A stretch of DNA of 17,702 nt. Source: Gemmatimonadota bacterium (GTDB taxonomy: Bacteria > Latescibacterota > UBA2968 > UBA8231). Shown here piece after piece: positions 1-17,702 of this stretch; the stretch's first letter is position 1; every line of letters begins with the position of its first letter. The notes under the pieces are model-generated. The model saw only the letters and a list, made by a program, of their open reading frames with translations, ran no database searches and was not told the DNA's origin. Position numbers and translations under genes: made by a program. The stretch covers positions 1 through 17,702 of the forward strand of contig JAYPJE010000074.1 in assembly GCA_038128265.1 (NCBI GenBank). Reading direction: 5' to 3'.

Positions 1-110
1 CCGCAGTCCCAGAAGGATACGGCCGGCGCCATGGTCTTGATGTAGACGCCCAGCGCGAGCAAAAAGACGCCTAGGCCGATATAGCGGTGTATTTTCTCGT
101 CTACTACCAT
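1..110 (-). CDS. 5' part (runs off window) of a DUF2723 / TMEM260-like GT-C membrane glycosyltransferase
   Basis: Not in the ORF track; translated by hand from ATG at 110: MVVDEKIHRYIGLGVFLLALGVYIKTMAPAVSFWDCG. A hydrophobic helix followed by Y-x-x-T-x-A-P-x-x-S-F-W-D-C-G is the characteristic DUF2723 N-terminus. GGAGAG RBS just upstream (115-120). Confidence 0.85.
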   Translation of the reverse strand, partial: MVVDEKIHRYIGLGVFLLALGVYIKTMAPAVSFWDC

Positions 111-247
111 ACAGCTCTCCATGCAGTCGCGCAGAGTGCCTACAGTCGGGTGCACTGCGCAGCGCATCTGTTAGTTGAGGATTCGAAAGTTAGCGGCACT
201 CCATAATGTAGGCCATAAGCGCCTGTTGCGCCCGTTGGCTGGGCGTG

Positions 248-276
248 TTGAGAGCGCCACTCGCCTGACGTAGTTT
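248..276 (+). promoter_or_regulatory. Candidate sigma70-type promoter for the sulfatase
   Basis: TTGAGA (248-253), 17-nt spacer, TAGTTT (271-276), 30 nt before the ATG at 307. Confidence 0.45.
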
Positions 277-306
277 AGCCTATTCGCCATTTACAAGAGG
301 TGTCAT

Positions 307-1638
307 ATGATGAATATCGTCTATATCCATTCGCACGATACCGGGCGCTACGTGCAGCCCTACGGATACGCTATTCCCACGCCGCGCATCCAGCAGCTAG
401 CCGAAGAGGGCGTGCTGTTTCGTCGCGCTTTTTGCGCCAATCCAACCTGTTCACCCAGCCGCGCCTGTTTGCTTACGGGGCAGTGGGCACACAGCTGTGG
501 TATGGGCGGATTGGTCAACCGCGGCTGGAGCCTGCCCCATCCCGAACGGCTGCTGCCGGCTTTGTTGCGCGCGTGCGGCTACCAGACCGTGCGTACCGGC
601 ATCCAGCACGTGGTAAAGGATCCGCAAGAAGGAGGCTACGAGCGCATCGAAAGCGGCGAGGGCGGCGATGAGGGGGCGGCTGCGCGCGCGGCCGCCTTTA
701 TTGGCGAGGCCCACCAACGGCCCTTTTTCCTCGACGTGGGGTTTGGCGCAACGCATCGTCGTGCCGAGGTGTTCGACGGCCCGCCGGCGGGCGCGGGGGC
801 GACGGACCCGCGCTTTGTGCAGCCGCCGGCCCCCCTGCCGGACACGCCGGAGACGCGCGCCGATATGGCGCTCTATATCGATGCGGCGCGGACGCTGGAC
901 GCGCTGATGGGCACCGTATTTGATGCCGTCGACGCCTGTGGTCTGCGCGATAGTACGCTCATTGTCTGCACGACCGACCACGGCATTGCCTTCCCGCGCA
1001 TGAAGTGCAATCTGACCGATCACGGCATGGGCGTCATGCTGGTTATGCGCGGACCGGGTGGATTTACCGGGGGGCAGGTCATCGATGGATTGGCCAGCCA
1101 TATCGACCTCTTTCCGACGGTGTGTGACGTAGCCGGTTTGGCGGCGCCCGACTGGCTGCAGGGCACGTCGCTGCGTCCGCTGGTCGAGGGGGCCGACAGC
1201 GTGCGCGAAGCGGTGTACGGCGAGATCAACTATCACGTGTGCTACGAGCCGCAGCGCGCGCTGCGCACGGAGCGCTGGAAGTATATCCGACGCCTGCACG
1301 CGCGCGCCCGGCCCGTGCTGCCCGACTGCGACGACAGCGCCAGCAAAGACTATTTGTTAGACCGCGGCTGGAGCGAGCGCGAAGAAAGCGAAGAGCGTCT
1401 CTACGACCTGCTCTACGACCCGCACGAGGCGCACAATGTGGCGGGCGATCCAGCGCATGCCGAGGTGTTGGATGCGCTGCGCCAGCAGATGCAAACGTGG
1501 CGCGAAGAGACGGGCGATCCACTGCTCGAGCAGCCGGTTTTTATGCCGCCGGAAACGGCCCAGGTGGCCGATCCGGACGCGCGCTCGCCCCGCAGTGCAC
1601 CGGCTCATTCGGCTCGGACTTTTTTGGGCGTAGACTAA
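307..1638 (+). CDS. Formylglycine-dependent (S1) sulfatase, N-sulfoglucosamine sulfohydrolase (sulfamidase)-like
   Basis: 443 aa. CSPSRACLLTG (CxPxR) motif, N-terminal NIVYIHSHD metal ligand, TTDHGIAFPRMKCNL resembling the SGSH-like subfamily, C-terminal ERLYDLLYDPHE. AGAGG RBS; start could be 310. No signal peptide visible. Confidence 0.92.
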   Translation: MMNIVYIHSHDTGRYVQPYGYAIPTPRIQQLAEEGVLFRRAFCANPTCSPSRACLLTGQWAHSCGMGGLVNRGWSLPHPERLLPALLRACGYQTVRTGIQHVVKDPQEGGYERIESGEGGDEGAAARAAAFIGEAHQRPFFLDVGFGATHRRAEVFDGPPAGAGATDPRFVQPPAPLPDTPETRADMALYIDAARTLDALMGTVFDAVDACGLRDSTLIVCTTDHGIAFPRMKCNLTDHGMGVMLVMRGPGGFTGGQVIDGLASHIDLFPTVCDVAGLAAPDWLQGTSLRPLVEGADSVREAVYGEINYHVCYEPQRALRTERWKYIRRLHARARPVLPDCDDSASKDYLLDRGWSEREESEERLYDLLYDPHEAHNVAGDPAHAEVLDALRQQMQTWREETGDPLLEQPVFMPPETAQVADPDARSPRSAPAHSARTFLGVD

Positions 1639-1651
1639 GGGGAGGGGTCCC

Positions 1652-1860
1652 TCACTACTGGTGCTGTGGGGGCGCGATATGGCGCGGGGCGACGTCGCAG
1701 TGAGCGCCGTGCTGAGGATCTATATCGCGTGGGTGCGCTGCTCAAAGAGCGCAAGCTGGCGCGCGCCTGTGGGGAGGCCTATAGCCGCTATCAGCGGCGC
1801 GTGCCGATGCTGCTGCCCGGGAAGTCGGCGGGGCGACTGTGGCGGGCCGTTCGGGCTTAG
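1652..1860 (+). pseudogene. Truncated, frameshifted C-terminal remnant of an isoprenylcysteine carboxylmethyltransferase (ICMT/PEMT/MddA-nurim-like) family gene
   Basis: One frame reads SLLVLWGRDMARGDVAVSAVLRIYIA to about 1729; the adjacent frame continues VGALLKERKLARACGEAYSRYQRRVPMLLPG to TAG at 1860. Joined, this matches the family C-terminal consensus Y-I-x-V-G-x-x-L-E-E-R-K-L-x3-(F)-G-E-x-Y-x-x-Y-x-x-x-V-P-x-L-L-P. The upstream RHP motif and N-terminus are absent. Confidence 0.72.
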
Positions 1861-2081
1861 CGTTCCAGCGATTCGAGCAGTTCGTCAAGCGTCCACAGGC
1901 GCTCGGACTGGTTGACGAGCAGGTCGATAATGCGCGGATGGGCGCGCACGGTGTAGGCATCGATAAATGCGAAGTCCGGTCGCACGCTGCCGTCTTCGTT
2001 TTCGGCGACCATGCCGGGATCTTCAATTACAGTTATTTCGTCGGCCTTTCCCATCGCCTCCATATGACGGTACTGTGGCAT
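1857..2081 (-). CDS. Small acidic hypothetical protein (74 aa)
   Basis: A strong AAAGGAG RBS 7 nt before ATG at 2081 (MPQYRHMEAMGKADEITVIEDPG...LWTLDELLESLER) favours this start over the GTG at 2174. Composition is protein-like; no family recognised. Confidence 0.7.
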   Translation of the reverse strand: MPQYRHMEAMGKADEITVIEDPGMVAENEDGSVRPDFAFIDAYTVRAHPRIIDLLVNQSERLWTLDELLESLER

Positions 2082-2158
2082 TTTGACACTCCTTTGAGCC
2101 AATACGCGTTGTGATTGTGTCGTGGTAGCCTCGGGTGGGCGCCACGCCCATAACACAA

Positions 2159-2173
2159 TCAATATTCGTGCCA
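2159..2173 (-). promoter_or_regulatory. Candidate sigma54 (RpoN) -24/-12 promoter
   Basis: Minus strand reads TGGCACGAATATTGA versus consensus TGGCACG-N4-TTGC: perfect -24 box, correct spacing, one mismatch in the -12 box; 78 nt upstream of the small ORF start. Confidence 0.55.
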
Positions 2174-2223
2174 CCGCTGCGCATAGAGGCGAATTTTTCT
2201 CAGAAAACCCTACCGGGGTCAGC

Positions 2224-3624
2224 TCAATAAGGCCAGATGCGCGGCCGGGGACGCTCGCTCTGCAGCTGGTGCACTAAGAGCTGATGACGCAGCTGGGCCA
2301 ATAGGGCCGCCTGCGCGCTATCGCTGCTCAGATCGCGGTAGGCCTGTGGGTCTTCGCGCAGGTCGTAGAGCTGTTCGCCTCCATCGGCTTCCAGCACATA
2401 GCGATAGTCGCTGGTGCGCAGCGTTTTCCAGCCGTCCATTTCCGTCAATGCACCCGGCCGGCCGCTCCACTTTTCGCCGCACAGGGCCGGGTGCAGCGAT
2501 TGGCCCTGGAGGTCCCCCGGTACCGGTATGCCGGCGCATTCGAGCAGCGTTGGCAGCACGTCGACCCCTTCCACTAGGCCTCGCTCCGTGCGGCCGGGGT
2601 GTTCGACATGGCCGGGCCAGCGGACAATAAGTGGGACACGGGTGACGCAGTCGTGACCCGGATAGCCCTTGCCATAGCGCAGGTGTTCGCCGAGCCATTC
2701 GCCGTGGTCGGAGGTAAAGACCACCACGGTGTCGTCGCGCAGGCCCAGTCGGTCGAGGTGCTCGAGAATGCGTCCCACGTGGTGGTCGACCTCGCTGACC
2801 ATGGCGTAGTAGCCCTGATGAGCGCGGCGCAGTTCGTCTTCGCCAAATTGGTCGGAGGCCCGGTTCGCTTCGACCTCGGGCGGGTACGACGGGATGGATA
2901 GGCGCTGTGGATCGTAGCGCTCGATAAATTCCTGGGGCGCGACCCAGGGTGAGTGCGGTGAGTAAAAGCCGGCCACGCACAGAAAAGGCTGCTGGCGGTG
3001 CTGTTCGATAAATTGCATCGTCTGGTCGGCGACAAAGGTGGTGTGCGTGTATCGGCTATCGCCGCGAAAGGGCAGCGCGTCGAGCGGGAAGCGCTCGGCC
3101 GGATGGGCGATGCCGTCGCGCACGCCCAGCTGGCGCTGCCACACGGCGGCGGCCGGCGGTAGGCCGAGGCTGATGTGGTCGAGCTGCTGCGGGTCTTGGC
3201 GCTGTACCCAGGCGCGGTAGGCGTCGGCATAGGGACCCGGTTCGTCGGAAATCTCGAGATGGTCAAAGCCGTAGGGTGGATGGATAGCGCGGTGGTCGCG
3301 GTTGGCGTGCGGCAAAAAGTGCAGCTTGCCGATATTGGCGCTGGTATAGCCATAGTTGCGCAGGTAGTGCGGCAAAATGGGAATGTCTTCGGATACCGGT
3401 ACACCCATATGCGTCACGCCGAGTGCAGAAGGGTAGCGGCCGCTGAGAAAAGACAGGCGCGACGGCATGCAGACGGGGTTTTGCACAAAGTAGTGGTCGA
3501 AGTTAATGCCCTCGCCGACCAGGCGATCGAGATGGGGCGTCTGTATATCTGTATTGCCGTTGGCGCCGAGGGCGTCGTGGCGCTGTTGGTCGGTGTAGAG
3601 CAGCAGGATATTGGGTCTGCGCAT
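2224..3624 (-). CDS. Formylglycine-dependent (S1) sulfatase, choline-sulfatase/arylsulfatase-like
   Basis: 466 aa. RPNILLLYTDQQR, CMPSRLSFLSGRYP (CxPxR), GKLH, SDHGEWLGEH and EQLYDLREDP motifs. AGAGAGG RBS. No signal peptide. Confidence 0.93.
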   Translation of the reverse strand: MRRPNILLLYTDQQRHDALGANGNTDIQTPHLDRLVGEGINFDHYFVQNPVCMPSRLSFLSGRYPSALGVTHMGVPVSEDIPILPHYLRNYGYTSANIGKLHFLPHANRDHRAIHPPYGFDHLEISDEPGPYADAYRAWVQRQDPQQLDHISLGLPPAAAVWQRQLGVRDGIAHPAERFPLDALPFRGDSRYTHTTFVADQTMQFIEQHRQQPFLCVAGFYSPHSPWVAPQEFIERYDPQRLSIPSYPPEVEANRASDQFGEDELRRAHQGYYAMVSEVDHHVGRILEHLDRLGLRDDTVVVFTSDHGEWLGEHLRYGKGYPGHDCVTRVPLIVRWPGHVEHPGRTERGLVEGVDVLPTLLECAGIPVPGDLQGQSLHPALCGEKWSGRPGALTEMDGWKTLRTSDYRYVLEADGGEQLYDLREDPQAYRDLSSDSAQAALLAQLRHQLLVHQLQSERPRPRIWPY

Positions 3625-3641
3625 TGCGGCTGTGCCTCTCT

Positions 3642-5924
3642 TTACGGGCGAGTGTCGCCGACTACCTCTAAGTCAAAGCCTTGAATATCGACGCCGCCCT
3701 GACCGTTCTGCACGCGCAGCGTGATGGTGTGCAGCCCCCGGTGCCGGTCTTCGGGCTGGAGGGTCATGCAGCCGCTCTGCTCGTCCAACTGGACAAAGGC
3801 GGGGCCCTCGTCGAGCAGGAAGCGCAGCACGTCAAAATCGCGAATGGCCGATTGGTAGCGGTGGGGCCCGTCGCTTATGCAGCGCAGATCGCCCTCTCCG
3901 CACAGGCTCTGCACGGAATAGCGGGTTGTATCGCCGGCGCGCGCACGGAGCGGCGGCTTCGAGTAGATAAACGGGCGCGGCGCCGCGGCTAGGTCCGACG
4001 GGCCGCTCGGCGTGCCGTCGGCGTCCAGAGCGACAACGCGGTAGTAGCTGGCGTTGGCCAGCCCGGCCTGTGGTCCGACGATCTGCAGGTGGGTATCGGT
4101 GGTTTCTGCCACGCAGTTGGCTGGGCGTTCCTGCAGGCCGGTCTCTCCTCCGCAAAACACCTCGTGGCGTTCGTCGCGGGCGCTAAAGCCGCGCTCGTCG
4201 CTGGCGTAGACGGCGTAGCGCACGGGGGCATTGCCCCGCGGATTGGCGCGCCAGTGCAGGTTCATCATGCGCGCTGGCCAGTCTGCGCGCACTTCGACGT
4301 CGAGCGGCACGCCGGGAGCGGAGGCCACAAACGAAGCCGGTCGGCTCCACGGCCCCCACAGCCCGTCCGCACTGCGCGCCCGCACGCGCCAGTAGTACGG
4401 GCAATCCGGGTTGAGCAGGCCCATTTCGGGCGGCGACCACTGGTTCTGTCCGGCAAAGGGCGTATTGGAGATGAGCTTTTCAAATACGGGCGAGAGCACG
4501 CAGCGCATATCGGCTCGATCGCCCAATTCGAAGTGGTAGTCGGCCGCATCGGCCACGGGCTGCCAGCGGAAGGTGGGCTGGGTGCCCAGCACCGTGTCGC
4601 CGTCGATAGGTCCGAGCAGCTCGGGCGCGCTGGGCGGTATCAGATCGTCGCGCTCCTGCCAGCGGTGCGTCAGAACGACAGTGCGCTCGGTGCTGTCGTC
4701 TTCGTAGAGCAGTTCGTTGTCGCCCACGTGCAGGGCCGGCAGGGACAGCGGTGCCATTTGCAGGTCCAATTCGATGGCGATGTCCTGCAGGTTTGCACTG
4801 CGCCCGTTCAGGCGCAGATAGAGTTCGTAGGTGGCCGGTCCGTCGCCGGGCAGCAGCGGGTCGAGCTGTCCGGCGTCGTCAATGGGCAGCCATTGGCTGC
4901 CGTCGCGCGACAGGGCACAGTCAACGGGGACCGCGCTGCGGTAGGTCAGGCAGCCTCCGACAATGACGTAGGGCGTTTGCAAGCGATAGACTAGCTGCAC
5001 GGGTTGCTGGGAGTCGATGGTCTCCAGGCCTTCATCGCTGCTGCGTAGGTTATCGGCCCCTTCACACCAGCGGTCGAAGCTCGAGTCGAGGCGCGGCACA
5101 AAGCGCCAGGTGCCGTTGCACAGGCGCGGCGGGCGGTTGCCGAAGCCGTGGTACTTGCCGCGGTCCTGCCACTGCCAGACCAGCGCTTCGCCGGGCCGCA
5201 GGACGCAGTCCATGCGGTGGTCGCCGACCAGCGGGCGTCCGCCGCTGCGCGGTCCGTCGTGTACGAAGAGCGCCGCCGCGCTCTCGTCGCGCTGGCGATT
5301 TTCGCCGCTCAGTATGCCGTAGGCGTGGCCGCGCTTGACCAGGTCGTGATCGCGCGCCAGGTCTTCTTCGCCGGCGATGGTCTCGTTGTCGCGCAGCAGA
5401 TAGAGCAGGTGCTCGTCGCTGTCGAGCAGGTGAAATGCGCCGTCAAAAAACACCTCCGTCGTGCAGTGGCCGTGCGGCACGCCGCGGCGCACCGGCAGGC
5501 CGGCCTCTTGCCACAGATTAGAAACCGTATAGGCCTCGTCCCAGCACAGCGTATAGCCGTAGACGTTGAGCATTTTGACGGTGTCTTTGACTTCGTCATC
5601 GGCCGTGGTGCTGTGGTAGCGATGTCGCCGCGCAAACTCCCAGAGGGTGCGCGCCTTTTCCGCATTGGACATTGTATCGTCGACCAGACCGTCGACGATT
5701 TCGCGCAGCGAATGCCAGCGGCGCTGGCCGTCGACGTGCACGCGCGGTCGGACGACGGGTTCGTCGCCGATGTTTTCCATCGATAGTTCCAGGTTGTTTT
5801 CCCAGTGCTGTTGGTAGTTGCCATAGCCTATTGGATCGCGCGTATTGGTGCCGTCTGCCGTCCCGCCCACGTGAATGGAATAGGCGTGTTGGCTGCTCTG
5901 TGGAGATTCGCTGTGTTTGTGCAT
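3642..5924 (-). CDS. 760-aa multidomain protein: transglutaminase-like (Cys-His-Asp) domain plus fibronectin-III/Ig-like domains
   Basis: AEKARTLWEF...YGYTLC(127)WDEA...AGLPVRR...GH(153)CTTEVFFDGAFHLLD(168) fits the transglutaminase-like core. Fn3-like signatures PTFRWQPV...YHFEL...YYWRVRARSADGLWGPWS and YYRVVALDADGTPSGPS. Ig-like end ITLRVQNGQGGVDIQGFDLEV. ATG directly abuts the upstream TAA. Confidence 0.75.
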   Translation of the reverse strand: MHKHSESPQSSQHAYSIHVGGTADGTNTRDPIGYGNYQQHWENNLELSMENIGDEPVVRPRVHVDGQRRWHSLREIVDGLVDDTMSNAEKARTLWEFARRHRYHSTTADDEVKDTVKMLNVYGYTLCWDEAYTVSNLWQEAGLPVRRGVPHGHCTTEVFFDGAFHLLDSDEHLLYLLRDNETIAGEEDLARDHDLVKRGHAYGILSGENRQRDESAAALFVHDGPRSGGRPLVGDHRMDCVLRPGEALVWQWQDRGKYHGFGNRPPRLCNGTWRFVPRLDSSFDRWCEGADNLRSSDEGLETIDSQQPVQLVYRLQTPYVIVGGCLTYRSAVPVDCALSRDGSQWLPIDDAGQLDPLLPGDGPATYELYLRLNGRSANLQDIAIELDLQMAPLSLPALHVGDNELLYEDDSTERTVVLTHRWQERDDLIPPSAPELLGPIDGDTVLGTQPTFRWQPVADAADYHFELGDRADMRCVLSPVFEKLISNTPFAGQNQWSPPEMGLLNPDCPYYWRVRARSADGLWGPWSRPASFVASAPGVPLDVEVRADWPARMMNLHWRANPRGNAPVRYAVYASDERGFSARDERHEVFCGGETGLQERPANCVAETTDTHLQIVGPQAGLANASYYRVVALDADGTPSGPSDLAAAPRPFIYSKPPLRARAGDTTRYSVQSLCGEGDLRCISDGPHRYQSAIRDFDVLRFLLDEGPAFVQLDEQSGCMTLQPEDRHRGLHTITLRVQNGQGGVDIQGFDLEVVGDTRP

Positions 5925-6818
5925 TTAGCCTTTTGCCGCGTGCTGGGTGATAAAGGGATGTAGAATTGAGGCCATTTCTTCGGCGCATTCAATGTGGGGC
6001 GCGTGGCCGCAGTGATCAAATAGGTGGGTCTGGGCATCGGGTATGTCTTCGGCAAAGCGCAGGGCGTTCAGCGGGTTGATAATGCGATCCTCGCGGCCCC
6101 AGAACACCAGCGTGGGCACGGTGACTTCGCCCAGGCGATGCGCCAATTCGTCAATGTCGGGGGGGACGATATTGCGCGCCGATAGCTGGTAGGCGTAAAA
6201 GGTGTCGATCCGCTGCAGCGCGGCCAGCGTATCGGCGACGAGCACGGGGGGCACGGCGCTGAGGTCGTGGAAACAGCGGGCAACCGAGCGCTGTGCCCCT
6301 CGCGCTAGTAGGCCCGTTTTCTTACACAGCGCATGCACTAGAGGTTGTTGGAGCGCGCTGCCTAGCCAGCCGCCCATTTCTCGAATATATCCGGGCAACG
6401 GCTGGGGATAGCCGGCAGCGGCTACCAGCACGAGGGCGCGCGTGCGCCGCCGCACTTCGGGATAGTCTAGGTAGAGCCGCAGAGCGATACCGCCGCCCAG
6501 CGACGAGCCGCCCAGCACAAGGGACTCGAGGCCCATCGCCTCGACAAAGGCACACAGGTATTCTGCTTGCGTATCGGGCGAGTAGCGGCGTTCGGGAGGC
6601 AGGTGTGTCAGCGGCGGTCTGTCGCTGTGGCCGTGTCCGAGCAGGTCGGGTGCCACGCAGCGCACGCCGGACAGACGTGCCGCTAGCGGGGACCAGGTGC
6701 GCTTGTGATCGAATATGCCGTGCAACAGCAAGAGCGCTTGCGACGCAGCACCGCTGCTGTCGCAGTAGGCCAAGCGCACCCCGTCGCCGACTTCAGCGTA
6801 GTGGGTTGCGTCAAACAA
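5925..6818 (-). CDS. Alpha/beta fold hydrolase (start uncertain, probable 5' frameshift)
   Basis: LLLLHGIF oxyanion loop, APDLLGHGHS, GSSLGG nucleophile elbow, WGREDRII acid, CGHAPHIE catalytic His. In-frame TTG at 6818; the natural ATG at 6876 is out of frame (see findings). The track start at 6968 overlaps the aldolase and is unlikely. Confidence 0.88.
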   Translation of the reverse strand: MFDATHYAEVGDGVRLAYCDSSGAASQALLLLHGIFDHKRTWSPLAARLSGVRCVAPDLLGHGHSDRPPLTHLPPERRYSPDTQAEYLCAFVEAMGLESLVLGGSSLGGGIALRLYLDYPEVRRRTRALVLVAAAGYPQPLPGYIREMGGWLGSALQQPLVHALCKKTGLLARGAQRSVARCFHDLSAVPPVLVADTLAALQRIDTFYAYQLSARNIVPPDIDELAHRLGEVTVPTLVFWGREDRIINPLNALRFAEDIPDAQTHLFDHCGHAPHIECAEEMASILHPFITQHAAKG

Positions 6819-6883
6819 GGCCGAGCACTGGGTATTGGTCTTCGGCGGCGGCGGCGTCCCATACGGGCTGGGGCATCGCCTAT

Positions 6884-7666
6884 TTACCGCGGAATCGAGT
6901 GCACGTCGTCGAGCACGTCTTTGAATTTGGCGTAGAGCAGGTTGAAATCGCCGCCGAGCGAGATCCACTGCAGGCCCCGATCCAGCCAGTGCGCAACGGC
7001 CTGGCGCTCGTAGCCCATAGAGATGCCAATGGTCTTATCCGTTTGCAACGTTTTGGCGATAACGCGCTCGGTGGCGGCTATGACCTGCGGATGGGTCACC
7101 TGGCCGGACAGGCCCATCGAGCCGGCCAGATCGTTAAAGCCCACGCACAGCCCGTCGAGTCCATCGACTGCCAGAATGTCGTCAATGGCCTCGACGGCGT
7201 GGATATGCTCGATCTGCACGATGACCATAATCTGCTCGTCGGCATCGACGAGGTATTCGGGGTAGGGCTGGCCGCCAAAGCGGCGACCGCGGCGCGGGCC
7301 GAAGCCGCGGATGCCCGCGGGCGGATACTTGCAGGCGGCAACGACGCGCTCAACGTCGGCAACCGACTGGACCTGCGGTGCGATAATGGCGGCTGGATGT
7401 AGCTCGAGTACGGGCTTAATCAGCACCGGATCGGCGGCCGGCACGCGGATAAAGGGGGCGGCGCCGGTGCCGCGCACCGCCATCACGTGGCCGAGGGCCG
7501 TGCTCAGGTCGATGGGGCAGTGCTCCATGTCGATCCAGGTAAAATCGTATCCGGCATCGCCGACCAATTCGCTGATGGCTGGATCGCTAAAGCTGATTGT
7601 GGTGCCGACGCAGAGTTCGCCGCGTGCAATCTTGGCCTTAAAGCGGTCGACGTGGTTGATGGTCAT
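6884..7666 (-). CDS. HpcH/HpaI-family class II pyruvate aldolase (GarL/RhmA-like)
   Basis: GYDFTWIDMEH, catalytic Arg in PFIRVP, KYPPAGIRGFG, metal ligands in VQIEH and GFNDL. AGGAG RBS before ATG at 7666 (MTINHVDRF); 260 aa. Confidence 0.93.
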   Translation of the reverse strand: MTINHVDRFKAKIARGELCVGTTISFSDPAISELVGDAGYDFTWIDMEHCPIDLSTALGHVMAVRGTGAAPFIRVPAADPVLIKPVLELHPAAIIAPQVQSVADVERVVAACKYPPAGIRGFGPRRGRRFGGQPYPEYLVDADEQIMVIVQIEHIHAVEAIDDILAVDGLDGLCVGFNDLAGSMGLSGQVTHPQVIAATERVIAKTLQTDKTIGISMGYERQAVAHWLDRGLQWISLGGDFNLLYAKFKDVLDDVHSIPR

Positions 7667-7702
7667 GGAGACTCCTGTGTACGCCAATCGCGGGCTGTGT
7701 GA

Positions 7703-10006
7703 TTAATAGGCGACAGAGACGAGGCGGTGCTCGACGCGCTCGAAGGCATCGCCCTGTGCGCGCAGGCTCAGTATGTATGCGCCGGGTGGCACGAGGCGTC
7801 CCTGCTCGTCGCGCCCGTCCCAATGCAGGGCGACGCGTCCAGCCGATATAGAGGCGTCGGCCGCGGTGACTACGTGGCGGCCAGCCAGGTCGTAGATGGC
7901 CAGTTCGACCGGGCGCGGGTCGATTATTTTTAGCAGGTCGAAATCGACCGTGACGGCGTCGTTTATGCCGTCGCCGTTGGGCGTTATGACGGCCGTGGAG
8001 AGAGCGAGGTTGTCGAGCAGACGTCCGTTGGACGGCAGGGCGACAAAGGTCACGCCGCTGTCAATGCGCTCGTCGGCATCGCCTGGGTCGACGGGCTGGC
8101 GCACCTGCGATCCCAGCGCGCTGTTAAACAGGAAGGCGTCAAAGCGCGTTTGGTTGAGAAAGAGCGTGCTTTGGATATCGATTTCGACCAGCGCCGAGCG
8201 GCGTATGGGCGCAGAGAGCGTGAGCAGCACGCCCCGGTCGACGGGTTCGGCGTCTACGTCGACCGGATTGCCGTCGACGCGCAGCTCTTTAAAGTGGAGT
8301 CCGGCGCTGCTGGAAAGCTGTATTTGATCAAAGCCGCGGCTGGCAGCTACCATGTTGGAGCGCAGGTAGTAGGTGAAGTCGCTTGCCTCGCCGGGCAGAG
8401 CCTGGCGCGGAAAAATCTCGGCGCGGGTCGACTGGGCGAGCGGCTGGTTGTACTCGATGCGGATGTCGTCGAGCACGGCGCTGACCTGCGGATCCTCGGA
8501 GGCGAAGCGCAGCTCCAACTGCACGTAGCGACGCGGTGCCGGCGAGAGGAAGAGCTGGCCAGAGTCGGCATAGGGTCGGCTCCAGGTGCTCCAATCGGGA
8601 CCGGCCGTGCGCAGCGTGTCGATTGGACCGCGAAAAGATGGTATGAGCTTGTCGTAGCGCGTCTGCGTCACTTCTTTGCCGTTTTTATCGTAGAAGACGT
8701 ATTGCTCCTGCAGCTCATTGCCCGTGCGGCTGCGCAGCTCCATGCGCGCGCCGCTCGGCATCTCGGCGCTCCAGTGTAGCGCGGTGATGTGTTGGACGGA
8801 GCCAAAGTCAAAAATGGGCGATAGGCCAACTGCTTCGGCCGGATGGCCGTAGCCAAAGACCTGCCATTCGGCCGTGGTGCCAATGCGGCCATTAAAGGCC
8901 TGAATGCCGTCGGACATGGGGAAGAACAGGCGGACGTGGCGCACCTTGCGCAGCGGAAAGTGCTCCTCAAAGTGGACGATGCCCTGCAGGTTGCGCGGGT
9001 CCGAAGGGAGCTCGCCCATGAGCTCCCAGCGCAGCGAGCCGTCTACCGAGCGCGAGCCATCGGAGGTGTAGAACTGGTACCACAGATAGTTAAACGTGCC
9101 GCCGCGGTGGTAGCCGGCGCCGCGGCCCGGGGCAATGCCGGAACCGTCGCCGAGCATGCGCACGGTATCGACCCAGAATAGCGCGCCCAGGTCCAGTTCG
9201 AACTGCCCGAACTGCTGTTCGGGCTGGGCCCCGGAGCCGCCGCGGTGGGCCGTTCCCCAATAGGTCGTGATATCGCCGTCGACCAGCGTATTGCTAATGC
9301 CGATGCTCTCAACCAGTTCGCGGCCAAAGGTCGATCCTACTTCGGATATGATGGTCACGCCGCCGCCGCGCTCCCAGATGCCCAGCGATATATTGTCTCC
9401 GATGCTCTCAACGATTACTTCGCCCAGGCGGATGTCCAGATCGGCTTGGGTGCGGTCGGCCTCAATTCGAATGTATTGGAGGGGATTCTTTTCAAAGTCG
9501 ATGGCGATGGTGCGCTCTGTGTTAAAGCTGTAACTGGTGCTCTTGTTGTAGCGCAGCGAGCCGGGGATAATGGAGTTGGCGTTGTTGAAAAACGGTTCGC
9601 CGTCGGATGTAAGAATGCGAAAAAACTCGAGCGGTGCCCCGTCCTGGGCAAAGCGCAGCTCGATGCTGCGCGCAGACACGACTCGGCCCAGATCGATCTC
9701 GATCCACCACGTGTCGGTTGATTTCGTAGGATCGGGAGACCAATAGGTCGACTCGTCGCCGTCGATGAGGTTGTTGGCCTGTTCGGCGTGCGAGCCGACG
9801 TCGCGAATGCCGCCGCCAAACTGCGCGGCGTTGGCCACGGCGTTGATGTCGCGGCGGACAAAGCCCGGGCGCAGGCTGCCGCCGTCGATTGAAATGGCGT
9901 CGCCTGGCAGCTGCCAGCGGGCCCAGTCGCTCGGCGTGGTGATGAGCAGTTCGTCGGCAACCAAGGGGCTGCAGACCAGCAGCAGGATGCAAAAAGCGCG
10001 TTTCAT
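7703..10006 (-). CDS. Secreted 767-aa protein with two discoidin (F5/8 type C)-like modules and a C-terminal FlgD-Ig / gliding-motility-CTD-like domain
   Basis: GGAG RBS before ATG at 10006 and a Sec-type signal peptide MKRAFCILLLVCSPLVA. NLIDGDESTYW...WIEIDLG and TLVDGDITTYW...FELDLG repeats. C-terminal ITPNGDGIND...IYDLAGRHV...WDGRDEQGRLVPPGAYI. Confidence 0.85.
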   Translation of the reverse strand: MKRAFCILLLVCSPLVADELLITTPSDWARWQLPGDAISIDGGSLRPGFVRRDINAVANAAQFGGGIRDVGSHAEQANNLIDGDESTYWSPDPTKSTDTWWIEIDLGRVVSARSIELRFAQDGAPLEFFRILTSDGEPFFNNANSIIPGSLRYNKSTSYSFNTERTIAIDFEKNPLQYIRIEADRTQADLDIRLGEVIVESIGDNISLGIWERGGGVTIISEVGSTFGRELVESIGISNTLVDGDITTYWGTAHRGGSGAQPEQQFGQFELDLGALFWVDTVRMLGDGSGIAPGRGAGYHRGGTFNYLWYQFYTSDGSRSVDGSLRWELMGELPSDPRNLQGIVHFEEHFPLRKVRHVRLFFPMSDGIQAFNGRIGTTAEWQVFGYGHPAEAVGLSPIFDFGSVQHITALHWSAEMPSGARMELRSRTGNELQEQYVFYDKNGKEVTQTRYDKLIPSFRGPIDTLRTAGPDWSTWSRPYADSGQLFLSPAPRRYVQLELRFASEDPQVSAVLDDIRIEYNQPLAQSTRAEIFPRQALPGEASDFTYYLRSNMVAASRGFDQIQLSSSAGLHFKELRVDGNPVDVDAEPVDRGVLLTLSAPIRRSALVEIDIQSTLFLNQTRFDAFLFNSALGSQVRQPVDPGDADERIDSGVTFVALPSNGRLLDNLALSTAVITPNGDGINDAVTVDFDLLKIIDPRPVELAIYDLAGRHVVTAADASISAGRVALHWDGRDEQGRLVPPGAYILSLRAQGDAFERVEHRLVSVAY

Positions 10007-10076
10007 GTTGAATCTCCGGTGCATCGGCCCGTGCGGATGTGCTCCCATGAAGCCCATGGGGGTAGCCCTATGGAGA

Positions 10077-10105
10077 ATTATATCGTTGAGGGTGTGGGTG
10101 GGCAA
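10077..10105 (-). promoter_or_regulatory. Sigma70-type promoter for the secreted protein gene and possibly downstream genes
   Basis: Minus strand TTGCCC (10105-10100), 17-nt spacer, perfect TATAAT (10082-10077), about 70 nt upstream of ATG 10006. Confidence 0.7.
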
Positions 10106-10125
10106 GGGTGGGGCAGGTTCGGTGC

Positions 10126-10165
10126 CCCGCGAGGATTGAGACCCGTATGGTGCGATCCTCGCGGG
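10126..10165 (-). terminator. Strong stem-loop downstream of the Zn-dehydrogenase gene (terminator or mRNA-stabilising hairpin)
   Basis: CCCGCGAGGAT (10126-10136) pairs perfectly with ATCCTCGCGGG (10155-10165), 21 nt after the stop at 10187. No U-tract follows, so it is not a canonical intrinsic terminator. Confidence 0.5.
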
Positions 10166-10186
10166 ACATTAGGGATAGATCGCTGC

Positions 10187-11314
10187 CTAACGACCGGGTT
10201 CGATGACGACCTTCATTGACCCTTCGCTGCCGGTGATGTCGATGCCCTCTGCAATGGAAGACAGCGGCAGGCGATGGGTTATAAACTGGTCGAGCGGCGC
10301 CTTGGTCGCCTTGAGAAAGGACAGCGCCGTTTTAAACTGCATGGCCGGATAGGCCCACATGCCGCGGATATCGATGTCTTTAAAGCAGACGATGTGCGGG
10401 TGGATTTCGACGGCGCCCGGATCGGTGAAGTGGCCGACCTCGACGACGATGCCGCCGCGCCGCACCAGGTCGAGCGATTCTTTAAAGGCGACCGGCACGC
10501 CGGCTGTTTCGATAACGATGTCGGGGCCGACGCCGTCGCATAGTTCGGCCAGATGGGCCTGGCGCTCTTCGAGCGCGGTCTGACCTACGTCGATAACCGT
10601 ATGCGCGCCCATGGCCTGGGCCAGCGCTAGGCGCGATGCACTCAGGTCGGCGGCAATAATTCGATCGGTGCCGACGTGTGCCAGCGCGGCAATGACCAGC
10701 TGGCCTATGGGGCCGGCGCCCATGACCAGCACGGATTTATCCATGCCGAGCCCCTCGCCGATATGGGGTATGCCGGGCCCGAGGGCGCGCTCGACGGCGC
10801 GCGTGGCCACGGCGGCCGGCTCGGTGAGCACGGCGTACTCGGAGGGCAGTTCGTCGGGGATTTTAAAGACCCACGAGCGGTTCGTCATATGCATATACTG
10901 TGAGAAGCCGCCGCGCGGCGCCGGCGCCATGTCGGCCGATACAAAGCCGTAGACAAAGCGGCTGGAGCAGAGGGTGGGCCGCTGCGGCATGTGCAGGCAG
11001 TAGTGGCAGCGGCCGCAGGCCGTCGAAGAGGGCGTCGTCGTAATGCGATCGCCCTCCTTGACCGGTCCGCCGACGATGGCCATGTGGTCGGCGGCTTTGG
11101 AACCGAGTTCGGCGATGGTGCCGACCAATTCGTGTCCGGGCACGACGGGAAACTGTAGGCCCATATGGCCGGCGTACATGTGCTTGTCGCTGCCGCAGAT
11201 ACCGGTGCGCTCAACGGACAGGAGCAGCTCGTCTTGGCCAATGGAAGGGCGTGCAAATTCGCGCACTTCGATCGTGCCCGGCTCGAGCATCACGGCAGAT
11301 TGAATGGTGGCCAT
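10187..11314 (-). CDS. Zinc-dependent medium-chain alcohol/polyol dehydrogenase
   Basis: GICGSDKH and PGHE catalytic Zn ligands, CGRCHYC...C structural Zn, TEPAAVA, GAGPIG Rossmann motif with downstream Asp (ADLS; NAD-type). AAGGA RBS before ATG 11314 (MATIQSAVM); 375 aa. Confidence 0.93.
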   Translation of the reverse strand: MATIQSAVMLEPGTIEVREFARPSIGQDELLLSVERTGICGSDKHMYAGHMGLQFPVVPGHELVGTIAELGSKAADHMAIVGGPVKEGDRITTTPSSTACGRCHYCLHMPQRPTLCSSRFVYGFVSADMAPAPRGGFSQYMHMTNRSWVFKIPDELPSEYAVLTEPAAVATRAVERALGPGIPHIGEGLGMDKSVLVMGAGPIGQLVIAALAHVGTDRIIAADLSASRLALAQAMGAHTVIDVGQTALEERQAHLAELCDGVGPDIVIETAGVPVAFKESLDLVRRGGIVVEVGHFTDPGAVEIHPHIVCFKDIDIRGMWAYPAMQFKTALSFLKATKAPLDQFITHRLPLSSIAEGIDITGSEGSMKVVIEPGR

Positions 11315-11357
11315 AGTCGATTCCTTGCCTGAGAAGTGTGGAGGCGCTGTGAAGGCG

Positions 11358-12467
11358 CTAGCGGACCTTGCCGCGCGCAGCGATCGGCCATACCTCGACG
11401 AGCTGGCCATCGCGCATGGCGTAGAGGTAGTCGTGCAAATTGACGGTGGTGCAGCCGTGGCCCGGAATAAACTCGAGCACGTCGCCCACCTCTATATCGG
11501 TGCAGGCGCCGCCGTCGAGCGTGCGCAGGCGGCCGTGCTCTTCAGACAGGGCGTGGCACTCCAAATCAGATCGGTCTTTGACGAGGGGGAAGCCGTGCTC
11601 GGGCGTCAAGGATTTGAGGCCGGCATCCGTAATGACCTGGTGCGGCGTTGGGCGGCTGCCCACGGTCGTCAGCACGGTGAGGGCGTTTTGGAAGCCGAGT
11701 CCGAGGCGTCCGTAGGCCGCGTCCATCAGCGCGTACGATCCGGCCTGCACCTCGGTAATGCCGTCAAAAGTCGTGCTGACGTAATAGTCACCGGTGGCCG
11801 AAGACGAGCAGATGCCGACGTCGATGCCGGCTGCTTCAATGTCGGCGCGCGCATCGACTAAGCGCTGCAGGCACTCGCGCGCCTTCCCTTCGCGCTCGGC
11901 ATCGTCCTCTAGATCGACGACGTGGCCTTCGTAGCCCATGATGCCAGCAAAGCGCAGGTGCGCCGCGTCGACTGTGCGTTGGGCCAGTGCGACGGCGTTT
12001 TGGCCGGGCGTTGCTCCGCAGCGGTTGTGGCCGATATTGACTTCGACGAGCACGCGCGGGGCGACGCCGTGGGCCGCAGCCGCTTCGCTGAGGGCGTCGA
12101 GGTTGGTCGGATGGTCGACGGCGACCATGATATCGCAGCGCGCAGCCAGACGCATCAGGCGCTCGATCTTTTTCGTCCCAACGACTTCGTTGGCAATCAG
12201 GATATCTTGGATGCCGGCGTCGGCCATGACCTCGGCCTCGCCGAGCTTGGCACAGGTAATGCCCAGGGCGCCGGCCTCGAGCTGGCGCTGGGCGATGGCC
12301 GGGGTTTTGTGCGACTTGCTGTGCGGTCGCAGGTGCTTGCCCGTGGCGCGAAAGTGGGCAGCCATTTTCTCAATGTTGTAATCGAGGGCATCGAGATCGA
12401 CGAGCAGCACGGGCGTGTCGATCTCGTCGCGATGCATGCCTATATAATCACCTGCGGGCAGCTGCAT
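11358..12467 (-). CDS. Fold-type III PLP enzyme, DSD1 / D-threonine aldolase / D-serine dehydratase-like family
   Basis: 369 aa. DTPVLLVDLD, LRPHSKSHK (PLP lysine), CAKLGEAEVM, GIMGYEGH, EVQAGSY, DAGLKSL, LSEEHG and IPGHGCTTVNL (His/Cys metal ligands). GGAG RBS. Confidence 0.93.
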   Translation of the reverse strand: MQLPAGDYIGMHRDEIDTPVLLVDLDALDYNIEKMAAHFRATGKHLRPHSKSHKTPAIAQRQLEAGALGITCAKLGEAEVMADAGIQDILIANEVVGTKKIERLMRLAARCDIMVAVDHPTNLDALSEAAAAHGVAPRVLVEVNIGHNRCGATPGQNAVALAQRTVDAAHLRFAGIMGYEGHVVDLEDDAEREGKARECLQRLVDARADIEAAGIDVGICSSSATGDYYVSTTFDGITEVQAGSYALMDAAYGRLGLGFQNALTVLTTVGSRPTPHQVITDAGLKSLTPEHGFPLVKDRSDLECHALSEEHGRLRTLDGGACTDIEVGDVLEFIPGHGCTTVNLHDYLYAMRDGQLVEVWPIAARGKVR

Positions 12468-12503
12468 GGGTTAAGCTCCGTTGCGGAAAGAAGATTGGTG
12501 TGT

Positions 12504-13763
12504 TCAGAAGTGCAGCGGCAGATCGCCGTTGGCGTCAAATGCCATCTCGCTGGCTTCCTCGACGATGGACAGGTCCTCGCGCGCTTCAACTTCAGCGCGA
12601 TAGGCTTCCGAGACGAGCAATTCACCCAAGTCCAGCGTATTGTGAATGCGCAGGATCTTCTCCTCGCCGGGTTCGCGCAGGCCGACGGTTTGCAGCGCCT
12701 TCTCAATGCAGATTTGATCGGTGTCAAAGTAGAGCGGAATGTGCGCGCCGGAGGGGTGGTTGCCCGTCATGCAGTTGATGTAGGTGATTTCGCGATCCAT
12801 CTCGTCGACGGCGCGCCGGTGCGCGTATTCGGCCGTGCCGATGCCCGAGGCGTTGCCGTGCGTTTCCGGCGTCAGGCCGCGCACGAGGATGCGCGTGACC
12901 TTGGGGTACTCCTTTTCGGCGGCGTGGTTGTCGTGGAACTTGCGCCCGACGACGTTGGTGTCCATGCCCGCGCCGGAAATATTCTTGCCGATCTCGTCGA
13001 CGATGAGCAGGTCGACGTGGTCAAAGGGCAGGCGCGGCATCCACTTTTTGGCCAGCACGAGCAGCTCTTTTTCGCGCTCGACAAATTCTTCGGGTGCGAC
13101 GCCTTTGAGCAGCGCCGTCTTGTCGTACTGGTTTTCGACGATGCCCAGGCCCAGCAGCACGCCGCACTTTTCGATGACCTGCTGGCCCACCGAGCGGATA
13201 ATGCGGTCAAAGCTGTAGTGGACGATGGCCTGATGGTAGAGCGCCGCACCTTTATGCTTTCCTAAGCCTATGAGCATCATTTTGTGCAGGCCGCTCTCTA
13301 TTTCACCAACGAAGTCGGTGTGCGGCTTAATGCGCCCGACCACGGCGACGTGGTCCGCCTCAAAGGCGTACTTGTCGAAAAAGACCGGCACGCCGTCTTC
13401 TGTTTGACCGACCTGCACCGTTTCCATACTCGCTTTGATCGGCGCGCCAACGTATTCCTCGGTGACGCCATAGCCCTCGATAATTTCGCGCTGCGCCTCG
13501 GCTACGCCGCCGCCGTGGCTGCCCATGGCCGGGACGAGAAAGGGCGCTAGGCCGAGGGCCTTGAGTTCCTCGACCAGCGACTTGGTGATCAGGGCAATGT
13601 TATTGATGCCGCGGCTGCCGACGGAGACGGCCACCGACTGACCCGGCTCGACGCGCGATGCCAGGTTGAGGCGGGCGATTTCTTCTTTGACAGCGGCGGG
13701 GATATCCTCCACGGTCGGTGCGTCGAAGTGCTGGCGTATGCGCAGCATGCGGGGAAAGGACAT
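12504..13763 (-). CDS. LarA-superfamily (lactate racemase domain) nickel-pincer-dependent racemase/epimerase homologue
   Basis: 419 aa. VAVSVGSRGI, PAMGSHGG, GRIKPHTDF, ESGLHKMMLIGLG and GKNISGAGMD motifs typical of a divergent LarA-like group. AGGAG RBS overlaps the upstream stop. Substrate cannot be inferred. Confidence 0.82.
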   Translation of the reverse strand: MSFPRMLRIRQHFDAPTVEDIPAAVKEEIARLNLASRVEPGQSVAVSVGSRGINNIALITKSLVEELKALGLAPFLVPAMGSHGGGVAEAQREIIEGYGVTEEYVGAPIKASMETVQVGQTEDGVPVFFDKYAFEADHVAVVGRIKPHTDFVGEIESGLHKMMLIGLGKHKGAALYHQAIVHYSFDRIIRSVGQQVIEKCGVLLGLGIVENQYDKTALLKGVAPEEFVEREKELLVLAKKWMPRLPFDHVDLLIVDEIGKNISGAGMDTNVVGRKFHDNHAAEKEYPKVTRILVRGLTPETHGNASGIGTAEYAHRRAVDEMDREITYINCMTGNHPSGAHIPLYFDTDQICIEKALQTVGLREPGEEKILRIHNTLDLGELLVSEAYRAEVEAREDLSIVEEASEMAFDANGDLPLHF

Positions 13764-13773
13764 GGCGGCTCTC

Positions 13774-14925
13774 CTATATGGCTTCGCTAAAAATGGCTTC
13801 GATATCGGTTTGCTGGGTCTTGCGCGGATTGACTGCGACGTTGCCGCTGGTCATGGCGGCGGCGCTCATTTTTTTAATGCCAGTTCGCTTGACGCCGTAG
13901 GCGCTCAGCTTAGCCGGAATGCGCAGGTCGCCGTTGAGTTCCCATACGCAGTCAATAGCAGCCTGCGCTGCTTCGCGTTGCTCCATGCCGTACGTATCAA
14001 CGCCCAGCGCAGCGGCGATGGTAGCGAATTTTTCCAGTCTACTGGGTAGGTTGAACTCCATGACATAGGGCAGTAAAATGGCGTTGGCTAGACCGTGGTG
14101 AATGCCATACTGTGCTCCTGCTGGGTGCGACATAGCGTGCACGTTGCCCAGACGCGTCTGTGAGAAGGCGATTCCCGCCAGCATGGAAGCGACGAGCATG
14201 TTCTGCGTAGCGTCGACTTCGTGGTCGTTGGCACAGGCTAGGCGCAGATTGGCGCCGATGAGGCGAATCGCTTGCAGGGCCAGCCCCTCGGATACGGGGT
14301 TGGCGAGTAGGTTGGTATAGCTCTCAATGGCGTGCGTGAGTGCATCCATACCCGTTGGGCCGCCGACCGAGGCTGGCAGCGCCGTGCACAGCTCGGCATC
14401 TAGAATGCCGACAAGTGGAGCGATTTTCCAGCTTATTACGGGATCTTTGTTTTGCGTCTTGGGATTGGTGAGCACGGCAAAGGGTGTCACCTCACTGCCC
14501 GTGCCATAGGTCGTGGCGAGGCAGTAGAGCGGCGGAATAGGATCGGTTACCTTGTTGGATCCCAAGTAGTCTTCTATGCGGCCGCCGTGTTGAGCGACTA
14601 CGCCGATCATCTTGGCCACATCCATCGGCGAGCCGCCGCCTATGGCGACGATGGCACTGCACTTGGCCTTGTGATAGAGGCGTGCACCGGCGTGCACGCA
14701 GCGCGCCGGCGGGTTGGGCAGTGCGCCGGCGTAGAGCTCGTATTCTATGGATGCATCGTCGAGGATGCTCAATACCTGCCCGACGACGCCGGCCTCCACT
14801 AATCCCCGGTCAGTGACGATAAGCGCTTTTTCTCCCACGATAAAATCGGCCAGTTGTGCCCGTGAGCCGGGGCCGTGCACGACCTGGGTTGGGCTGCGAA
14901 AATCAAAATGGTTCTGCAGTGCCAT
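13774..14925 (-). CDS. Iron-containing (family III) alcohol dehydrogenase
   Basis: LIVTD, GGGSPMDVAK, TTYGTGSEVT, GMDALTHAIE, VHAMSH and HHGLANAILLP motifs. ATG at 14925 (MALQNHFDF); the track start at 14988 lies inside the promoter. 383 aa. Confidence 0.94.
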   Translation of the reverse strand: MALQNHFDFRSPTQVVHGPGSRAQLADFIVGEKALIVTDRGLVEAGVVGQVLSILDDASIEYELYAGALPNPPARCVHAGARLYHKAKCSAIVAIGGGSPMDVAKMIGVVAQHGGRIEDYLGSNKVTDPIPPLYCLATTYGTGSEVTPFAVLTNPKTQNKDPVISWKIAPLVGILDAELCTALPASVGGPTGMDALTHAIESYTNLLANPVSEGLALQAIRLIGANLRLACANDHEVDATQNMLVASMLAGIAFSQTRLGNVHAMSHPAGAQYGIHHGLANAILLPYVMEFNLPSRLEKFATIAAALGVDTYGMEQREAAQAAIDCVWELNGDLRIPAKLSAYGVKRTGIKKMSAAAMTSGNVAVNPRKTQQTDIEAIFSEAI

Positions 14926-14965
14926 ATCGTTTCTCTGAATAAAAAAATGCGAGGGCGAGAGGGAA

Positions 14966-14995
14966 AACTTAGCGATGCTGTTGGCCAAGTGTCAA
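14966..14995 (-). promoter_or_regulatory. Sigma70-type promoter heading the Fe-ADH / LarA-like / PLP enzyme / Zn-ADH operon
   Basis: Perfect TTGACA (14995-14990), 18-nt spacer containing the palindrome TTGGCCAA (14981-14988), TAAGTT (14971-14966). Confidence 0.65.
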
Positions 14996-15040
14996 GAAAG
15001 CGCCTTCAGTCTTCTAGCCTAGGGAAAGGACAAGTGCCGC

Positions 15041-16579
15041 TCAGGTCTCGCCGTAATAGGCGCATATGCGTTCGACGAGTGCCGGCACGCTGCTGTGCTC
15101 GGGCTGGACGTGCACCTGCAGTCCGTGCGCGTGGACCGCAGCGGCTGTGGTCGGGCCGATGCAGGCTATGGCCGCGTGCTCTAGCAGCAGCTGGGCGCCG
15201 TCGGTTCCGAGCGCTTCGTAGAGATGGTCGACGCTGGACGGGCTGGCAAAGACGACCATATCAATTGCTCTATCTCCGAGGGCCGAACGCGTGTCAATGT
15301 TGGCCGGCGGGCGATTTTGGTAGGCCGTCACGCGCTCGACGTGGGCTCCGCGCGCCTGCAGCGCATCGACCAATTCGGTGCGGCCAATGGCCGAAGTTGG
15401 GAAGAGCACATGCGCGCCCTGCATATCCAGCGCGTTAAAGGCCGTTGCTAGGCCCTGCTGCGACTGCTCATCGGGCACCAGGTCGGCGCGCAGGCCGCAC
15501 CCGCCTAGTGCCTCGGCGGTTTTGCTGCCAACCGCCGCGATGCGCAGGTGCGCCAGTGCGCGCGCATCGAGCTGATGGGCGCGCAGGCGATCAAAGAAAA
15601 AGCGCACGCCGTTGGCGCTGGTGAAGAGCAGCCAGTTCCACCGTGATAGATTGTTCAGCGCGGCATCGAGTGGGTCGAGGTTGTCGGCGGCAGCGATCTC
15701 CAGTAAAGGGAGCATGCGCACCTCGGCACCGGCCCATTCCAAGCCTGCGACCAGCTCGGCGGACTGCTCTTTGCTGCGCGTGACGAGCACGGTGCGACCG
15801 AAGAGCGCCTTGCGCTCGCGCCAGGCCAGCTGCGGGCGCAGCGCGACTACGTCGCCGACTACGATGAGCGAGGGCGAGGTGATGCCGGTCTGTTCGGCCA
15901 GAGCGGGCAGATCGGCCAGCGTGCCTTCGACGGTGCGCTGGCGCGCCCAGGTGCCCCATTCGACGACGGCAGCCGGCGTGGCAGCTGGTCGCCCGTGGGT
16001 CACTAGGACACGGCAAAGTTCGGGCAGGGTGCGTGCCGCCATAAAAATGACGAGCGTGGCATCGAGCCGGGCCAGCGCCGGCCAGTCGACCTGGCCACTG
16101 GGTGCTTCGGGATCTTCGTTGCCGGTGACCAGCACGGCGGCCGAAGCCAGGCCGCGATGGGTGAGGGGAATGCCGGCGTAGGCGGTAGCGCCGGCAGCGG
16201 CGGAGATGCCGGGAACGATTTCGAAGTCGACACCGGCCTGTCGCAGGTGCAGTGCTTCTTCGCCGCCGCGGCCAAATACAAAGGGGTCGCCGCCCTTCAA
16301 ACGCACCACGACTTGGCCGTTCTGTGCGCGTTCGGATAGCTGAGTGTTAATTTCTTCCTGCGAGACGCTGGTGCGGCCACCGCGCTTGCCGACGTAGACG
16401 TGTTCGCAGTGCGGACCGGTCAGGTCGAGCAGGCGGCGATCGAGCAATTCGTCGTAAAAGACGACGTCGGCGCGGCGCAGCACCTCGGCCCCTTTGCAGG
16501 TCAGTAGGCCGGGATCGCCCGGTCCGGCGCCGACGATGTAGACGGTGCCGGCCGTGGCGGGAGATGATGCGTCGCTCAT
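15041..16579 (-). CDS. cobA: Fused uroporphyrinogen-III C-methyltransferase / uroporphyrinogen-III synthase (CobA-HemD)
   Basis: VYIVGAGPGDPGLLT, VVRLKGGDPFVFGRGGEE and GIPLTHRG (SUMT), then LFGRTVLVTR, FTSANGV, FASPSSV and ACIGPTT (HemD). ATGA overlap with hemC. Confidence 0.96.
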   Translation of the reverse strand: MSDASSPATAGTVYIVGAGPGDPGLLTCKGAEVLRRADVVFYDELLDRRLLDLTGPHCEHVYVGKRGGRTSVSQEEINTQLSERAQNGQVVVRLKGGDPFVFGRGGEEALHLRQAGVDFEIVPGISAAAGATAYAGIPLTHRGLASAAVLVTGNEDPEAPSGQVDWPALARLDATLVIFMAARTLPELCRVLVTHGRPAATPAAVVEWGTWARQRTVEGTLADLPALAEQTGITSPSLIVVGDVVALRPQLAWRERKALFGRTVLVTRSKEQSAELVAGLEWAGAEVRMLPLLEIAAADNLDPLDAALNNLSRWNWLLFTSANGVRFFFDRLRAHQLDARALAHLRIAAVGSKTAEALGGCGLRADLVPDEQSQQGLATAFNALDMQGAHVLFPTSAIGRTELVDALQARGAHVERVTAYQNRPPANIDTRSALGDRAIDMVVFASPSSVDHLYEALGTDGAQLLLEHAAIACIGPTTAAAVHAHGLQVHVQPEHSSVPALVERICAYYGET

Positions 16580-17487
16580 GCGCTCTTTTGGATAATGGAA
16601 TCGGCGCCCTGCGCGCGCAGATCCTCTGCTAATTGGGCACCGAGCGCTTCCGCCCCGTCAGGCGATGCGCTGCGTCGTGCGTGAATAAGCGGTGCGCCGC
16701 TGGGATGGCCAACGCGTCCATCTAGGACGAGTTGGTCCTCTTCGATGCGGGCCCAGGCAGCGACGGGAGCGTGGCAGCCGCCGCGCAGGGTGCGCAGCAG
16801 GCTGCGCTCGGCCGATATCGATTGGTGTGTGCTGGCGTCGTCCAGCGCCGCTACGTAGGCGCGCAGCGGGTGGTCTGTGCGCATCTGCAGGCCGAGAGCG
16901 GCTTGGCCGGCGGCGGGCAGCATGTCGGATGCGGATAGGTAGGCGCTGATATGGTGCTGCCAGCCGAGCCGGTGCAGCCCGGCGGCAGCGAGCAGAATCG
17001 CCGCGCATTCACCCCGGGCGACCTTGTCGATGCGCGTGTCGAGATTGCCGCGGATATCCACGAGCTCGAGATCGCCGCGCAGCGCGCGCAGCTGGGTCTG
17101 CCGGCGCGGGCTGCCGGTGCCGACGACGGCGCCCTCGGGCAACTCGCTCAGCGCGCTGTATGCGGTGCCAGCCACCAGCGCGTCGCGCACGTCCTCGCGC
17201 GGCGGCGTGGCGACGATTTCGAGGTCTGCGTGAAACTGCGTCGGCAGGTCTTTGAGACTGTGCACGGCCAGGTCGACGCGCCCGTCGAGCAGGGCATTCT
17301 CCAGCTCTTTGGTGAACACACCCTGACCGCCAAAACTGCGCAGCGAGCTGCCGCTGCTATCGCCCGTAGTGCGAATAATCTCAACTTCGACCTCGAGGTC
17401 TTCATGTAGGGCACGGAGTTGGTCGCGCACGTGGTGCGTCTGCGTGAGGGCCAATTTGCTGCCGCGGCTGCCAATCGTGAGTTTCAC
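16576..17487 (-). CDS. hemC: Hydroxymethylbilane synthase (porphobilinogen deaminase)
   Basis: IGSRGSKLALTQ, GVFTKELE, AVHSLKDLP, GTGSPRR, IRGNLDTRI and LRGGCHAP (cofactor Cys). GTG at 17487 (VKLTIGSRGS) matches the usual N-terminus; starts at 17532/17535 collide with the candidate -10 box. Confidence 0.96.
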   Translation of the reverse strand: MKLTIGSRGSKLALTQTHHVRDQLRALHEDLEVEVEIIRTTGDSSGSSLRSFGGQGVFTKELENALLDGRVDLAVHSLKDLPTQFHADLEIVATPPREDVRDALVAGTAYSALSELPEGAVVGTGSPRRQTQLRALRGDLELVDIRGNLDTRIDKVARGECAAILLAAAGLHRLGWQHHISAYLSASDMLPAAGQAALGLQMRTDHPLRAYVAALDDASTHQSISAERSLLRTLRGGCHAPVAAWARIEEDQLVLDGRVGHPSGAPLIHARRSASPDGAEALGAQLAEDLRAQGADSIIQKSA

Positions 17488-17533
17488 TAAGATGGCTTCT
17501 TCTGAAGGGTGCTGTTTAAACGGAGAATCCATC

Positions 17534-17561
17534 AATATAGGGAATCGGTAGCTACCTGCAA
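17534..17561 (-). promoter_or_regulatory. Candidate sigma70-type promoter for hemC-cobA/hemD
   Basis: TTGCAG (17561-17556), 16-nt spacer, TATATT (17539-17534); perfect 10-bp palindrome GGTAGCTACC at 17547-17556. Confidence 0.45.
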
Positions 17562-17702
17562 TACAGAGAGCTCACCCGGGTTAAGACGCGATTGGCAACG
17601 GTGTAAATAGGGGACTGGCAGGAATTGAATAAACGCTGACTAGCTGTCTGCGCACGGCACTGCAACATTGAAAAAACGCCGTTTGGCAGTGCCCCATTCG
17701 CT

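Follow-up and report, generated by a model that had tools for sequence, protein, structure and literature searches.

The locus and its transcription signals

The window analysed in this work is a stretch of 17,702 nt that makes up one entire contig (C74) of the source genome, which measures 4.29 Mb and is 84% complete. On the minus strand of this window, hemC and cobA/hemD are followed by four genes. The first encodes an iron-containing alcohol dehydrogenase of 383 aa (Fe-ADH, positions 13774..14925), assigned by the Pfam family of the same name. The second encodes a putative NPN-dependent isomerase of 419 aa (LarAH, 12504..13763), a LarA homologue of group 22 according to NF052515, its LarA fold and its residues. 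The third gene, at 11358..12467, specifies a DSD1-family fold-type III PLP enzyme of 369 aa (DSD; Pfam, PDB comparison and residues). The fourth specifies a Zn-dependent medium-chain dehydrogenase of 375 aa (Zn-DH, 10187..11314; Pfam, NCBIfam, PDB comparison and motifs). Further along the same strand lies an HpcH/HpaI class II pyruvate aldolase of 260 aa (HpcH, 6884..7666; Pfam and NCBIfam). All five reading frames are intact. A single gene stands between Zn-DH and HpcH. Its 767-aa product carries F5/8 and FlgD-Ig domains (Pfam). This gene (7703..10006, minus strand) lies outside the operon and separates it from the aldolase.

The intergenic gaps are 10 nt between Fe-ADH and LarAH, 36 nt between LarAH and DSD, and 43 nt between DSD and Zn-DH. 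The original prediction had described tightly spaced genes of these families, an aldolase further on the same strand and no transporter or regulator. All of this is confirmed, the last point by a Pfam scan of the 13 window proteins. The GC3 of the four genes (0.68-0.80) is not distinct from that of the flanking genes.

A candidate σ70-type promoter, TTGACA-N18-TAAGTT, is located upstream of Fe-ADH on the minus strand (14966..14995), although it is absent from the consensus-scan list. Its TTGACA, the promoter motif named in the prediction, occupies positions 14995-14990. The -10 box at 14971-14966, after an 18-nt spacing, is weak and matches TATAAT at 3 of 6 positions. Among 66 scorable related loci, which are kin and not independent, 43 have TTGACA at most 160 nt upstream of Fe-ADH. 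When both strands are counted, the genome has 0.23 sites per kb for this hexamer.

On the other side of the unit, folding places a hairpin 3' of the Zn-DH stop codon (10123..10168, minus strand), the likely end of the unit. It has a 14-bp stem and no U tail. With -32.1 kcal/mol (z = -4.0, equalled by none of 200 shuffles), it is as strong as had been proposed. The hairpin occurs once in the genome, which rules out a dispersed repeat. Three related loci (L032, L033 and L070) have hairpins of different sequence at the corresponding place. A second promoter candidate, TTGCCC-17-TATAAT, lies at 10077..10105 on the minus strand (consensus scan, 10/12 matches), where the downstream unit would start. 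Similar sites are found in L032 and L033. The short gaps, the conserved TTGACA and the hairpin make it likely that Fe-ADH, LarAH, DSD and Zn-DH form a single four-gene transcription unit. Likewise, the hairpin and the second promoter candidate agree with the suggestion that the aldolase might be separately transcribed. A look-up of public RNA runs for 9800-15300 listed none, which says nothing about expression.

The LarA homologue belongs to group 22

Placement among the LarAH groups was one of the checks proposed in the original prediction, and the protein falls in group 22 (NCBIfam NF052515, 522.4 bits against a cut-off of 400). A sequence search of the PDB gave spurious repeat-protein matches together with weak LarA matches, and a profile search gave none. 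The LarA fold was therefore decided by Foldseek comparison. All 16 matches listed for the AF2 model (pLDDT 87.9; ranks 1-19) are LarA-family structures, with TM values of 0.47-0.57. The identity with solved LarA-family structures is just 13-16%.

The residues R51, H83, H148, K161 and H177 align with R75, H108, H174, K184 and H200 of LarA. They are conserved in 148, 148, 150, 149 and 150 of 150 representatives, respectively. The genome also encodes larB, larC and larE, all above cut-off and elsewhere (contigs C11, C4 and C26). With its NPN-binding and catalytic residues present, LarAH is thus predicted to be a nickel-pincer (NPN) homologue, as first proposed. The genome contains a second group-22 gene and one Sar-like LarA.

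K298 is counted among the catalytic residues of LarA (Desguin et al. 2020, PMC7583248). By motif, the matching position of LarAH has Val272 instead. Lysine is outside the six commonest residues at this position, which account for 148 of the 150 rows. The group-22 rows in Dataset S2 of PMC7583248 carry I, T, V or L there; this contradicts K260 as the K298 equivalent, a candidate that we dropped. K260 is invariant and R274 common among the representatives. Both might stand in for K298 in group 22. This group has no K298 equivalent, and therefore epimerisation by LarAH is not assured. According to PMC7583248, LarA groups without such residues may perform another hydride reaction.

In the same source, group 22 shares the R/H/H/K/H set of LarAH, reads T-D at 175-176 and has no lysine at 298. 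It is classed there as "Unknown function", and the assay-table rows seen in that paper contain no member of it. Its neighbours are listed as SDR (45%), IlvD/Edd (30%), larE (30%), TRAP, sugar kinase and uxaC; the list does not include Fe-ADH, DSD1 or Zn-DH. The D-gluconate/D-mannonate 2-epimerase GntE corresponds to LarAH19, LarAH20 and LarAH15 (PMC7583248, PMC11770544). The signature described for this hexonate 2-epimerase is E-V at 175-176, following the catalytic His174 (PMC11770544). In contrast, LarAH reads H148-T149-D150, that is, T-D instead of E-V. Both proteins share the LarA fold (4nar is among the Foldseek matches). The accessible part of PMC11770544 names no group-22 enzyme. Likewise, no group-22 assay was found in a search of largely open-access literature. 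The group is large, with 1,851 clusters (50% identity) matching its profile at E ≤ 1e-30.

Three plasmid loci with group-22 genes were hand-picked from 115 records. The first, from Paenibacillus, has the order uxaC-LarAH-SDR-larEBC with gndA nearby. The second has larBEC, and TRAP-LarAH there faces genes for KDPG aldolase and KDGal kinase. In the third, LarAH is beside a GH28 gene. The Paenibacillus context, with uxaC and SDR close to gnd, is reminiscent of a route from uronate to gluconate and counts as a likeness to GntE. From the plasmid and published sugar-acid contexts, it can fairly be inferred that LarAH may act on an aldonate. The idea of a shared sugar-acid substrate rests on contexts in distant organisms (about 40% identity), since the neighbours across the class are uninformative.

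The PLP enzyme and the two dehydrogenases

The solved sequences closest to the PLP enzyme are D-threonine aldolases (AxDTA 4v15, 7dib) and BhcC (6qkb), with E values from 1e-70 to 3e-68. The dehydratases are far more distant: E is 2e-28 for D-serine dehydratase (3anu) and 6e-32 for D-threo-3-hydroxyaspartate dehydratase (3wqc). The PLP lysine (K51) and the positions of Arg157 and Tyr187 are retained with respect to AxDTA and BhcC. However, His337/Cys339 replaces the His347/Asp349 metal site of AxDTA, and Asp185 replaces its base His193. The enzyme thus has neither the His193 base nor the His/Asp site of D-threonine aldolases and BhcC. Against the model of BhcC, a 3-hydroxy-D-aspartate aldolase, it scores 306 bits with a cut-off of 690.

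The His/Cys metal site and the absence of His193 are shared with 3anu and 3wqc; for D-serine dehydratase 3anu, this pattern and the residue roles are given in PMC4401734. With K51, the H337/C339 site and D185 instead of His193, the protein has the sequence features of a DSD1-type dehydratase. In the best 119 of 1,205 matches, the metal-site cysteine is conserved in 113. At position 185 of these 119 rows, histidine is outside the six commonest residues, which span 115. The enzyme therefore joins an aldolase-like sequence to a dehydratase-type active site. This His/Cys site without His193 makes deamination more likely than aldol cleavage.

The best PDB match of Fe-ADH is 3bfj, a 1,3-propanediol oxidoreductase (E 2.4e-88). 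Its GGGS (96-99), D39 and D194/H198/H263/H277 are in register with that enzyme, and we take them to be the NAD and metal-ligand motifs. The fold, metal ligands and NAD motifs align with 3bfj and with the lactaldehyde reductase FucO (1rrm). Nevertheless, the protein is under all NCBIfam equivalog cut-offs, including those for lactaldehyde reductase (333 against 523) and sulfoacetaldehyde reductase (261 against 700). We also considered Fe-ADH as an NPN enzyme like NphT. This was rejected: NphT is an aldo-keto reductase according to PMC13524815, and Fe-ADH retains NAD and iron motifs. The nearest PDB match of Zn-DH is 1vj0. Its metal and NAD motifs are intact (C40/H61/E62, the structural C100/C103/C106/C116, GAGPIG and D223), and it is under every equivalog cut-off.

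Co-occurrence and rearrangement in relatives

Gene presence was counted by tblastn. For Fe-ADH and LarAH we used 41 genomes, the source and 40 relatives. Fe-ADH was matched in 36 of them and lies at most 1.3 kb from LarAH in 34; in the other two, the genes are on different contigs. Three loci (L109, L120 and L214) have no Fe-ADH between intact flanks. In one genome (G018), the LarAH next to Fe-ADH is split.

The class set comprised 106 genomes, that is, 105 relatives at least 90% complete and the source genome. The cut for DSD orthologues (E ≤ 1e-108) was set to leave out homologues of families f2 and f4. These are about 50% identical, have GYSD instead of GHGC and are located elsewhere, and were rejected as orthologues. 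A DSD orthologue is present in 46 of the 106 genomes and a Zn-DH orthologue in 47. There are 41 genomes with both, 5 with only DSD, 6 with only Zn-DH and 54 with neither; the last include all 48 genomes of f2 and f4. Where both are present, they lie within 1 kb in 18 genomes. In the remaining 23, all of genus g14, they are on other contigs or far apart, and Zn-DH now precedes a SpoIIE-type regulator in the four g14 genomes examined.

We then considered 80 loci listed around the closest LarAH relatives. Thirteen with Acidobacteriota, Opitutales or Desulfarculia titles were set aside. The other 67, with Gemmatimonadota, Planctomycetota and uncultured MAG titles, were assumed to be of the same lineage. 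DSD follows LarAH directly in 21 of 62 scorable loci listed, after insertions in 27 (DNA methylase, PhyH, Cas3, sulfatase and FlgD proteins), and is not within 7.5 kb in 14. Zn-DH comes after DSD in 18 of 42 loci listed. Tight spacing of all four genes is seen in 8 of the 67, many of which are incomplete. The order persists even in loci whose proteins are about 50-55% identical (L152, L114 and L115).

As judged from these genomes, DSD and Zn-DH have been lost independently or moved apart, and only Fe-ADH and LarAH are stably adjacent. The members were not gained or lost jointly, nor kept adjacent, as those of a dedicated pathway cluster would be. The cluster does not recur in unrelated lineages among the loci listed. 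None of the 13 other-phylum LarAH loci has the Fe-ADH, DSD or Zn-DH partners. Among 80 metagenome Zn-DH loci, LarAH and DSD are present only in L152 and L153, which resemble class relatives of family f3. Co-occurrence, a check that the original prediction had set for itself, turned out against it: the combination was not found outside the lineage and is patchy within the class.

The aldolase and the linear route

The genome has 10 HpcH paralogues, including the one at this locus. An orthologue is present in 14 of the 106 class genomes and lies near the operon, on its contig, in just 4, all of the source genus. In the 67 LarAH-relative loci listed, it appears in 4, all with LarAH at least 94.5% identical. 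On this genomic evidence, HpcH is a bystander, a recent neighbour in a separate unit, whose link to the operon does not extend beyond the genus.

The original prediction had joined the five genes in one linear route of oxidation, epimerisation, deamination, aldol cleavage and reduction. The genes share a strand, and each family, taken by itself, has a chemistry that would suit sugar acids. Moreover, L031 and L034 have lost the Zn-DH gene and the hairpin. In these loci about 80 nt separate DSD from the gene for the 767-aa protein, and read-through from the operon into HpcH is possible. The hairpin and the second promoter candidate argue against this route at the source locus. The chemistry is also a problem. 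LarA enzymes act on the C2 hydroxyl of 2-hydroxy acids. Fold-type III PLP enzymes require a 2-amino acid, and their product is a 2-oxo acid without a C2 stereocentre. LarAH and the PLP enzyme therefore cannot directly follow one another unless a C2 reductase intervenes. The linear pathway is unsupported because HpcH is in another unit, DSD and Zn-DH were separately lost or moved, nothing recurs outside the lineage and the C2 groups differ. The co-occurrence data largely refute it, and we regard it as very improbable.

An older gene string in the class

A longer string is found across the class, with the order cobA/hemD, AIRS-family gene, HAD, Fe-ADH, KduD-like SDR (in some loci) and LarAH. After LarAH come DSD and Zn-DH in families f1 and f3, and an ECF ATPase, pyrC and carA in f2 and f4. 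The 560-aa gene following LarAH in f2 and f4 was considered as an IlvD/Edd dehydratase; this was ruled out, since all 8 examples tested encode an ECF ATPase. In the locus L152, a single contig carries the whole series from HAD to Zn-DH at 48-55% identity, an argument for a long-lived link. An SDR stands between Fe-ADH and LarAH in seven loci (L068, L070, L072, L076, L093, L102 and L112), and the SDRs tested have their top scores with KduD/gluconate 5-dehydrogenase models. The source genome, at 84% completeness, has no clear orthologue of this SDR (best 44%) and no match to the HAD and AIRS genes.

This string might reflect a convergent route in which the four genes, the lost SDR and the HAD serve one compound class. 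C2 epimerisation and a C5 redox pair of Zn-DH and SDR would funnel hexonate isomers, as IdnD/IdnO form a C5 redox pair for L-idonate in E. coli. DSD would be the entry for amino-sugar acids, and Fe-ADH would remove an aldehyde. The presence of all six genes in one string in L152, the SDRs and the tight four-gene loci are consistent with it. Conversely, members were lost one at a time, and the source genome is without the SDR and HAD. For LarAH and the PLP enzyme to converge, an aldonate dehydratase would be needed, and the string contains none. We consider this route improbable.

A different possibility is genomic hitchhiking: functionally unrelated genes would have stayed together because they share a constitutive promoter and rearrange slowly, with LarAH and Fe-ADH as a core and DSD and Zn-DH as passengers. 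Of 141 phylum genomes with a completeness of at least 85%, 133 have NF052515, and this wide distribution suggests a central, not niche, role of group 22. In stretches from other classes of the phylum, some of which stop at contig edges, none of 11 has any of the three partners. The group-22 neighbours there are aroB/ddl-SDR, sucCD or unrelated genes (SDR and sucCD in 2 of 11 each). Within the class, 25 of 50 loci listed have cobA or an AIRS gene no more than 8 kb upstream, so a seemingly unrelated junction persists too. Zn-DH relatives elsewhere have highly varied neighbours. In the source genome, 296 ORFs belong to the seeded catabolic families and form 8 tight runs of at least three genes. 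Three of these have four genes, the operon and two further runs of orphan families, and so clusters of this kind are not rare there. On the other hand, the order Fe-ADH-(SDR)-LarAH-DSD-Zn-DH persists between families at about 55% identity, and the SDR partner is the commonest published neighbour of group 22. A mere joining of unrelated genes is a serious possibility, but it seems less likely than a functional tie.

Interpretation

We lean towards a real, co-transcribed four-enzyme operon, whose enzymes would act in parallel on sugar-acid-like compounds with no obligatory chain. It is probably the remnant, in the source genus, of the older class-wide string (AIRS, HAD, Fe-ADH, KduD-like SDR, LarAH, DSD and Zn-DH), and constitutive. 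LarAH would load the NPN cofactor and invert the C2 of an aldonate by hydride transfer. DSD would beta-eliminate water from a D-beta-hydroxy amino acid (of the D-Ser/D-Thr type, or a hexosaminate), giving a 2-oxo acid and ammonia. Zn-DH may use NAD+ to oxidise a polyol or aldonate at a secondary alcohol, and Fe-ADH may use NADH to reduce a short aldehyde. Their products and those of the other two enzymes would feed a pool handled by the many unlinked dehydratases and aldolases of the genome, HpcH among these.

The anatomy of the operon, the deeply kept gene order, the stable Fe-ADH-LarAH pair and the sugar-acid contexts of group 22 speak for this parallel action. So do the single losses of DSD and Zn-DH, the insertions between LarAH and DSD, and a genome with 60 enolase-superfamily matches, 3 IlvD/Edd and 10 HpcH. 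Against it, the class neighbours of Fe-ADH-LarAH (cobA/hemD, AIRS, HAD, ECF ATPase, pyrC and carA) give no hint of sugar acids. DSD and Zn-DH also mostly co-occur in the two families having them (41 genomes with both against 11 with one), which fits a real partnership as well.

A further reading is conceivable, although we hold it to be unlikely. Fe-ADH and LarAH would be the two-enzyme core module of the class for a hydroxy acid/aldehyde pair. LarAH, with Lys260 and Arg274 and without K298, would catalyse a reaction new to the LarA superfamily. DSD and Zn-DH would be optional branches that bring in amino-sugar acids and C5 isomers.

In sum, the likely four-gene unit, the sugar-acid contexts of group 22 in other phyla and the deaminating metal site support part of the original interpretation, and its single linear route is not supported. 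No description of the combination as a pathway was found in the literature, in line with the prediction, in a search of largely open-access papers. Parallel action remains the reading we prefer: a lineage-limited operon of known families, with a stable Fe-ADH-LarAH core and optional DSD and Zn-DH, and probably not one new pathway.

The pathway claim is weak, and the worth of the locus is a list of candidate enzymes. The DSD subfamily, by its combination of sequence and active site, is a clean assay target. Group 22 is a large branch of nickel-pincer enzymes, near-universal in an uncultured phylum. The link to Fe-ADH and the contexts in Paenibacillus, Marinovum and Haloferax narrow the set of substrates worth screening.

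LarA homologues in the phylum and in the source genome

The group-22 LarA homologue (LarAH) was found in 133 of the 141 genomes of the phylum searched, so it is near-universal, often in two copies. It is also present in classes of the phylum that have none of the partner genes of the operon (Fe-ADH, DSD and Zn-DH). In one relative (G018), the LarAH that adjoins Fe-ADH is itself split into two pieces (C45:31652-32378). A further copy, with 70% identity, lies on its contig C132 without partner genes.

The genome of the window (G000) also encodes a Sar-like LarA (C11:46573-47850, locus L240; E 1.6e-132 to Isosphaera LarA). By its sequence motif, the gene immediately before it resembles a GalU-type nucleotidyltransferase gene.

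Genes around Fe-ADH and LarAH

Class-wide, an AIRS-family gene and a HAD phosphatase gene are located upstream of Fe-ADH (loci L069:5636-6661, L072:5422-6009 and L210-L223). The first is HypE/ThiL/SelD-like, with scores below the cut-offs. In families f2 and f4, an ECF ATPase gene lies downstream of LarAH. These genes might make up a cofactor-salvage set. Neither the AIRS-family gene nor the HAD phosphatase gene was found in G000, which is 84% complete.

Two f4 genomes (L211 and L213) have a different HpcH paralogue, of 27-29% identity, inserted next to Fe-ADH. In L211, LarAH is duplicated, with copies on either side of HpcH and Fe-ADH. HpcH arrived independently at the Fe-ADH-LarAH locus in these two genomes.

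The interval between LarAH and DSD is an insertion hot spot in loci L039-L066. It contains a D12-class adenine methyltransferase, PhyH genes, Cas3, an AAA ATPase, a sulfatase and FlgD proteins. Families f2, f3 and f4 possess a DSD1-like subfamily (L247, L111 and L248-L250) where GYSD replaces the His-x-Cys/Asp metal site. In two f2 genomes, this gene adjoins a lactate/malate dehydrogenase gene.

The downstream unit and its boundary

The second unit (window 2224-10105, minus strand) comprises a 767-aa FlgD-Ig/F5-8 protein, HpcH, an alpha/beta hydrolase, a 760-aa protein with a weak Ig match only, and a sulfatase. Between two sulfatase genes, a 105-aa ORF (1857-2174, minus strand) had no Pfam match. 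In L036, the unit is present without HpcH and the 760-aa gene. In L032, the second promoter is separated from the 767-aa gene by the insertion of an additional, unrelated Zn-dehydrogenase (3965-4870; 27% identity).

Zn-DH, the hairpin and the second promoter are all lost at L031:6033-6116 and L034:10394-10477, where about 80 nt separate DSD from the gene for the 767-aa protein. The operon and the second unit may be fused in these species.

Enzyme repertoire of the source genome

The enolase-superfamily C-terminal domain has 60 matches in the 4.29 Mb of G000. ORF counts reach about 70 for Gfo/Idh/MocA, 42 for sulfatases, 40 for PhyH and 37 for SDR. Orphan catabolic enzymes are extremely expanded in this organism.
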